Made by a program: the position numbers and the translations under genes. From a virus (lineage: Duplodnaviria > Caudoviricetes), in the IMG/VR virus record IMGVR_UViG_3300025889_000117, positions 1 to 63,203 of that record: a DNA stretch of 63,203 nucleotides. One strand, written 5' to 3'. Below, piece by piece: positions 1 through 63,203 of the stretch. Under the pieces are notes generated by a model, which saw only the letters and a list, made by a program, of their open reading frames with translations, was not told the origin of the DNA and ran no database searches. Each line of letters starts with the position of its first letter. Within the stretch, counting starts at the first letter, position 1.

Positions 1-126
1 AGCTGAAAAACAAGAAGCTGAAAAACAAGAAGCTGAAAAACAAGAAGCTGAAAAACAAGAAGCTGAAAAACAAGAAGCTGAAAAACAAGAAGCTGAAAAA
101 CAAGAAGCTGAAAAACAAGAAGCTGA
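1..126 (+). repeat. 15-bp tandem repeat AGCTGAAAAACAAGA (8 units plus a partial), left contig end
   Basis: Read directly; identical to the repeat at the right end; encodes (AEKQE)n. Confidence 0.97.
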
Positions 127-322
127 GTCTTATAAGAAATCAAAATCAAAATCAATTAGTAAAAAAGAATCTTATAAGCCTGAATCAAAACAAGGCAAAT
201 CAAAAGGTAAAACAAAACAAGGATCTTATAAGAAATCAAAAAATACTGGAAAAATAATTGGTATAGCTCAAAAAATACCAAGTGTACCAAGTGGACATTT
301 TGAGGGATCAGAATGGAGATAA
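2..322 (+). CDS. 3' part of the junction-spanning ORF: (AEKQE)n followed by a Lys/Ser-rich tail ending ...GHFEGSEWR
   Basis: Frame is open from position 2 to TAA at 320-322 and continues the ORF starting at 62893. Confidence 0.75.
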   Translation, partial: AEKQEAEKQEAEKQEAEKQEAEKQEAEKQEAEKQEAEKQEAESYKKSKSKSISKKESYKPESKQGKSKGKTKQGSYKKSKNTGKIIGIAQKIPSVPSGHFEGSEWR

Positions 323-774
323 CAGACTTAGAAAAATATATTGATAATATGATCAAAGTTCTTGATAAAGATCATTCTGTATCTAGATATTATAAGTGGT
401 TTAAACAAAATGCCAAAGTATATCACGTTATAAACAAAGAAAAATCTATTCAATATTCAAAGCAAAGTATAATTCAACGCTGTTTTGATAATTCTTATAA
501 AATCGTTATTAAAAGAAAAACTCTAAAGTATATTGAAGGTTTTACCCTTGCTTATGGAATACCAATAGAGCACGCTTTTATAACTAATAGTAAGAATGAG
601 ATTATAGATCCAACATTAGCGATCCCCGCATGCGGTGAATTTGAACGATACGGAGTAGAATATTACGGTGTAGAGATTCCAAGAAATCTTATAAAAATGC
701 TAAGATCAAAGGATAACTTCAACCCATTACCCTTTAGATACTGGCAATACTTAGAAAATGGGGGAACTTTATAA
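313..774 (+). CDS. Transglutaminase/papain-like protein (putative Cys-His-Asp triad)
   Basis: Motifs QRCFDNS, YIEGF, IEHAF, IIDPT. Confidence 0.55.
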   Translation: MEITDLEKYIDNMIKVLDKDHSVSRYYKWFKQNAKVYHVINKEKSIQYSKQSIIQRCFDNSYKIVIKRKTLKYIEGFTLAYGIPIEHAFITNSKNEIIDPTLAIPACGEFERYGVEYYGVEIPRNLIKMLRSKDNFNPLPFRYWQYLENGGTL

Positions 775-873
775 AATGTTCAAGTATTGTAAAAAATGTA
801 TAGGTATTAGACAATTCTTACCTAATGGATACGGTGTTATAAGGCATTGTGATATATGCGGAGCTGAGGAATA

Positions 874-1413
874 ATGATAAAGTTTGAGTGTCATGTATGC
901 AAAGCGTGTTATAAGACCGAAGAATATCTTAGAACTCATTTACTATTTGAACACTCAATATTAAAACCGATTTGCCAAAATCATGATCTTATAAAGAATC
1001 GAATTATAGCGGAAAATAACTTAATATCAGAATATAGTACGCATTTAGATTTTTTAAAAAGGCGTGTCATGAAACATGCTTTTAGACTAAGTATAATGGA
1101 ATTTTATAAATTAATATCATTAGAAAGAAAATTAAAAGCATTTAATATTAAATCTAGAAAGGATTCAAAAATGTTTAATGATATATCCGTTATAATAGAC
1201 GATTTGCATTTCAAACTATACGGCAAAAGAGTACCATTAGATTATAAGATTGATTATACTAAAACAGAATTACCGGATAATAAAATGAATGAGGGAATAT
1301 TTGTTGATATAGATTCAATTTATAAATTAACTTATGCAGGTTATGATAAATATCAAGGTATAATAAGAAAACGTGAGGATATAATAACTGACTTATACTG
1401 GGTTGATAAATAA
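874..1413 (+). CDS. Hypothetical protein with N-terminal C2H2 zinc finger
   Basis: CHVC...HLLFEH. Confidence 0.65.
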   Translation: MIKFECHVCKACYKTEEYLRTHLLFEHSILKPICQNHDLIKNRIIAENNLISEYSTHLDFLKRRVMKHAFRLSIMEFYKLISLERKLKAFNIKSRKDSKMFNDISVIIDDLHFKLYGKRVPLDYKIDYTKTELPDNKMNEGIFVDIDSIYKLTYAGYDKYQGIIRKREDIITDLYWVDK

Positions 1414-1556
1414 TGATAGTATATTGTAGTTTATGTTTAATGGAATTTAACAAAACAGATCCCGATTATAATAATCGTATTATAAGACACAATGATTTTC
1501 ATAGTTTAGCAAGAAAGCAAAAACGAAACACGACACAAGGAAATCCAGAATATAAT

Positions 1557-1614
1557 ATCAAAGTATAATCAATCAAAGTATAATCAATCAAAGTATAATC
1601 AATCAAAGTATAAT
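1557..1614. repeat. 15-bp tandem repeat (AAAGTATAATCAATC), ~3.8 copies
   Basis: Read directly. Confidence 0.9.
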
Positions 1615-1639
1615 TAAAAATTTATTTAAATACTAATTT

Positions 1640-1697
1640 TTTCTCTTTAAATACTCAATCACAAAGATTTATATTACTAATTAGTATTCTACTAATT
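1640..1697 (+). promoter_or_regulatory. Archaeal promoter (CACAAAGATTTATATTACTA), duplicated at ~3700-3755
   Basis: TATA-like TTTATA ~25 nt before ATG 1698; near-identical block precedes ATG 3756. Confidence 0.7.
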
Positions 1698-1937
1698 ATG
1701 GAAAGAATAGAAATTCCCAAAGATTGTTTGCTATGTGATATATGTAACAAACAACTAAGCGACAATTCATTTGTTGCCTTAGAAGATCAAATATGGTATG
1801 CAGGGCAATTAACTTGCGAATCATGCGATCTAAAATATGAATGTGGTAAATCTTACGAAGCAATAAGATTTATTAAAAAAGGCGATGATCTATCTGATAC
1901 AGATTTAGCATTACCGATCGTAATGGAGTTTGGTTAG
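1698..1937 (+). CDS. Small zinc-finger protein
   Basis: CDIC...CESC; preceded by promoter. Confidence 0.7.
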   Translation: MERIEIPKDCLLCDICNKQLSDNSFVALEDQIWYAGQLTCESCDLKYECGKSYEAIRFIKKGDDLSDTDLALPIVMEFG

Positions 1938-2154
1938 AATGATTTCTAATCGAGAAATGTTTTGTACCATAGCAGGTGTTATAGTGACAACAACAAAAGA
2001 CGCACCCACAATAAGACAAAGCCTAATACAAAGTACTATGAAACTTTGTAATATAAAACAAGAAGAAGCAGATAAAATTTTAGAGGAAACATACGATACT
2101 CTAAGGTTTATAATCCAAGCTGGTTTTTCAAAGGGAGAAAAACCACTTGTCTAG
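1930..2154 (+). CDS. Hypothetical protein
   Basis: ORF overlapping the upstream stop. Confidence 0.6.
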   Translation: MVRMISNREMFCTIAGVIVTTTKDAPTIRQSLIQSTMKLCNIKQEEADKILEETYDTLRFIIQAGFSKGEKPLV

Positions 2155-2202
2155 TTTTTCTTCTGATAGATACGAAGAAGCTTATAATATCCTAATGGAT
2201 TA

Positions 2203-2400
2203 TTGGGATTCATTTCCAGAAGAAGAAAAAGACATAATAGACGCAAAACTTCAGGAGCTAGGCTTATAATGTGTGAGTGTCCTATATGTGAAAGTCCTTG
2301 TTCTGAGGAAATCACAAAGTTTGTTTTAAACGAACTTTATAAAATGAGCAAAAATCCAAATTATAAACCCAAAAACGCAAGAGAGGCAGGTTTGTTATAA
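2203..2400 (+). CDS. Small basic Cys-rich protein
   Basis: Arg-rich N-terminus, CECPIC; stop overlaps next start. Confidence 0.55.
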   Translation: MGFISRRRKRHNRRKTSGARLIMCECPICESPCSEEITKFVLNELYKMSKNPNYKPKNAREAGLL

Positions 2401-2834
2401 TGGGTTACACGCATTATATGACAAGGGATAATCATGACTTTGATAAAGACCAATGGAACAAGGCAATACTTGATTTTTATAAAATATTGCCTGAATATAT
2501 GGATAGATTAGATAATGATCCTGAAAGTAGCCAATGTCTAAAAGCAAATACTGAAGAAATACTTTTCAACGGTATAGGCGAAAATAGCCATGAAACGTTT
2601 TATATTGATAGGGTAGTATCAGAAGGCAAATATTTCAATTTTTGTAAGACAGCTAGAAAACCATATGATATAGTTGTATGTGTGAGTATGTTGATCTTTA
2701 AAAAACACTTCCCAAGTCAATTAGAAATATCTAGTGATGGGGGGTATCAAGAGTGGTCTAAAGCAGTAGAAATCGTAAATGACAAACTGGGTTATAATAT
2801 AGATAATCCATTTGATCTTGAAGAAGAAGATTGA
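2400..2834 (+). CDS. Conserved viral hypothetical protein (MGYTHY...FCKTARKPYD family)
   Basis: Motifs MGYTHY, HETF, FNFCKTARKPYD, SSDG recall a recurrent phage family of unknown function. Confidence 0.7.
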   Translation: MGYTHYMTRDNHDFDKDQWNKAILDFYKILPEYMDRLDNDPESSQCLKANTEEILFNGIGENSHETFYIDRVVSEGKYFNFCKTARKPYDIVVCVSMLIFKKHFPSQLEISSDGGYQEWSKAVEIVNDKLGYNIDNPFDLEEED

Positions 2835-2967
2835 TAAACATGGATATGAAAAAATTTAGAAAACAGTGGAAAAAAATAATGGAAGAAGAAGTAAAAACTC
2901 ATACACAAAGACTAGCAGAAGAATAATTTTTTTATCTTCTTTTATTTTTTATAATTTATAATATCGT

Positions 2968-3103
2968 AGTATATCTTCATAGTATATCTTCATAGTATAT
3001 CTTCATAGTATATCTTCATAGTATATCTTCATAGTATATCTTCATAGTATATCTTCATAGTATATCTTCATAGTATATCTTCATAGTATATCTTCATAGT
3101 ATA
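2968..3103. repeat. Perfect 13-bp tandem repeat AGTATATCTTCAT x10
   Basis: Ten identical units 2968-3097 plus AGTATA. Confidence 0.97.
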
Positions 3104-3131
3104 ATATCAAAGTATAACTTTATAATTTTAT

Positions 3132-3287
3132 AAAAAAGAAGCCCACTAGTAGAAATTCACGAAGATCTAGTGGGAAGCCTTTAAGTCTGCTTATACTTAC
3201 GCTTTATTTATACTCTAAAGACTAAGAGTAGAGTTAAACCTATCTGATCTTCTCGTCTTATCATGAGAGATTGTGATCGTTTAACTC
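3132..3287 (-). ncRNA. Candidate structured ~155-nt non-coding RNA
   Basis: TTTAAA ~25 nt upstream on minus strand; stems GAGTTAAAC/GTTTAACTC, TACTCT/AGAGTA, CCCACTAG/CTAGTGGG; ends in a T-tract. Confidence 0.5.
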
Positions 3288-3391
3288 AATAATAGTATAT
3301 CTTTTACCTAATTTAAATGTATGTTTTTGGTATTCTTGGTATTCTTGGTTTACTTGGCATAAGTTATATTACATATAGTATAATGTATAAC

Positions 3392-3685
3392 ATGAATCAA
3401 GACATGAAAGAAAAGGTGGAATACCTCAAACATTGGGAACAAATACATAAACAGTATTTGAATAAAGACGGTTCACTAAACTTTGATGGGTATAATTTAT
3501 GTCATACCTGCGAAGTGGAATGGGGTAATGATCCAAAATGGAATGACTATGAGTTGTACCATTTAAGACCGAGATTAGAAAATTATTGGTATGATCACCC
3601 TGACGACTCAGAAGATAATGACGGAGAATACAAAGATATATTCTCAAAAGCACACCCTAGAAAAGCTAAAGAATTATGGGAATAA
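3392..3685 (+). CDS. Hypothetical acidic protein (start moved from 3317 to 3392)
   Basis: TTATAT at ~3364 lies ~25 nt before ATG 3392. Confidence 0.6.
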   Translation: MNQDMKEKVEYLKHWEQIHKQYLNKDGSLNFDGYNLCHTCEVEWGNDPKWNDYELYHLRPRLENYWYDHPDDSEDNDGEYKDIFSKAHPRKAKELWE

Positions 3686-3755
3686 TACCCATTTTTTATT
3701 TTTCTTTAAATACCAAATCACAAAGATTTATATTACTATATCACTAATTACTAGT

Positions 3756-3935
3756 ATGAAATCAAACATGATTCACAGCTTTACAAAAGCAGAACTAGTA
3801 AGAGTATGCGATCTTGCCATGAGAAGAATGATTGATAATAACATAGAAAACTATGCCATGGAAGATCAAATGCTTTTTAAAAAATGCCAAACTCTTAAAG
3901 TCAGTTATGGCAAAAAATATGGGGGTTTACTTTAA
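3756..3935 (+). CDS. Hypothetical protein (start moved from 3591)
   Basis: Duplicated promoter ~25 nt upstream; TAATG coupling to the next gene. Confidence 0.6.
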   Translation: MKSNMIHSFTKAELVRVCDLAMRRMIDNNIENYAMEDQMLFKKCQTLKVSYGKKYGGLL

Positions 3936-4129
3936 TGAAACCCCTTACTTTTTATAAAAGAAAATATGCTTACAAATATCACACCATAGGTGCTAAAATA
4001 AAATGGTGGATTCTTGCAAATATTATAAAAGACGAGTTAATAGAAGAATACGCACAGGATAAAGAATTATTGAGAGATTATTATTTGTCCGAACCTGATT
4101 ATGAGGATTACAGACATGATTACTACTAA
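3935..4129 (+). CDS. Hypothetical protein
   Basis: Translationally coupled ORF. Confidence 0.55.
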   Translation: MKPLTFYKRKYAYKYHTIGAKIKWWILANIIKDELIEEYAQDKELLRDYYLSEPDYEDYRHDYY

Positions 4130-4298
4130 TATGCAATTAGTTATAAGTTGTAAAATGTGTAATACTCTTATAAAACAAGAAATGCCCAAAAGTTTAATCG
4201 GTAAAACTACTAGAAAATATTGTTCCGATTGTGTAAAACTTAGAAAAAAAACAAAGGCTAGAGAATGGTATATAAAAAATCGAGGTAATAAACAATGA
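4101..4298 (+). CDS. Small zinc-finger protein
   Basis: CKMC...KYCSDC. Confidence 0.6.
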   Translation: MRITDMITTNMQLVISCKMCNTLIKQEMPKSLIGKTTRKYCSDCVKLRKKTKAREWYIKNRGNKQ

Positions 4299-4560
4299 AT
4301 ACTAAAGATAGGGAACTTATGGATAATATAAGAAAAACCATTAAAGAAGCAAAAAATGTAGCAATAAAAGATATGCAGAAAACTACTGATCTAAATGATA
4401 TATGTTATTATAATGGACTTCATGATGCGTATAGTTTCGTATATGAAATTATAAGGAAGGTAAGATAAAATGATTTGTGATAAATGCGATTCGTATTGCC
4501 CGAATTATAACTTCTTTATAGTAAAAGGTAAAGGTGCTTTGTGCAAGGAGTGTTTTGAAA

Positions 4561-4764
4561 ATGGGTTGTAAAGGGGTTTGTAACCGTTATAAGGCTAAAA
4601 GAGTAGTCGGAGAGAGCAGGTATGGACAAGGGCAAAAACGTTGCACAACTTGCCAAGAGTATATAATATGGGAAGGTGTTTATTGTCCTTGCTGTAATTA
4701 TAGACTTAGAGTAAAACCTAGATTTATGAAGTATAAGAAATTATTAGTAGAGGTAAAGAAATGA
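4561..4764 (+). CDS. Cys-rich small protein resembling a conserved thaumarchaeal family
   Basis: MGCKGVC.RYKA...RY..GQKRC..C...I.WEG..CPCC.YRLR.KPR, recalled from Nitrosopumilus/Nitrososphaera genomes. Confidence 0.7.
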   Translation: MGCKGVCNRYKAKRVVGESRYGQGQKRCTTCQEYIIWEGVYCPCCNYRLRVKPRFMKYKKLLVEVKK

Positions 4765-4866
4765 GAAAATGTAATTGTGGTTATAAAATGATAATAGAAA
4801 CAAAAGTCTTTTATGATTATAGTGATTTAGAATATTATAAATGTGAAAAATGTGGTGCAGAAGATT

Positions 4867-5067
4867 ATGATTAAGGCAAGAAAATTATTTTTAATTCCAA
4901 GTTTAAGTGCATTATTGCTTATAATACCATTTTTAGGTATTCCATTGTATATCATAGTATGTATAGCATGGTATCTTAGAAATAAAAATAACATACATTT
5001 ATATTTCCAAGGGATTAATTATGATCAGAATGAAATTAAAGACAAGGAGCTTGAGAAATTAAAATGA
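4867..5067 (+). CDS. Small membrane protein
   Basis: Hydrophobic stretch LFLIPSLSALLLIIPFLGIPLYIIVCIAW. Confidence 0.55.
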   Translation: MIKARKLFLIPSLSALLLIIPFLGIPLYIIVCIAWYLRNKNNIHLYFQGINYDQNEIKDKELEKLK

Positions 5068-5158
5068 AACATTACGGTATTCAATATTGCAGTTATTGTG
5101 AAAAAGTATTTGAATTTCCATATGAATTATGGGATCATGAATCAAAGGTGCATGAAAA

Positions 5159-5494
5159 ATGAGAGTTTGGGATCAAATATCACCTGATAGACTTTGTAAA
5201 AAACATTTACTAGCAGAACATAGAGAAACTTTATGTGTGTATAGTGTTATAACTAATGGTAAGAAAGGATATTCAAAACATCCCGAAACCGCAAGGTTTA
5301 GACATAATATAAGTGCATTAGTATATAGGCATAGACAGTTAGTTAATGAAGCAACAAGACGTGGTTATAATTTTAAATCATTACCAAATTCGGAGTATAT
5401 CATTGCTTTTAATAAAATGCCTAATGCTTGGGATAATCAAGAAAAATCCCTAAGTCGCAAAGAATGTGAATGTATAAAGGTGATAAAAAAATGA
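5159..5494 (+). CDS. Pyrimidine-dimer DNA glycosylase / T4 endonuclease V-like protein
   Basis: MRVW...L..KHLLAEHRE, HPET, EATRRGYNF. Confidence 0.75.
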   Translation: MRVWDQISPDRLCKKHLLAEHRETLCVYSVITNGKKGYSKHPETARFRHNISALVYRHRQLVNEATRRGYNFKSLPNSEYIIAFNKMPNAWDNQEKSLSRKECECIKVIKK

Positions 5495-5733
5495 TAATAA
5501 TAGATAAAAAAATTCATAGTTTATGGAAAGCTAATCCAGACTATATTGGAAAATATCAATATGTATTGTCAAATGGAAATCAAAGTATATCTATAGTTGA
5601 AATTATAAAGACTTATGGTAGCAGTAAATGGGAAGTATTTCAAATCAAGGGAGATATAATTTTGTTTGATGATATTATAAGATTTGATTCTTATAAAGAA
5701 GCAGAAGATTATTCAAGGAAGTTACTAAATTGA
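5491..5733 (+). CDS. Hypothetical protein
   Basis: ATGA overlap with upstream stop. Confidence 0.55.
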   Translation: MIIIDKKIHSLWKANPDYIGKYQYVLSNGNQSISIVEIIKTYGSSKWEVFQIKGDIILFDDIIRFDSYKEAEDYSRKLLN

Positions 5734-5960
5734 CTGAAGATTATATACAAAATAAAGAAATCGAAGTTCTTGTATGGTATGACTATGAATATCAAGATAA
5801 GTTAGGTTCACCATCAATAGAGGCAAGTTTTGACGACTTTGAAGAAGCTTATAATTTATACACAAACGCAACAGAATTTTTGTGTAAGCAGATTATAAGA
5901 TATGATAACTCAGATGAAGAATCAGAAGGAGAAATTATAGACGAGGAATGGAGAGAATAA
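5730..5960 (+). CDS. Acidic hypothetical protein
   Basis: TTGA overlap; coupled to the next gene. Confidence 0.55.
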   Translation: MTEDYIQNKEIEVLVWYDYEYQDKLGSPSIEASFDDFEEAYNLYTNATEFLCKQIIRYDNSDEESEGEIIDEEWRE

Positions 5961-6172
5961 TGGAAGAAAGTTTTGCAGGTACTTCATGGATTCTTGGTGC
6001 AAAGTATAACACCGAAACAAAACAAATGCAAGTTTATATTGGAATGAAAGGTGAAGTATATGAATTTGAGGGAGTTGATCATGAAACTTGGTCAGAATTT
6101 AAAAATGCTGAATCAAAGGGCAAGTATTTTAATTTGTATATAAGAGGAAATTTCCAATCTCCTAGTATATAA
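5960..6172 (+). CDS. KTSC-domain protein
   Basis: SWI...YN.ET..M.V, Y.FEGV, F.NAESKGKYFN.YIRG. Confidence 0.85.
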   Translation: MEESFAGTSWILGAKYNTETKQMQVYIGMKGEVYEFEGVDHETWSEFKNAESKGKYFNLYIRGNFQSPSI

Positions 6173-6205
6173 GCTTATATAGTTATATACTGATAATCGA
6201 AGTAT

Positions 6206-6544
6206 ATGACATTAAAAGACGATATAAAAGAAATTAAAAAAAAATGTGGTGATATGGCAGTTGGTAATGGTTCTTGTTGGATTTGTGGTTGTCAAACAGC
6301 AAAACGCGGAATGACAGTTCACCATAGGTGGTATTTACAAAAAGACGTTATATACAAAGACTATCCCCGCAACGATAGTGGAACATTACAATATTATAAG
6401 GACTTATATCCAATGATACAACGTAACCCAAACAGGTTTATGTATTTATGTAATACACACCATCAAGCATTAGAAAGAATATGTAGATATAGCGATAAGA
6501 TTTTTAATAAATTATGTACCGCTAGAAAAATGACAAAAACATGA
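6206..6544 (+). CDS. HNH-like endonuclease
   Basis: CWICG...TVHH...LCNTHH. Confidence 0.55.
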   Translation: MTLKDDIKEIKKKCGDMAVGNGSCWICGCQTAKRGMTVHHRWYLQKDVIYKDYPRNDSGTLQYYKDLYPMIQRNPNRFMYLCNTHHQALERICRYSDKIFNKLCTARKMTKT

Positions 6545-6662
6545 CAGAAGTAATTCATTGTATAGTATGTGGTGAAGAATTATGGATAGACGATTATAGA
6601 AACTATTCAAAATGTGATAAACATAAAAAGACTAATATATATCGAAGTATATCCGAAGTATA

Positions 6663-7229
6663 ATGAATATTCCATTACCAAGTAAAAAGTATAATATAAT
6701 ATATTGTGATCCAGCATGGTCTTATAATGATAAGGCTCTCGCTGGTAATCGTGGTGCAGGTTGTAAATATAATGTAATGACATTAGAAGAATTAAAACAA
6801 TTACCTGTTCAAAGTATATCCGAATCTGATAGTATAATGTTTATGTGGGTTACAATGCCAAAATTATTAGATGGTACTTGTATGGAAGTTATGAAGTCAT
6901 GGGACTTTATACCGAAAACTTGTGCTTTTACTTGGATAAAATATTATAAGAATTTAAAACCATTTATGGGAATGGGTAGGTGGACAAGAGCAAATGCGGA
7001 GTTATGTATATTGGGAACAAAGGGAAAGCCACAGCGTATAAGTGCAAGTATCAGACAGTTAATAGAAACTTATAATGGTGATATTATACAAAGCATACCC
7101 GAAAGACATAGTAAGAAACCAAATGTTGCAAGAGATAGAATAGTTGAATTATGTGGTGATTTACCTAGAATAGAATTATTTGCTAGAGAGACAGCAGACG
7201 GTTGGGATTCTTGGGGTAATGAAATATGA
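6663..7229 (+). CDS. MT-A70 family N6-adenine methyltransferase
   Basis: IIYCDPAW (DPPW variant), FMWVT, FTW.K, GMG.WTR.NAE, HSKKP, RIELFARE, GWDSWGNE. Confidence 0.92.
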   Translation: MNIPLPSKKYNIIYCDPAWSYNDKALAGNRGAGCKYNVMTLEELKQLPVQSISESDSIMFMWVTMPKLLDGTCMEVMKSWDFIPKTCAFTWIKYYKNLKPFMGMGRWTRANAELCILGTKGKPQRISASIRQLIETYNGDIIQSIPERHSKKPNVARDRIVELCGDLPRIELFARETADGWDSWGNEI

Positions 7230-7351
7230 AAATACATATAACGAAAAAAACTTGGACAGAAATAATCAATGATAAGGACTTCTTTGATAATATAAGAAAC
7301 ATAGATAATGAAAAATGTTTTTTTCCTAAAGGATATGATGATACTGTATGA

Positions 7352-7906
7352 TTATAATTTGTATATCTCTTTTGCTTTCTTTATTGGTATATAAGGAAAT
7401 GTTATAGGAATCCATATAATACCCCAACGTTCCCAAATCTTAATCATTTCTTTTGAACCATACCAGTTATCATGGACTATAACTGTTGCTGAAGAACCAC
7501 GACTACCTGCTCTACCTTCAGGTGCATCGTATTTTCTTGTTATATGAGTAGTTCCTACATTATCAATGTATAAAGCATGGAGTAATTCATGTACCAATGG
7601 TGGTATATTTTGTCTTAATATAAACTGACTTTTTATATCGTTTATAAACATATAAATGACTTTTTGACCTGTTACTCCCCAAGCAATACCATCAGAAGTT
7701 TCTACATTTAGATGTTGATAGTATTTTTTATAATCTTCCTGTTCTGTAACAGGTATAATCCATAAATCCCAATTTTCATAAAAATTTAACCAATTTTTAT
7801 AACCTGACATTGGTGTACCATCATCACCATTAAGCATTATAGCTTTCTGTATAATGCGAGTCATTCTATCTTGATCAATGTTTTTAGTTTTATAAGTTAT
7901 TGGCAT
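7352..7906 (-). CDS. Putative zincin metallopeptidase
   Basis: LVHELLHAL (HEXXH). Confidence 0.55.
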   Translation of the reverse strand: MPITYKTKNIDQDRMTRIIQKAIMLNGDDGTPMSGYKNWLNFYENWDLWIIPVTEQEDYKKYYQHLNVETSDGIAWGVTGQKVIYMFINDIKSQFILRQNIPPLVHELLHALYIDNVGTTHITRKYDAPEGRAGSRGSSATVIVHDNWYGSKEMIKIWERWGIIWIPITFPYIPIKKAKEIYKL

Positions 7907-8139
7907 TTTTGGTATTCCTCTATTACATATTCAATCATTTTCAAATTTTTTTTTGCTTCTTCAACACCAAGTTCTCTTCTTATAATTTCTGTTCTCCAAT
8001 TAGGAAGATTATAATCTTTATATTTTTGTGCATCTTCTAATGATTTTTCTGCTGATAACAAGTCTTTTTGATAAAATAATCTAAATTCTAATAACTGGTA
8101 CAAGTCATATTTATCACCTGACTTATAATTCCATGTCAT
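7897..8139 (-). CDS. Hypothetical coiled-coil protein
   Basis: ORF within the minus-strand gene run. Confidence 0.5.
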   Translation of the reverse strand: MTWNYKSGDKYDLYQLLEFRLFYQKDLLSAEKSLEDAQKYKDYNLPNWRTEIIRRELGVEEAKKNLKMIEYVIEEYQKCQ

Positions 8140-8288
8140 TATTCTTCTTCTTCTTTTGTAATATTTAAGCCTTTATATGAACAAAACCCCTCTTCACATA
8201 ACCCCATAATATCTTCTGCTTTTATATATTTATTAAATTGTTTAAGTTCTTCAACCATAGTATTACTTATATATGATGTATATAAAAA

Positions 8289-8621
8289 TTATGAACAAAA
8301 TTCGCATTGGTGGGGTGAACCGTCTCTATTAAGATTCTGTTTCCCATTATGTGACTTTAACATCCATAAATCATCAACCCATATACAAGCAACGTGCCAA
8401 GGGTATCTAGTATTTTCATATTCTTCTTCCCTATTAAAACCAAACAAGCCGTTTGATTTACCTTGTCCTTTAGTCCAAGTGGTGACTTTTTTTAAACTAC
8501 CGATATTATTGTCTATCATCCATTGTTCTATACGGTTTATTTCTTTCTCTAATTTTATACGATCAGGGTGATCCCAATCCATTTCTTCCCGTTTTGCTCT
8601 TAAATCTGCTAGTTTACCCAA
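8289..8621 (-). CDS. Hypothetical protein
   Basis: Overlaps the PrimPol-MCM stop; C-terminal N.DGSPH.C motif. Confidence 0.6.
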   Translation of the reverse strand: MGKLADLRAKREEMDWDHPDRIKLEKEINRIEQWMIDNNIGSLKKVTTWTKGQGKSNGLFGFNREEEYENTRYPWHVACIWVDDLWMLKSHNGKQNLNRDGSPHQCEFCS

Positions 8622-11037
8622 CTTTTCTATACCTCTCTAAGTCGTTATCTAATTCCAGTACCCCTGTTTCTATAAGTTTTCTAACCCTTTCATGTCCATC
8701 TAATTTGTTTAGTTTATAATTAATCTTATTTGCTAATTCGCCCTTATCTATTGTATTATCATATTCTGAATCCTGACATTCATGGATTGCTTCTAATATC
8801 TTACTGTCGTTTGTGTCTTTTTTCTTATTAAATTCCCCAGATACTTCCCCTGTCTGCATATTCATTTTCATACTTTTATAAGATTCGCTTATAATTGACT
8901 CGACAATATCGAAATCATCTGCTGTTACTTCGTTTCTAAGATGTGCTTTTGCACAAGCTGTTAATAATCTGTATAACCCGTGATACTGTCTTAATCCAAT
9001 AGGAACACCTGAATTAACATTAAGTGGTCGCATTTTTTTATGTAGTGCATCAATTCTATCCATATAATAATCAGGAATAATTGAATCTAAAGTTTGAATA
9101 TAAGTAAAGTATCTTTTTAATTCATCTACACTCATATATTTCTCCTTTCTGGAATTATAAGATCTAATCCATTTTCGCATTTTATCATCAGTTTCAGGAT
9201 CATTTGCATCAACAAGCAACCAAATTATATCAAATCTGGAAACAAATGGTGCTTCCATTTCAAAGTTATCCATTACACTAGGATATTTAGAATTAAACTT
9301 GCCGTTCTTTGGATTACCTGCTACTAGTATTGGACATTTTGCGGGTAAAGTTATACCACCACCACTCCCTGCTTTAGCCTGACTAGTTGTTTGTTGTTCC
9401 ATTACTTCGAGACATGAATTATGATCCTCTTTTTTCATTTTATCTATTTCATCAAGGATACAATGGTGTCCTGTATGCTGTGGAAAGAAACCTGCTTGTG
9501 GCATCATAGTACCGTTATAAAGTTTCACAGTTGCAATAGTAAGACCTGCACCACTTACATTTCTACCAACTGTATAACCTGAACCGTCTAATAGTTTATT
9601 CATTTTTAATAGTAATTCTGATTTACCTAATTGTGCATCACCTAATATGGCACAATGTATAAGATCTCTCTTACCATTGAGAGAATTACCACCACAAGCC
9701 CATAATACTAATGTTTGTATAATCTTATCATTCATGTATATATCAGGAACTATTGAATCTGTAACTCTTTTGAATATATCTGATTTTTTCCATTCTTCTA
9801 CTTCTTCTGCTGTTGGTAAACAACCTTGTGATTGTTCAATATCTTTCATATCTGTTATTTGAAATACTATTTGATTATAAGCCTGATTCTTTTTCATTAT
9901 AGAGCGAAACTTTGCTGTTACTGTTTTTCGTTGACCAATGAAAGCTTCACCTACTGTTTCATCAGTTATTTCTGCATCAAATTGAATAGGGCTACTGTTC
10001 CTAGCATCTTCAAAAAACTCTTGTATTCTAAGTTGTTGAATATAAGATGTCACTTTTGATCTTTCGTCTATAACATAAGAAACCTTGTCCTTTACACAAT
10101 ATGGTGCTGTTATACGGTGTAAATCATCACAATGAGTTTTTGTTTGATTATGACAATAAGGACATTCATAATCTGCTGATACAGTATAAGTCATTCTTTC
10201 TCCAACTGCTATAATCATACAGTTAAAAGATATTGGTTTTCCTTCTAATGCAGGTGTTATATTCTGCATATCTACAGGCATAGGAGTTCCGCCTAATTGT
10301 TGTAATACGGTTCTTGCATCATCAATATGTTTTATAAGATTTTGTTTTTCTGATTTCTCCGCCTGTGAGATTATAAGTTTTAATTCTGAAGTAGGCATTG
10401 GTGGTGTATGTCGTTTATTTAGTTCTTCTAATTCTTTGTATAATGATTGTCCATACAGTCCCTTATCTCTTATAAGATAACAGGCGTATTTAAAAGTGGA
10501 ATCATTTCTACCACCTTCTGATACTCCTTGTGCTATTTCTTCTATTGATCTTGTTTGTACGTTAAATCCTATTGATTCAAGTTTTTCCCGAAGTCTTGTT
10601 CCACTTATATCCATTATGGGTGAATCATCAACTATTGTATATACACTTCCATTTGGATGTATTGAACTAGGTGCTAAAACATAACCGCCTTGTGATTTTA
10701 TATCAATATGCCTTCCACGTTTATCATCTAGTTTTTTATTTGGTGGTGGAAATCCATGAAAATGAAAATACAGGTGTTGTCCTTTACCTGTCTTTACTTT
10801 TAATGTTTTAAATTCTTCAAAGTCTTTGATTAATGATTCATCATCTAGATCAACCACAAATAGATTGTCACTTGATCTTCCACAAACTACTCCTATATTA
10901 CAGGTTGAGGGAAACGAACCTTCGTATTTTTCTTCTTGATATTCTTTCCAATTAAAACCACCAATAGGTTCTTTTGATCTTGGTTTAAGAGGTATTAGGT
11001 TAAATCCTAATGCTTTTAGTTTATCTATTTCTGACAT
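8614..11037 (-). CDS. mcm: Bifunctional primase-polymerase + PriCT + MCM helicase fusion
   Basis: PrimPol motifs SKEP, NIGVVCG, VVDLD, TGKG.HLYF, GGYVLAPSS.H; PriCT EGGRN; MCM Zn finger, Walker A GDAQLGKS, SGAGLT, Walker B ILDEIDKM, AGNP, Arg finger SRFD. Confidence 0.93.
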   Translation of the reverse strand: MSEIDKLKALGFNLIPLKPRSKEPIGGFNWKEYQEEKYEGSFPSTCNIGVVCGRSSDNLFVVDLDDESLIKDFEEFKTLKVKTGKGQHLYFHFHGFPPPNKKLDDKRGRHIDIKSQGGYVLAPSSIHPNGSVYTIVDDSPIMDISGTRLREKLESIGFNVQTRSIEEIAQGVSEGGRNDSTFKYACYLIRDKGLYGQSLYKELEELNKRHTPPMPTSELKLIISQAEKSEKQNLIKHIDDARTVLQQLGGTPMPVDMQNITPALEGKPISFNCMIIAVGERMTYTVSADYECPYCHNQTKTHCDDLHRITAPYCVKDKVSYVIDERSKVTSYIQQLRIQEFFEDARNSSPIQFDAEITDETVGEAFIGQRKTVTAKFRSIMKKNQAYNQIVFQITDMKDIEQSQGCLPTAEEVEEWKKSDIFKRVTDSIVPDIYMNDKIIQTLVLWACGGNSLNGKRDLIHCAILGDAQLGKSELLLKMNKLLDGSGYTVGRNVSGAGLTIATVKLYNGTMMPQAGFFPQHTGHHCILDEIDKMKKEDHNSCLEVMEQQTTSQAKAGSGGGITLPAKCPILVAGNPKNGKFNSKYPSVMDNFEMEAPFVSRFDIIWLLVDANDPETDDKMRKWIRSYNSRKEKYMSVDELKRYFTYIQTLDSIIPDYYMDRIDALHKKMRPLNVNSGVPIGLRQYHGLYRLLTACAKAHLRNEVTADDFDIVESIISESYKSMKMNMQTGEVSGEFNKKKDTNDSKILEAIHECQDSEYDNTIDKGELANKINYKLNKLDGHERVRKLIETGVLELDNDLERYRKVG

Positions 11038-11294
11038 TTTTGTATTATCTTATTGTTTAACTCACATATTAAGGTACTCATTTGTAACTTCTCCTCTTTA
11101 CTCATTTTATCTAAAATTTTATCCCAGTCATCTTTATCTGCAACAAGTGATTTATTGTCATTTATATTCTGAACATATAATTTAACTGCATTACCTATTG
11201 CACCTGAAAATGATTTATTTCTTGATTCTGAAATAACTTTTAGTTGATCAAAGTATTCTTGGTATTTTTTACTTTGATATAGATTTATTGTCAA
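11025..11294 (-). CDS. Putative ribbon-helix-helix DNA-binding protein
   Basis: TINLY beta strand followed by helices with KSFS.AI..AV. Confidence 0.5.
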   Translation of the reverse strand: MTINLYQSKKYQEYFDQLKVISESRNKSFSGAIGNAVKLYVQNINDNKSLVADKDDWDKILDKMSKEEKLQMSTLICELNNKIIQKCQK

Positions 11295-11722
11295 TTTTTA
11301 CCACCTAATTTTTCTTGTATTATTTTATCTAACAAGTCAAATATAGTTGTTTCTATTTCTAACTTGTTTATAACTGCTAATGGTATTCCCGCTAACTCAT
11401 AATCTTTGTTTCTTCTTTCCGTATCTTCTATTTTTTTATCGTGAACACCACCATCTATCTCGATCACTAGTAGTAATTTATTTGTTTTCTTATCTATTAT
11501 AATTATATCTGGATTTCTTATTTTGTTTATATTTTCAATTTTTATATTTGATGTGTATCCCAAATAATGTCCTATATGCTTGTCAAATACTATATACCAT
11601 TCTCTCTCCACTCTGTAATTAGTTATATCTCTTATAAATTGAGCTATTTCAACAAGTTCTATATCATCATTCTTATAACTAAAATAAGATTTTGCTTGAT
11701 TATTCTTTTTATTCATAGCCAT
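11291..11722 (-). CDS. DUF559/Vsr-like PD-(D/E)XK endonuclease
   Basis: PDIII...VIEIDGGVHD...RN..Y...GI. Confidence 0.75.
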   Translation of the reverse strand: MAMNKKNNQAKSYFSYKNDDIELVEIAQFIRDITNYRVEREWYIVFDKHIGHYLGYTSNIKIENINKIRNPDIIIIDKKTNKLLLVIEIDGGVHDKKIEDTERRNKDYELAGIPLAVINKLEIETTIFDLLDKIIQEKLGGKN

Positions 11723-11949
11723 TTTCTTTTCCCCATAAAGTTATTGAATATACGTCTAAATGTAAATGATCTTATCATTGATACACTTGTATAAACCAGT
11801 CCTATTAATAATGCTATTTTTATATCATAATTCTGTATTTCATCAATAAAAAACGGAAGGAAAAGTAAATTAAGTATTGATGCAATAAAATAACCTGAGC
11901 CAACATTTAAAATTGTTTCTATTGCTGATCCTTTTTTAGTCTGATACAT
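11713..11949 (-). CDS. Small two-TM phage protein (QT..S..E...N / S..R....RRIF family)
   Basis: QTKKGSAIETILNVGSGY and SMIRSFTFRRIFN. Confidence 0.7.
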   Translation of the reverse strand: MYQTKKGSAIETILNVGSGYFIASILNLLFLPFFIDEIQNYDIKIALLIGLVYTSVSMIRSFTFRRIFNNFMGKRKWL

Positions 11950-11961
11950 AATCTATCTCCG

Positions 11962-12828
11962 TTAATTAACATATTTACATTCCCCAACATTGTTATCCTG
12001 TGTATCTCTATATTGATCAAAATAATGTTTTTCCTGTAATCTTTCTGCTGTTCTTATATTCCATTTATTCACAAGGAAAAAATCATCAATATGAAATACT
12101 TTCATATTATCTGATGGTTGTACATATGGTTCATCTATATGATTATAATCTATCAGTAGATTATGATTTTTTGTATGAATACACATACTCTTTTCTGTGT
12201 AATAATGTATTCCATGATTAAGAGGAATCATTCTTGGTGTTTTACCATCTTTATTGCTATCATAGGCATAAGCTCTACACATTCCCACATCGGGATAAGC
12301 TTCATCTAATAATGGTTTTAGCCACAAATGAACTCTTCCTGAATTTTGTTGGAAAAATTCATCGCCATCCTTAACAAAAATATAAGCTCTATCTTTTGGA
12401 AACAACTTACCAATCATATCAATTTGTGTATTTCGTTTTTTTGATTCTGATTCCCATAATTCATTGGTTTTGTTTGTTATAAATATTATAGGCACATCAG
12501 TTGTTTTTGAAAATTCTTCTACTAATTCAGCAGTTCGATCTGTCGAATTTACACTTTGACCACCATTTTTCCATGCACCATCAATAATATGAATCATATC
12601 TAAATCAGGAATAGTCAAATCATCTTCTAATACTTGTTTTATAAACTGTTCATCATTATATACACAATGAGCCATTATAAGTTTTATATTATCGTTTGTA
12701 AAATTATGAATTTCTTTATCAATCTGTTCTTTTAATTGTCTTTCACTGAATTTTCTGTGTGCGTTACCATATATTATTTTTTCCTTTAGAATATTTTTAA
12801 CATTATCTTTCATTTCTTTCCTCTTCAT
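11962..12828 (-). CDS. GT-A fold (family 2-like) glycosyltransferase
   Basis: VYNDEQFI, IIDG, STDRT, DGDE (DxD). Confidence 0.72.
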   Translation of the reverse strand: MKRKEMKDNVKNILKEKIIYGNAHRKFSERQLKEQIDKEIHNFTNDNIKLIMAHCVYNDEQFIKQVLEDDLTIPDLDMIHIIDGAWKNGGQSVNSTDRTAELVEEFSKTTDVPIIFITNKTNELWESESKKRNTQIDMIGKLFPKDRAYIFVKDGDEFFQQNSGRVHLWLKPLLDEAYPDVGMCRAYAYDSNKDGKTPRMIPLNHGIHYYTEKSMCIHTKNHNLLIDYNHIDEPYVQPSDNMKVFHIDDFFLVNKWNIRTAERLQEKHYFDQYRDTQDNNVGECKYVN

Positions 12829-13153
12829 ATTTTATCTTTAAATAAATAAGATAATTAATGGTATCTTCTATTGTATCTGAAACTTTTTCATCTTTTACTT
12901 CTGGGTTTTCATTTGGATTTCTACAAAGGGAACTCAACCTACTAAATTTATCAGATAATCTTACAAGTAATCCTTGACATACTGAATCTGTTATTCCCAA
13001 TGTCTTACAATTAGTTATGTTTGCTAATGTGTCTCCATTCTTATGCTGTAATCTTGCATAATCCATACCTTTTTTCTCCACAATATTATAAGCCTGTTCA
13101 CATATTTTTTTATGTTCTGCTAATACTTTTTCTAGACTAGTCAACTTTCTCAC
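12803..13153 (-). CDS. DUF1599 / nucleotide-modification-associated all-alpha (MazG-like) protein
   Basis: KKGMDYA, LLVRLSDKFSRL, DE...DTIEDTINY. Confidence 0.75.
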   Translation of the reverse strand: MRKLTSLEKVLAEHKKICEQAYNIVEKKGMDYARLQHKNGDTLANITNCKTLGITDSVCQGLLVRLSDKFSRLSSLCRNPNENPEVKDEKVSDTIEDTINYLIYLKIKYEEERNER

Positions 13154-13448
13154 CCCATAGATTTTCTAACACTTGTGTTATTTCTGTTGCACTAAGACCT
13201 GTATGTTCATATCCCATCATTTCTTTTATTCTTACATAGTTTCTAAATGCTAACATAAATTCATTACCTGATGCCATAGGATCAACAGTTTCCCAACCAA
13301 CACCTTGAACATAAACCATTGGTTCTACTGAAAATCTTGGTTTCCCACTACCACCATTTTTTGCTGACACTGGTGCATATGATTCAGAATGAAATGTTGC
13401 TTTTGTCATTTGAATATGCTTGTGTTCTCTTGTTGAAATATCACTCAT
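13137..13448 (-). CDS. Hypothetical protein
   Basis: ORF within the gene run. Confidence 0.55.
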   Translation of the reverse strand: MSDISTREHKHIQMTKATFHSESYAPVSAKNGGSGKPRFSVEPMVYVQGVGWETVDPMASGNEFMLAFRNYVRIKEMMGYEHTGLSATEITQVLENLWGEKVD

Positions 13449-13472
13449 ACAAAGTGAATAGTATTTGAGTTA

Positions 13473-13829
13473 TTAATAGCTTTCTATGATATTGAAATTA
13501 AATTTTTGTTGATCTATGATAACTGGTGTTATATTTGAAAACTCTATTTCTCCAATCCAGTTGCCTGCATTTGCTGAAGTTGTAATTGATGCAAGTATCG
13601 TAAAAGAAACTATTCCATTTGCCCTGTCAGTAAATGAGACGTTTGTACCTGAGTCAATCAATGTTCCATCAGGCTTATAAATTTTCACTACCCCTGTTGC
13701 ATATACATTTGTATCTGTCATATCTACGGCTAAATTAGTATCTGGATCAAGAATTGTTAATTGAAATGTTTTTGTTGTGCCTACTGTTATCTCAAAAGTA
13801 ATCCCAAAATCTTCTCTATTTACGCTCAT
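13473..13829 (-). CDS. BppU-like Ig-fold baseplate/fibre-associated protein
   Basis: G.T..FQLTI.D, KPDGT, NGIVSFT, AG.W.GEIEF. Confidence 0.6.
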   Translation of the reverse strand: MSVNREDFGITFEITVGTTKTFQLTILDPDTNLAVDMTDTNVYATGVVKIYKPDGTLIDSGTNVSFTDRANGIVSFTILASITTSANAGNWIGEIEFSNITPVIIDQQKFNFNIIESY

Positions 13830-15403
13830 ATCTGAATATTACCTCTATTGGTTTTAAATTTTATTGACTTGCTTGTATCTTTTATTCTTATAACTGCACC
13901 TGAGATTAGCAGGTAGGTTTCAGTAATATTGTGTTTTAGTATTTTATAAGAAATTATTGATGAATTAATATTATGTTTTAATATTTTTGTTACTTTTAGC
14001 AATCCAGACATATTATGCTTTAAGATAATTAATTTCTGTACTGAGTTTAATACAACGTGCTTTAATATGACATTAACTACCACAGTACCAGCTAGACCAT
14101 GTTTAAGAATAACATTTTTTGTTGTTGATGAGTTTATATTGTGTTTTAATATGTTATTTACAAGTAAGAATCCTGATAAACTGTGTTTTAGTATTATTAA
14201 TTTTTCTACGGAGTTTAAAATGGTGTGTTTTAATATCACGTTCTTTGTTAGTGCTGAATTAATATTGTGTTTTAATATTTTGTTTACAATTAATAATCCA
14301 GATAAATTATGTTTGAAAATGATATTCTTTGATATTGCCTCAATTATAGTGTGTTTGAGAATTATATTCTTTGATATTGCTTCAATTATAGTGTGTTTGA
14401 GAATAACATTTTTTGTTGTTGATGAGTTTATATTATGTTTTAATATTGTTGTTTCTAACACACTGTTTTGAATATTGTGTTTTAATATTTCAAATGTTCC
14501 TACCACTCCAGCTAAATAATGTTTAAAAATAACATTCTTTGATATTGCTTCAATTATAGTGTGTTTGAGAATAACATTTTTTGTTGTTGATGAGTTTATA
14601 TTATGTTTTAATATTGTTGTTTCTAACACACTGTTTTGAATATTGTGTTTTAATATTTCAAATGTTCCTACCACTCCAGCTAAATAATGTTTAAAAATAA
14701 CATTCTTTGATATTGCTTCAATTATAGTGTGTTTGAGAATAACATTTTTTGTTGTTGATGAGTTTATATTATGTTTTAATATTGTTGTTTCTAACACACT
14801 GTTTTGAATATTGTGTTTTAATATTTCAAATGTTCCTACCACTCCAGCTAAATAATGTTTAAAAATAACATTCTTTGATATTGCATCTCTTATATTATGT
14901 TTAAGAATAACATTCTTTGTTATTGCATCTCTTATATTATGTTTAAGAATAACATTCTTTGATATTGCCTCAATTATATTGTGTTTGAGTATTTTTGTTG
15001 CTGATACAGCACTGTTTATATTATGTTTAAGTATTTTTGTTGCTGATACAGCACTGTTTATATTGTGTTTGAGTATTTTTGTTGCTGATACAGCACTGTT
15101 TATATTGTGTTTGAGTATTTTTGTTACTTCTAATGCTGAATTTATATTATGTTTAAGAATAACATTCTTTGTTATTGCATCTCTTATATTGTGTTTGAGT
15201 ATATGTAATTTTTCAATACTATTGATTAGATTATGTTTAAGAATAATATTTTTTGATGCAAAAGTATTGATATTATGTTTAAGTATTGTATTTAATTCTG
15301 TTTCATATGATATTATAATTCCATCGGTTCCACCATCTTCTAAAGTAAGAAGGCTTGTTCCATCTTCTAATGTAAGTAGATTTTCACGGGATTCAGTAGG
15401 CAT
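13826..15403 (-). CDS. Fibre-like protein with 33 tandem 14-aa I(L/F)KH repeats
   Basis: Exact 14-residue period; N-terminal LLTLEDG duplication; tail-fibre context. Confidence 0.8.
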   Translation of the reverse strand: MPTESRENLLTLEDGTSLLTLEDGGTDGIIISYETELNTILKHNINTFASKNIILKHNLINSIEKLHILKHNIRDAITKNVILKHNINSALEVTKILKHNINSAVSATKILKHNINSAVSATKILKHNINSAVSATKILKHNIIEAISKNVILKHNIRDAITKNVILKHNIRDAISKNVIFKHYLAGVVGTFEILKHNIQNSVLETTILKHNINSSTTKNVILKHTIIEAISKNVIFKHYLAGVVGTFEILKHNIQNSVLETTILKHNINSSTTKNVILKHTIIEAISKNVIFKHYLAGVVGTFEILKHNIQNSVLETTILKHNINSSTTKNVILKHTIIEAISKNIILKHTIIEAISKNIIFKHNLSGLLIVNKILKHNINSALTKNVILKHTILNSVEKLIILKHSLSGFLLVNNILKHNINSSTTKNVILKHGLAGTVVVNVILKHVVLNSVQKLIILKHNMSGLLKVTKILKHNINSSIISYKILKHNITETYLLISGAVIRIKDTSKSIKFKTNRGNIQI

Positions 15404-15980
15404 TTACTTCACTCCATGTATCATTTGATTTGTTATAAATCCAAGTTTTACCAGTATCGGTTTCTTGATATTCAAGTTTATCTTGTATTGTATAACGATT
15501 AATGTTGCTATCATATAATGTTTTAAGTGTTGAATCTGCTAGAAAATCAGCACCAGTACCTTTGTTTATATTGATTTCATTGATATAAGAATCAGGAGAT
15601 GGACTATAACTAAAAGCTACCTGTATTAATCTATTGTTTTGAGCTACACTATCCCAACCATAAACTATCGCATAACCTAATTTATCCCTATTTGGGAATT
15701 GACTAAGAAAAACAACACCAAAATGCTGATGATCAGTAGTAACATCAAGCGGTATATTTGATTGACTTGTAGCTTGAACATCACTAGCAGAAATCACATA
15801 TTCATTTGAACTATAAGAATAATTTGAATTTGTATCATTATTAAATGTAAGAATACTCTCCGATACTGAACCCATAGTATCAAAAATAAATAAACCGTGA
15901 GTGCTTGCTGTTATCCCACTGACGTTAAGATTAGCACCTGCTACACTTAATGTAACTGCACCGTTATCAGTCCAAGGCAT
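15393..15980 (-). CDS. Tail tip/fibre paralog (short type B3)
   Basis: MPW start, FNNDTNSNY, C-terminal ETDTGK.W motif. Confidence 0.65.
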   Translation of the reverse strand: MPWTDNGAVTLSVAGANLNVSGITASTHGLFIFDTMGSVSESILTFNNDTNSNYSYSSNEYVISASDVQATSQSNIPLDVTTDHQHFGVVFLSQFPNRDKLGYAIVYGWDSVAQNNRLIQVAFSYSPSPDSYINEININKGTGADFLADSTLKTLYDSNINRYTIQDKLEYQETDTGKTWIYNKSNDTWSEVNAY

Positions 15981-17092
15981 TAATTACCACCCCACCATTT
16001 TATATTATTAACAGTTGTATCACTACTATTTATTTTAAATCTTCGTAAATCTCCATTTGGTATCCAACCACCGACTAAAGTCTGTCTATGTGTTATAACA
16101 TTAGATCCATTACCTTCTTTCCAAGTGTACATACAGATATTATTGGTCTTAGACTCGTATTGTCCACCAAATGCAGATCTTTTAAATGAAAAAAGATCCA
16201 TATGAAGATAAACATTTGCTGTATGATTAATTGCACCTAACTCAAAGTCAGTATAATATGGTAAAGTACTTGAATAGTCTGTAAAAGTGCCATCTAAGTT
16301 ATTCATATGAGAATATGGATAACCTTGAGCTGCCGTATAATATTGAGAATCAGAGATAATTGAATGGTTGCCAAGCTGAAATGAAGGAGTAGTTGTAGTT
16401 CCATTAGTAAGTGTTAAATCACATGAAATCCAGTTATAATTTTTAGGTTTGGTTGAAATTACTTCATTATCCCCTGTTGAAGAACCAATCTCTTCCCAAA
16501 AATTATGAGACTGTGGTATATTATCATCATAACCAAGTACAAGGATTGATGTACCTCTTCCAAGTTCCTTGCTTTGGTCAAAAATATTTATTGTGTCCAA
16601 TAAATCTGTACTGTTTTCCCAAGTTCCACCCACATCTAGATGATCTTTATCAAACAAAGAATTAGTTGTTCTTGCACCTAGTCCACGATATGCTTTAAAA
16701 GTATCTTGATTATTAGTAATCCAAGTAAGCAAAAATGGAGCTGATGGATTAAAAGTAGTAGTTAATTGAAATGAAGTGCCACCTTGAGCACCCCAAAGAT
16801 CACTACCATTTCTTCTAATTTCGGAATTATAATTACTACCTGTATCCACAACACCACCAGTACCAAATCTCATATCATGAGCAGTGCTGTATCCAGCTAA
16901 ACTTTCTATATTAATAAATACCATATAAAAACGCTTATTGGCTATATTCGTCAGTGTAATTGATGTAGCATCTGCTTCTAATACAGCTCTTCCACATTCA
17001 ACCCATCCACCAGTATTTGTTCCTAACCCATTAGTAATATCATATCTTTCTTGTTTTGTTCCTTTTGCTCTATTACCTGATAACCATTCCAT
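15980..17092 (-). CDS. Tail tip/fibre paralog (long type A3)
   Basis: MEWLSGNR, GGWVECGR, KRFYMV, VLGYD...NFWEEIG. Confidence 0.65.
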   Translation of the reverse strand: MEWLSGNRAKGTKQERYDITNGLGTNTGGWVECGRAVLEADATSITLTNIANKRFYMVFINIESLAGYSTAHDMRFGTGGVVDTGSNYNSEIRRNGSDLWGAQGGTSFQLTTTFNPSAPFLLTWITNNQDTFKAYRGLGARTTNSLFDKDHLDVGGTWENSTDLLDTINIFDQSKELGRGTSILVLGYDDNIPQSHNFWEEIGSSTGDNEVISTKPKNYNWISCDLTLTNGTTTTPSFQLGNHSIISDSQYYTAAQGYPYSHMNNLDGTFTDYSSTLPYYTDFELGAINHTANVYLHMDLFSFKRSAFGGQYESKTNNICMYTWKEGNGSNVITHRQTLVGGWIPNGDLRRFKINSSDTTVNNIKWWGGN

Positions 17093-17358
17093 TATGATTC
17101 AAACCTCATATATATTTTAGAACCACAATCACAATCTATAACATATTCACCCATTTCGTTTCTAATTTTTAATTTAACTTTACATTTAGGACATGAACCT
17201 TGTTTTAATCTGAAGTAATTCCAATGAGATTCACATAATCGCATTGATTCGGTTATATAATTATTGTATTCATGTTCTCCTAGTTCAACTGTGCATTTAT
17301 AAGCATCACAAATGTATTTTTGTCCATTGTTTATATGATTATAATATTCTTCACTCAT
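17092..17358 (-). CDS. Small Cys-rich zinc-finger protein inserted in the tail-tip cluster
   Basis: CDAYKC, LCESH, CPKC, CDCG. Confidence 0.6.
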   Translation of the reverse strand: MSEEYYNHINNGQKYICDAYKCTVELGEHEYNNYITESMRLCESHWNYFRLKQGSCPKCKVKLKIRNEMGEYVIDCDCGSKIYMRFES

Positions 17359-17361
17359 CTT

Positions 17362-17919
17362 CTATTCCTCATCCCAAAATGTTATAATAGTGTTATCTCT
17401 TGAATCATATGTTGAAGGACTAATCTTTCCGGTTACTGTAGGACTAGGTGTTATATAATTAGTGTTAGGTAGAAAATTAGAAAATCCTGTTCCTGTGTGC
17501 CACATATAGTCAGTTATTCCATTAGGTGTGAAATTGTTATAAAATCCCATATATACTCTAAGCACTGATGTAGGATAAGTACCTGTATCACCAATCGTCA
17601 TAACATATTGTATTCCACCACTGAAAAATATGGATTTGAAATCATCAAGATAACTTACCGCAAAAGTAAGATCACTTATACCGAGATCAATGTTAATTGC
17701 AAAAAAATTCTCAAATTCAGTGGAATTAGCATTATTTCTCCTATGAAGATACTCTGCATTAGTGTCAATATTATTTATTTGTAAACTACATTCAGGACTA
17801 CCATCAGTTTTAAGTCCTATAACTGTCTCAAGAAATGCGTTGGTAGCGGTTATTGGAAAAGCTGTACTACCTGAACGATCACCATTTATATTTGCACTGT
17901 GTATTCTAGTCCAAGCCAT
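17362..17919 (-). CDS. Tail tip/fibre paralog (short type B2)
   Basis: MAW start, INNIDTNAEY. Confidence 0.6.
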   Translation of the reverse strand: MAWTRIHSANINGDRSGSTAFPITATNAFLETVIGLKTDGSPECSLQINNIDTNAEYLHRRNNANSTEFENFFAINIDLGISDLTFAVSYLDDFKSIFFSGGIQYVMTIGDTGTYPTSVLRVYMGFYNNFTPNGITDYMWHTGTGFSNFLPNTNYITPSPTVTGKISPSTYDSRDNTIITFWDEE

Positions 17920-19616
17920 TAGTCATGTCCCCACACTGTTATTTTTCCACCCACATAACTTCCCGGAGCTGTAATCTGAATAGATGATGCTTGGGTACTG
18001 GTGTCCCATTTAGAATATGTATCTCTTTGTCTTTGACTGTTACTATTATCGAAACTAGGTACTTGAGAAATCATTAATTTTGGTTTATCATCACTATTAA
18101 CCATAAAACCTATACCAGCAGCGTGCTGATTACCTACAGCAGCATAATCAAGTGCATTTAATATATTTGATTGAGTTAAAGAATCAGTAAAAGCGTTATT
18201 TGTCCATTGACTAAATGTATAATTTGAATTTGTATCATTATTAAATGTTGTAGTAGTATTAATATTGTTTGTGTTTCTAGTGGCAGTTCTGATCATTAGA
18301 TATTTTTTAGGAGTGAAACTAACAGACAAAGAACTACCGCTAGCAGTACCTTCTCCTAATTTTTGCCAAAAATTATCACTACTACTATGTACGTCACTTG
18401 GATCATATCCTAATACGACCATTTCAGAACCAACAGCAAATGAATAATCACTATTTATAGGTACAACACGAACTGAAATCTTTTCTATATATTCACCCGG
18501 AGCTTTCCAATTACCACCACCAATATGTCCATCAGGTGCGGTCGCAACACCGCTACCTGCTTCTCTTACAGCTTGAGACATGACAAGATGATGTCCTTCC
18601 GGAGTATCTGGATTATAAATGTGAATTACTGCAAATTCAGAATCAGCATTGGCAACACTTTTTGTGATTATTTTTATTCCACCATCGTTAGAGGTAGCAT
18701 ATGCACCATGATTTGTTGTATATCTATTATAATATCTAGTACTTGGATCATTATTAAAAATCATTTCAGTATCAAAGTCACCATTAGCAATAAAATCTTT
18801 CTCTTTTCCTTTTATATGTAAAAGAACCATATAAAATTTTTTCTTTGGTACATCAACTTCCATAAATCCTCTATCTGCAAATTGTGGAGATAATGCACCG
18901 CTACTTTTAACTGTATATCTTGCTACTTCTTTCCAAGAACCAGTTGCTAATTCCTTAGTAGTTGGATTATAAGAAAGTGTCGTTTTTTTAGGTTCATTTT
19001 CATCTTTAAAAGTTATTTCTTCATTACCAATTAAAAGTTCCTTATTAAAATATGGAATATCAGGATTATAAGAACTGGTATGAATACTTGTATCAGTATC
19101 ATAGTATCCATTTACATCACCATAATAATTTTCAAGTTGAATACTTTGAATATTTTTATTAGTGCCACTACTATTAATATCTTTAACGATAGCACAACCT
19201 TCTCCGTATTCAGGTACTACAGTAGCACCTGTACCCGTATTGAATACACAGTCATAAAAATAAACTTGATCATATCTATTTGTTGTTCCAGCATTTTCAA
19301 ATGCAGACCTAGTTATCCAAGGCAAAGCAAATACTTCAGTAGTTGTAGATGTATAATTAAAAGTGGTATTAGGTGAAAAACTTAGAGTTTGTGAGGTTAA
19401 AATAGTAGAATAATTAGATGAATACCTATATCTGTACATACAAAAATTACTACCTTTTTTATTATTACAATACATATTATAAGCAACTGGTTGCGTGCCT
19501 TCAGGTACATATCGAATCCAAGGATTGACTATTGTTGCTTCTGTACTTAGATCGAGATTAATAGTTTTAGATGTTGCAGGTAAAGGATCTATATAACCTG
19601 TTGTAACCCAAACCAT
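17919..19616 (-). CDS. Tail tip/fibre paralog, apparent B1-A2 fusion (start moved to 19616)
   Basis: TAATG coupling at 19614-19618 gives an MVW start; internal GSWKEVAR, KKFYMV, VLGYD...NFWQKLG, FNNDTNSNY. Confidence 0.65.
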   Translation of the reverse strand: MVWVTTGYIDPLPATSKTINLDLSTEATIVNPWIRYVPEGTQPVAYNMYCNNKKGSNFCMYRYRYSSNYSTILTSQTLSFSPNTTFNYTSTTTEVFALPWITRSAFENAGTTNRYDQVYFYDCVFNTGTGATVVPEYGEGCAIVKDINSSGTNKNIQSIQLENYYGDVNGYYDTDTSIHTSSYNPDIPYFNKELLIGNEEITFKDENEPKKTTLSYNPTTKELATGSWKEVARYTVKSSGALSPQFADRGFMEVDVPKKKFYMVLLHIKGKEKDFIANGDFDTEMIFNNDPSTRYYNRYTTNHGAYATSNDGGIKIITKSVANADSEFAVIHIYNPDTPEGHHLVMSQAVREAGSGVATAPDGHIGGGNWKAPGEYIEKISVRVVPINSDYSFAVGSEMVVLGYDPSDVHSSSDNFWQKLGEGTASGSSLSVSFTPKKYLMIRTATRNTNNINTTTTFNNDTNSNYTFSQWTNNAFTDSLTQSNILNALDYAAVGNQHAAGIGFMVNSDDKPKLMISQVPSFDNSNSQRQRDTYSKWDTSTQASSIQITAPGSYVGGKITVWGHD

Positions 19617-20764
19617 TATGTACCCCCCCATACAGTGAAGGTTGATCCATTTTTCCAAGTATATCCCGAAACAGTACTTTGATCGATTTCAAACTGTACA
19701 GAAGAGATTGATTCCATTCCTGTTTCGTTTGTTGAACAAGTATGTAGGGCAAAAAAAGGGTATCTACTAGGATCTGTACCACCCGCATTTGACATATGAT
19801 TAAAACTATAAAAAAATTTTATCGGCACCATATTAAATACAAAAAACATAGCAAAATTGGTTTCTTGATCACCATTTGTTGCATTACCTGCGAAACTGTC
19901 GTAGTAAGATATTAAATTACTCCATTTACTTGCACCAGTGACAGGGTTACCATTACCAGTATCAATTCTCCATTTGAAATCATTTTTAACTGCATCTGTA
20001 TTGTTATTAAAAGTTATTAGATCAGGAGCAACATCACCAATGGTTCCAGTAGCATCAGCATTTACACTCATAATATAAAAATCTTCAGTTCCTTCAGTTG
20101 ACCAATCAAGATCAACACTGGTGGGGGTATTATTAACTATGACTTCTTTTTTCTTTTTAAAGAATCCCGGTGTCGTTGTATCATCTGGATCAAAAGCTAA
20201 TACACAAACATAAATATTCTCAGCTGTACCTTGTGTTATAGTCCAAGTAATTGATGTTATAGGATCGGTCGTATTACACCATTTAGCTACATCCCATGTA
20301 GGAGAGGATCGAGTAGGATTGAAAAGTTGTTTATTACCACCACCTCTTCCAAAAATTAATTTTTCACGATTAGGTGTATTATCAATAAAAAATGTCATAA
20401 AACACTCAGCATCAAAAGTACCCTGATAACCGCCAAGTCCATCACATCTTATTCCTGTTTGAGAAGTAAATGAATCCTCAGTAGTATCATAGTAATTTAG
20501 TCTTTTGAACGCATAATTAGCAGTACTGTCTCCGTTAAATTGCATTAAATTATTTGGATAAACCGTATTGATTAGTTTATCATGATATATTATCATTAAT
20601 TTTTTTTTAACTGGTAAATCACTTATTGTCCACGTTGTTTGACCGTCTTTTGATCTATATTCTCCTATTTTCTTCCATGCACTTATATCATTATATGATT
20701 CTTGACTATTAAATCCATCTTGTGTCATTTCCATCCTATTTGGTGCTAAAAATTTTACTGTCAT
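19616..20764 (-). CDS. Tail tip/fibre paralog (long type A1)
   Basis: MTVKFLAPNR, AWKKIG, FNGDSTANY, ends FTVWGGT. Confidence 0.65.
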   Translation of the reverse strand: MTVKFLAPNRMEMTQDGFNSQESYNDISAWKKIGEYRSKDGQTTWTISDLPVKKKLMIIYHDKLINTVYPNNLMQFNGDSTANYAFKRLNYYDTTEDSFTSQTGIRCDGLGGYQGTFDAECFMTFFIDNTPNREKLIFGRGGGNKQLFNPTRSSPTWDVAKWCNTTDPITSITWTITQGTAENIYVCVLAFDPDDTTTPGFFKKKKEVIVNNTPTSVDLDWSTEGTEDFYIMSVNADATGTIGDVAPDLITFNNNTDAVKNDFKWRIDTGNGNPVTGASKWSNLISYYDSFAGNATNGDQETNFAMFFVFNMVPIKFFYSFNHMSNAGGTDPSRYPFFALHTCSTNETGMESISSVQFEIDQSTVSGYTWKNGSTFTVWGGT

Positions 20765-20799
20765 ATTAATTACCTTATAACTTGTACTTTATAAGCCTT

Positions 20800-22248
20800 T
20801 TAACTCACCTGTACTTCTACAAAAGCTCCGCCTTTTTTCTGTATAACAAATAAAGCATCATTGTTTCCATCAACGGCTTTTTGATAATATCTACCATTAT
20901 TAGTTGCTGGATCTGCTGGTTTAGACTGATTTTCCATATCATAATAATAAGTATCAAAGTCATGGTTTTCTGTCCACGGAGTATCTGAACCACCACCACC
21001 ACCGCCACCACCATATTCATACCAAACACCGTTTCTTCTAACAACTAGTGTTGGAACTGTTTCTGATAAAACTTTATCTGCACCTGCTAATGTTACAAAT
21101 TGGTCTGTTGTTGGACTTGCTTGGTGTTTTAATGTAATGGTATCTCCCGCATCTGCGTATAAGAATTTATATTGATTATTTGATCCACTTGTCAATGTGA
21201 GTAGATCATCTGCTGTACCTGAAAATGCTTGCAGGATGAGAGAAGTGTCAGACTCGTCTGTTAAAGCTACACTGTCATTTTGTATTAGTCTTGTTGAAGT
21301 TTTAATTGTCCAAGGATCTTCACTTATAATACGCCAATAAGCACTATCACGCCCTATAAGTGTAATCTGTCTATGTGGTTCTAATGTTATTGGTGCATTT
21401 ACAGTAGAACCTTCTCCTATATAGTCATTAGTGTTGGGATAAATTTGTATTACATTGTTAGTAGAGTTCATAACAGTTACATAATTTCCAAGTAAGGCGA
21501 ACGGTAATGTAACTACGTCATTTGTATTTGCTACGTTTACATTATTGATACTGTTTGTAAGTACCTGTTGTCCTTGTGTTTGAGTTGTACTTGCTGTAAC
21601 ATTACCAGCCCCAATTCTCATTCTACCGAAGAAATACTGTAAAGCACCTTGATAATAATTACTCCAGTTGTTTCTGCTAAAATAAAATTCTTGGGTATTT
21701 GCATCACCATTTAATATTGTCTGAAATTCACTTGTACCTCTATGTAGTGAAAGGCTAAATCCCGATGCGTTAACTGAATCACCAATATTATTACTACCAT
21801 AAAATCCAAGTGATCCTACCCTTCTATTAGAACTTGGATTATAAGTTCCATTTGATGTATCAGCATAAAAATTCAAGGCTTCAAAACCATATAATCCATT
21901 TGCACCTGAAGTTTGATGAGTATCTTTAATTGATATTCCTATACCTGTACTTGAAAAATCTTTTTCTACGGTTGCACCGTTGATAGTTGTTGTTGTAACA
22001 AATTCATCAAAATCACTAAGTGCTGTATTAAATTGTGCTTTAGTACCTGTAAAAGAGTTTCCAGTTCCACCTAGATCAAATGTTTTATTTGTGAATGTAG
22101 AAGTTTGATCGTCATAGTCTTTTAATACATCTGCAATAGTAGCTTTTCTAGGATTTTTAGAAACGGCTGGATCATTTACAACATATAAAATATCAGTTGA
22201 TAATGGTGTTGTAATTGCTGTTAGTGCTGTTAAGTCTTGATTAACCAA
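20800..22248 (-). CDS. Tail fibre protein
   Basis: N-terminal L..LT.ITTP...DILYV, TFTNKTFD, Gly-run linker. Confidence 0.65.
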   Translation of the reverse strand: MVNQDLTALTAITTPLSTDILYVVNDPAVSKNPRKATIADVLKDYDDQTSTFTNKTFDLGGTGNSFTGTKAQFNTALSDFDEFVTTTTINGATVEKDFSSTGIGISIKDTHQTSGANGLYGFEALNFYADTSNGTYNPSSNRRVGSLGFYGSNNIGDSVNASGFSLSLHRGTSEFQTILNGDANTQEFYFSRNNWSNYYQGALQYFFGRMRIGAGNVTASTTQTQGQQVLTNSINNVNVANTNDVVTLPFALLGNYVTVMNSTNNVIQIYPNTNDYIGEGSTVNAPITLEPHRQITLIGRDSAYWRIISEDPWTIKTSTRLIQNDSVALTDESDTSLILQAFSGTADDLLTLTSGSNNQYKFLYADAGDTITLKHQASPTTDQFVTLAGADKVLSETVPTLVVRRNGVWYEYGGGGGGGGSDTPWTENHDFDTYYYDMENQSKPADPATNNGRYYQKAVDGNNDALFVIQKKGGAFVEVQVS

Positions 22249-22261
22249 GACTGATTACCCC

Positions 22262-22615
22262 CTATGGTAAATCGAGCTTAATGGTTATTTCCGACTTGCA
22301 TTTTCTGCAAGACAGTTTCTCACCATCTTGATGAAGGAATACAAAGTGTGGAGCATTACATTTAAGCTCGAATCCTTTGCTATTATGTCCTGTAACTTGT
22401 GAACAATAAACCCAAAATCCCGGAACTGAACTATCAACACCTTTTACCCATTCTTTACCATCTTCATCAAAGTGTACAAATAGTTGATCTTTCTCACTCC
22501 AATCATATATTCTACCATTAGAATCAGTTTGTTTTGTTACTTTAATTCTTGCAACTTCTTTATCTGCAATTTCTTTCATAACTGATTTTGGTGTGTCTTT
22601 AGTAATCTTAGGCAT
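22262..22615 (-). CDS. Hypothetical protein with C-terminal Zn ribbon
   Basis: YCS...KCN...CRKC. Confidence 0.55.
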   Translation of the reverse strand: MPKITKDTPKSVMKEIADKEVARIKVTKQTDSNGRIYDWSEKDQLFVHFDEDGKEWVKGVDSSVPGFWVYCSQVTGHNSKGFELKCNAPHFVFLHQDGEKLSCRKCKSEITIKLDLP

Positions 22616-22625
22616 ATCTTTACTC

Positions 22626-23144
22626 CTATGGGTTGGTATCTCCTTGAATACCTAATGTGTATGAATCTAGTGTAGCAGCTGCGGATGCAGTAACATCGTA
22701 CTCTACCCAAAATCCCCTATAATCACCGGAATTTAAATCACCTAATGCAATACCAGCTGCGAAATTTGCTGGTGCTGAATAAGAACCACTTACAGATGGT
22801 GCAGTTTCTTCTGTTCCAATAGTTTCAATAGCAGTGTTTTTTGCCTCTGCACATAAAGCCACTCTAAGAGTTGTATCTCCAGATGAAGTTTGAGTATCAA
22901 TCCAAAATTTTGGTGCAATATAAGTTAATGAACCATGTGCATTTTCATAATAATAACCGTGATGAATAATAATACCTGCACTTGCTTCTGCTGAAGTGAT
23001 GTCATCCATGTCATTATTTAGAGTATCTGAAGTAATAATTCCCCCTGCAACTGTGGACATAGCTCCACCCAAAGCGTTGTTAGGATCTGTTTCTGATGCA
23101 CCGCCTGAAATTCTTAAATTAATATCGGAAGCTGCTATTGGCAT
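22626..23144 (-). CDS. Putative virion structural protein
   Basis: MPI.ASDI..R.SGGA...DPN.ALGG.MS, GDL..G.Y..FWV; beta-rich, tail context. Confidence 0.6.
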   Translation of the reverse strand: MPIAASDINLRISGGASETDPNNALGGAMSTVAGGIITSDTLNNDMDDITSAEASAGIIIHHGYYYENAHGSLTYIAPKFWIDTQTSSGDTTLRVALCAEAKNTAIETIGTEETAPSVSGSYSAPANFAAGIALGDLNSGDYRGFWVEYDVTASAAATLDSYTLGIQGDTNP

Positions 23145-23377
23145 GAGGATACTTATTTTAAATAGTATTTAAATATTTTTATCTTCTTTATTTAGATTAG
23201 ATACATATGGTTTTATTAAACCTATTGCTTTCATTATGAATAAAAACTCTCCCCTAAATGTATCATTTCCTTTATATTTATAATAATAAACAAAAGCCCG
23301 ATTAAACCAAACGTTGTTTTTTGGAAAGAATTTTAGTTCCATATATTGTATATTCAGACACATTATATTAATGTTAC

Positions 23378-23611
23378 TTAAATAAAGAATTTTTGTTTAA
23401 TTCTTCTACTTTCTACCATATTTCTTATTGCTCTTCTTATATGAGCTGGATCGGTGTCAGGTATAACATCATATAATTTTGCAACAGTGTCATGTCCTTT
23501 TATTATTTGTTCTTCAATACGATCTTGTAAAGGCGTTGCTTGACCATTTATACCTCTTCGTGAGGTTTGTATCGTAGGCTCTATATTATTTTTCTTTCTT
23601 CTTATAACCAT
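23378..23611 (-). CDS. Small winged-helix-like protein
   Basis: TVAKLY...IRRAIRNMVE..RI. Confidence 0.45.
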   Translation of the reverse strand: MVIRRKKNNIEPTIQTSRRGINGQATPLQDRIEEQIIKGHDTVAKLYDVIPDTDPAHIRRAIRNMVESRRIKQKFFI

Positions 23612-24456
23612 TAGATGTGACCTTTAATTGTTCCATTATAAGAATCAAATGAAAGTGTAGCAGTACCAATATTTGTTGGTGTTATCTCGTTCTTTCTATC
23701 CATATAACCATCTGTTCCTTCTACTAAAGGTTTACAGAAAGTTCCCGAATTTATAAGATGAATGTCTCTTTCCCACATTTTCCCTGTTTCCCAATCAAAG
23801 TCTATTGCTATTTGAGGTGTGTATCTTTTTTGATGTAAATGACCACATATAAAAATATCCATATAGTGATTCTTTTTCATTTGTTCAAACATATATTCAG
23901 GTCTGCCACCACCACTTCCATGTATTGCAAGTATAGACCACTGAGATTGTATTTTATTCTTATAAAGAACTTCTAATCCTATAATGGCTCTACTACCTAA
24001 AAATGTAAGTGCATGAGGATTACAAAAATTATTTTCAATATATGCTCTAGTAGCTTCTCTTATCTTATATTCGTGATTACCGTGTTCTAATCCCCAAATC
24101 TTTTCGTTTTCGCCTTTTTTAAGTTCCCATTGTTCATAGTCTATCTCTTTAAATCTAGATTTATGTTCATTTAATAGAGGTCTAGATAGTTTTTCCCAAA
24201 TTTTTCTTTGGTTATCAACATCATGTTCTGTTGCCATATCTGGATTATAACGTTTATCATATACTGAAATTGCATCAATTTGATCACCCAAAAACATAGT
24301 ATAACGATCAGTTGATTTAGAAATAGATTTTATTCTTCTTGTGTATAAATCTTCATCAAATCCAACATGACCAATATGAATATCTGATAATGGTTCAAAA
24401 TGAAAAATATCATCTTGTTTTTCTAAATTAATAGTTATTTTTTTACTAAAAACCAT
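23611..24456 (-). CDS. Calcineurin-like metallophosphoesterase
   Basis: SDIHIG, GDQID, GNHE, IHG, GHLH. Confidence 0.88.
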   Translation of the reverse strand: MVFSKKITINLEKQDDIFHFEPLSDIHIGHVGFDEDLYTRRIKSISKSTDRYTMFLGDQIDAISVYDKRYNPDMATEHDVDNQRKIWEKLSRPLLNEHKSRFKEIDYEQWELKKGENEKIWGLEHGNHEYKIREATRAYIENNFCNPHALTFLGSRAIIGLEVLYKNKIQSQWSILAIHGSGGGRPEYMFEQMKKNHYMDIFICGHLHQKRYTPQIAIDFDWETGKMWERDIHLINSGTFCKPLVEGTDGYMDRKNEITPTNIGTATLSFDSYNGTIKGHI

Positions 24457-24500
24457 TACACAATATACTCCAAATACCCTTATAAAAACTTTACAAAAAA

Positions 24501-24932
24501 TTAAGAATTTAGAAAGATGTAAGCTCTTTCTATTTTATCTGTGTAAGCAGATACGATCATTCCAAATTTCTGTGAATCTTCAGGCTCGTTGGGTAATCTC
24601 TGTTTTGTTAATTCTACCGCTTGTACTTCAAAATTTTCTACCATTTTTGCTGCCAGTTTGATTTTATCAACTGTTTCTTCCCCTACTGTGTATTCAGTTT
24701 TCCAATTTACATTTGATTCTCTTATGTATCCTTTTGGTATAAATTCTGCATATTTGGAAGAGGCAAAATCAAACTCTTCAAATGTTTTATCTAGTTTTTT
24801 TATTTCTTTTGACAATTCAATTATACTCTTACAAGCATCTCTTCTGTCAATTTTTGGCTGTTTCTCGTCTTTGAGGATAGCCCATCTTGCTTTTAGACTT
24901 TTCATGTGTTCGACTATTACTTCATTAGTCAT
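24501..24932 (-). CDS. Hypothetical protein
   Basis: ORF with upstream TATA-like TTTATA. Confidence 0.6.
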   Translation of the reverse strand: MTNEVIVEHMKSLKARWAILKDEKQPKIDRRDACKSIIELSKEIKKLDKTFEEFDFASSKYAEFIPKGYIRESNVNWKTEYTVGEETVDKIKLAAKMVENFEVQAVELTKQRLPNEPEDSQKFGMIVSAYTDKIERAYIFLNS

Positions 24933-24990
24933 AGTTATAGAATATATAATCCCTAATATAAAGGTTTAAAAAAAATGATAGATGTAAAAT

Positions 24991-25338
24991 CTACTCAGCA
25001 GCTACAAGGGTATAATAACCCATTCCGCCACTCTTTGACTTTACTTTTTCGGCTGGACATTTAACTTTAAATGTCTCACCTTTAGCAAGAGCAGATTGAA
25101 AATCTTCACTTAAAAGCATACTAACTATTGCTTTTCTTGTAGTGTGGATCTTATTTACTTTTTGCCCATCTGCTTTTTCCCAATTTTCTTCTGTAGTGAT
25201 TTTTACTCCCTCAGTTTCTTCTTCGCCATTAACATATGGTGAAGATTCAACTTTGGTGATAGTAAATGGTTTATCACCTAGTTCAGCAAGATTTATGGAA
25301 TCCCCTGCTTTTTGGTTGAAAGAATTGAAATCTCCCAT
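24991..25338 (-). CDS. Hypothetical protein, possibly OB-fold ssDNA-binding
   Basis: Beta-rich with C-terminal KSKSGGMGYYTL; function is a guess. Confidence 0.5.
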   Translation of the reverse strand: MGDFNSFNQKAGDSINLAELGDKPFTITKVESSPYVNGEEETEGVKITTEENWEKADGQKVNKIHTTRKAIVSMLLSEDFQSALAKGETFKVKCPAEKVKSKSGGMGYYTLVAAE

Positions 25339-25414
25339 GTTAATAATATTAAATGAACAGATATAAAAAGCTTTTTCAGTAAAGACTTATATATGTCATA
25401 TATTAAACAACAAT

Positions 25415-25621
25415 ATGGCTAGACCACAAAATGAACATAGGACTTCTACACCTATTAGTATATTAAAATCACAAAAAGCTAGATTGAGAAAATATGCTCA
25501 ACAAGATGTTAAGCGAAAAGGTAATGAAAGTGATGCTGTTGTCTTTGAAAGAGTTTTAAGATTCTATGAAAATGCACATCCTACTGATGCTCAACCTAAA
25601 CCAACTTATTCTAAAAACTAG
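25415..25621 (+). CDS. Putative RHH transcription regulator, divergently transcribed
   Basis: MARP...TPISI...KARL...ES...V.ERVL; own TATA (CTTATATA ~25386). Confidence 0.55.
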   Translation: MARPQNEHRTSTPISILKSQKARLRKYAQQDVKRKGNESDAVVFERVLRFYENAHPTDAQPKPTYSKN

Positions 25622-25826
25622 CTGATTCCATTTCTTTTAATCTTTTTTGTTGATCATCTTCGCTCATACCATGCCAAATTTTTCTACATACAGGTGAATC
25701 ATAAAAAATTTTTTCTCTACCTTTATAACGACTTGGTAATTCCCTATTGCAAGGGCATTTACATCTTCTAATCTTTTCCTTTCTTTTCATCTTTTCCTGT
25801 ATCCATCTCAGATCCCTCAGATTCAT
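25611..25826 (-). CDS. Small zinc-binding protein
   Basis: CKCPC...FYDSPVCR. Confidence 0.5.
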   Translation of the reverse strand: MNLRDLRWIQEKMKRKEKIRRCKCPCNRELPSRYKGREKIFYDSPVCRKIWHGMSEDDQQKRLKEMESASF

Positions 25827-26427
25827 GTTGTCTTTTTATTTCTTCATCAATTCTATCAGATACAGATTTCTCTTCATTTAGTGGATTATAAACTGGATTA
25901 TGTGTTCCAGATGTCGTGGTTGTTGTTCCAGCTGGACTAACATTTTTTAAAATTGTTTGCCTAATTTCTGTTGCTAAATTATTCCAATTTTGTTTATTAT
26001 AAAATGTAGGTAAATTTGATAATTTTAATATTTCCACTCTATCCACGTTTGTCATTGTATCCCAATGAATTTCACCTAATAATTCTTTTTTTAAAAATAC
26101 ATCATTTTTAATTATTGGGTAATTTCTTCCATCTGATAATATTTTTACTTTATCTCCATCAAATCCAGATATAACTCCGGACTTGTTATATTCTGCAAAA
26201 ACTACTTCATCTCTAATTTTAAAGGGTGTTTTTATAAGATCCAATCTTTTCTTATAAATTGATTTCTGAGCTTCTTTAGTATTTGATTGTTTTGCACCTC
26301 TAAGACTAGGTAAAGCCTCTCTGACTCTATCTTCAGCATCTTCCCCTGCATTTACTTTAACTTTTTTCCCGCCTACAGTAATCCATTTTTCTGCATCAGA
26401 ATCTTCTACAGGCTTATCTGCTGGCAT
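25768..26427 (-). CDS. Hypothetical protein with WITVGG motif and SH3/KOW-like segment
   Basis: KWITVGGKKVKV; FKIRDEVVF...GVISGFDGDKVKI. Confidence 0.6.
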   Translation of the reverse strand: MPADKPVEDSDAEKWITVGGKKVKVNAGEDAEDRVREALPSLRGAKQSNTKEAQKSIYKKRLDLIKTPFKIRDEVVFAEYNKSGVISGFDGDKVKILSDGRNYPIIKNDVFLKKELLGEIHWDTMTNVDRVEILKLSNLPTFYNKQNWNNLATEIRQTILKNVSPAGTTTTTSGTHNPVYNPLNEEKSVSDRIDEEIKRQHESEGSEMDTGKDEKKGKD

Positions 26428-26467
26428 ATATAAACTATATATAATGTGTATTTAAATATATCTATTG

Positions 26468-27922
26468 TTACCAGCCTTCATATTTACCTACATAATCTGT
26501 AGCCCAGAGATCAGGTACCTCTCTTATAAAATCTACCTTTTGTTGACCAAAGCATACAAGGGCTAAACTATCACTATAATCATCTGCGTGTTCACTTCTT
26601 ACTTTTGGTTGTTGATCCTTAAATTTGCCATGATCCCAGTACATATAAGATAGTTGTTCTACCAGTTTATCTTTATGAAATTCATTTAATAATGACAAGT
26701 TTATAAGGCGTTCTTCAAATAATCTTTCTAGGTTTATATATAAATTTGTTTTATCTGATTTAAAATTAACACCATATATGTTTAATTCTGGATCTGTTTC
26801 TTTACATAAATCAATTAATGTGTCCCCCATACCAGTTTCATCTATATAACATCTGCGAAATCCATATTGTCTATTAAACTTTTTAATGGTTCTAGCAAGT
26901 GCAGGTTGTTCAGTTGTTAATTCAGTATATATTTCAACTGGATAAACAGTATTGTTTATAACACCTGCAATAGTGATTACTGTTTCATCTTTACCTTTTC
27001 CACTTGTATCTACTCCACATTCATAGTATTCAAATTTAGGTCGTTGTTTCAGATTCATAAGTGATTCCTGAAGTAGATTATAAGGAATTAATGAATTGCC
27101 ACCATCAAGAAATTCACCATATAATTCTTGTTTTTCAGCAGCTTCAGTGGTACTTTTGATTAGTTTTAATACTGCTGGATCATCTCTAGCATAGGGGTTA
27201 TCAAAAGTAGTTACATGAAATTGAGTCCATGGGTATTTTTCTTTATCTTCTTGTAATATTCTAGGTTTACCATGTTCATATATTGTGTGAGATAACATAC
27301 ATGATTTAAAAAACTGTCCCGCTTTACCTTTAGGTGTACTTGTTAATAGTATAACTGGTTTAGTGGTTACTGTTGAAGGCAAGAATGAATCATATACGAC
27401 TTCAGGAATATAAGCTGCCTCATCTAATATAGCCATATGTACAGTAAAACCTCTCAATGAATCACCAGTATCACCTATAGGTCTTACAATGAAATTTGTT
27501 TTCCCTCGACCATCATACCACTCTATTGTGATCTCAGTTCTTGTTTCTCTAAAAATTTTAAATGAATGATTCATATGTATGAACTCTGAAATCTTGGATA
27601 GAATGAGATGTGCCTGATCTTTTGACAATGATGCTATAACTATATTTGCAACGTTGGTGTCAATGTTGTTTGCAAATAATGGTGCAAAATACGCAAAATG
27701 AATTGCTTTTAAAGCTGCGTTTGTGGATTTTCCCACCTGCCTTCCAGTTCTATATACTATGAATCTATCTTTACAATCAAGAAAAGCTTTGTTATAATCA
27801 AATACTTCCCAGCCTAAAAACATCTTTACAAAGTATCCACATGATTTTGCACATTTGACTAATTCTTGTGCGTATTCTATGGGATCTTTAATCCTTTCTA
27901 TCAGTGGTAAATGATTCTCCAA
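26468..27922 (-). CDS. terL: Terminase large subunit
   Basis: Walker A GRQVGKS, Walker B ILDEAA, LTSTP, TTFDNPY, RNase H-like GVD...DET, DETGMG, DDYSDS. Confidence 0.95.
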   Translation of the reverse strand: MENHLPLIERIKDPIEYAQELVKCAKSCGYFVKMFLGWEVFDYNKAFLDCKDRFIVYRTGRQVGKSTNAALKAIHFAYFAPLFANNIDTNVANIVIASLSKDQAHLILSKISEFIHMNHSFKIFRETRTEITIEWYDGRGKTNFIVRPIGDTGDSLRGFTVHMAILDEAAYIPEVVYDSFLPSTVTTKPVILLTSTPKGKAGQFFKSCMLSHTIYEHGKPRILQEDKEKYPWTQFHVTTFDNPYARDDPAVLKLIKSTTEAAEKQELYGEFLDGGNSLIPYNLLQESLMNLKQRPKFEYYECGVDTSGKGKDETVITIAGVINNTVYPVEIYTELTTEQPALARTIKKFNRQYGFRRCYIDETGMGDTLIDLCKETDPELNIYGVNFKSDKTNLYINLERLFEERLINLSLLNEFHKDKLVEQLSYMYWDHGKFKDQQPKVRSEHADDYSDSLALVCFGQQKVDFIREVPDLWATDYVGKYEGW

Positions 27923-28433
27923 ATAAATCCTCTTTATTCATTTTTATGGTTCTTGCTATTTCAGTTCTTTGATCATCAGTAAGTGTTTCTCTTTGTGTTA
28001 CTTCTACAGTTTCTCTTCTTGTTCTTACTTCTTCTATAACTTTACCCAAATTATTTAATGAGTTTATACGTTTCGTAACTTCTGGATTTAACTCACCTGA
28101 CATATCTTCCATTTGTTCAAAAAACTTTAATTTTTCATAATTATCGTGAAATTCAGCTTCCAGTAATTCCAATGTTCTTCCACCATTTTCATCTATTAAT
28201 TTTGCAATATCACTCCTTATAACACATAAAGCATCTTTTTCATATTTTGTACATATTCCATTACCGCCTTCTTCCTGTGGTCTAAATGGACAATGATTAC
28301 ATTCAGGTGGTAAATTTCGTGCATATTTTAAAGCCTTGACGTTTCTAGGTTTAGAATGAGGTAAACTACGCTTATCTATAACTAATTCTTTTTCACCAGT
28401 TTTTTCATCTTTTTTCTCGATGAATTTAACCAT
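27888..28433 (-). CDS. Probable terminase small subunit
   Basis: Directly upstream of and overlapping terL; Cys cluster plus helical region. Confidence 0.5.
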   Translation of the reverse strand: MVKFIEKKDEKTGEKELVIDKRSLPHSKPRNVKALKYARNLPPECNHCPFRPQEEGGNGICTKYEKDALCVIRSDIAKLIDENGGRTLELLEAEFHDNYEKLKFFEQMEDMSGELNPEVTKRINSLNNLGKVIEEVRTRRETVEVTQRETLTDDQRTEIARTIKMNKEDLFGESFTTDRKD

Positions 28434-28457
28434 ATATAAATGCCTAATTTATATTAT

Positions 28458-29171
28458 TTAAAGCTTTTGTTCTATAAGGATTAATTTTTTCCATAGATCA
28501 GTTTCATAATCATCTATGTTTATTTTAAATGCCTTTAATTTACCATCCCATGATATAACAATTATAACGCCTTGTTTTATTTTCTCGCCCGTACAGAATT
28601 CCCACATTTTACTATATGCACATAATTGAGTAAAGTAATTTCTTTTTTCACATTCTGATTTTGTTTTCATTTTCCTACTGTTTTTAAAATCTATTATAGA
28701 TAATACACCATCATATTCTGCTATACAATCACTAGTTCCCGCTAACTCTAGTTCATCTGAATAAATAGGAATTTCTATTCCATGTATATTATCTATATGT
28801 TCATTTAAATGATTATGTAAAGGTTCAAACAAGCTGTTAAGATCTACTGGATATTCTCTATCTGTCTGTATTTCTACTATTTTATCATTGTTTAAATGTA
28901 CCTCGGCATATTTATGTAGAGCATTTCCCACATCAAGGGAATCAACACTTATCTGATGGCATATTTTTTCTGCTTTTAATTCGGTACAATTATGTTTTTT
29001 TGCAACTGAAGCTATCCAAAATTTTTTCCATTCTCCATCATCTAGTAATTTAAACATTGTAGTAATACTTGGGTATCTTTTACCTTTATCTGTTATATAA
29101 TAATGCCCTGTATCATCATGATCTGTTTTAACAAAAGGTCTTTCTATATTATGTTTTACATGAGTAAACAT
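28458..29171 (-). CDS. PD-(D/E)XK exonuclease
   Basis: YPSITT, GN.LH, AGTSDCIAEYDG.LSIIDFKNS, QLCAY. Confidence 0.85.
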   Translation of the reverse strand: MFTHVKHNIERPFVKTDHDDTGHYYITDKGKRYPSITTMFKLLDDGEWKKFWIASVAKKHNCTELKAEKICHQISVDSLDVGNALHKYAEVHLNNDKIVEIQTDREYPVDLNSLFEPLHNHLNEHIDNIHGIEIPIYSDELELAGTSDCIAEYDGVLSIIDFKNSRKMKTKSECEKRNYFTQLCAYSKMWEFCTGEKIKQGVIIVISWDGKLKAFKINIDDYETDLWKKLILIEQKL

Positions 29172-29201
29172 TTATTTATTTGTAGTTGTACAACTATTTA
29201 T

Positions 29202-29354
29202 ATGTTTCAAGATATATTAAAAGAACTTGTTAAAATAACAGAGAGTTTACAAACTACTAATAAATTACTTTCTCAAATTGAAGAAAATCTAAGAGTTCCT
29301 AATATGGTTGAATGGGCTGAATATAGAAAATCATTAAAGAGTGGTATCAACTAA
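29202..29354 (+). CDS. Small coiled-coil protein on the opposite strand
   Basis: MFQDILKEL...; TTTATT ~25 nt upstream. Confidence 0.4.
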   Translation: MFQDILKELVKITESLQTTNKLLSQIEENLRVPNMVEWAEYRKSLKSGIN

Positions 29355-31115
29355 TCCATCTTGTGTTGAACTTGTTTTTATAAACTCATCATATTGATCA
29401 ATTATGTTTTCACCCATATGTACAACTGTGATTCCTTCTGGATAATTATATTCTATATGAGTTATAATCTCTCTTCCATCTTTGCTTTCATCATTTACAC
29501 CTAATCTTTGAGCTGTACTACCTACTTCTCTTCTAATAGTAACATCGTGATTAGTTCTTATATGATGTAAATAAGCTGGTGCTTTTACTACCCATCTTTT
29601 CCCTGCATTTACAACTAGAGCGAGATTAAGTACTATTATATTTGCATATGTGTTTAAATCACCATTGTTATCTAATTGAAATAAATTTTTTCTATATGTT
29701 CTATTTATACCATCATTAGGAAACAAATAACTATATCCATAAGTACCACCTCTTCCTGTAAAAACAAGTTCATTGTTTCCTTTTGCATTAGTGGTGGCTG
29801 TAGTCTGTATATCATATCTATAACTACCATCATTTTGATCAAATTCATAATTAGCTCTTGTACCATTATCGGTTTCTATTATAACTATTCCTTGTGGAGT
29901 TATATTGAAAACTACACCTGCATATACTGTTAATATGGTTAAAACATCTATGGCTGCTCCTTGTAAATGTATATTTCCAAGTAACCCCGCTCTTGCAAAT
30001 GAGTCACCCGGAAAAATTTTAACTACAAAATCTATATTAGAACTTGTTGAAGCTTCATCAACTATAGTCTGTGCTATTGTTTTAAATGCTGTACTTGATA
30101 ATGGATATGATGTAGGTGGTGAAGCTCCAGCAGATGAACCTATTTTGCTTTTTAAAACTTGTACTGATATACTCTGTGCATGAGCAATATTGTGGGTTAG
30201 TCTTTCATCTATTTTCCATACTCTTCCTTTAAATTTTAAAGTTGCAAGTTGTTGTTTTGACATTCTAATTCTTTCTGCATCTTCCTCACTTAAATGCCCG
30301 CCACAATATACTCTAACCTGATAGAAATAACCTTCAAAATGTTCAGAACCAGCAAAACTGTCACCAAATCTCATTGTACCACCTGATGGTTGTAAACTTG
30401 CAGAAGTGGTATAATCTCCATCATCTACACCCATAACCTGTAATCTAATGACATTATCGGCTTTTCTAAATACACGGATCATCATTGGTGATTGAAAAAA
30501 CTGTCTAGGAAAAACTGGTTCATTATTACCAACAATGGTTTGTGTTCCTACTCCATCATGTATTCTAACATATGCTCTAGCATTTAGATCATTTCCAGAT
30601 ACTTGATCACCAGTAATACCTATTTCCAATCCGTTTGTTCCATCTGTAAAACTCCATAGTATTATAATATCACCTGTACCTACAAATGGATCAGTAAAGG
30701 GTGCAAATCTTATAATTATATCAAATTGTTTCGATAAATCTATATCAGGATTATTATATAATATAGGATTAGATGAACCTGTTGGAAAATGAAGAATAGG
30801 GCGACCTCTAAATTGAGCACTACTACCACTTTGTTCAATAAATCTAGTTTCATCTGGATCTACTGTTGGATCATTGTCAAAACAACTTTCATCTTTACAT
30901 GATAGATTAAAATTATATACTGCTTTTATATAATCTACATCTGCAATATCATGTATAAGACAAACCATATCTCCTTTTCTGATTCTATTATTTGCTGGTA
31001 ATTTTACAGATAAGGTATCAGGTTTTTTTGTTCCAAAATAATTCATTTTAAATTGAGATGGAGTATATCTTCTATTTTTTATTCCATCATATACATTTAC
31101 TTTACATTTACTCAT
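29334..31115 (-). CDS. Baseplate hub / tail protein with inserted LamG-like domain
   Basis: Follows distal tail gene; MRFGD...FEG....VRVY...LS.E. Confidence 0.65.
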   Translation of the reverse strand: MSKCKVNVYDGIKNRRYTPSQFKMNYFGTKKPDTLSVKLPANNRIRKGDMVCLIHDIADVDYIKAVYNFNLSCKDESCFDNDPTVDPDETRFIEQSGSSAQFRGRPILHFPTGSSNPILYNNPDIDLSKQFDIIIRFAPFTDPFVGTGDIIILWSFTDGTNGLEIGITGDQVSGNDLNARAYVRIHDGVGTQTIVGNNEPVFPRQFFQSPMMIRVFRKADNVIRLQVMGVDDGDYTTSASLQPSGGTMRFGDSFAGSEHFEGYFYQVRVYCGGHLSEEDAERIRMSKQQLATLKFKGRVWKIDERLTHNIAHAQSISVQVLKSKIGSSAGASPPTSYPLSSTAFKTIAQTIVDEASTSSNIDFVVKIFPGDSFARAGLLGNIHLQGAAIDVLTILTVYAGVVFNITPQGIVIIETDNGTRANYEFDQNDGSYRYDIQTTATTNAKGNNELVFTGRGGTYGYSYLFPNDGINRTYRKNLFQLDNNGDLNTYANIIVLNLALVVNAGKRWVVKAPAYLHHIRTNHDVTIRREVGSTAQRLGVNDESKDGREIITHIEYNYPEGITVVHMGENIIDQYDEFIKTSSTQDGLVDTTL

Positions 31116-31876
31116 GCTAGATCCACCTCAAGTAATGGTGAGGGTTCTCCTACACCTACATCAGATCTTGCTCTAACCATAACTAAATATTTTTGACCTG
31201 AACTTAAACTTCCAACTGTTATTGGTGAGGAAGTTGTAACAGATGTTGACCATGCACCTGAACTTGGTAATCTATAATATACGACATAATCATTAATTGT
31301 AGAAGATCCAGAATCAAATGGTGTAGTCCATGAAGCATCAAAGGAAGTAGTTGTATTCTTTGTTACTGTGAAGTTTAATGGTCTTGTAGGTGCATCAATT
31401 TCATATACAGTGAAAACTCTTCCTTCTATGAACTCAATACTTGCATTAAAAGTAAGTGTTTCTGCACCATCTGTATTAAACATCATTTTTGTTATTGATC
31501 CATACCATATAATGGTATTTCCCGGATAATCAATTTGTAAAGCATATGAATCATCAATGGATTTATTAACAAAAAAATCTTTAAAATGCACTAATTGTCC
31601 ATGCACTGTTGCTGTATTAGATCTTTCTGTTTGAGAGTTATCTAAAAATCTATTACTTGATTCATCTTTTAATTTCCATGAAATTGTGATTTGAGATGAA
31701 TTTCCTTCCATTTTTATAAGAACGTTTTCATCTGATCTTTCTTCAGGTAAAGGTGCTGGTGTTACAGGGGTGTTAATACTATAAGATAATCTTGTAAAGT
31801 TTGGAAATAGAAAAGTCTCTCTTAATTCAGTTGCACTAGCATCAAAATATGTTTTGATTAATTTAATCTGAACCAT
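31112..31876 (-). CDS. Distal tail-like protein with C-terminal fibronectin type III domain
   Basis: P..P.NF, SWT.P.DSGSS.I.DY.V.Y, L.SG..Y.V.VRA....G.G.PS. Confidence 0.75.
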   Translation of the reverse strand: MVQIKLIKTYFDASATELRETFLFPNFTRLSYSINTPVTPAPLPEERSDENVLIKMEGNSSQITISWKLKDESSNRFLDNSQTERSNTATVHGQLVHFKDFFVNKSIDDSYALQIDYPGNTIIWYGSITKMMFNTDGAETLTFNASIEFIEGRVFTVYEIDAPTRPLNFTVTKNTTTSFDASWTTPFDSGSSTINDYVVYYRLPSSGAWSTSVTTSSPITVGSLSSGQKYLVMVRARSDVGVGEPSPLLEVDLA

Positions 31877-32979
31877 TATCCATTACTTCCTTGATTGTAT
31901 CCTGAAAACAAGTCGTTGAAAAATGCTCCCGCATCATTGATTCTATCTGAAAAGTATTTTCCAGCATTATCAAATGTTGCATATACTGTATTATTATTTG
32001 TAGTGTTACCTCTATTGTCATCTTTATTACCACCAGTAAAGAATTCCCAAATACCTAAGAAAAAGTCTCTTATAGTATCAATTACAGTTGAAATTTCTGT
32101 TTTTAATGCGTTAAAGGCATTATTTATATCTGTAAATGATGGTAATCTTAATGAAGCTTTAAACCAAGCTATTTTATTTGTAAGATCACTCCATTTAGGT
32201 AAAGGTAAATTCATTACCCATGTTGTCATTTTTATATACAAATCAGTTGTCCAATCAGGTAAAGTCAAATTATCTATAAATTCTGTAAGTTTATCACCTA
32301 GATCTAAATCAAATCGAGGTAAAGAAAATAAGTTTACAAAGTCAGTAATTTTATCACTTAAAAGTGTTGAAGCTGGTAATTCAAATGTTGATAACCATTC
32401 ATCTGCTGATAGTGCTATATCATTAAATACTTTTGAGGCTTTTTCATAATCTGAGCTTATTTGTGTAGCAGCCATATCATATGCTTTTTGAAAGTCACCT
32501 GTAACTATTGCTGTCAATCCTTCCCAATTACTTTGTAAGTTTTTCGTAGCTTCAAGACCTAACCATACACCTAACTGTCGCATTATAGGTGCAGCTAAAC
32601 GATAAAATGGTAAAGCTATTGTTCTTATAAACCAAATCATAATTGGTCTAAGGAAAAATCCAAAAAAGTCCCCAATAGGTCTTAACAAAAACATAACACC
32701 GACATTCATTAGTTTTAAAACACTTTGTAATATAGGTGAAGCATCTACAGTCATAGATGCTATCTTACTTACAAAGGTGACTATTGCTAGTACACCACCA
32801 GCGATCATTCCTAATTTACCAAGATTTTTTGCTATATCTCCCCTTCCACCACCAGTAACACCTGCGAGAGCACTTTGACCAACAGTTCCACCGCCAACTA
32901 TATTTTTCAATCTTTTTTCTATTTCTTTGATTTTACTATCATCTATTGCTATTTTTAATGTATATGCATTACTACTCAA
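31876..32979 (-). CDS. Short tape measure protein
   Basis: Follows the chaperone genes; amphipathic helices with periodic LP.W/F. Confidence 0.65.
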   Translation of the reverse strand: MSSNAYTLKIAIDDSKIKEIEKRLKNIVGGGTVGQSALAGVTGGGRGDIAKNLGKLGMIAGGVLAIVTFVSKIASMTVDASPILQSVLKLMNVGVMFLLRPIGDFFGFFLRPIMIWFIRTIALPFYRLAAPIMRQLGVWLGLEATKNLQSNWEGLTAIVTGDFQKAYDMAATQISSDYEKASKVFNDIALSADEWLSTFELPASTLLSDKITDFVNLFSLPRFDLDLGDKLTEFIDNLTLPDWTTDLYIKMTTWVMNLPLPKWSDLTNKIAWFKASLRLPSFTDINNAFNALKTEISTVIDTIRDFFLGIWEFFTGGNKDDNRGNTTNNNTVYATFDNAGKYFSDRINDAGAFFNDLFSGYNQGSNG

Positions 32980-33182
32980 AATTTAACACCGCCAATAACA
33001 TCTTTGATCATTCCCATACTTATAAATATTGTATCCATTATATAAGTTGCAGGTAGTTTATCTACTTGATATTTATCCCAGCCATATAATAATGCACAAT
33101 AAGCGTAAACTTGACCACTTATGTTGTCTCTTGGGACATAAGTCCTTCCATTCCCAGATTGCTGAAATAACTCTCTAAAGGG
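32976..33182 (-). CDS. -1 frameshift extension (gpGT-like) of the tail assembly chaperone
   Basis: In-frame slippery heptamer C CCT TTA at 33176-33182; -1 frame open to TGA at 32976-32978, encoding ...YCALLYGWDKYQVDKLPATY... Confidence 0.75.
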   Translation of the reverse strand, partial: PFRELFQQSGNGRTYVPRDNISGQVYAYCALLYGWDKYQVDKLPATYIMDTIFISMGMIKDVIGGVKF

Positions 33183-33475
33183 ATAATTTTCAATATCTCT
33201 CCTAAGATAACACTAACTTCACTCATTGGTAGTTCTTTCATTTTTACCATGTTAGTAGCTGGGAATGGTAGTCCTTCTAATATTGTTTTCTGTAATAAGA
33301 AATCACAGAAGTTACTAAACAAAAAATCTTTTTGACCATTATCTAAAACTTTTACTGATCGTGTTAAAAGATCCTGAGTTTCTCCCCAAGATAAATCAGT
33401 TTTAATTTTTAATGTTGTATCATTTCCATTAATTTTACATTGAAAAGAGTGTACGTTTATGTTGTTAACTGACAT
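33119..33475 (-). CDS. Tail assembly chaperone (gpG-like)
   Basis: Lies between tail tube and tape measure genes; slippery site near 3' end. Confidence 0.7.
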   Translation of the reverse strand: MSVNNINVHSFQCKINGNDTTLKIKTDLSWGETQDLLTRSVKVLDNGQKDFLFSNFCDFLLQKTILEGLPFPATNMVKMKELPMSEVSVILGEILKIIPLESYFSNLGMEGLMSQETT

Positions 33476-33509
33476 ATAGATTGTATAATATAAGAATATA
33501 TAAGTCTTT

Positions 33510-34490
33510 CTAAGGTATTGCTGTTACTTCGTTCTTTGCAACAACATTAATACTTCTTGCTTGGAAGTCCATGTTTTCCAATACTAATTCTCCGGGACTT
33601 AAACCTGTGTTGTTATGAGCTGAAAAACTTACACCTGATAATGTAATTGTAACACTTCTTTCTCCATCACCTGCAACACCATTTGAAATTGTTATAACCA
33701 TATCATTTGCTGATTCTGCCCTTGCATATACTTCTTCTAAAAATGTTGAATCTTTAACTGTAACTGTAACCTTACCAGTCAACTCTAAAATTTTTCTATA
33801 AGCATCTGCTGCATCAGCAGTTCCTAACTCATAAACCAATTCTGATTGACTGTTCATGTTTAATTCAAAGTCTTGAACTGTTGCGAGTGTTGATCCTGTT
33901 AATGGTGATGTAATTGAGGCATGAACAAATGTATAACCAATCTCTCCCGGCATTGTTGTTGCAGTTGGACTAGCAAATGTTTGATTAACTGTTTCTGAAC
34001 CCCATACTAATTCTTGTGAAATTTTAACTGTTTCACCTAATGCTGATTTTAATGATAATGTAGGACATACAACACCGATAGGTAATCTAACGAAATCAGT
34101 ATCTACTCCATAACCAATTCTTAATGCCATTGATTTTGTGGTTCTTATATCTGTGTTTACTGTTGGATCAGAATCCCATGTATGAGAATATAATAAACCA
34201 GCACCGACACCATCAATATCTGCTGAAACACCTGAATATAAAATTGATTCAAAAAACCATGGATTTGCCAATACAAACTCCATAGATAATTTTCCTTCAC
34301 TTTTTCCATAAGCATAACAAGTAATTTCAGGTGAGTATAATTGTCCTAAAGGCATTTGATTGTTTTTAAATTCCAAACCATTTGCTTTTTGTTCTTTTCC
34401 AAATAACATAGGGAAACTACCAGCTGCACCAGCTTTAAAATTTGGTTCATAAGCATATTCTACATATATACTGGATGCAGATTTAGTCAT
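33510..34490 (-). CDS. Major tail tube protein
   Basis: Size and position; YE..F N-terminus, VQDFELNMN...YELG, ELTGK.T. Confidence 0.75.
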   Translation of the reverse strand: MTKSASSIYVEYAYEPNFKAGAAGSFPMLFGKEQKANGLEFKNNQMPLGQLYSPEITCYAYGKSEGKLSMEFVLANPWFFESILYSGVSADIDGVGAGLLYSHTWDSDPTVNTDIRTTKSMALRIGYGVDTDFVRLPIGVVCPTLSLKSALGETVKISQELVWGSETVNQTFASPTATTMPGEIGYTFVHASITSPLTGSTLATVQDFELNMNSQSELVYELGTADAADAYRKILELTGKVTVTVKDSTFLEEVYARAESANDMVITISNGVAGDGERSVTITLSGVSFSAHNNTGLSPGELVLENMDFQARSINVVAKNEVTAIP

Positions 34491-34526
34491 ATTATAAACC
34501 TTATAAGCATATTATTTAAATATTCT

Positions 34527-35000
34527 TTATGGGTTATATCTCAGAGTATCAACATCTATGGTGTACCTATAAATGTTTCTAAATTCTTCATTTAAAGATG
34601 TTATATTACTAGGTAACATTTGAATATATTCTCTTCCATTTATGGTTGTAACTACATTGTTTTTTAATATCCTTACACATTCGTCAACCAACTGAAGAAC
34701 CCTAGCCTCACTTACACTAGAATATATGTCTATAGTTACTGAAATTTCATGTAGCCAATCATAGTTCCATTTTCCATCAGCACCTATTCCTGAAATCATG
34801 CTAAAGATTTTTGGGTTTTCAGAGTCTAGGCTTATAATTACTTCATCATATCCTTTTGTTCCTACACCTAGAGCTTTAACTTTCCACTGTGTAGTAAAGT
34901 TTGGTTTCTTACCACCGTTGGAAGTCCAATTATCACCAAGATGTTTTACCAAGTCGTTTGCAAATGGGAGTCCACCCATTCCATCTGTTCTAGTACTCAC
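34527..35000 (-). CDS. Tail terminator/completion protein
   Basis: Position; VTIDIYS...LVDECVRIL, YRYTIDV. Confidence 0.6.
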   Translation of the reverse strand: MSTRTDGMGGLPFANDLVKHLGDNWTSNGGKKPNFTTQWKVKALGVGTKGYDEVIISLDSENPKIFSMISGIGADGKWNYDWLHEISVTIDIYSSVSEARVLQLVDECVRILKNNVVTTINGREYIQMLPSNITSLNEEFRNIYRYTIDVDTLRYNP

Positions 35001-35611
35001 TTATAACGCCTCATCTTTTTATAATATCTATTTACTTTATTAAGATTTTTGTTTCCTTTTTTGGTTGTACTACTTATTGTTTTTATTGCTTTTGTAAGTT
35101 TTCTGTTTAATTTTTTCATGGCTTTTTTAAACTTTCTTGCAAATTTACTTCCTTGTGGTTTTCTAGGAGCTCTTACTGTTGCAACACTGCTTTGTCCTAT
35201 GAATTTCTTTAATGCCTTTTTTATAAACCATTTTGGTTTCAAACCTTTGTTTAATATTTTGTTATAAATTTTATAAGTTACATCCATTAAATTTTCATCA
35301 GGTATTCCTAGTTTTTTACTAACCCAATATTTTAGTGCATCAAAATTAACTTTATTTCCCGGAGCCATACCATACTCAATTATATAACCATATGGAGAAT
35401 CAACTACGATCATACTTACATTGTTTTCTGTGACCATATGAATAGAATCCGTGAGTTTTCCTGTGAAATTAATATCTTCTGTACCTAATGTATTTTTCAT
35501 ATGATGTATTATTCTTTTTCTCATATGATCTTTCATTTTTTTCATTTCTATTTTATTTTGAGGATCTAAATAATCATCTTGTATTGGTTGAGTTGATGTA
35601 ATTGCTGACAT
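34997..35611 (-). CDS. HK97 gp10-like neck protein with highly basic C-terminus
   Basis: TGKL.DSI, PYG..IEYG..PG, PKWFIKKA. Confidence 0.65.
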   Translation of the reverse strand: MSAITSTQPIQDDYLDPQNKIEMKKMKDHMRKRIIHHMKNTLGTEDINFTGKLTDSIHMVTENNVSMIVVDSPYGYIIEYGMAPGNKVNFDALKYWVSKKLGIPDENLMDVTYKIYNKILNKGLKPKWFIKKALKKFIGQSSVATVRAPRKPQGSKFARKFKKAMKKLNRKLTKAIKTISSTTKKGNKNLNKVNRYYKKMRRYK

Positions 35612-35612
35612 T

Positions 35613-36275
35613 CTACCATACGAAGGTTATTTCACTTCTACTCCAAATTATATTATCAATTTCTTCTTGCCATCTATCCATAACTTTTTGTTTGTCAATA
35701 TTTCCCTCTCCACCATATGCAATTTGTGACATTTGAAAATCAGTGCTAAGTATATCTATACAAGTCATTAATTTACAGGCTTTTTGAATATCTCTAGGAA
35801 CTGTATCTTCTTCTGCTGGATTGACTTCATTATCTCCCCCATATCTATAAGTAACTCTGAATCTATTTGTTCTTAATGGTGTAAACAAATATCCTCTAAG
35901 ATAAACCATTCCTTTAATTTCTTGAAAATAAACTATTGAGTTATTGTCTTGTGATTGAGGTGTTTGATCTGACCAATATGCACCATCCCAAACTTCAAAT
36001 TTATCTCCTTTTGTTGGATCAAAAGGTTTTAAATTTCTTTTTCTTGGGAATAATGGCATGCCTCTACCCCAATCATATAATTGATTAACTGAAAATTCTT
36101 GTGTTACTTTTTTATCTACTAACCATGTATGTCCTGTTAAACGATCAATTCTATCTTCGTTAGACATTATATAATCCTCTACAATGGAAGCACTAGGATC
36201 AGAATTGGCATTTATTGTAATTCTGAGCCAATCTGCTACATCCTTAACCTGACAATAATATGCTGATCGTGGCAT
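35613..36275 (-). CDS. Head-tail adaptor
   Basis: YC.V.DV, IDRLTG, VTYRYG, VPRDIQKAC. Confidence 0.75.
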   Translation of the reverse strand: MPRSAYYCQVKDVADWLRITINANSDPSASIVEDYIMSNEDRIDRLTGHTWLVDKKVTQEFSVNQLYDWGRGMPLFPRKRNLKPFDPTKGDKFEVWDGAYWSDQTPQSQDNNSIVYFQEIKGMVYLRGYLFTPLRTNRFRVTYRYGGDNEVNPAEEDTVPRDIQKACKLMTCIDILSTDFQMSQIAYGGEGNIDKQKVMDRWQEEIDNIIWSRSEITFVW

Positions 36276-36308
36276 AACTTGTATAAAAACTTATTCTATT
36301 TAAATTTA

Positions 36309-36575
36309 CTATTCATATATGACGTTGACTTCGCCTGTAGTTCCACTTGCTACAGTTACATATAAAGCATCTTTAAATCCTAAATCTAGGTCTTGATGAA
36401 TTTGATATATTAATGCTGTATCCATTTCATATATGATGTTACCCGATGCATTTACTTCTCTAAATTCTAATACTCTGTCCCCAGTTGTCTTAATATTAAT
36501 ATGTCTAAGTTTACCTGATCTACCAACTACTTCACCTGCTGCACCAGCAGTTTTATGAGCATTACGACCTGACAT
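36309..36575 (-). CDS. Small virion protein
   Basis: Beta-rich; located in head module. Confidence 0.55.
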   Translation of the reverse strand: MSGRNAHKTAGAAGEVVGRSGKLRHINIKTTGDRVLEFREVNASGNIIYEMDTALIYQIHQDLDLGFKDALYVTVASGTTGEVNVIYE

Positions 36576-36616
36576 ATATTTATAAGAAAAATAAAAGTAT
36601 TTAAGTATTTTTATAC

Positions 36617-37015
36617 TTAAATTCCACGGATTCTACAGGTCAATGTTAGACCTTGAATGAGTGCTGAAGTATCTGCGATCTCATCTAGTGCTGTGATAGA
36701 TCCACCACCAGCTGCTTCATCAATACCATAGAATTTTATTTTACCAGTTGCAGAATCGTTGCCTGCTGCTGGTACAAATTCGCATAAGAAACCACCATGA
36801 CCTTGTATGATTTCACATACATATACTTGTTTCATGGTTGCACCTACACCTGAAAAATCAACAGTAATACCACCAGTTGAGTAGGTAGTTGTTGCAGTGA
36901 TGGCTACATCAACAATCACTTCTTTTTCTCTACCAATTCCACCCGGCTTTACGACATATGATCTGTCTGCATTTAGGTGTTTGAATGTGGTATTTTCTGT
37001 GATGGTAATTGCCAT
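36617..37015 (-). CDS. Putative capsid decoration/cement protein
   Basis: Directly downstream of MCP; YSTGG, GKIKFY. Confidence 0.55.
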   Translation of the reverse strand: MAITITENTTFKHLNADRSYVVKPGGIGREKEVIVDVAITATTTYSTGGITVDFSGVGATMKQVYVCEIIQGHGGFLCEFVPAAGNDSATGKIKFYGIDEAAGGGSITALDEIADTSALIQGLTLTCRIRGI

Positions 37016-37057
37016 TATTATAATACTAAAAATTGAGGTATATAAGTATTATTAATG

Positions 37058-37090
37058 TAAAAAAAAATAAAAAAAGGGGTTTTTTTATAT
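37058..37090 (-). terminator. Archaeal oligo-T terminator after the major capsid gene
   Basis: Minus strand reads CCCCTTTTTTTATTTTTTTTT right after the stop. Confidence 0.6.
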
Positions 37091-38332
37091 CTAGATTCCT
37101 GAAGCGATGTCTCTAATCTTGGCTTGTGCTTTAAAGTTGCGACAAGTGGTTTCTGCTAACATATTGTACAAAGCTCTGTCTGTGAAAGCTTCGTTAATGA
37201 AAGGATAACCTTGTTGTCTCTTTCCAGCTTCATAATAAACGATTGGTTTGAGTACTTGAATACCCAATAATGGTTTATTTGGAGCGTTTTTGTCTGCACT
37301 GGTGTTTAAGATATACAAGTTATCTACTGATCCTTCTGTACTTTGTGCTGTATCCTTTGATGGGATAAATGGAAGTCCATATACTGTGGATATATGAAGT
37401 CCCGCACCTGTGCCAGTAAAGGTATCAACACCGTTTACACCAACACTAAATTCTGTTCTAAGGTCTGCTGTATTTTGGATACGGTAAGCGTTCATGTAGA
37501 TTGATTGAACTTCAGAATAAGTATTCTGACCACCAATCATAACAGTTGGCTCTTTTCCAGCTGCAATTCTAACATCTGCAAGGGTTTCTCTTAGTACTGC
37601 ATCAGTTAATACATCTGCTGTACCTAAAGTACCACTAGGAGATTTTACAGTGGAGTCGTAAGTTGATGTCGTTCTATCAATTCCATTTCCGTTTGCTGCT
37701 CTCCATGGATCATAGAGATCGGTAACGGTTGTTGGATTTTCATAGGTATATTCACCTAATGAAGAAACGATTCTATCAATGGTTTCTAGGTTTAATTGCT
37801 TGTTAGCATCTGTTTGTGCAACATCTTCAGGGATGTACATTAACATTTGGTTAACTCTTTCCTTGAATTGATCTACTGCATAAACACGCTGTTGTGCAAG
37901 TGAACCATAGTTGTCATCTCTAGAGTTGTCAACTAATTGTTCCAAAAGCTCAGAAGCCTCAAATACATACTGTAGAGTCTTTGGCTTACAAGTAACTTCT
38001 TCAACTGTTGGTTTTTGAGTTGCTTGGATTGCTCCACCTTCAACTGTACCACCATCTTCATCAATAGCATCATTGACTGAGGCTGGTTTTACTGCCTTTG
38101 TTGAGAAGATACGCCAACCTGAAAAGTCCCAAACATATTTTGGCAAAGCTGCGAATACGTTTGCTTCTAGGTTGAAGTTAGCCCATGCCATAGCACCGAA
38201 TAGTGGGTTATAGTTACCACCAACACCCGGATCTGCTGTGGTGAAACCTGCCTTCATAATCTCGTCTGGGGTTCTATTATAGGTATAGTTTACCAGCTCA
38301 TCGATAGTACGGAGTCCTAAGTAGTTAGCCAT
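37091..38332 (-). CDS. Major capsid protein (HK97 fold)
   Basis: 413 aa after protease and scaffold; LPK..W..SGWR, G..EG, YGLPFIPS, C.NF..Q.KIRDI. Confidence 0.85.
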   Translation of the reverse strand: MANYLGLRTIDELVNYTYNRTPDEIMKAGFTTADPGVGGNYNPLFGAMAWANFNLEANVFAALPKYVWDFSGWRIFSTKAVKPASVNDAIDEDGGTVEGGAIQATQKPTVEEVTCKPKTLQYVFEASELLEQLVDNSRDDNYGSLAQQRVYAVDQFKERVNQMLMYIPEDVAQTDANKQLNLETIDRIVSSLGEYTYENPTTVTDLYDPWRAANGNGIDRTTSTYDSTVKSPSGTLGTADVLTDAVLRETLADVRIAAGKEPTVMIGGQNTYSEVQSIYMNAYRIQNTADLRTEFSVGVNGVDTFTGTGAGLHISTVYGLPFIPSKDTAQSTEGSVDNLYILNTSADKNAPNKPLLGIQVLKPIVYYEAGKRQQGYPFINEAFTDRALYNMLAETTCRNFKAQAKIRDIASGI

Positions 38333-38333
38333 T

Positions 38334-38996
38334 TCAATACACTCCTGAAGGAAGCCCTAAACCGAACTCTCCTTTCTCGAATCTATTGTGCATTTCTACT
38401 AATGCTGCCTCTGCACTTGAAGTTTTACCGCCAAATCCACCGATTACTGCTTTAAGAACTTGGTATCCAGTAGGATATGTTTGTTCTAAGCCTGTGGATT
38501 TTTGGACAGGTCTAATAGTCTCTACGATTTCATATACGGAATCAGATTTCTTTACTTCTTCTTTTTTCTCGTCTTTCATCTCTTTCTCATCCATTTTTTC
38601 TACTTCTTCGTCATCATCTTTCTTTTCATCTTTGTCATCATCTGCTTTATTCTCCAATTTCAGATCATCTGTTTTGGATTCTGCAACAGCTGGTGCGATG
38701 ATAGAAGCTTGTGCCTCAGAAGGTTTTGGTGCAACTTCGTTGCCTGCAACGACTGGTTGACCAACATCGTCTGCATCTTCGGTTTTTGGCTTTGATTCAG
38801 CCTCAATACCTTGATCGACTGGATTAGCATTTCTTTCTTTAATTAAAGTTGCAAGGTGTTCGAATTTTTTCTCGAAAGAATCAATTCTTGCTTCTTGTGC
38901 TTTAACTAATTGTGCTAAAATTGATGTAACTGAAGTTTCAGTCTCATCTGATTTTCGTACTTCAGAAATTTCTTTTGTAGATTCTTCTGTAGTCAT
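38334..38996 (-). CDS. Capsid scaffolding protein
   Basis: Acidic coiled-coil protein between protease and MCP. Confidence 0.7.
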   Translation of the reverse strand: MTTEESTKEISEVRKSDETETSVTSILAQLVKAQEARIDSFEKKFEHLATLIKERNANPVDQGIEAESKPKTEDADDVGQPVVAGNEVAPKPSEAQASIIAPAVAESKTDDLKLENKADDDKDEKKDDDEEVEKMDEKEMKDEKKEEVKKSDSVYEIVETIRPVQKSTGLEQTYPTGYQVLKAVIGGFGGKTSSAEAALVEMHNRFEKGEFGLGLPSGVY

Positions 38997-39056
38997 GTTG
39001 TTAATATAAACCTAAATTTTATAGTATATAAATATTAATTTATAAATTGATATTAT

Positions 39057-40202
39057 TTATAAATCATATTTCTTATAAAGATTTTTTAAATATAAAACTG
39101 TATCATGTTGTTGTAGTGCTTTTCTGATTTCATCAGCACCGTATAATTTTATAAGAGCATTTACTGGTGGTAATAGATCATCTTTCTTAACTTCATTTTT
39201 CTTTCTAGCTTCTTCTTCTTTTTCTTCAGCCATTCCCGGAATATGATCTTTTTTAGTTTCAACATATTCTTTTAATCTTGTATAGTAATCCGGAACTTCT
39301 TGTAAATGATCTCTAGCTATTTGTTCTGCAACTGTAGGATCATTTGTGTGTTCCATTTCTACTTTAATTCCCATTTCTAATTGTTTTTCATCATATTTTT
39401 TTAATGGGTTTTTTATATGAGGTATTTCTTTTAATTGGTCATTAATCTGTTTTGGACTAGTAGTTGCCATTCCTACTGCCTCAGATCTCGTAACTGCCGC
39501 TCTTCCTACCAGTGTTTCTCCTTTTTCTAATTCATCTTCAGGTTTATCAAATTGTTCTAAATCTTCATCGTTGTTGTCAATATCTACATCGACTTCCCTA
39601 TTAGTTCCTTTTTCAAAACAACATTGTAAAGTATGACATTTTATAAACTCTCTACCATTTTCTTCTTGTATCATTTCCTGATCTAATCCCACTGCTTTAG
39701 CAAATGTATTAACTGATTCTATTACCGCAAATGGATTTGCAGGTGTAGTACATAATGCAATTTCATATAATTCTAGTTTTCTTAATTCTAATGCTGTTTT
39801 TCCATTTTTTATAATAGGCTCTCTTTCTTTACTAGCACCACCCATTGATAACCCTGCATATTCACCTTTTACTACTTTTTCCCATACTTTATCATATAAT
39901 GTTACACCGTCTTTTTTATAAACCTCTCCTGTAATCAATACGGTGGGTACTCCTTGATATTCAGATTGTTCATAATCTAAAACTCTTCCCACCATTCTAT
40001 TTGAATGAAAATCTGAAATAACTGGATTTACTTCCATAAATGTTTTCATAATGTCTAATACTTCTTTGACAAAAATAAACTCATTTTGTCTATCAATAAC
40101 TTCTGCTGTTATATGTCCTTTAAATATTCTTTTACCATTTTCATTTTTTTCTACTTCTATTCCTTTTGTTATAAATTCTGAAAATGTAACATAATCAGTC
40201 AT
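39057..40202 (-). CDS. HK97-type prohead protease with C-terminal DUF5661-like module
   Basis: DRQNE, FHSN..VG, GLSMGG, LYEIAL...PANP; then QLEMGIKVEMEHT...IARDHL.E.PDYYTRL. Confidence 0.88.
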   Translation of the reverse strand: MTDYVTFSEFITKGIEVEKNENGKRIFKGHITAEVIDRQNEFIFVKEVLDIMKTFMEVNPVISDFHSNRMVGRVLDYEQSEYQGVPTVLITGEVYKKDGVTLYDKVWEKVVKGEYAGLSMGGASKEREPIIKNGKTALELRKLELYEIALCTTPANPFAVIESVNTFAKAVGLDQEMIQEENGREFIKCHTLQCCFEKGTNREVDVDIDNNDEDLEQFDKPEDELEKGETLVGRAAVTRSEAVGMATTSPKQINDQLKEIPHIKNPLKKYDEKQLEMGIKVEMEHTNDPTVAEQIARDHLQEVPDYYTRLKEYVETKKDHIPGMAEEKEEEARKKNEVKKDDLLPPVNALIKLYGADEIRKALQQHDTVLYLKNLYKKYDL

Positions 40203-40244
40203 ATATAAACCAATATTTAATCATATAAAAATATTAAGGTTGGT

Positions 40245-40487
40245 CTATGATTGTGCGACCGTAGAACCATTTGCCTGACCAGCTCGTATTCCTAGATAAG
40301 TTAATCCTGAACCTACCAAGATACCAAAGACAAAACTAAAGATAGTCTCAAATTGTCCTTGTGTCATTTGTACTTCTGGATCATATAATAGTCCTTTAAT
40401 GGCACCCCAACTAACGAAAGCAATAATTGCTATCATTGACATACCGACTATTAATAAAGCCAAATTGTTTTTCTCAAACGTAGCCAT
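40245..40487 (-). CDS. Two-TM membrane protein (holin-like)
   Basis: Two hydrophobic helices in 80 aa. Confidence 0.55.
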   Translation of the reverse strand: MATFEKNNLALLIVGMSMIAIIAFVSWGAIKGLLYDPEVQMTQGQFETIFSFVFGILVGSGLTYLGIRAGQANGSTVAQS

Positions 40488-40536
40488 TAAATTGATAAAA
40501 AGAAACGATTATATAAAAGTTTGGCTCTATTCATGT

Positions 40537-41118
40537 ATGGATTTTTATGTATATGATAATATATACACATTTAATAAAAGAAACCCATTTACGCATACGG
40601 TTAATAATAGATTAAATATAAATAAAATAGAGATACAAAAAAACCATTCATTTTGGTTTTATACTGATATGAATCATATAGTTGATAATATAAATATCAA
40701 TAAAAGATATGTTCATATACATCCGGGAATTGGTAAAACAAATAAACCAAGTTTTGATGGTGAACCTTATAATGTCAACAGAAGTAATCTCTATTATAAT
40801 CCAAAAGAAAAAAGAATAGAGATAGGTGGTGGGTTTTTAAGAAAACCAATGTTTGCTAAAAAATGCGTGTATTTAGGAAGTATAATACCAAAGAAAAAAA
40901 TGAGTATATTAGGAGAATGGTTATATGATTTTGGTCAAAACACAGTTAGTTTTATACTTGATTATAATCCCCAAAAAATAAAATTCACATGGGAAGATAT
41001 TGATGATGAACCTAGCAGGGCTGAACAATTAACAAAAATAGCGAAATTAGAAATAGAAATAAAGGAAAAAGAGAAACTTATCGCCCAGCGAAACGTTGAT
41101 CGTGTGTTTGATCCCTAG
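40537..41118 (+). CDS. Hypothetical protein on the opposite strand (start moved to MDFYVY)
   Basis: TTATATAA ~25 nt upstream of ATG 40537. Confidence 0.6.
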   Translation: MDFYVYDNIYTFNKRNPFTHTVNNRLNINKIEIQKNHSFWFYTDMNHIVDNININKRYVHIHPGIGKTNKPSFDGEPYNVNRSNLYYNPKEKRIEIGGGFLRKPMFAKKCVYLGSIIPKKKMSILGEWLYDFGQNTVSFILDYNPQKIKFTWEDIDDEPSRAEQLTKIAKLEIEIKEKEKLIAQRNVDRVFDP

Positions 41119-41617
41119 AAAAACCATTACCTAGTATAGCGTTCATATCTTTACCAAATACTTTTCTGCGTTTACGATCATCAGGTGCAGTATGTAATCT
41201 ACCGCCTGCCTTTCTATAATTACTATGAATAAGTGAAATTCTGTGCATACAGGTTGTACAAAATGATGCATTGATTTGCCAACATTCATCAAATTTCCAA
41301 GTTTCACATTTATCACAAAGCTCCCAATTATGTTTTCTAACATTTATACACAAAAGTCCCTCATGTCCTCTTTTTTCCATACATTCTGCACACATATACA
41401 CTAATGTACTTAACACTTGATCTACTTTACTACAGCCGTAACAATAGCCTTCAGAATAAGTATTGATTTTTGTAAATTCATCTGATTGTACAGCCTCACG
41501 AAGTTTTTTAGTATGTATATTTTCTTTACCAGCACGTTCTTTTAAATCATTTATTTGTATTCTATCTTTTTGATCAAGTCCATCTTTAACCCATCCAAAT
41601 CTCTTACTTTCGCTCAT
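41078..41617 (-). CDS. Multi-CxxC zinc-binding protein
   Basis: CYGC, CAEC, CDKC, CTTC. Confidence 0.7.
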   Translation of the reverse strand: MSESKRFGWVKDGLDQKDRIQINDLKERAGKENIHTKKLREAVQSDEFTKINTYSEGYCYGCSKVDQVLSTLVYMCAECMEKRGHEGLLCINVRKHNWELCDKCETWKFDECWQINASFCTTCMHRISLIHSNYRKAGGRLHTAPDDRKRRKVFGKDMNAILGNGFSRDQTHDQRFAGR

Positions 41618-41918
41618 TTTTTTTCTCCCATTCTTCGTATCTCTTTTTCATCTCACACAGTTGACATATATAAGCATATGAGGGTTCATGGCAAATTTCA
41701 CAATGATTAATGTTTCTAAGAAAATCTTTACTAAAAGTAAATGATTTTTTTAGTCCCTCAATAAATCCTGAAAATATACTCATATTCCATGTATCTCCTT
41801 TAATATGAATAATACTCTTTCATCTGCTATACCCATTGAACTAAAATGTCTAACAATATCATATGCTGTTGCATATCTATTTTGATTAATAAAAATTAAC
41901 ACCATTTCAAGTAATTCA

Positions 41919-42572
41919 CTATTTGATACCATTTATTATTTCGATCTCCTTTATTATATTTAAGATTTCTAAGTCACTTATCACAGCTATATCATCATCA
42001 TTATAACGCTTATAAACTCTTAATCTGTCTCTAATTTCAGATAATAATACTACCCCGACTCTATTTTGCTCTTCTAACTTTACCCAAGTTTTGACGGTTA
42101 TCGGGGTATAATTATGCTCAGAAACTATTGTTTTTAAATTTAATGTATTTGAAATAATGTTTTTAATACTTGATAAAACATTTAAATTTTCTATTTTTTC
42201 ATCATTTATATTATAATTAATTGATAATTTATTATTATCGTTTTGTTTAATTTCACTTATAACATTAATGTCATCTTTATTAACATAATCAAATTTATTT
42301 AACACTAATATAGAGAATTTTTTATTTGTTTTTTTATTACATATTATATTTAATCCTACATTTATATCAAAATCAAATTCCTTTTCTTCATAAGGTTTTA
42401 TTTTTACATTTTTCCATTTTGATTTTGGTTGAGAAAATACAGGGTTATAAACTCCGGGAGTTGTTGTAAGAAATCCATTTATAATATCAAGTATTTCTTC
42501 TACAGTGCCAATACCGTATTTTTTAAAGAAAGTAAATAATCCACTTACGTTAGGAATTATATTAAATGGCAT
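41919..42572 (-). CDS. Hypothetical Asn/Ile-rich protein, possible fibre shaft
   Basis: Low-complexity periodic region; follows adhesin genes. Confidence 0.5.
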   Translation of the reverse strand: MPFNIIPNVSGLFTFFKKYGIGTVEEILDIINGFLTTTPGVYNPVFSQPKSKWKNVKIKPYEEKEFDFDINVGLNIICNKKTNKKFSILVLNKFDYVNKDDINVISEIKQNDNNKLSINYNINDEKIENLNVLSSIKNIISNTLNLKTIVSEHNYTPITVKTWVKLEEQNRVGVVLLSEIRDRLRVYKRYNDDDIAVISDLEILNIIKEIEIINGIK

Positions 42573-42573
42573 T

Positions 42574-44736
42574 TTACTTTGTCCTAATATACTGTCTTAC
42601 TTTTGTTATATCAAACGTTTGTGTACCTGAAGAATCTCTAGTTTCAAACTCAAATAATGTTGTACCACCAGTTTTACCGTTTTTATCATATATTTTTAAT
42701 AATCCCGGACTAACCCATTCTTGTTCATTAAACATTAATTCTTGTATTTCTTTAGCTCTTAATGATATTTCAGCATCAACTGTAAAGTCACCTTGATCTC
42801 TTACCCTTCCTAGAGTATTTTGAGCAATTACACAACCATCATCAATTACAACCCTAGATACATCAGTTCCTACATCTACTCCATATCCACCATTGTGAGT
42901 TATAATACAGTTTTCAATGTGAATGTTATCACAAGCACCTACACCAGTTGAAGTTATATCTATACCATCACCAATACTTTTATTGATTTTTGTATCTTTG
43001 ATTAACAAATCATCTGAATTGTCCACTTGGATTCCTGTTGCACAGCCTTCGAAAAAGCAAGAATAAAGCTCATTGTAGTTTCTTCCATTACTTCTAAAAC
43101 CTGCTCCTGTTACATTTGTAAAGATAAGACGCTTTAACATGAGATCACCACCACTATTGTGTTCTATTCCATTGAATGTACCAACTATATCTCTATGATC
43201 TATTTCAAAATCAGATATTTCACAATGGTGTGCTGAAACAGTAATTGCTACACCTGTTGTTGGTCTAAACTTTGTATGCGATCCAAGACCTCTAAGATGA
43301 ACCGAGTTTTTACTAATTACTACATTTTCTGTCATTGAAACGTGAGTTACGTTTGGATCTGGAATTCTAAGATAAACAATATCATCATTACCAGCAATTA
43401 TAAGATTATCATGAATACTCTGAAATGTAAATCTTGGTGTTAATTCCGTTAAACCATCATTTAAATCATTACCATAAAGTGGATCCCAGTAATACACATT
43501 ACCTGCACCACCGTTTTCACTCAAGGTTTCTACGGATTGTGCAACGTTCAAAATATCTTGCTTGATGTTAAGTTCTGCATCTATTGTATTTGTACCATTA
43601 TCAAGCAATCTACCAAGTCCATTTTCTCTAATGTTGTTATCATTGTGAATCATGAACTCGTTTACCAGTGTTCCAACTTTAATTTGATAACCAGCATTTG
43701 AGTGAATGATACAATTTCTTAAAATGTTCTTATCAGAAGCAGATAAAGAGGTAGCTGTAAGTTCTATACCATTATTTCCACAATCAACGATTGCACATTT
43801 TTCAATTTCATTAAAGAATGAATCGTTCATTAGAATACCATCATTTGTTCCTACACCTATTTTACAGTTGAAAATTTTATTTGAGTTATTATTACTTAAT
43901 TTAATCCCATTATCTGTAAAAGCAATAACTGTTAGATTTGCAAGATAAGTTCTATCTCCAGTAACTAATACGTTATCATTTGTACCTGAACCTGCACCTT
44001 GTATTTGCATATTATTTAATTCACAGTTTGAACCAGTGATTTCTATTGTTGGTTTTGTATTATCTGTCGGAGATAAAATCATATTTCTACCAGTAGATCT
44101 TAAATGAATATTATTTTTAGAAATAAGTAAACTTTCAGTAACGGTGTAAGTACCAACAACATCAGGAGTAGCTAATACAATAAGATCATCTCCACCATTT
44201 GTACATAAATCATGTGCTTTTGTAAAAGTTTTAACAGCGTTTTCTTTTGATTTTCCGTTATTTGCATTATTTCCCGAAAATGGATTCCAGTAATATGTAG
44301 TACCAATAGCTGTTGATTCATTCTGAAATTCAACTTTATAATCCAAGTTTTCAAGTGTTTGAGCATTTGCTAATGATGATACTGTAGATTCTGCAAGTAA
44401 CCATGTTACATTAACAGGTGTCCCTAACGGAAATCCACTTGTTGCAGCTAAAACACCTTTTGAAAATCTAACTTTATGTTGCGATCCTTGATCTTCTACC
44501 CATATAGTCCATCCATCTTGCATGATCATAACAACACCAGTTCTATCTCCCAATGGTAATAGATCAAATCCTGACCATTTAAAAACTGCATTTAAGTCTA
44601 TATGAGGTGAATATTGTAATTCTTCCTTAATGTAAGAACCTAATTCCTGTATTGAATATTCAGTTTCAGTTCCCGGTGAAACACCTAGATAAATACGCTT
44701 TTGTGGTTCATCAAGACGTATGATACCTTTTGCCAT
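42574..44736 (-). CDS. Protein with two tandem right-handed beta-helix (pectin lyase-like) domains
   Basis: Duplicated YYW.P..GND.N.G leader, each followed by I.NC.I / N.G.GI repeats. Confidence 0.8.
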   Translation of the reverse strand: MAKGIIRLDEPQKRIYLGVSPGTETEYSIQELGSYIKEELQYSPHIDLNAVFKWSGFDLLPLGDRTGVVMIMQDGWTIWVEDQGSQHKVRFSKGVLAATSGFPLGTPVNVTWLLAESTVSSLANAQTLENLDYKVEFQNESTAIGTTYYWNPFSGNNANNGKSKENAVKTFTKAHDLCTNGGDDLIVLATPDVVGTYTVTESLLISKNNIHLRSTGRNMILSPTDNTKPTIEITGSNCELNNMQIQGAGSGTNDNVLVTGDRTYLANLTVIAFTDNGIKLSNNNSNKIFNCKIGVGTNDGILMNDSFFNEIEKCAIVDCGNNGIELTATSLSASDKNILRNCIIHSNAGYQIKVGTLVNEFMIHNDNNIRENGLGRLLDNGTNTIDAELNIKQDILNVAQSVETLSENGGAGNVYYWDPLYGNDLNDGLTELTPRFTFQSIHDNLIIAGNDDIVYLRIPDPNVTHVSMTENVVISKNSVHLRGLGSHTKFRPTTGVAITVSAHHCEISDFEIDHRDIVGTFNGIEHNSGGDLMLKRLIFTNVTGAGFRSNGRNYNELYSCFFEGCATGIQVDNSDDLLIKDTKINKSIGDGIDITSTGVGACDNIHIENCIITHNGGYGVDVGTDVSRVVIDDGCVIAQNTLGRVRDQGDFTVDAEISLRAKEIQELMFNEQEWVSPGLLKIYDKNGKTGGTTLFEFETRDSSGTQTFDITKVRQYIRTK

Positions 44737-44768
44737 GATAAAGATATAAATAGCTTATATAAAAATAT

Positions 44769-47549
44769 CTATGTCGGTGAATATATACTATCTGCCTGTC
44801 TAACCGCACCGACAGATATACCTGCACTTGTTATTGTACCTGTAGTGTCAAAATCTACAATAGATGTGTTTCTTACTCTAATAACCACATTTCTATTTGA
44901 TACGAATGTTAATACTTCTGATTCTGAAGTTGCATTTGCCACCCTATCAATATATGGTATATAACCTGTATCTGATCCCGAAGCATATGATATTGCTAAT
45001 ACATTGGAATCCCAAGTATCACCTGCTTCCCATGTATTATCTGTTCCACCTTCTAATGTTGTAGTTATAACAAGATCGGTATCAATTTCTTTAATCCATG
45101 CGTATGATCCATCTGTTGTATTTCTTATAACATCTCCAACTTCTAAAGTGCCTAAATGAATACCTGTATCATTAAGTTGAATTGAAGTTCCAGCTGAAGT
45201 TGCTGTTCCAGTATCACCTGTTGCAAGTGTTACAGTTGTACCTGTATAAGATGTTCCTCTATATCTTAATTCTTTGTTTTCAGGAGATGTACTAGTAATA
45301 TCAACTAACTTAACTACAATATTATCTCCACTTCCAGTAGGTGTATCATTTGGTAATGAGGCATTAAATATAATGGAAGTGTTACCTGCTGTATTTCCAG
45401 CACCTAATGTAAATTGAGATTTATCTTCTTGACCAGTACCATCATCTAATACCACTTCAACGTGATCACCTGATATTAAGTTAGTTAGTGATACAGATAT
45501 ACTTGCAAATGGTGCATTTTTAGATCCATCTGTTGCAGTTAAAGTATAATTGTTAGCATCTCCGCTTGCTATATTAATTAAAGCCCAGCCTTGACCTGTT
45601 GTAATAGCAGCTCCCGGTTTTACGGCAATACGAGAATCTGCTGATTGATCTGTTGGATTGTTTGCAGGGGTATCTTCATCAGTAAATGCTCTAAAAAATT
45701 CTTCACCTTGTATTGCTTGTAGAATTAAAGTACCTGCACCTAATTCTTGTTTCATCATATTAAGTTCTCTATCTTGATCAGGATCAGAGTTTCTAGAATT
45801 TGGATCTGTGTTTCCAGCTGTAGCTCTAGCTTGTTGGAAATATTTTATATAATGAAATACTTCTGTTGCTGTTCTGTTATTACAGTTTATAAGACCATAA
45901 TAACTTTTTGCTGATTGTAATGGAAGTGTATATTGTAAAGTTGACACTCTTGTTGATGCTGAAACTGTAGTTGTATCTGCTGAATCATCATCATCAATAG
46001 AGTTAGTAGGATCAAATGCTGTGGTGTTATTTAAAGATACAATTATAGATGTTCCATCTGGAATCTCTAATATAGTTCCTTTTGCACCTGAAGTTTGCTG
46101 AGTAATGTTATCACCGATTGCGAATGAGGTACTAGAACCTACTGTAAGATCAAATGCCGCTAGTTTAATTTGAATATCATCTAAGTCAAATGCTAATCTA
46201 CTATAAGAAGTAGTTACAAAATCTGCTGTAACATCTACACCTGTACCTGTGATATTATCGTTATCTGAAAAATCGGTATAATAAGTAGAATCTGCTTTTA
46301 GATCATGATTTGATTCACAAATTAAATAGGCTTGACCTGTACCTGTTTCAGTTAATGTTAAATGTCCTACTAGATATGCTTTTGCACCTGAAGTACCACC
46401 TGTGAGTATATTACCATAATCTACTTCATCTGCTTGTGATGTTTCTGCATCAATAGTGATTAATTGTCCACCAACTGTTCCTCTAGTTGTTCCAGTTCCA
46501 CCCCCACTAAAAGTAACGGCAGTGTCGTTTGTAGGATAAGATGTTAATCCTCTTAACTGAACTACTCCATTTGTAGAGTTTGCACCTTCAATAAATGAAA
46601 CTACTTCTGCTGAATCTGCTGTTCCCCAAGTCATTTCTTCACCTGCGATTGGATCTGTTGTATTTCTACCATCAATGGCTAACCATACTTCACCAATAGT
46701 ATCTTCAGTATCGTTTGATTGTGCGATTGGTACAGAAATTCTACCACCTGCTGAAATATCAATAGCGAAATCTGCGAATTTGAAAAGTCCTTGACGACCG
46801 TAAACTCTAATTTCACCTACTGGATTACCTAATGTGGTTCCGGAATCTTTAATTCTAATTAATACGTCTAATGCACCTCTGTCTGAGTTAAGTAAAGTTG
46901 GATCTGGATCATCATTCCATCCTTCATTACGTCTAGCATTACCGCCAAAATCACCAGTTGTTAAGTCACTTGTATATACATACATGAGTGGTTGTTGACC
47001 AGTTGAGCTTAAATCACCGATTGTGTTAATGTTAGTCCAAAGATCTTGTGTATCATCTACTGAGGCATTACTTGCATCTGAAGTACCTGCACCTGTACCA
47101 GTAGTAATAGCCATAGTTGAAGCAGCTGCGACAGAAGTTACAGTGCCGTTAGTTCTAACCCACCATACTTTTCTTGTATTGTCAAAATCTACTAATTGAC
47201 CAATACCAACGGCATCATCTGTGACTGTTTTTCCTATATCTGATTCAATAACGTTAGTATAACCTGCTGTTTGAAGTGTGATTTTTTCAATTTCATTTGT
47301 TCCATAATTAGCAGTAATAGAGCCATTTTTTAATCTTCTAATTGAATCTGTTCTTAAATACCACCCATTTTTTAGTGTAAAATTAGTAGGAGTATTTGCT
47401 GTCCATGCAAAGTCATCATCAATGTTTGCTGATAATTTAAATTGTTCTTTAGAATATGAATATAATACAGATACGTCATATACAGTTGTGCCTGTAACAC
47501 TAATAATCTTATTAGTAAAATCTATAGTTGTATCTGAACTAATAGGCAT
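44769..47549 (-). CDS. Large T/G/D-rich virion structural/adhesin protein
   Basis: 926 aa beta-rich; repeated G..LT..TSGAK. Confidence 0.7.
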   Translation of the reverse strand: MPISSDTTIDFTNKIISVTGTTVYDVSVLYSYSKEQFKLSANIDDDFAWTANTPTNFTLKNGWYLRTDSIRRLKNGSITANYGTNEIEKITLQTAGYTNVIESDIGKTVTDDAVGIGQLVDFDNTRKVWWVRTNGTVTSVAAASTMAITTGTGAGTSDASNASVDDTQDLWTNINTIGDLSSTGQQPLMYVYTSDLTTGDFGGNARRNEGWNDDPDPTLLNSDRGALDVLIRIKDSGTTLGNPVGEIRVYGRQGLFKFADFAIDISAGGRISVPIAQSNDTEDTIGEVWLAIDGRNTTDPIAGEEMTWGTADSAEVVSFIEGANSTNGVVQLRGLTSYPTNDTAVTFSGGGTGTTRGTVGGQLITIDAETSQADEVDYGNILTGGTSGAKAYLVGHLTLTETGTGQAYLICESNHDLKADSTYYTDFSDNDNITGTGVDVTADFVTTSYSRLAFDLDDIQIKLAAFDLTVGSSTSFAIGDNITQQTSGAKGTILEIPDGTSIIVSLNNTTAFDPTNSIDDDDSADTTTVSASTRVSTLQYTLPLQSAKSYYGLINCNNRTATEVFHYIKYFQQARATAGNTDPNSRNSDPDQDRELNMMKQELGAGTLILQAIQGEEFFRAFTDEDTPANNPTDQSADSRIAVKPGAAITTGQGWALINIASGDANNYTLTATDGSKNAPFASISVSLTNLISGDHVEVVLDDGTGQEDKSQFTLGAGNTAGNTSIIFNASLPNDTPTGSGDNIVVKLVDITSTSPENKELRYRGTSYTGTTVTLATGDTGTATSAGTSIQLNDTGIHLGTLEVGDVIRNTTDGSYAWIKEIDTDLVITTTLEGGTDNTWEAGDTWDSNVLAISYASGSDTGYIPYIDRVANATSESEVLTFVSNRNVVIRVRNTSIVDFDTTGTITSAGISVGAVRQADSIYSPT

Positions 47550-47574
47550 ATAAAAACCTTTGTGTTATTAGTAT

Positions 47575-47805
47575 TTAAATATTATCTGTGTCTTTTTCCA
47601 TGTGTTTTTTATAAATGTTATCCATATAATTTTCCATATCATCTTTTGACATTCCTATGTATTTTTTATTATCTTCAAATGTTGCATCCCAGATTTCTTG
47701 TTTTCTTTCTTGTGAAAAGTTTCTTAGTGGATATTTTTTTCTAATTGATCGTTTTAATGCTAATTCTGAACTAAAAACTAGAGGAATGTTCTCTTCACCG
47801 TTCAT
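47575..47805 (-). CDS. Hypothetical protein
   Basis: ORF with upstream TTTATAA. Confidence 0.45.
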   Translation of the reverse strand: MNGEENIPLVFSSELALKRSIRKKYPLRNFSQERKQEIWDATFEDNKKYIGMSKDDMENYMDNIYKKHMEKDTDNI

Positions 47806-47835
47806 ATTTTATATGATTATAACTAGTTTATAAAC

Positions 47836-49497
47836 TTATGTTGGTGTATAAATATTATCATCTGTTAATGCAACAGTCTGAGTTAAACCTGTACTTGATG
47901 CAACTATGGCTGGAATTTTGACATTTATTTCATCTTCATCTCTTACTCTTATAAATACAGCACCAGTAAAAGAGGTTGTTCCACTTGCTATTCCTGAACC
48001 ATTTGTAACGGTGTTTAGTATTTCAGCATTATTGTCTTGCCTATGTATGCCAACTCTAGCACCCACCACAGGCGTAATAAAATCTTCCGCCTCAACTACC
48101 GTAACCTGAAGTGGTTGAGATGAAACTATAGTGATAGTACCGCCAAATCCACCATCACTTGTAGTTGGTGAGTCTGATCCATCAAGGACATTAACGGTTA
48201 ATAAACCAGTGGTATGATTATAACGTAAATCTGCTGTATTGTTAATAAATTTAATGTTTCTCAAATCTAATGTATTAGCACCATCAGTTTCCCATTCCAT
48301 AGCATGAACACAGTTCTGTATAATCATATCTCTAAATTCAGGATCAGTTGGGTTATCATTATGTATAACCGCACCTGTACCACTTGGAGCTGTACTGTTT
48401 GTAATGATACCATCTCTCCATTCTGATCCAGATCCTCTTATAAGAGATCTACAGTTTACTAATGTAACACTTACAGATTTAGCATTTGTTTGTGTCCATG
48501 TTATATCTCTAGCAGTATCAATAGTCATACCAAATAATTCTACAATGGCGTTTGTATTATCTGCTATAAAATCAAATCCAGCACCATCTGATTTTAAAAT
48601 ACCCCCTTGTGATCCTACTGAGTTTGGCGGTGTACCTGATTCTGCACCCCATCTTATTGTTTGTGTACCACTTGCATTTCCGGGAGCATTAATAAAAAAT
48701 CCACCATCATTCACTCTATGATTAGGAAAAATAACAGCTTCGTTTTGTGATGTTAAAGTTGCGGTTCCAGCAGCACTTCCAAGTGTAAGTGATCCGTTCA
48801 TTTGATATGCACCACCTAAATTAGAAATTACACCTAAATCAAATGCAGTTACATCTGCATATATTTCTGAAAATAAAGCACCACTTGTTGTTACAGTTCC
48901 ATCTACATTAATCATAGAAGTTCCATTTGTTATAGATGTTGCATCTAAGTGATTCATTTCATCTATAAATATAGTTTGAATGTTACCCATAATATCTGTT
49001 ATAACATCAAATTGAATTGCAAAATAATCAACAGCTGTCCAATCTATTGTTCCTGAAGTGCTATCAGGTGTGACACTAACATCTACAGTATAAGGTTGCC
49101 ATCCACCTGCATATACTTGACCGTTACTACCATCACCAGTTGCCACTTGCCATTCCACCCAATTACTTGCATCAGATCCTACTCTTAATGTTATTCCACC
49201 TGTAGTTGCAGTGTTGTTAAGTACAGAAGAAGTATTAGCCCAGAAAATGATCATACCAGCAGGGGTACCTGTATTATCAAAATCTATTGGTGTACTTCTA
49301 GTTATTTCCATTCCACCTCTAGCACCAGTAGCACCACCGTCTAATCTGCATGATATAGATCCAGATCCTACTCTAACAATATCTATCTGTGCTGTTAAAG
49401 AAGCTGCTGAACCAAGGGCTACCCATGTACCACCATTATCAGAAATGCCTTCCATATTGAAGGTTTCTGTCATATTATTAGTAACCGTTAATGCCAT
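47836..49497 (-). CDS. Virion adhesin-like protein (carbohydrate-binding-like N-term, beta-helix, transthyretin-like C-term)
   Basis: LRVGSD.SNW.EW, GGW..Y.VD, G.IDW..V; C-terminal VTV...PV.GARV...TNGSG. Confidence 0.65.
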   Translation of the reverse strand: MALTVTNNMTETFNMEGISDNGGTWVALGSAASLTAQIDIVRVGSGSISCRLDGGATGARGGMEITRSTPIDFDNTGTPAGMIIFWANTSSVLNNTATTGGITLRVGSDASNWVEWQVATGDGSNGQVYAGGWQPYTVDVSVTPDSTSGTIDWTAVDYFAIQFDVITDIMGNIQTIFIDEMNHLDATSITNGTSMINVDGTVTTSGALFSEIYADVTAFDLGVISNLGGAYQMNGSLTLGSAAGTATLTSQNEAVIFPNHRVNDGGFFINAPGNASGTQTIRWGAESGTPPNSVGSQGGILKSDGAGFDFIADNTNAIVELFGMTIDTARDITWTQTNAKSVSVTLVNCRSLIRGSGSEWRDGIITNSTAPSGTGAVIHNDNPTDPEFRDMIIQNCVHAMEWETDGANTLDLRNIKFINNTADLRYNHTTGLLTVNVLDGSDSPTTSDGGFGGTITIVSSQPLQVTVVEAEDFITPVVGARVGIHRQDNNAEILNTVTNGSGIASGTTSFTGAVFIRVRDEDEINVKIPAIVASSTGLTQTVALTDDNIYTPT

Positions 49498-49911
49498 TTA
49501 TAAGAACCTACCCCAAATTGCAGATAAACATTCTACAGCCCATAAATCTTTTGCAGGTAATTTAACATTATAATCTGCATTGTTATAATCTAATCCATTA
49601 CTGTCACTTCCAAATATATAAACAACATTATTTGGTTCTTTATATTCTATAAAGTCAGTGTTTCCATTGGGAGTGAAATAGACTTGTTTACATTGGGGGT
49701 AATTTTTTTTAAGTAAATCTAAAGCCTCAGAAAATGAATCTACTCTATGACCTGTAATTGATTTTGTTTCTGTCCAATTAGGAACTATTCGTTGTTGATC
49801 TATCATTATATAAAAATCATATTTCATTTTATCTATAGTGTTTGTCCATGCAATAGGATCTCCCCAAATTGATAAATGTTCAGGTTCACTGAAAAATATT
49901 ACTCCTTTCAT
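49498..49911 (-). CDS. Minimal SPOUT-fold (TrmH/TrmL-like) methyltransferase-like protein
   Basis: P.NVVYIFGSDSNGL...D..VKLP...LWAV.CLS matches the trefoil-knot motifs FG.E..GL...V.IP...LN. Confidence 0.6.
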   Translation of the reverse strand: MKGVIFFSEPEHLSIWGDPIAWTNTIDKMKYDFYIMIDQQRIVPNWTETKSITGHRVDSFSEALDLLKKNYPQCKQVYFTPNGNTDFIEYKEPNNVVYIFGSDSNGLDYNNADYNVKLPAKDLWAVECLSAIWGRFL

Positions 49912-49914
49912 TTA

Positions 49915-50265
49915 CTACACCTTACTTATGTATAATGTACCCGTTACTTTAATATCTAACTCAATAGCACTTAATTCTTTTTTACCTTTGATCTCAACCA
50001 TTTCACTAAAATCTTTGTTTAATTTTATATAACAACTTATTTCACATGATTCATTTGGTAGTAATTCAGTTCTAATACCAGTTATCTTTTTACAATAATT
50101 AACCTTTGTTTTATTACCATCTTCTTTGATAGTTTGAGCATTTATGCTTAGATTTCTTATAACATGGCGATTTTCATTAGTTAATTTATATTTTATAATT
50201 TTTTCTATATCTTCAAAACAATCTACATCATCAGTTATTTTCTCAATTTTGAGAGGTATTTTCAT
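49915..50265 (-). CDS. Hypothetical Ig-like protein
   Basis: ATGA coupling to portal; L.PNES beta pattern. Confidence 0.55.
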   Translation of the reverse strand: MKIPLKIEKITDDVDCFEDIEKIIKYKLTNENRHVIRNLSINAQTIKEDGNKTKVNYCKKITGIRTELLPNESCEISCYIKLNKDFSEMVEIKGKKELSAIELDIKVTGTLYISKV

Positions 50266-52229
50266 TCTTCCACCTCAATTTTTGTATCGGGTTTTCCATC
50301 TCTTTTTATAATATATGTTTTCTTTTGTTCTGCTATAGGTGTTTCTTTTTCTATTCTTTTTAAAAATTGATCCCATTCTTCTTCATTCATACCTGAAGAT
50401 TTATTACTTAAAGGACTACTACCGCTACCTCTAGGATCACCAAATCCAACTCCACCTTTATCACTAGGTCTTGAAACTTGAGGTTCACCATCAAATTTGG
50501 CTTGACTTTCTTTTGCTGGTTTTGGTGATTTTACTTTGTTTGGATCACCACTATTTGCACCTTCACCCGGACTATCTTTTGCTGCACCACCCATCATCAT
50601 TTGTGCCTCTTTATCAGGATTAGGATATTGTGATATTTTTAATTCATTTTCACCATCAAATGCAACATCAAATCCCATGCTATATAATTTAACAGCGTTG
50701 TCGATTTTTTGACCTTTGATTTGTTCTTCTCTTAACTCATCAATTTCTTCACTAGTGACTAATTGTATTCTCCAATCATATATATCTATAATTTTTGCTA
50801 TTTTATCAAAGAAATTTTCATTAAGGAATCTTTGAAACCATTTAATAGTTCTATTTGTAAGTGTTACTTGAAGTGCCTCATTACCTAATCCAGCTTTAGC
50901 CTGTTCACCATAAAATAATGGTTGAACACCATATACGGTAGATATAATCTGTCTCTGTTCTTTTCTTAATTCTGTTAACTCTAATTCTTTAAAGTTTGGA
51001 GTAAGATCTATGTATTCTAATGCTGAACTTACATTATCTGTATTAAGTAAAATTGGTCTTGGTAAATATGGATCTTGTCTAGCACCTTGTCTTTGTTTTT
51101 CCATAAATGAAGCTACTGATTCACCGTTTCTACTACCCATAACAAGTAAAGATTTTGGTGGTCTTTCTTTATCAAAATATTTCCACATATATTCATCTTG
51201 GAACATTAAAGACATGATTTTTTTCCATACTGATTGAATTGGTGAGTTACCGTATAATTGATCTGGATAATATTTTCCCGGAATCCATATTATTTCTTCT
51301 TTGGCATAAAACATTTTTTTAGGGTTGTTTGCTGGAACACCATAAGGTACACTATTGGTTTCTAAGAAAGCATTAAAACATTCACAGCCACATTGATTAC
51401 ATTTTGGTGATTCTTGTATATCTTCCCTATGTCCGTAATTTGGACAGATATATCTAGGCTTTCCATCTGAACCTATTCCTAACTGATTTTCTTCGTTTGC
51501 AATAACACTACAAAGCAAAGGTGATATTCTTATAATTTCATCTATTTTTGATTCCTTTGAATCTCTTACAGCTCTTTTCGTAGCACCTGTAATTGGATCA
51601 GGTTGATCTAATTGTTCTATTTTCCATTTTCTTGATATAAGAATATAACAATTATCAACTATATCTAGATCTCTTTCTGCCTGTCTTGCAACAATTTTAA
51701 GAGATTGTTCGTTATTATTTACAGGGTTATCAATAATTGATTGAAGTATTTGTCTATTTTTTGGATCAGGTTTACCCCATTTTCTAGGATTTTCATTACC
51801 ACATGAAGTACATCTTAATTTTTTATCTTTATTACCTAATTCAGAAATCTTAATAAATTCTTTAAGTGGTTCTTGTTCGTATTCTTTTAAACATACTAAA
51901 CATTTATGCTCAAATCTAGGAATTATTTCTATTCCGTTTCTAAACATTTCTCTTTGGATTGTTTCAATAACTGCCCTCAAATCACCAACATAATCTGCTA
52001 ATTCATATAATCTATTTGGTGCGACACGCCACATTGGGATTTTTGATCCGCTAGGTGTGTCCATATATGGATATGGGTTACTGGCTCTACTTTGTGATTG
52101 AACAAAGGTATCATTAAAGTCTTTCAACATATCATAGTGACTTTGAGTTACTCTCTCATAGTCTCCTTTATCTACCAAACGATAGTTTCTAGGATCTACT
52201 GTGTCCCTAATCCTGTCGATTACTCCCAT
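50262..52229 (-). CDS. Portal protein with zinc-ribbon insertions
   Basis: DL.IVDN.Y, YGNSPI, YF...RPPK, I..VYGV.P...G; inserted CLVC/CTSC and CPNYGH/CNQCG. Confidence 0.88.
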   Translation of the reverse strand: MGVIDRIRDTVDPRNYRLVDKGDYERVTQSHYDMLKDFNDTFVQSQSRASNPYPYMDTPSGSKIPMWRVAPNRLYELADYVGDLRAVIETIQREMFRNGIEIIPRFEHKCLVCLKEYEQEPLKEFIKISELGNKDKKLRCTSCGNENPRKWGKPDPKNRQILQSIIDNPVNNNEQSLKIVARQAERDLDIVDNCYILISRKWKIEQLDQPDPITGATKRAVRDSKESKIDEIIRISPLLCSVIANEENQLGIGSDGKPRYICPNYGHREDIQESPKCNQCGCECFNAFLETNSVPYGVPANNPKKMFYAKEEIIWIPGKYYPDQLYGNSPIQSVWKKIMSLMFQDEYMWKYFDKERPPKSLLVMGSRNGESVASFMEKQRQGARQDPYLPRPILLNTDNVSSALEYIDLTPNFKELELTELRKEQRQIISTVYGVQPLFYGEQAKAGLGNEALQVTLTNRTIKWFQRFLNENFFDKIAKIIDIYDWRIQLVTSEEIDELREEQIKGQKIDNAVKLYSMGFDVAFDGENELKISQYPNPDKEAQMMMGGAAKDSPGEGANSGDPNKVKSPKPAKESQAKFDGEPQVSRPSDKGGVGFGDPRGSGSSPLSNKSSGMNEEEWDQFLKRIEKETPIAEQKKTYIIKRDGKPDTKIEVEE

Positions 52230-52263
52230 ATTATACCAAATACTGTGATATTATATAAGTTTT

Positions 52264-52365
52264 CTAAACATATTCTTCTTCACAGTTACTACATTCAAAG
52301 ACTTGTTTGCCTTCATAGAAGTATGGTGTTTTAATCAATGTTTTTTTACATAGTTCGCATTTCAT
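52264..52365 (-). CDS. 33-aa zinc-ribbon microprotein (not in ORF track)
   Basis: MKCELCKK...FECSNCEEEYV. Confidence 0.5.
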   Translation of the reverse strand: MKCELCKKTLIKTPYFYEGKQVFECSNCEEEYV

Positions 52366-52413
52366 TAATTGTCTAAATCTGTTTCTTTATATATACGTTC
52401 ACATTCACGACAA

Positions 52414-52680
52414 TTATGCCATTTTTTTGTCATACTTCTTCTTCAATAGAGAATACATAATCATACCTATATTTATTATGGAAACAATTTCAATCAAATC
52501 CACCCCATATAAGAACCAATCCAAAATCGGATGTATTCTGCTCACTAATCCTGATTGTAGCATAAGATCTGCGTTCCATATCATATGTGGTATCTGAATA
52601 AACTGGATTACAGCAATTAATATCACTGAACCCAAAATCTTGTTTTCGTACCATTCCCAAAATCTACTCCACGGGTTCAT
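52414..52680 (-). CDS. Small membrane protein (start moved to MNPW)
   Basis: Two hydrophobic segments; overlaps the radA end. Confidence 0.55.
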   Translation of the reverse strand: MNPWSRFWEWYENKILGSVILIAVIQFIQIPHMIWNADLMLQSGLVSRIHPILDWFLYGVDLIEIVSIINIGMIMYSLLKKKYDKKMA

Positions 52681-53692
52681 CTTCTTCCTTTTCCTCTTTC
52701 TTTGCTTTAGCCTTTGCTTTTTTACGTTCTTTTTCAATTTCCTCTGCTATTTCTTTATCTACAACACCAGCTTCACTTAATCCAAATGCAACTTCAATTT
52801 TTGCGTGTTTTGGACTATCAACCATTATAGCTATTCTATATGCACCTGATTTTTTGAAATATACTCTATATGTTGATTTATGTGCAAGTACAGTTCCCCC
52901 AACTGCCGTAACTGGATCACCGTAAAATACTCCGGGATTGATCATAACTTGGTTTGTCCATATAATTGCTATATTATGAAAATCAGCAATATTACTAGCC
53001 ATTGTTAAAAACTCATCAAGATATTTCTGTCTTTCAGATAACATACCTCTACCTGAAAAATCTTGTCTGAATAATCCTATTGCAGAGTCCATGATTATAA
53101 GTTTTATATTATTTGGATTTGATAACATTTCTTCTATTTGTTGAAGAATCATATATTGATCTGCTGAATTATAAGCCTTAACTCTAATTATTCTTTCTAG
53201 TGCTTTATCTTCATCTAAATTCAGATACTTTGCTATACTTCTTATCCTACTTGGTTCAAATGTTCCCTCAGAGTCAAGATATATTGCATCACCATCAAGA
53301 CCACCTTGATCTTTTGGTAACTGTACTCTTACACACATTGTATGGCAGAATTGGGTTTTGCCACAACCGAACTCCCCATATATTTCAGTTGTAGCTCCAC
53401 ACTCAATTCCACCTGTGAAGAGTTTGTCAAGTGCATTAGTTCCAGTTGTAATTTTTTCTATATTTCTATCCTCTTCATCAGCTTCCAATCCAGTTTGAAA
53501 TAATGGTTTTGAATTAAACACAGCTCTTGCTTTTTTAAACAAACCGATCGCACTTTCGTTATCTATACCTAACATTTCTGCTACTTTCGGTGGTGGTATT
53601 ACGAATAACTGTTCTACTGTTGTAATTCCATGCTCTGCAAATTTATCTGCATTTGCTTTACCTATACCTTTTAACTTTGTAATTTCTGTCAC
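52664..53692 (-). CDS. radA: Archaeal DNA recombinase RadA
   Basis: HhH N-domain LKGIG, ITTG...LD....GGIE, Walker A GEFGCGKTQ, DSEGTF.P.RI, Walker B LIIMDS, GRG.L.ERQ, TNQV, GG.VLAH, DSP. Confidence 0.96.
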   Translation of the reverse strand: MTEITKLKGIGKANADKFAEHGITTVEQLFVIPPPKVAEMLGIDNESAIGLFKKARAVFNSKPLFQTGLEADEEDRNIEKITTGTNALDKLFTGGIECGATTEIYGEFGCGKTQFCHTMCVRVQLPKDQGGLDGDAIYLDSEGTFEPSRIRSIAKYLNLDEDKALERIIRVKAYNSADQYMILQQIEEMLSNPNNIKLIIMDSAIGLFRQDFSGRGMLSERQKYLDEFLTMASNIADFHNIAIIWTNQVMINPGVFYGDPVTAVGGTVLAHKSTYRVYFKKSGAYRIAIMVDSPKHAKIEVAFGLSEAGVVDKEIAEEIEKERKKAKAKAKKEEKEEDEPVE

Positions 53693-53725
53693 AAGTTTTT
53701 AATAGTATAACTTCCATATAAACAT

Positions 53726-53917
53726 ATGGCGATCGCAACAGTGTATGTAATAAAAGATAATCAAATAATAAGAGAGTTTGATATGGAATACGAAAATGCT
53801 ATAAGATCATATTGGGGTAAATCTGGGTACTATGTGGCAAAAAAAGGTATTAAGGTTCCTTTTCAACATCAGATGGCTGAATTGAAAGATGTTCATCCTC
53901 AAGGTCAGAATCACTAA
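53726..53917 (+). CDS. Hypothetical protein
   Basis: Divergent ORF with TATA-like upstream. Confidence 0.4.
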   Translation: MAIATVYVIKDNQIIREFDMEYENAIRSYWGKSGYYVAKKGIKVPFQHQMAELKDVHPQGQNH

Positions 53918-54206
53918 GTATTTTTTTAAGTTCACTTAATTTTTCTGAATCACTTAATTTATCATCATTAAAAATTTTCTCTGTTTCTTCAATTAGTTTT
54001 TTTGTTACCTTTTGTATTATTTGTTGTTTTCTTGAAATCTCAGTAAATGCTGTTGTAGATACTGCTAAACATCTTGCTAAGTCTTTTGGTGATAAATCTT
54101 TAATTGAACATTCAACTATAACTGCACTTTTATTTTTAATTGCACCATATGATATTTGTCTTAATTGTTTAATTTGCTCCTTGATTCTAGGAGTCATTTG
54201 AACCAT
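53850..54206 (-). CDS. Hypothetical helical protein
   Basis: First gene of the long minus-strand block. Confidence 0.55.
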   Translation of the reverse strand: MVQMTPRIKEQIKQLRQISYGAIKNKSAVIVECSIKDLSPKDLARCLAVSTTAFTEISRKQQIIQKVTKKLIEETEKIFNDDKLSDSEKLSELKKILSDSDLEDEHLSIQPSDVEKEP

Positions 54207-54269
54207 GATTAATTCATATTATAATAGTTAATAAGTGTTATTAATCATATTACCCCAAAAAAAATTACT

Positions 54270-54445
54270 AGTATGTATATACATGATCAGGTTTTTCTAA
54301 AAATATGATCATGATCATAAAAATAAAAAAATATGATCATATTTCATAAAATTTAAAGAAATATGCCCTATTTACCACCGTTTGATAGGAAAACATGTAA
54401 TATAAACGTTATGTGCATAATAATGAAATTTATATGATCATGTAT
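54270..54445. promoter_or_regulatory. Strand-switch intergenic region with five ATGATCA sites
   Basis: TGATCA at 54284, 54306, 54312, 54334, 54435. Confidence 0.5.
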
Positions 54446-54458
54446 GTACATATTCATA

Positions 54459-54731
54459 ATGAGTAATTGGAATGAATTGTTAGATATTAGGCGTGGTAAA
54501 TTTATTATTGATTTTAGAATATGTAATCCAATATCACATACAAAAGGAGATACTTATTTTGATTCAGAACGTGCATGGATTAATTTAATGCCACATGAAA
54601 ATCTTTGGGATATTTATGATACAATTAATCACGAAGCACTACATATTGCTTTACATAGAGAAGAAATTAATGATGATTCAGAGCATTTATTGTTCAAATA
54701 TATTGCTTGGGTTCAAAATGAATGGATTTAA
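54459..54731 (+). CDS. Minimal HEXXH zincin-like protein
   Basis: TINHEALHIAL...EH. Confidence 0.55.
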   Translation: MSNWNELLDIRRGKFIIDFRICNPISHTKGDTYFDSERAWINLMPHENLWDIYDTINHEALHIALHREEINDDSEHLLFKYIAWVQNEWI

Positions 54732-54994
54732 GGTATAAATAATTTTTCAAATGTTTGATATGCGGCAAAACCTGCTCCCATTAATGCTATTACAAAATAA
54801 ACACGCCTATCTTTCCTTTTTGCAAGTCGATCTAGTTCATTTTTCTTATATTCATCTAATTCTTGTTCTACTTTTAAATGAACTTCAATTTTTTTCTCTA
54901 ATTCTGCTTGCCTATTACATAAATTATTAATTTCTTTACGAATATCTTCAAAACTATCTATTACACGCTTAACAAATTCTTCCTGAGATAACAT
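54728..54994 (-). CDS. Coiled-coil protein with C-terminal TM helix
   Basis: Coiled coil followed by VYFVIALMGAGFAAY. Confidence 0.6.
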   Translation of the reverse strand: MLSQEEFVKRVIDSFEDIRKEINNLCNRQAELEKKIEVHLKVEQELDEYKKNELDRLAKRKDRRVYFVIALMGAGFAAYQTFEKLFIP

Positions 54995-55172
54995 AATAGG
55001 TTATAAATACTAAAACTTATAAATTTAATTATAATCATTCGTTACTTTTGCAAGTAAACCCTCAATACACATATGTCTATACCAGTAAATATCATTTCTT
55101 GACTCACTTTCAGCTTTTTCTTTGTAAATTTTACTCCATTTTTCCCATTCAGGTACATGATCTAATGTATTA

Positions 55173-55370
55173 TTATTTTTTTCCGTCATTTTTTACCAAC
55201 TCTTCATTATTTTTTACTTCTTTTGTAATAGCTAATTTAGCAAAAATCTCAACCTTACTAACTAATTCATTATAACTTGCCATTGTACGATTAATATCCG
55301 TACCTACAATAGTAATTAATTGACCAATCTCTCTTATTAGTTGCTCTTTAGGGTGTATATTTTCTGTCAT
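55173..55370 (-). CDS. Hypothetical protein
   Basis: ORF with upstream TTTATAA. Confidence 0.5.
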   Translation of the reverse strand: MTENIHPKEQLIREIGQLITIVGTDINRTMASYNELVSKVEIFAKLAITKEVKNNEELVKNDGKK

Positions 55371-55404
55371 TTAATTTAAATTGTAGTTGTATCTTATAAA
55401 CCTT

Positions 55405-55557
55405 ATGGCTTTACAGTGTATTGTCCCTACTTGGTTTGCAGATTCAGCAAAATTATGGTATGATCAAGGACTTTTCCCTGAAAATGAATTTATTTTTGCA
55501 ATAAATTTTATGGTTAAAAATTTATTGGCAAGATGCTTTGATGTAGCAATAGTTTAA
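55405..55557 (+). CDS. 50-aa stand-alone copy of a thaumarchaeal IP.W...A.WW..G....EF...I.YL-type domain (not in ORF track)
   Basis: VPTWFADSAKLWYDQGLFPENEFIFAINFMV; TTTAAA ~25 nt upstream. Confidence 0.55.
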   Translation: MALQCIVPTWFADSAKLWYDQGLFPENEFIFAINFMVKNLLARCFDVAIV

Positions 55558-55581
55558 ATTAGAGTTTATTCTTATTTTATT

Positions 55582-55746
55582 ATGTCATGTCCTCATTGTG
55601 GAAAAAAAACAAACAGAGTAGAAAAAGAATTTTTTGAAAAAGGTAAATATGATGAAGCTTTACCTGAAATAGAAGTTATGAATATAATTTTGGCTTGTTC
55701 TGAATGTGGATATGGGTGGAATTGTATAGGAACAAAAAAGATTTAA
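55582..55746 (+). CDS. 54-aa zinc-ribbon microprotein (not in ORF track)
   Basis: MSCPHCG...ACSECGYGW. Confidence 0.6.
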   Translation: MSCPHCGKKTNRVEKEFFEKGKYDEALPEIEVMNIILACSECGYGWNCIGTKKI

Positions 55747-55770
55747 ATATATGTTTATAAATAATAAAAT

Positions 55771-56034
55771 ATGCCAAAAATCACAAGTATGGGGGAAGGT
55801 TTAGCAAGATTAAACAGAATTTGTCCGGGAATTAGTTTGTCTAATAAAGATATATTAGATATTATTGATGGTGAAACAAACGCTGTGATTAAACGTTTTA
55901 ATGAAAAGAAAAATAAACCTGTAACTAAAAAAGAAAAAAAGATTGAATCTGAACCAAAGAAAAGTGAAGATGTTTATAATCCAGAAGTAGCCTCAAATGA
56001 TGAAAAGGCTTTTGATGAATATTTTAACGACTAG
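55771..56034 (+). CDS. Hypothetical protein
   Basis: TTTAAATA ~25 nt upstream. Confidence 0.6.
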   Translation: MPKITSMGEGLARLNRICPGISLSNKDILDIIDGETNAVIKRFNEKKNKPVTKKEKKIESEPKKSEDVYNPEVASNDEKAFDEYFND

Positions 56035-56412
56035 TTTATACTTTAAATACTTTAAATATTAACAAACAATTATGTCATATGTAGATTTAAATGTAAAGGA
56101 TCTTAGAAGAATGTTAAGTATCTTTGCACAGTTATTTGTAGATAAACCTCTTACTGAAGCAGATGAAAAATTAAAAAAGAAATTAGAAGTCATGCTTGAA
56201 GCCGAAACCGATTGGGAAGAAGATTCTGAAGAAGATTAATATTACCCCAACGTTATATGAAATTGGCGATGAAGAAACACTTGAATCACTACTTCTACCA
56301 CATATGAATAGTGACTGACTATATCTTAGATCGATAGTAAAAAAAACCCGAATGGAGAAAAAATAGAAATCTGAGCCATTTACTTTAAATGTAAGTCTTT
56401 ATAAATAAGATA

Positions 56413-57171
56413 TTGCCTAGACTAACAGACATTACTGGTAATTGGTTTCCAGATCCTACATTACTTGTAGATATTACCCATGGCGGTGTCCCTAATTTAA
56501 AAAGTGTTGGTAAATTTGGTCATAACTTTGCCGTATCAAATACAGGTGATCCTGAAGATATATGGGAAGATGGGGGTAATTTGGTTTATCTTACCAGTGC
56601 AGAAACAATGACCATAGTTAGTACAAGTACCGAAGATGATGTTGGTGGTACAGGTGCAGAAAATATTATAATAGAAGGACTAGATAATGATTGGAAAGAA
56701 ATATCAGAAAAAATTAATCTCAATGGTACTGATGCAGTTGTTACAACAAAATCATTTATAAGAATAAACAGGGCGTACTGTGATGATGTAGGTAGCGAGG
56801 GAGTTAACCTTGGACTTATAACTATTGATGCAACAATAGCAGGTACTAGACAGGGATCAATTCAAACAAATGACGGTCAAACACAAAAGACACAATTTTC
56901 AATACCAGTAGGTAGAACTGGATATGTAAGACATTTTTGGGCTAACTGTGGTAAGGGTGATGATGCTACTGTAAGATTAATGGTTAGAAACTTTGGGAAA
57001 TCATGGAGAATACAAAGAGAGATAAAACTATTTGAATCTGTAGTTGATATAGAATTACAATCATATATAAAATTACCAGCAAAATCAGATATTAGGGTAG
57101 AAGCAATAAGTGGAGTTACTAACGGTATTAGTGTAGCAAGTGGATATGATTTATATATTTCAGGTCGCTAA
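56413..57171 (+). CDS. Conserved beta-rich phage protein of unknown function
   Basis: KFG.N, EDIW..G, STS..D...GTGA..I.IEGLD, LNGT..V.T...F.RINR, LP.KSDI. Confidence 0.7.
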   Translation: MPRLTDITGNWFPDPTLLVDITHGGVPNLKSVGKFGHNFAVSNTGDPEDIWEDGGNLVYLTSAETMTIVSTSTEDDVGGTGAENIIIEGLDNDWKEISEKINLNGTDAVVTTKSFIRINRAYCDDVGSEGVNLGLITIDATIAGTRQGSIQTNDGQTQKTQFSIPVGRTGYVRHFWANCGKGDDATVRLMVRNFGKSWRIQREIKLFESVVDIELQSYIKLPAKSDIRVEAISGVTNGISVASGYDLYISGR

Positions 57172-57200
57172 TCTTATAAGCAATAGCCTCAAAGCCTAAT

Positions 57201-57288
57201 TGTGAGAGAGTCAGAGTTCGACATTCTTGTGCGTTGGTGTGTAAACACATAAACGTATTCCCCTCAATTATATCCTAGTTGGGGGGAC
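57201..57288 (+). ncRNA. Candidate three-hairpin small RNA
   Basis: CTTATAAG ~25 nt upstream; stems GCGTT.GTGTG/CACAT.AACGT and TCCCCTCAATTA/TAGTTGGGGGGA with G-U pairs valid on plus strand. Confidence 0.4.
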
Positions 57289-57319
57289 ATTATAAATAAA
57301 AAAACGGTCTAGTCTTACG

Positions 57320-57442
57320 CTACCAAACCGATCCTTTGTCAGAACAATCTAACTGTGATCCGCAGTTATCACATCTTAGATGACATGGTTGTATTTCATT
57401 CATTCTGAAATCACATACCATACACAACTCGTCAGATTTCAT
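57320..57442 (-). CDS. 40-aa zinc-finger microprotein (not in ORF track)
   Basis: MKSDELCMVC...CHLRCDNCGSQLDCSDKGSVW; TTTATATA ~25 nt upstream. Confidence 0.7.
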   Translation of the reverse strand: MKSDELCMVCDFRMNEIQPCHLRCDNCGSQLDCSDKGSVW

Positions 57443-57476
57443 AATATTTATAAACCGTTATCATATATAAAGTTTC

Positions 57477-57552
57477 GGTGGTGTGTGCGTAACGTCAATC
57501 GTGAGACGGCAGGATCTCATCACTGGGGGGTAATTCTCACGATACCCCTCAG
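57477..57552 (+). ncRNA. Candidate pseudoknotted small RNA
   Basis: TTTATAAA ~25 nt upstream; stems GGTGGTG/CATCACT and CTGGGGGGTA/TACCCCTCAG; ATCGTGAGA complementary to TCTCACGAT. Confidence 0.5.
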
Positions 57553-57588
57553 TTATATTTATATGATGTAAAGTTATAACTTCCTATT

Positions 57589-57690
57589 ATGTCAGAATGT
57601 CCAACTTGTTCAGATGGCGGTATAGTTGAAAACCACGGGGGTTGTCACACTTGTCGCCAATGTGGATGGAGTGCTTGTCCTAGCGGATAA
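57589..57690 (+). CDS. 33-aa peptide resembling the C-terminal Cys cluster of class II ribonucleotide reductases (not in ORF track)
   Basis: CPTC...GGCHTCRQCGWSAC. Confidence 0.65.
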   Translation: MSECPTCSDGGIVENHGGCHTCRQCGWSACPSG

Positions 57691-57722
57691 CATTTTTATA
57701 TCCCATTAACCTTTCTTTTTTT

Positions 57723-58052
57723 ATGGACAGGGATTTATATTTAGATGGGTTAGCCCAAATTGACGTTCTTATGATTGATGAAGATAACAACTTGTTCAAG
57801 GTTAAGAAGGAATACTATGATGAATCATTAACCCATTGGAAAGATATGATAAAGTTATTCCCTAAACAAACAAAGTTTACCGTCTTTAATTATTGTTGCA
57901 TTACTGAATTACAAAAACGTTTGGGGGATATTAGTGATGAAGAACTTACAAATTATACAATGTTATTAATTCAAATAATGAGTGTTTCAGGAATATATAA
58001 AAAACTATTTGGCGAGGGGTGGGAGAAGGAATTATTAGACTATGAGCCGTAA
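57723..58052 (+). CDS. Hypothetical protein
   Basis: TTTTATA ~25 nt upstream. Confidence 0.6.
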   Translation: MDRDLYLDGLAQIDVLMIDEDNNLFKVKKEYYDESLTHWKDMIKLFPKQTKFTVFNYCCITELQKRLGDISDEELTNYTMLLIQIMSVSGIYKKLFGEGWEKELLDYEP

Positions 58053-58284
58053 AGATTGGGACTGTAAAGATTGTGGTAGAGAATTACCAATGGACTCTAA
58101 TCGGGGTAGGATCTACTGTGCAGAATGTGCGTATCAAAGAAGAAAGAAACATATGAACGCTATGAATATGCACCGAAGAATGATACCTAAATATATAATG
58201 CTACAAAGAATTATAAAGGATAACTTTAAAATAATGCAAAGTATGAACGTGACCGACAATGGGTGCGAAGCACCCGATCCATAA
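58042..58284 (+). CDS. Small zinc-finger protein
   Basis: CKDCG...YCAEC. Confidence 0.65.
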   Translation: MSRKDWDCKDCGRELPMDSNRGRIYCAECAYQRRKKHMNAMNMHRRMIPKYIMLQRIIKDNFKIMQSMNVTDNGCEAPDP

Positions 58285-58360
58285 TTTTAACCTTATATAT
58301 ATCTTTTTCGGGCGATCGGTAGGGGGAACCTTAATATTGGGGGATAGCCTACCTCTATTA

Positions 58361-58528
58361 ATGAACATTAGAGAAATCCTAACAAGGCAAAATCGCATGA
58401 ATGAGTATGTATATCAAGTAATGAAAAGCATGAATGATGAGTTAAAGATACTTGGTGATGCACTAGAGATGTATGAAAAAAGAATTGGAGAGATCGAACT
58501 TAAATTAATGCAGTTAGAAAATCGCTGA
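58361..58528 (+). CDS. Small coiled-coil protein (start moved to MNIREIL)
   Basis: CTTAATA ~25 nt upstream. Confidence 0.5.
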   Translation: MNIREILTRQNRMNEYVYQVMKSMNDELKILGDALEMYEKRIGEIELKLMQLENR

Positions 58529-58535
58529 ACACTAA

Positions 58536-58610
58536 TCAAGCCAGTATTACGAATACTGTGGTATAGGCGATGGCAAGGATACCTGCACCTATGTAGAAGA
58601 ATTTGTTCAT
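58536..58610 (-). CDS. 24-aa single-TM peptide (not in ORF track)
   Basis: MNKFFYIGAGILAIAYTTVFVILA; ATTTAAATA ~25 nt upstream. Confidence 0.5.
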   Translation of the reverse strand: MNKFFYIGAGILAIAYTTVFVILA

Positions 58611-59470
58611 ATGGGATCGCTAAATTTATGGTATTTAAATGTTGCTTTTGATGAAGCATCTGCTTCTATAAGGCTTACTTTGTTAGCATTACGGGATTTG
58701 ACTCCCCCCCCATTTATAAATCTTTTTCCTTATAAATTATAAAATTTTTCCCGTATAAGGCGATCTTATCGGATAACCTTATAATCTTATAATTCGGTAC
58801 CCCCCTATTTATAAATCTTTTTCCTTATCATGCGTGGCGAGTATGAGGATTTGAACCACCGTCATATATAAGGGTTGCGTGTGATTTTTATCGATCACGC
58901 CTAAAAAATTAGCGATGATCGCACATCACGCCTAGATTTTGGGGTATATAGTGATTTTTGATCGTAAATCATGTTTCACAAAGCGGAACAGGGGTGATCG
59001 CTAATACAATAAGGGGGGGTTGCTTTTTTTTTCATGCCTATATGGGGATCTTATAAGATATGATCATAATTGTTATAGGCACAAAGGGGGGATCAGTATA
59101 AAAAAACGCTTATCATTAATGATTAACATTGAATTCCCGCCATGCCTAAAAGATCACTATATAGTAATTTTTTTTTGGAATTTGTCAAAGTCTGCAAATT
59201 ATAAGCGTGATCTATTGTGGGAAATCCAAAAATTCTACAACAAAGGATTAAATACGCATGATCGCCCGTTTTTTTCGCATATTTTAAAAAAATCAATTTA
59301 GATTTTCTAGCTTCTATAGTTTTATAATTAATTCTATATAGTTTATAAAAAATCTATATAGATTTACCAAAAAACTGTATTCTCTTATAATTCGGTGTAA
59401 AATTAATTTTATAAAATTGTCAATGTTCTTTTAGTGTATTTTTTGCAAAAAATCCCGCAAAACAAAACAC

Positions 59471-59637
59471 TATTATAATCAATTTTTGGCAAATCCTAGA
59501 TCGTCAGATTTTTTTGGTGAAATAGAAAGATTATTATAATCATTTTTTCGCAAATCCTAGATCGTCAGATTTTTTGATAAAATAGAAAGGTTATTATAAT
59601 GATTTTTTGGCAAATCCTAGATCGTCAGATTTTTTTA
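59471..59637. repeat. Three ~60-bp direct repeats with core GCAAATCCTAGATCGTCAGATTTTTT
   Basis: Cores start at 59489, 59550 and 59610. Confidence 0.9.
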
Positions 59638-59711
59638 CTGTAATTATTTTGACAACAAAATCCCCGAAAATTCACACCGGATTTTTTATAATAATTTTTT
59701 TTATAATTTTC

Positions 59712-59816
59712 ATGGAACAAAAGGAAATTGAAAAAAAATTTCTCAAAAGAGTAAATTTTGATCAATATATGGAAATCCAAGAATGGATTATAGATCAGAT
59801 TGAGCGTAAAATCTGA
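59712..59816 (+). CDS. 34-aa microprotein
   Basis: MEQKEIEKKFLKRVNFDQYMEIQEWIIDQIERKI; TTTTATA upstream, T-tract downstream. Confidence 0.45.
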   Translation: MEQKEIEKKFLKRVNFDQYMEIQEWIIDQIERKI

Positions 59817-60056
59817 TTTAATTTTTTTTCTTTTTTGGCACTTTTTTCTTTTTTAGGCACAAAACCCCGCATCATGATTTATATGTGGTCTCAACGGTGT
59901 AAAAGTTTGGATCGTTTTTTCTTACTAGTGCCTAATTATTTTATCCTAGTGCTAAAAATAAAATTTCAGAATTTCACTAAGTCCACAAATTATAATTTTA
60001 AACAAAAAATCCCTTTTTTTTATGCGTAAAATTCGATTTATGGAATTTTTATAAAA

Positions 60057-60250
60057 TTAGGCACGAATTTTATAAAAAAAATGTCAAAAAATGAGCATTT
60101 TTTATTTTTACGATCTTTTTTTATAATTTTTTTTTATAAAATTATAAGATTTAGGCACAAATTGCCTATTAAACCATCACGATTTTTTCGATTTGTGCCT
60201 AAATGATGGATCACTTATTGATTTATATTATAATTCATTTTAAGAATGGC
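60057..60250 (+). promoter_or_regulatory. Upstream control module, copy 1 (TAGGCAC sites + GATTTATATT TATA box)
   Basis: Colinear with 61861-62053. Confidence 0.7.
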
Positions 60251-61564
60251 ATGAAGAAATTCACAATTCAAACAATCGAAGAATTCGCAACAAGCGGATC
60301 ACAAAAATCATGGTTAAAGAAATTTTTTAACCTAATCGAAGATCATGATTTATGGAATCAATCAGTAAGCCAAATCTTACTTAGAATGGAACAAGAAGTA
60401 ACAACAAAAACCACGTACTCAGCAATGAAGTCAACTTTTCTAAAGTTCACAAGTTCTCTCGATTTAGAAGGTAAAACTTCAACCGAATCTCAAGCAGAAT
60501 TGAGACAAAGAGAAGAATTCATCAAAATTCAAGCCGAACAACTAAGAGAACAACAAGAACTAGCAAAAATTGAAGCTGAAAAAATCGCAGAAATGCAAAA
60601 AATCGAAGCTGAAAAAATGGCAAAAATCGAAGCTGAAAAATTAGCACAAGCACAAAAAGAGAGAATTGAGGAATTAACTGCGGGTTTCGTACCTGAGGAA
60701 ATTCCAGACGAATTTATAAAATTCGATCCTGAAAATTATAAACTCCAAAAAGCCTCAGAATATTTCCAACAAGATCAAGAAAAAGAAATTTTCGATGCAT
60801 TGTTGACATTCGGAAAAAATGTGATTTTGACCGGTCAACAAGGAACTGGAAAAACTGAGCTTGCACAATTACACGCTTTTGAAAATCAAGATCCAATGTT
60901 CAAAATCGCTTGTTCAGCTGATTTAAGAAAAACCGATTTGATCGGATCAAAAACATTAGATCAAGACGAAAAATTAAAACAAATTGCGGGAATGTTAACA
61001 AGAGCCGTTTTAACCGCAAATAAAACCGGATCTGCCATGGTGCTTTTAGACGAAGGAAATGCCTTGATTCCTAAAGTGCAAATCATGCTTTATGGTTTGA
61101 CAGATTCAACAAGAAGGATCGATCTTCCTGAAATGACAAAACCACTTGTTTTGAATAAAGGTGCTAGATTGAAATTTGTCATTACCATGAATGATCAATA
61201 TTCAGGAACTAGTCCATTGAATAAACCATTATTGGACAGATTCAATGTAATCCAAATGAAGAGACTACCAAAACAAATTGTTTTGAAAATTATAAAAAAT
61301 TATAACGTCTCAAGCGAAATCAAAAACAAGCTTTTTGAACTTTCAGAAGCTATTGATCAAGCACAAAGATCAAACACTCTATCAGAACAAGCTAACATGA
61401 GTGTTAGAGCGATTAAAGCAATTTGTGAAGAAATAGAAATTTTCACAATGGCAAAAATCGAAAACCCTGTGAAAGAAGCTTTAGAAGTAGGGATCGTTAA
61501 AAAATTCTCAGAAGAGAAATACCAAGAAGAGGTGAGAGAAATTATAAGAAAAATCGGATTTTAA
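60251..61564 (+). CDS. MoxR/CobS-like AAA+ ATPase with N-terminal EAEK coiled coil (start moved to 60251)
   Basis: Walker A GQQGTGKT, DLIG, G.LT.A, Walker B LLDEGN, TMN..Y.GT..LN..L.DRF, SVR. Confidence 0.9.
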   Translation: MKKFTIQTIEEFATSGSQKSWLKKFFNLIEDHDLWNQSVSQILLRMEQEVTTKTTYSAMKSTFLKFTSSLDLEGKTSTESQAELRQREEFIKIQAEQLREQQELAKIEAEKIAEMQKIEAEKMAKIEAEKLAQAQKERIEELTAGFVPEEIPDEFIKFDPENYKLQKASEYFQQDQEKEIFDALLTFGKNVILTGQQGTGKTELAQLHAFENQDPMFKIACSADLRKTDLIGSKTLDQDEKLKQIAGMLTRAVLTANKTGSAMVLLDEGNALIPKVQIMLYGLTDSTRRIDLPEMTKPLVLNKGARLKFVITMNDQYSGTSPLNKPLLDRFNVIQMKRLPKQIVLKIIKNYNVSSEIKNKLFELSEAIDQAQRSNTLSEQANMSVRAIKAICEEIEIFTMAKIENPVKEALEVGIVKKFSEEKYQEEVREIIRKIGF

Positions 61565-61570
61565 AAAATC

Positions 61571-61680
61571 CAATTTTTTTTTCAAAATTTTTTTTATAAA
61601 ATCTTATAATTTTTTTTTTCATTTTTTTTTCAATTTTTTTTTCAAAAATTTTTTTTATAAAATTCTTATAATTTTTTTTT
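61571..61680. repeat. Two ~60-bp T-rich direct repeats after the ATPase (terminator-like)
   Basis: CAATTTTTTTTTCAAAA...TATAAAAT(T)CTTATAATTTTTTTT twice. Confidence 0.65.
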
Positions 61681-61860
61681 GCAACAAAATTTTTTTGAAT
61701 TAACGGTACGGTACTTTCAAGTACTGGTACTTTATTTTAAATCAACGGTACTTTATTTTGTGGTAAATGGTATGCTAAGTATGGATACTATTGATACTGT
61801 TTAGATTTCAGAAATTTCTTAAGTCTTAATTTTAGTATCCATTTTACTGATACTGTTTTT

Positions 61861-62053
61861 TTAGGCACAAATTAAGCATGAAGAAAAGGCAAAAAATGAA
61901 CATTTTTTATTTTACCGATCTTTTTACTTGTTATTTTTTTTCAAAAATTCCCGATTTAGGCACAAATTGCCTATTAAACCCCAATGATTTTTTGATTTGT
62001 GCCTATTTTGCGATCGGTGGTTGATTTATATTAGAACTATTGATAAAAATGCC
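61861..62053 (+). promoter_or_regulatory. Upstream control module, copy 2
   Basis: Shares GATTTAGGCACAAATTGCCTATTAAACC, GATTTGTGCCTA and TTGATTTATATTA with copy 1. Confidence 0.7.
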
Positions 62054-62890
62054 ATGGAAATTACAGAAATCACACTAGAGAAAAACCAAAAAGATCCAAT
62101 TTTTAAAGAGCGATCAAATAAAGGTTACAAGGTTAATCAAGCATTAGCCGACAGAATCGGAGAAACTTTAAACAAAATTAAAGGAAGAATGGATCAAGAA
62201 ATCGGAGAAAGCGGAGATTTAGACGAAGAAGAATATCTAGATTTTCGTGTGGATCGAAAATTAGGATTCATGAAAAACTTAGATATTTTTAACGAAACAA
62301 ACGAAAAAAACGGGTTAGACGTCGTTTTTCTTGTTGATTGCTCCGGCTCAATGCGTGGACTTCAGCAAAAAATGGCAGACATAACCGCCACTGTTATGTT
62401 GGGATTAAAAAAATGTCCTTTCATTAATTTTAAGACATTGGCTTATTCGGCTAGCGGGTACGAATATCAAGGATATTATGAAATAATTACCGACTTCACA
62501 CAAGCTGGAAAAATTCACGCCGACGAAGATCACTATCATGATGTTCACCATTTAGCGATCGCTGAAGCTAGAAAAATGTTGGAAGAAAGCGAAAATAAAC
62601 GTTTGATTATTTTTATGACCGACGGTTACCCAGAAGGTAGATTAGAAGGAAGATCAATACCTCAAGAATTATTGTGGACTATGATCGAAAAAGAGATCAC
62701 AAAATCAAAAAATAAAGAAATTGATTTTTTCGCTATCTACTACGATCGTATTGGGCGTGGTGCTTCTGATAGAATGAAAAAATGCTTTAGAAATTCACTT
62801 TATGTGACTCACGATTTCTTAGATATTCAAACAAAGTTAATTGAAAAATTAAATCAAACAGTGGAAAAACTAAATTCAGGAGCTTCTTAA
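62054..62890 (+). CDS. vWA (MIDAS) domain protein, MoxR partner (start moved to 62054)
   Basis: SGDLD, VFLVDCSGSM (DxSxS), IFMTDGYP. Confidence 0.9.
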   Translation: MEITEITLEKNQKDPIFKERSNKGYKVNQALADRIGETLNKIKGRMDQEIGESGDLDEEEYLDFRVDRKLGFMKNLDIFNETNEKNGLDVVFLVDCSGSMRGLQQKMADITATVMLGLKKCPFINFKTLAYSASGYEYQGYYEIITDFTQAGKIHADEDHYHDVHHLAIAEARKMLEESENKRLIIFMTDGYPEGRLEGRSIPQELLWTMIEKEITKSKNKEIDFFAIYYDRIGRGASDRMKKCFRNSLYVTHDFLDIQTKLIEKLNQTVEKLNSGAS

Positions 62891-62892
62891 AA

Positions 62893-63203
62893 ATGGATTT
62901 AGATCAAGAATGGCTTGAAAAATTAGCTTCTGTTTTTCATTTTTCAGAAATTAAAGAAAGTTGGAATAAAAATTTAAAGTCTGAAATTTCAGATAATGAA
63001 TTAAAGGTTATAATTTCAAATTTTCAATTAAAAATGAAACAAGAAGCTTATAAAAAATCAGAACAAGAAGCTGAAAAACAAGAAGCTGAAAAACAAGAAG
63101 CTGAAAAACAAGAAGCTGAAAAACAAGAAGCTGAAAAACAAGAAGCTGAAAAACAAGAAGCTGAAAAACAAGAAGCTGAAAAACAAGAAGCTGAAAAACA
63201 AGA
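62893..63203 (+). CDS. 5' part of the junction-spanning ORF (MDLDQEWLEKLA...(QEAEK)n)
   Basis: ATG 2 nt after the vWA stop; open to the contig end. Confidence 0.75.
   Translation, partial: MDLDQEWLEKLASVFHFSEIKESWNKNLKSEISDNELKVIISNFQLKMKQEAYKKSEQEAEKQEAEKQEAEKQEAEKQEAEKQEAEKQEAEKQEAEKQEAEKQ
63069..63203 (+). repeat. 15-bp tandem repeat AGCTGAAAAACAAGA x9, right contig end
   Basis: Identical to positions 1-120. Confidence 0.97.

Follow-up and report, generated by a model that had tools for sequence, protein, structure and literature searches.

The window, a stretch of 63,203 bp that forms a complete virus record with direct terminal repeats, carries at positions 57477-57552 (+) a candidate small RNA, recognised from its letters, its fold and its model matches. 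We give about an even chance to the reading in which this segment is a predicted non-coding RNA gene of ~75 nt, belonging to an archaeal tailed virus and representing a divergent member of a cassette of aquatic archaeal viruses. A predicted stand-alone viral small RNA is the most likely identity of the candidate, and it is probably a real and previously uncatalogued one. An initial annotation had proposed a new structured RNA at this place. That the segment is transcribed, structured and uncatalogued is probable from the TATA distance, the strand-dependent fold and the relatives, whereas the suggestion of a ribozyme-, riboswitch- or Alu-like RNA found no Rfam match.

The window is the genome of an archaeal tailed virus

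Viruses of marine and freshwater ammonia-oxidising archaea are known from metagenomes only. The window encodes a portal, a tail tube protein, an ordinary large terminase, an MT-A70 methylase, a RadA/Rad51 recombinase with an HhH domain (52664-53692, -) and a primase-polymerase fused to an MCM helicase (8614-11037, -). An AAA_5 ATPase followed by a VWA protein (60203-62890, +) may form a cobaltochelatase-like pair. The sole relatives of the portal in the phage collection are those of haloarchaeal tailed viruses, at 23% identity, and the window virus is an archaeal tailed virus. A Lake Baikal preprint reports freshwater viruses related to the marine 'marthaviruses' of ammonia-oxidising archaea and lists radA, ATPases and CobS as typical of them. 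In gene content the window fits marthavirus-like viruses, and on that basis the host would be an ammonia-oxidising archaeon. Near-identical DNA is present in contigs of freshwater- and sediment-labelled runs from other studies.

The candidate RNA is predicted to fold on one strand

As the initial annotation had said, the segment is GC-rich (0.553, against 0.312 for the whole window), and the letters and coordinates given for its features were all present as claimed. P1 pairs GGTGGTG (57477-83) with CATCACT (57518-24), making seven pairs of which two are G-U, and P2 pairs CTGGGGGGTA (57523-32) with TACCCCTCAG (57543-52), making ten pairs of which one is G-U. The proposed pseudoknot of 9 bp joins ATCGTGAGA (57498-506) to its exact complement TCTCACGAT (57535-43), and GTGAGA (57501-06) has a second possible partner in TCTCAT (57515-20). 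All pairs were checked by script; as written, P1 and P2 overlap at 57523-24, and the pseudoknot and P2 overlap at 57543.

The RNA of the + strand folds at -29.8 kcal/mol (z -2.93, with 3 of 200 shuffles as good; z -2.79 when folded alongside the relatives), while the - strand of the same segment gives a z of -0.93. The folds use G-U pairs, and any structure therefore belongs to the + strand RNA and not to the DNA. In the nested minimum-energy fold, P1 and P2 form together with a small CGTC/GACG hairpin, at pair probabilities of 0.9-1.0. P2 is the 3' GC-rich hairpin (57523-57552, +), in which 8 of the 10 pairs have probabilities of 0.83-1.0 and whose loop (57533-42) contains TCTCAC (57535-40). 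The alternative fold that had been proposed fared less evenly: the local GTGAGA/TCTCAT pairing can form by its letters, yet its probability is ~0 in the nested ensemble, at -20.6 to -21.4 kcal/mol.

The 9-bp complement would link the loop of the CGTC/GACG hairpin with the loop of P2. It lies outside the computed folds, as the folding tools used do not score pseudoknots, and amounts to -12.0 kcal/mol as an isolated duplex. In the window, exact inverted repeats of at least 9 bp, spanning at most 80 nt and with an arm GC of at least 0.44, number 2, against 2.05 expected from 100 first-order Markov simulations; the 9-bp match alone is therefore not beyond chance.

ARAGORN returned 0 tRNA or tmRNA genes in the whole window, in agreement with the view that the segment is not a tRNA. 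Rfam 15 gave 0 matches in the whole window at gathering scores, and 3 matches in 56900-57900 at E values up to 10, none of them on 57477-57552. The models covered included hammerhead and other ribozymes, cobalamin and SAM riboswitches, SRP, pRNA and C/D sRNAs, and none of them matched the segment. Four relatives searched in the same way (L145, L163, L159 and L168) gave 4 weak matches, none on the RNA cassette. A short ORF inside the RNA was considered and rejected, since by eye its frame is not kept among the variants; a 63-aa ORF (57380-57571) spans the promoter.

Predicted crossed promoters precede the candidate RNA

Among the 81 ORFs of at least 80 aa in the window, 38 TATA-like hexamers start between 30 and 27 nt before the ATG, 15 of them at -29; elsewhere, a position mostly holds 0-3 such starts. 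This peak indicates that the window virus makes mostly leaderless mRNAs, beginning ~29 nt past the TATA hexamer, and the majority of its genes appear leaderless. Applied to the TTTATA at 57447, the -29 rule predicts a + strand start at 57476-78, which matches 57477. The TATA box proposed to drive the RNA, TTTATAAA (57447-57454, +), contains this TTTATA, starting 29-31 nt before 57476-57478.

A second TATA box, ATCATATATAAA (57460-57471, -), reads TTTATA... on the - strand and would serve the divergent neighbour, a leaderless, Cys-rich, Zn-ribbon-like ORF of 40 aa (57320-57442, -) taken from the ORF list, for which Pfam holds no family. The A of its minus-strand ATG (57442) is exactly 29 nt from the box. 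The two boxes lie 17 bp apart and point across each other, forming a crossed two-way promoter at which, we infer, the two initiation complexes are mutually exclusive. The arrangement is kept in relatives: an A/T-rich box stands at the position of the RNA promoter in all of them, ATCATATATAAA is conserved nearly letter for letter, and the 40-aa ORF is present in L004, L027, L017, L032 and L010. A third box (57558-57564, +) precedes the ATG of the downstream peptide gene (57589) by 30-31 nt, and the AATCTTTATATGA around it is conserved in all 5 aligned loci.

Related viruses carry a promoter-linked cassette

A search with the portal yielded 39 loci at 66-84% identity. Comparison by blastn, nhmmer and alignment revealed that both genes flanking the candidate are kept and that the spacer between them is variable: it holds almost nothing in L017, 80-100 nt starting with GGTGTGTGC in L004 and L027, and a longer insert in L032. 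Related contigs, viral and metagenomic, carry an RNA-like cassette of ~65-75 nt, linked to a promoter, either at this place or close to it. Among all collected loci, GGTGTGTGC preceded by a TATA-like motif occurs 49 times in 25 distinct sequences, 1 of which is unrelated. Copies of the cassette share the blocks GGTGTGTGC, ACGYCAAT and RGGAT, together with a GC-rich hairpin on the 3' side.

In the commonest type, with 17 distinct sequences, GGTGTGTGC and a short loop lead to ACGCCAAT; then come a small helix with an interruption, whose end is GGCAGGAT, a linker and a GTGGC-TCTCAC-GCCAC hairpin. Single further variants are found in L159, L004, L027/L156, L032 and L038. In L004, L027 and L032 the 3' hairpin is present with a loop that lacks TCTCAC, and in L004 a run of six T follows straight after it. 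A covariance model, R1, whose seed includes the window, gave 40 matches in 68 sources, making up 24 distinct rows; 1 match, in a bacterial contig, is a chance one. As 17 of the 24 distinct rows are of one type, the diversity of the family is low.

In the window, the conserved 5' block shared with the family (57480-57499, +) comprises GGTGTGTGC (57480-88), of which this is the single exact copy in the window, and ACGTCAAT (57492-99). The conserved central block GGCAGGAT (57508-57515, +) reads GGCAGGAT, GGTAGGAT or GACAGGAT across the family. The 5' block, of 9 plus 8 letters, keeps a fixed distance from the promoter among viruses whose portals are only ~70% identical.

Other routes to relatives gave little. 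A blastn search of phage records with 56400-58300 returned nothing, the exact 24-nt hairpin pattern had no match in viral contigs, and the upstream 252-aa protein led to one distant, uninformative locus (L002) and the 109-aa protein to none. A scan of 185,579 species genomes with an exact pattern gave 2 chance matches, both of Arthrobacter type, and neither a host copy nor an att site; by that exact pattern the cassette looks virus-specific. Among the viral-contig matches listed, the pattern GGTGTGTGC...ACGYCAAT hit one oversampled, unrelated phage group together with scattered coding matches, and these were judged to be chance. That phage group, represented by many contigs of one sample (L042-L119), has GGTGTGTGCG...ACGTCAATCC in common with the 5' block of the window through the pattern used. 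A 'G type' hairpin with a TCTCA loop proved to be the second element, described below, on the wrong strand and was dropped from the family.

In L032 (2200-2600, -), whose insert is longer, the family RNA is followed by one more TATA-like box and by a further GC-rich hairpin bearing a T run; TTCTCAC lies unpaired before this further hairpin, which may be a tandem second unit.

The family folds into three hairpins, from which the window copy diverges

The consensus fold of the family comprises three hairpins, H1, H2 and H3, and RNAalifold gives the same three. H1 in the relatives is formed by pairing of the two halves of the 5' block. Folded singly, 5 of 7 relatives adopt the consensus hairpins, unlike the D type (L156); fold z values of the seven run from -2.15 to -4.51, and all 8 sequences tested, the window included, fold better than their shuffles. 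With the window left out, the consensus pairs in 98.0% of the cells of an alignment of 17 sequences, compared with 25-60% for slid controls. Both sides change in three of the consensus pairs, a number matched by 1 of 500 shuffles, and the covariation score of 0.080, against 0.038, was attained by 0 of 500. H1 is invariant in the family, and the covariation term of RNAalifold is only -0.04. Comparative support for the three-hairpin fold is modest.

Two observations weigh most in its favour. The inner part of H2 is replaced in L004 by a different helix of 5 bp, around which the outer TCC/GGA pairs stay. TCTCAC occurs in the loops of three unlike stems, namely GTGGC/GCCAC in the commonest type, AGGGGA/TCCCCT in L159 and the 10-bp stem of the window. 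A constant loop on changing stems is what a recognition loop would be expected to look like.

The window copy differs from the family in its middle part and in its fold. Its H1 is predicted to be weak, the H1/H2 pair probability is 0 and only H3 is shared; a family-like fold of the window RNA reaches -19.4 kcal/mol, against the minimum of -29.8. When the window is kept out of the model, its element still has the best score in 263,388 bases, although this score is 12.3 bits with an E value of 0.59, and the 32.9 bits obtained with R1 are discounted because the window is in the R1 seed. With a weak independent score and a differing fold, membership of the window therefore rests on position, promoter and short blocks. 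The predicted start lies ~29 nt after an A/T box, in a two-way promoter shared with a small Zn-ribbon gene, and the segment has the 5' block, the central RGGAT and a 3' hairpin with a TCTCAC loop. On these features, the window copy looks like a divergent member of the family.

The structure first proposed for the segment did not carry over to the relatives, which keep neither P1 nor the pseudoknot. Placed as a whole on the family alignment, it pairs in 39.4% of cells, within the 17.7-57.3% of slid controls. The 6 alignable pairs of the pseudoknot hold in 26.1% of cells, in an alignment that was fitted to the family fold and is thus biased against this structure, and the other 3 exist only in the window. 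By eye, no relative has a GTGAGA upstream of the TCTCAC loop. The initial annotation had itself named compensatory changes among homologues as the measure of the 9-bp pairing, and by that measure the pairing is without comparative support. The pseudoknot, P1 and a ribozyme or riboswitch role are left unsupported by the sequences compared here.

Close variants of the segment came from Logan contigs only. Those from 3 of 4 runs are identical wherever they overlap the stretch (X4 and X7 overlap parts only). A 341-nt contig from X5, of depth 3 and possibly containing errors, has 4 differences, of which 2 fall inside the RNA: 57520 T>C would turn a G-U pair of P1 into G-C, and 57526 G>A a G-U pair of P2 into A-U. 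No difference falls within the 9-bp arms. These changes are weakly consistent with P1 and P2 and silent on the pseudoknot.

The cassette moves independently of the downstream peptide gene

Downstream of the candidate lies a gene for a Cys-rich peptide of 33 aa (57589-57690, +). The description of this peptide as resembling the tail of ribonucleotide reductase (RNR) was confirmed by a motif scan of viral loci, which identified it as a free-standing copy of the RNR C-terminal tail. Its motif was found in 80 viral loci: free-standing in 15, in frames of at most 70 aa, at the end of frames of 195-335 aa in 9, and at the end of frames of at least 451 aa that run off the flank in 56. The four long frames tested were all RNR barrels (PF02867), one of them with a TSCPD domain; the window itself holds no RNR barrel domain. 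These longer relatives were found by the pattern scan, and a word-based search returned none. Against solved structures, the peptide gave weak Zn-ribbon matches only, at E values of 0.04 or worse.

The 40-aa ORF and the peptide gene border the cassette in the window and in L159, L004, L027 and L032. The commonest type has it ~1 kb away in the opposite direction, facing the 3' end of a convergent gene, and its divergent neighbour there is a different Zn-ribbon ORF of 32 aa, again 29 nt from the second TATA box. L017 and L197 keep the promoter and the peptide gene, and the RNA is cleanly missing. Thus, promoter and RNA travel together, and the RNA is dispensable. RNA and peptide gene are not linked, the RNA lying elsewhere in most relatives.

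This bears on a rival explanation, in which the segment is the 5' leader of the mRNA of the peptide and acts in cis as a switch, attenuator or riboswitch. Such a leader would fit the five loci in which the RNA runs in the same direction directly before the peptide gene, and the two exclusive pairings open to GTGAGA in the window RNA would suit a switch. No run of five T lies between the hairpin of the window and the peptide gene, and read-through is therefore possible. We nevertheless consider a leader unlikely, as the peptide gene has a conserved TATA box of its own ~30 nt before its ATG, like the leaderless genes of this virus, and no Shine-Dalgarno-like motif before that ATG. The relocation and dispensability of the RNA argue against an obligatory leader, as do the six T directly after the hairpin of L004 and the lack of any riboswitch model match.

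A second RNA-like element and a cluster of short repeats lie nearby

A second conserved RNA-like element (57202-57292, +) lies 270 nt upstream of the candidate, with its own TATA box at 57173-80. Its parts include the GAGAGTCAGA block on the 5' side, a hairpin in the middle and another, GC-rich, on the 3' side, with three hairpins in all by its fold, and it recurs in 20 distinct sequences of related loci, in varied places and on either strand. Its fold z is -5.91 in the window, -4.23 in L159 and -5.93 in L197. By eye, the middle hairpin shows a TAAAC-like loop on stems that vary from virus to virus. From a plain alignment, RNAalifold recovers the 3' hairpin only; 5 of its 7 pairs are altered on both sides in one sequence or more. 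Rfam has no match on this element.

The motif ATYGTGAGA has 3 exact matches in the window, all within 345 bp: the two arms of the 9-bp complement (57498-57506, direct, and 57535-57543, inverted) and a third copy at the predicted start of the second element (57199-57207, +). The count itself is unremarkable, with 1.45 expected and 18 of 100 shuffles reaching 3, and the clustering alone stands out; by hand arithmetic, a third copy within ~350 bp of the pair has a chance of ~0.02. GTGAGA occurs 11 times in the window, against ~22 expected. In relatives of the commonest type, GTGAGA is present once in the cassette, without any clustering.

Such clustering would be expected if the sites were DNA signals, that is, operators for a viral DNA-binding protein, with the hairpin serving only as terminator or insulator. 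The flanking small Zn-ribbon genes and the need for two promoters with TATA boxes 17 bp apart to compete would fit this explanation, as would the rarity of GTGAGA elsewhere. We hold it to be just as unlikely as a leader, given the unremarkable number of sites, the lack of a cluster in the commonest type, the strand-specific folding with its G-U pairs, and the loop motif that stays while the stems change.

It is more doubtful still that the segment has no function and is a GC-rich, fast-changing spacer beside a promoter, with chance complementarity. The highly variable length of the spacer, its absence in two relatives, the 9-bp repeat within chance and the weak homology of the window copy all point this way. 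Against it stand a GC content of 0.553 in a genome at 0.312, the 5' block at its fixed promoter distance across ~70%-identical portals, and folds that beat their shuffles in 8 of 8 sequences.

The start of the second element carries GTGAGAG, a complement of the TCTCAC loop of the candidate RNA. Since the loop has complements in this genome both within its own RNA and in the neighbouring element, it may be masked, or it may tie molecules together by loop-loop pairing, which is speculation on our part. A two-RNA switch would go further: the UCUCAC loop would kiss the GUGAGAG of the 57202-57292 element, 57498-57506 would mask the loop or link molecules and, together with the competing promoters, the switch would time early genes. 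We regard this as improbable. Duplex energies for the two elements, computed with internal structure ignored, were no better than those of shuffles in four genomes (z 0.79, 0.54, -1.29 and -1.77). If true, no earlier RNA-RNA regulatory circuit would have been described for any virus of ammonia-oxidising archaea.

It is highly improbable that the loop-loop pseudoknot forms the core of a new ribozyme that cleaves itself or of a riboswitch that binds a ligand: the sequence is compact and GC-rich and its 9-bp complement joins two predicted loops, but relatives lack P1 and the pseudoknot, at the pairing fractions given above, and no known model matches.

Discussion

Our preferred reading remains a stand-alone small RNA of the virus. 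We hypothesize that it is transcribed rightward from one arm of the compact two-way promoter, the other arm driving the leaderless Zn-ribbon gene, and that the transcript would end near the 3' hairpin. The RNA may then act in trans, as a regulatory or decoy RNA, with its exposed UCUCAC loop as the putative recognition element for a complementary RNA or a protein.

Several phage small regulatory RNAs have their own promoter, among them the lambda OOP RNA (~77 nt), the P4 CI RNA and the P1 c4 RNA; the latter two act through short complementary segments that recur nearby. Like these, the candidate is virus-encoded, ~70-80 nt long, has a promoter of its own amid small genes in a regulatory region, and ends in a GC-rich hairpin. 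It also shares with P4 CI and P1 c4 the recurring short complements, here ATYGTGAGA and TCTCAC. The three known RNAs are bacterial and have known antisense targets, whereas the candidate belongs to an archaeal virus, would use a TATA promoter and has no sequence likeness to them. By size, promoter and viral origin, phage small regulatory RNAs would be its closest working resemblance.

Other systems resemble it in part. The phi29-type pRNA is a structured viral RNA with two complementary loops through which copies join hand in hand, and two loops of the candidate are complementary within one molecule as well. However, the pRNA is longer, no Rfam match was obtained, the window encodes an ordinary large terminase, and the loop complement is not kept in relatives. 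The nut boxB of lambda and put of HK022 are promoter-proximal RNA elements of bacterial systems that act on polymerase; to our knowledge, no nut- or put-like element is known for archaeal RNA polymerase. The cassette resembles them in having two or three hairpins after an early promoter and a kept loop on changeable stems, and differs in that the commonest type faces a convergent gene. Like the Alu domain of SRP RNA, the candidate is small and GC-rich and may have a tertiary pairing between loops, but it matches no SRP model and the pairing is without comparative support.

Archaeal C/D box sRNAs are of similar size, GC-rich in an AT-rich genome and have their own promoter, yet the + strand of 57477-57552 contains neither a RUGAUGA nor a CUGA box. 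Its - strand has GTGATGA but, by eye, no CTGA within the usual 50-60 nt, and snoRNA models matched elsewhere only, at E values >1. The RGGATCA block may possibly resemble the 3' end of small-subunit rRNA, which is conserved. An archaeal ncRNA reported to be abundant, Tan1, is 229 nt long and comes from another host group, so it is not the candidate RNA. The accessible parts of the literature searched yielded no description of a non-coding RNA for viruses of ammonia-oxidising archaea.

The cassette is kept across portals of ~70% identity, moves with its promoter and is present or absent between close relatives, which are marks of an accessory regulatory or anti-defence element. It offers a short, concrete target for metatranscriptome searches. 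The region would also be a clean example of crossed, mutually exclusive archaeal promoters, and its neighbourhood adds a second RNA-like family and a free-standing RNR tail peptide.

Further repeats were observed in the window. TCGTCAGATTT, one letter off the ATCGTGAGA motif, occurs four times, at 57429-57439 in the first codons of the 40-aa ORF and in each ~60-nt unit of a three-unit tandem repeat at 59449-59629. The stretch at 58.7-60.2 kb is very AT-rich and filled with repeats, so it may be an origin or control region. A 29-nt unit made of a C-run and TTTATAAA is present in two near-identical copies (58705-58733 and 58800-58828), and TTTAGGCACAAA occurs three times (59074, 59852 and 60150); both kinds of repeat may be repeated promoters.
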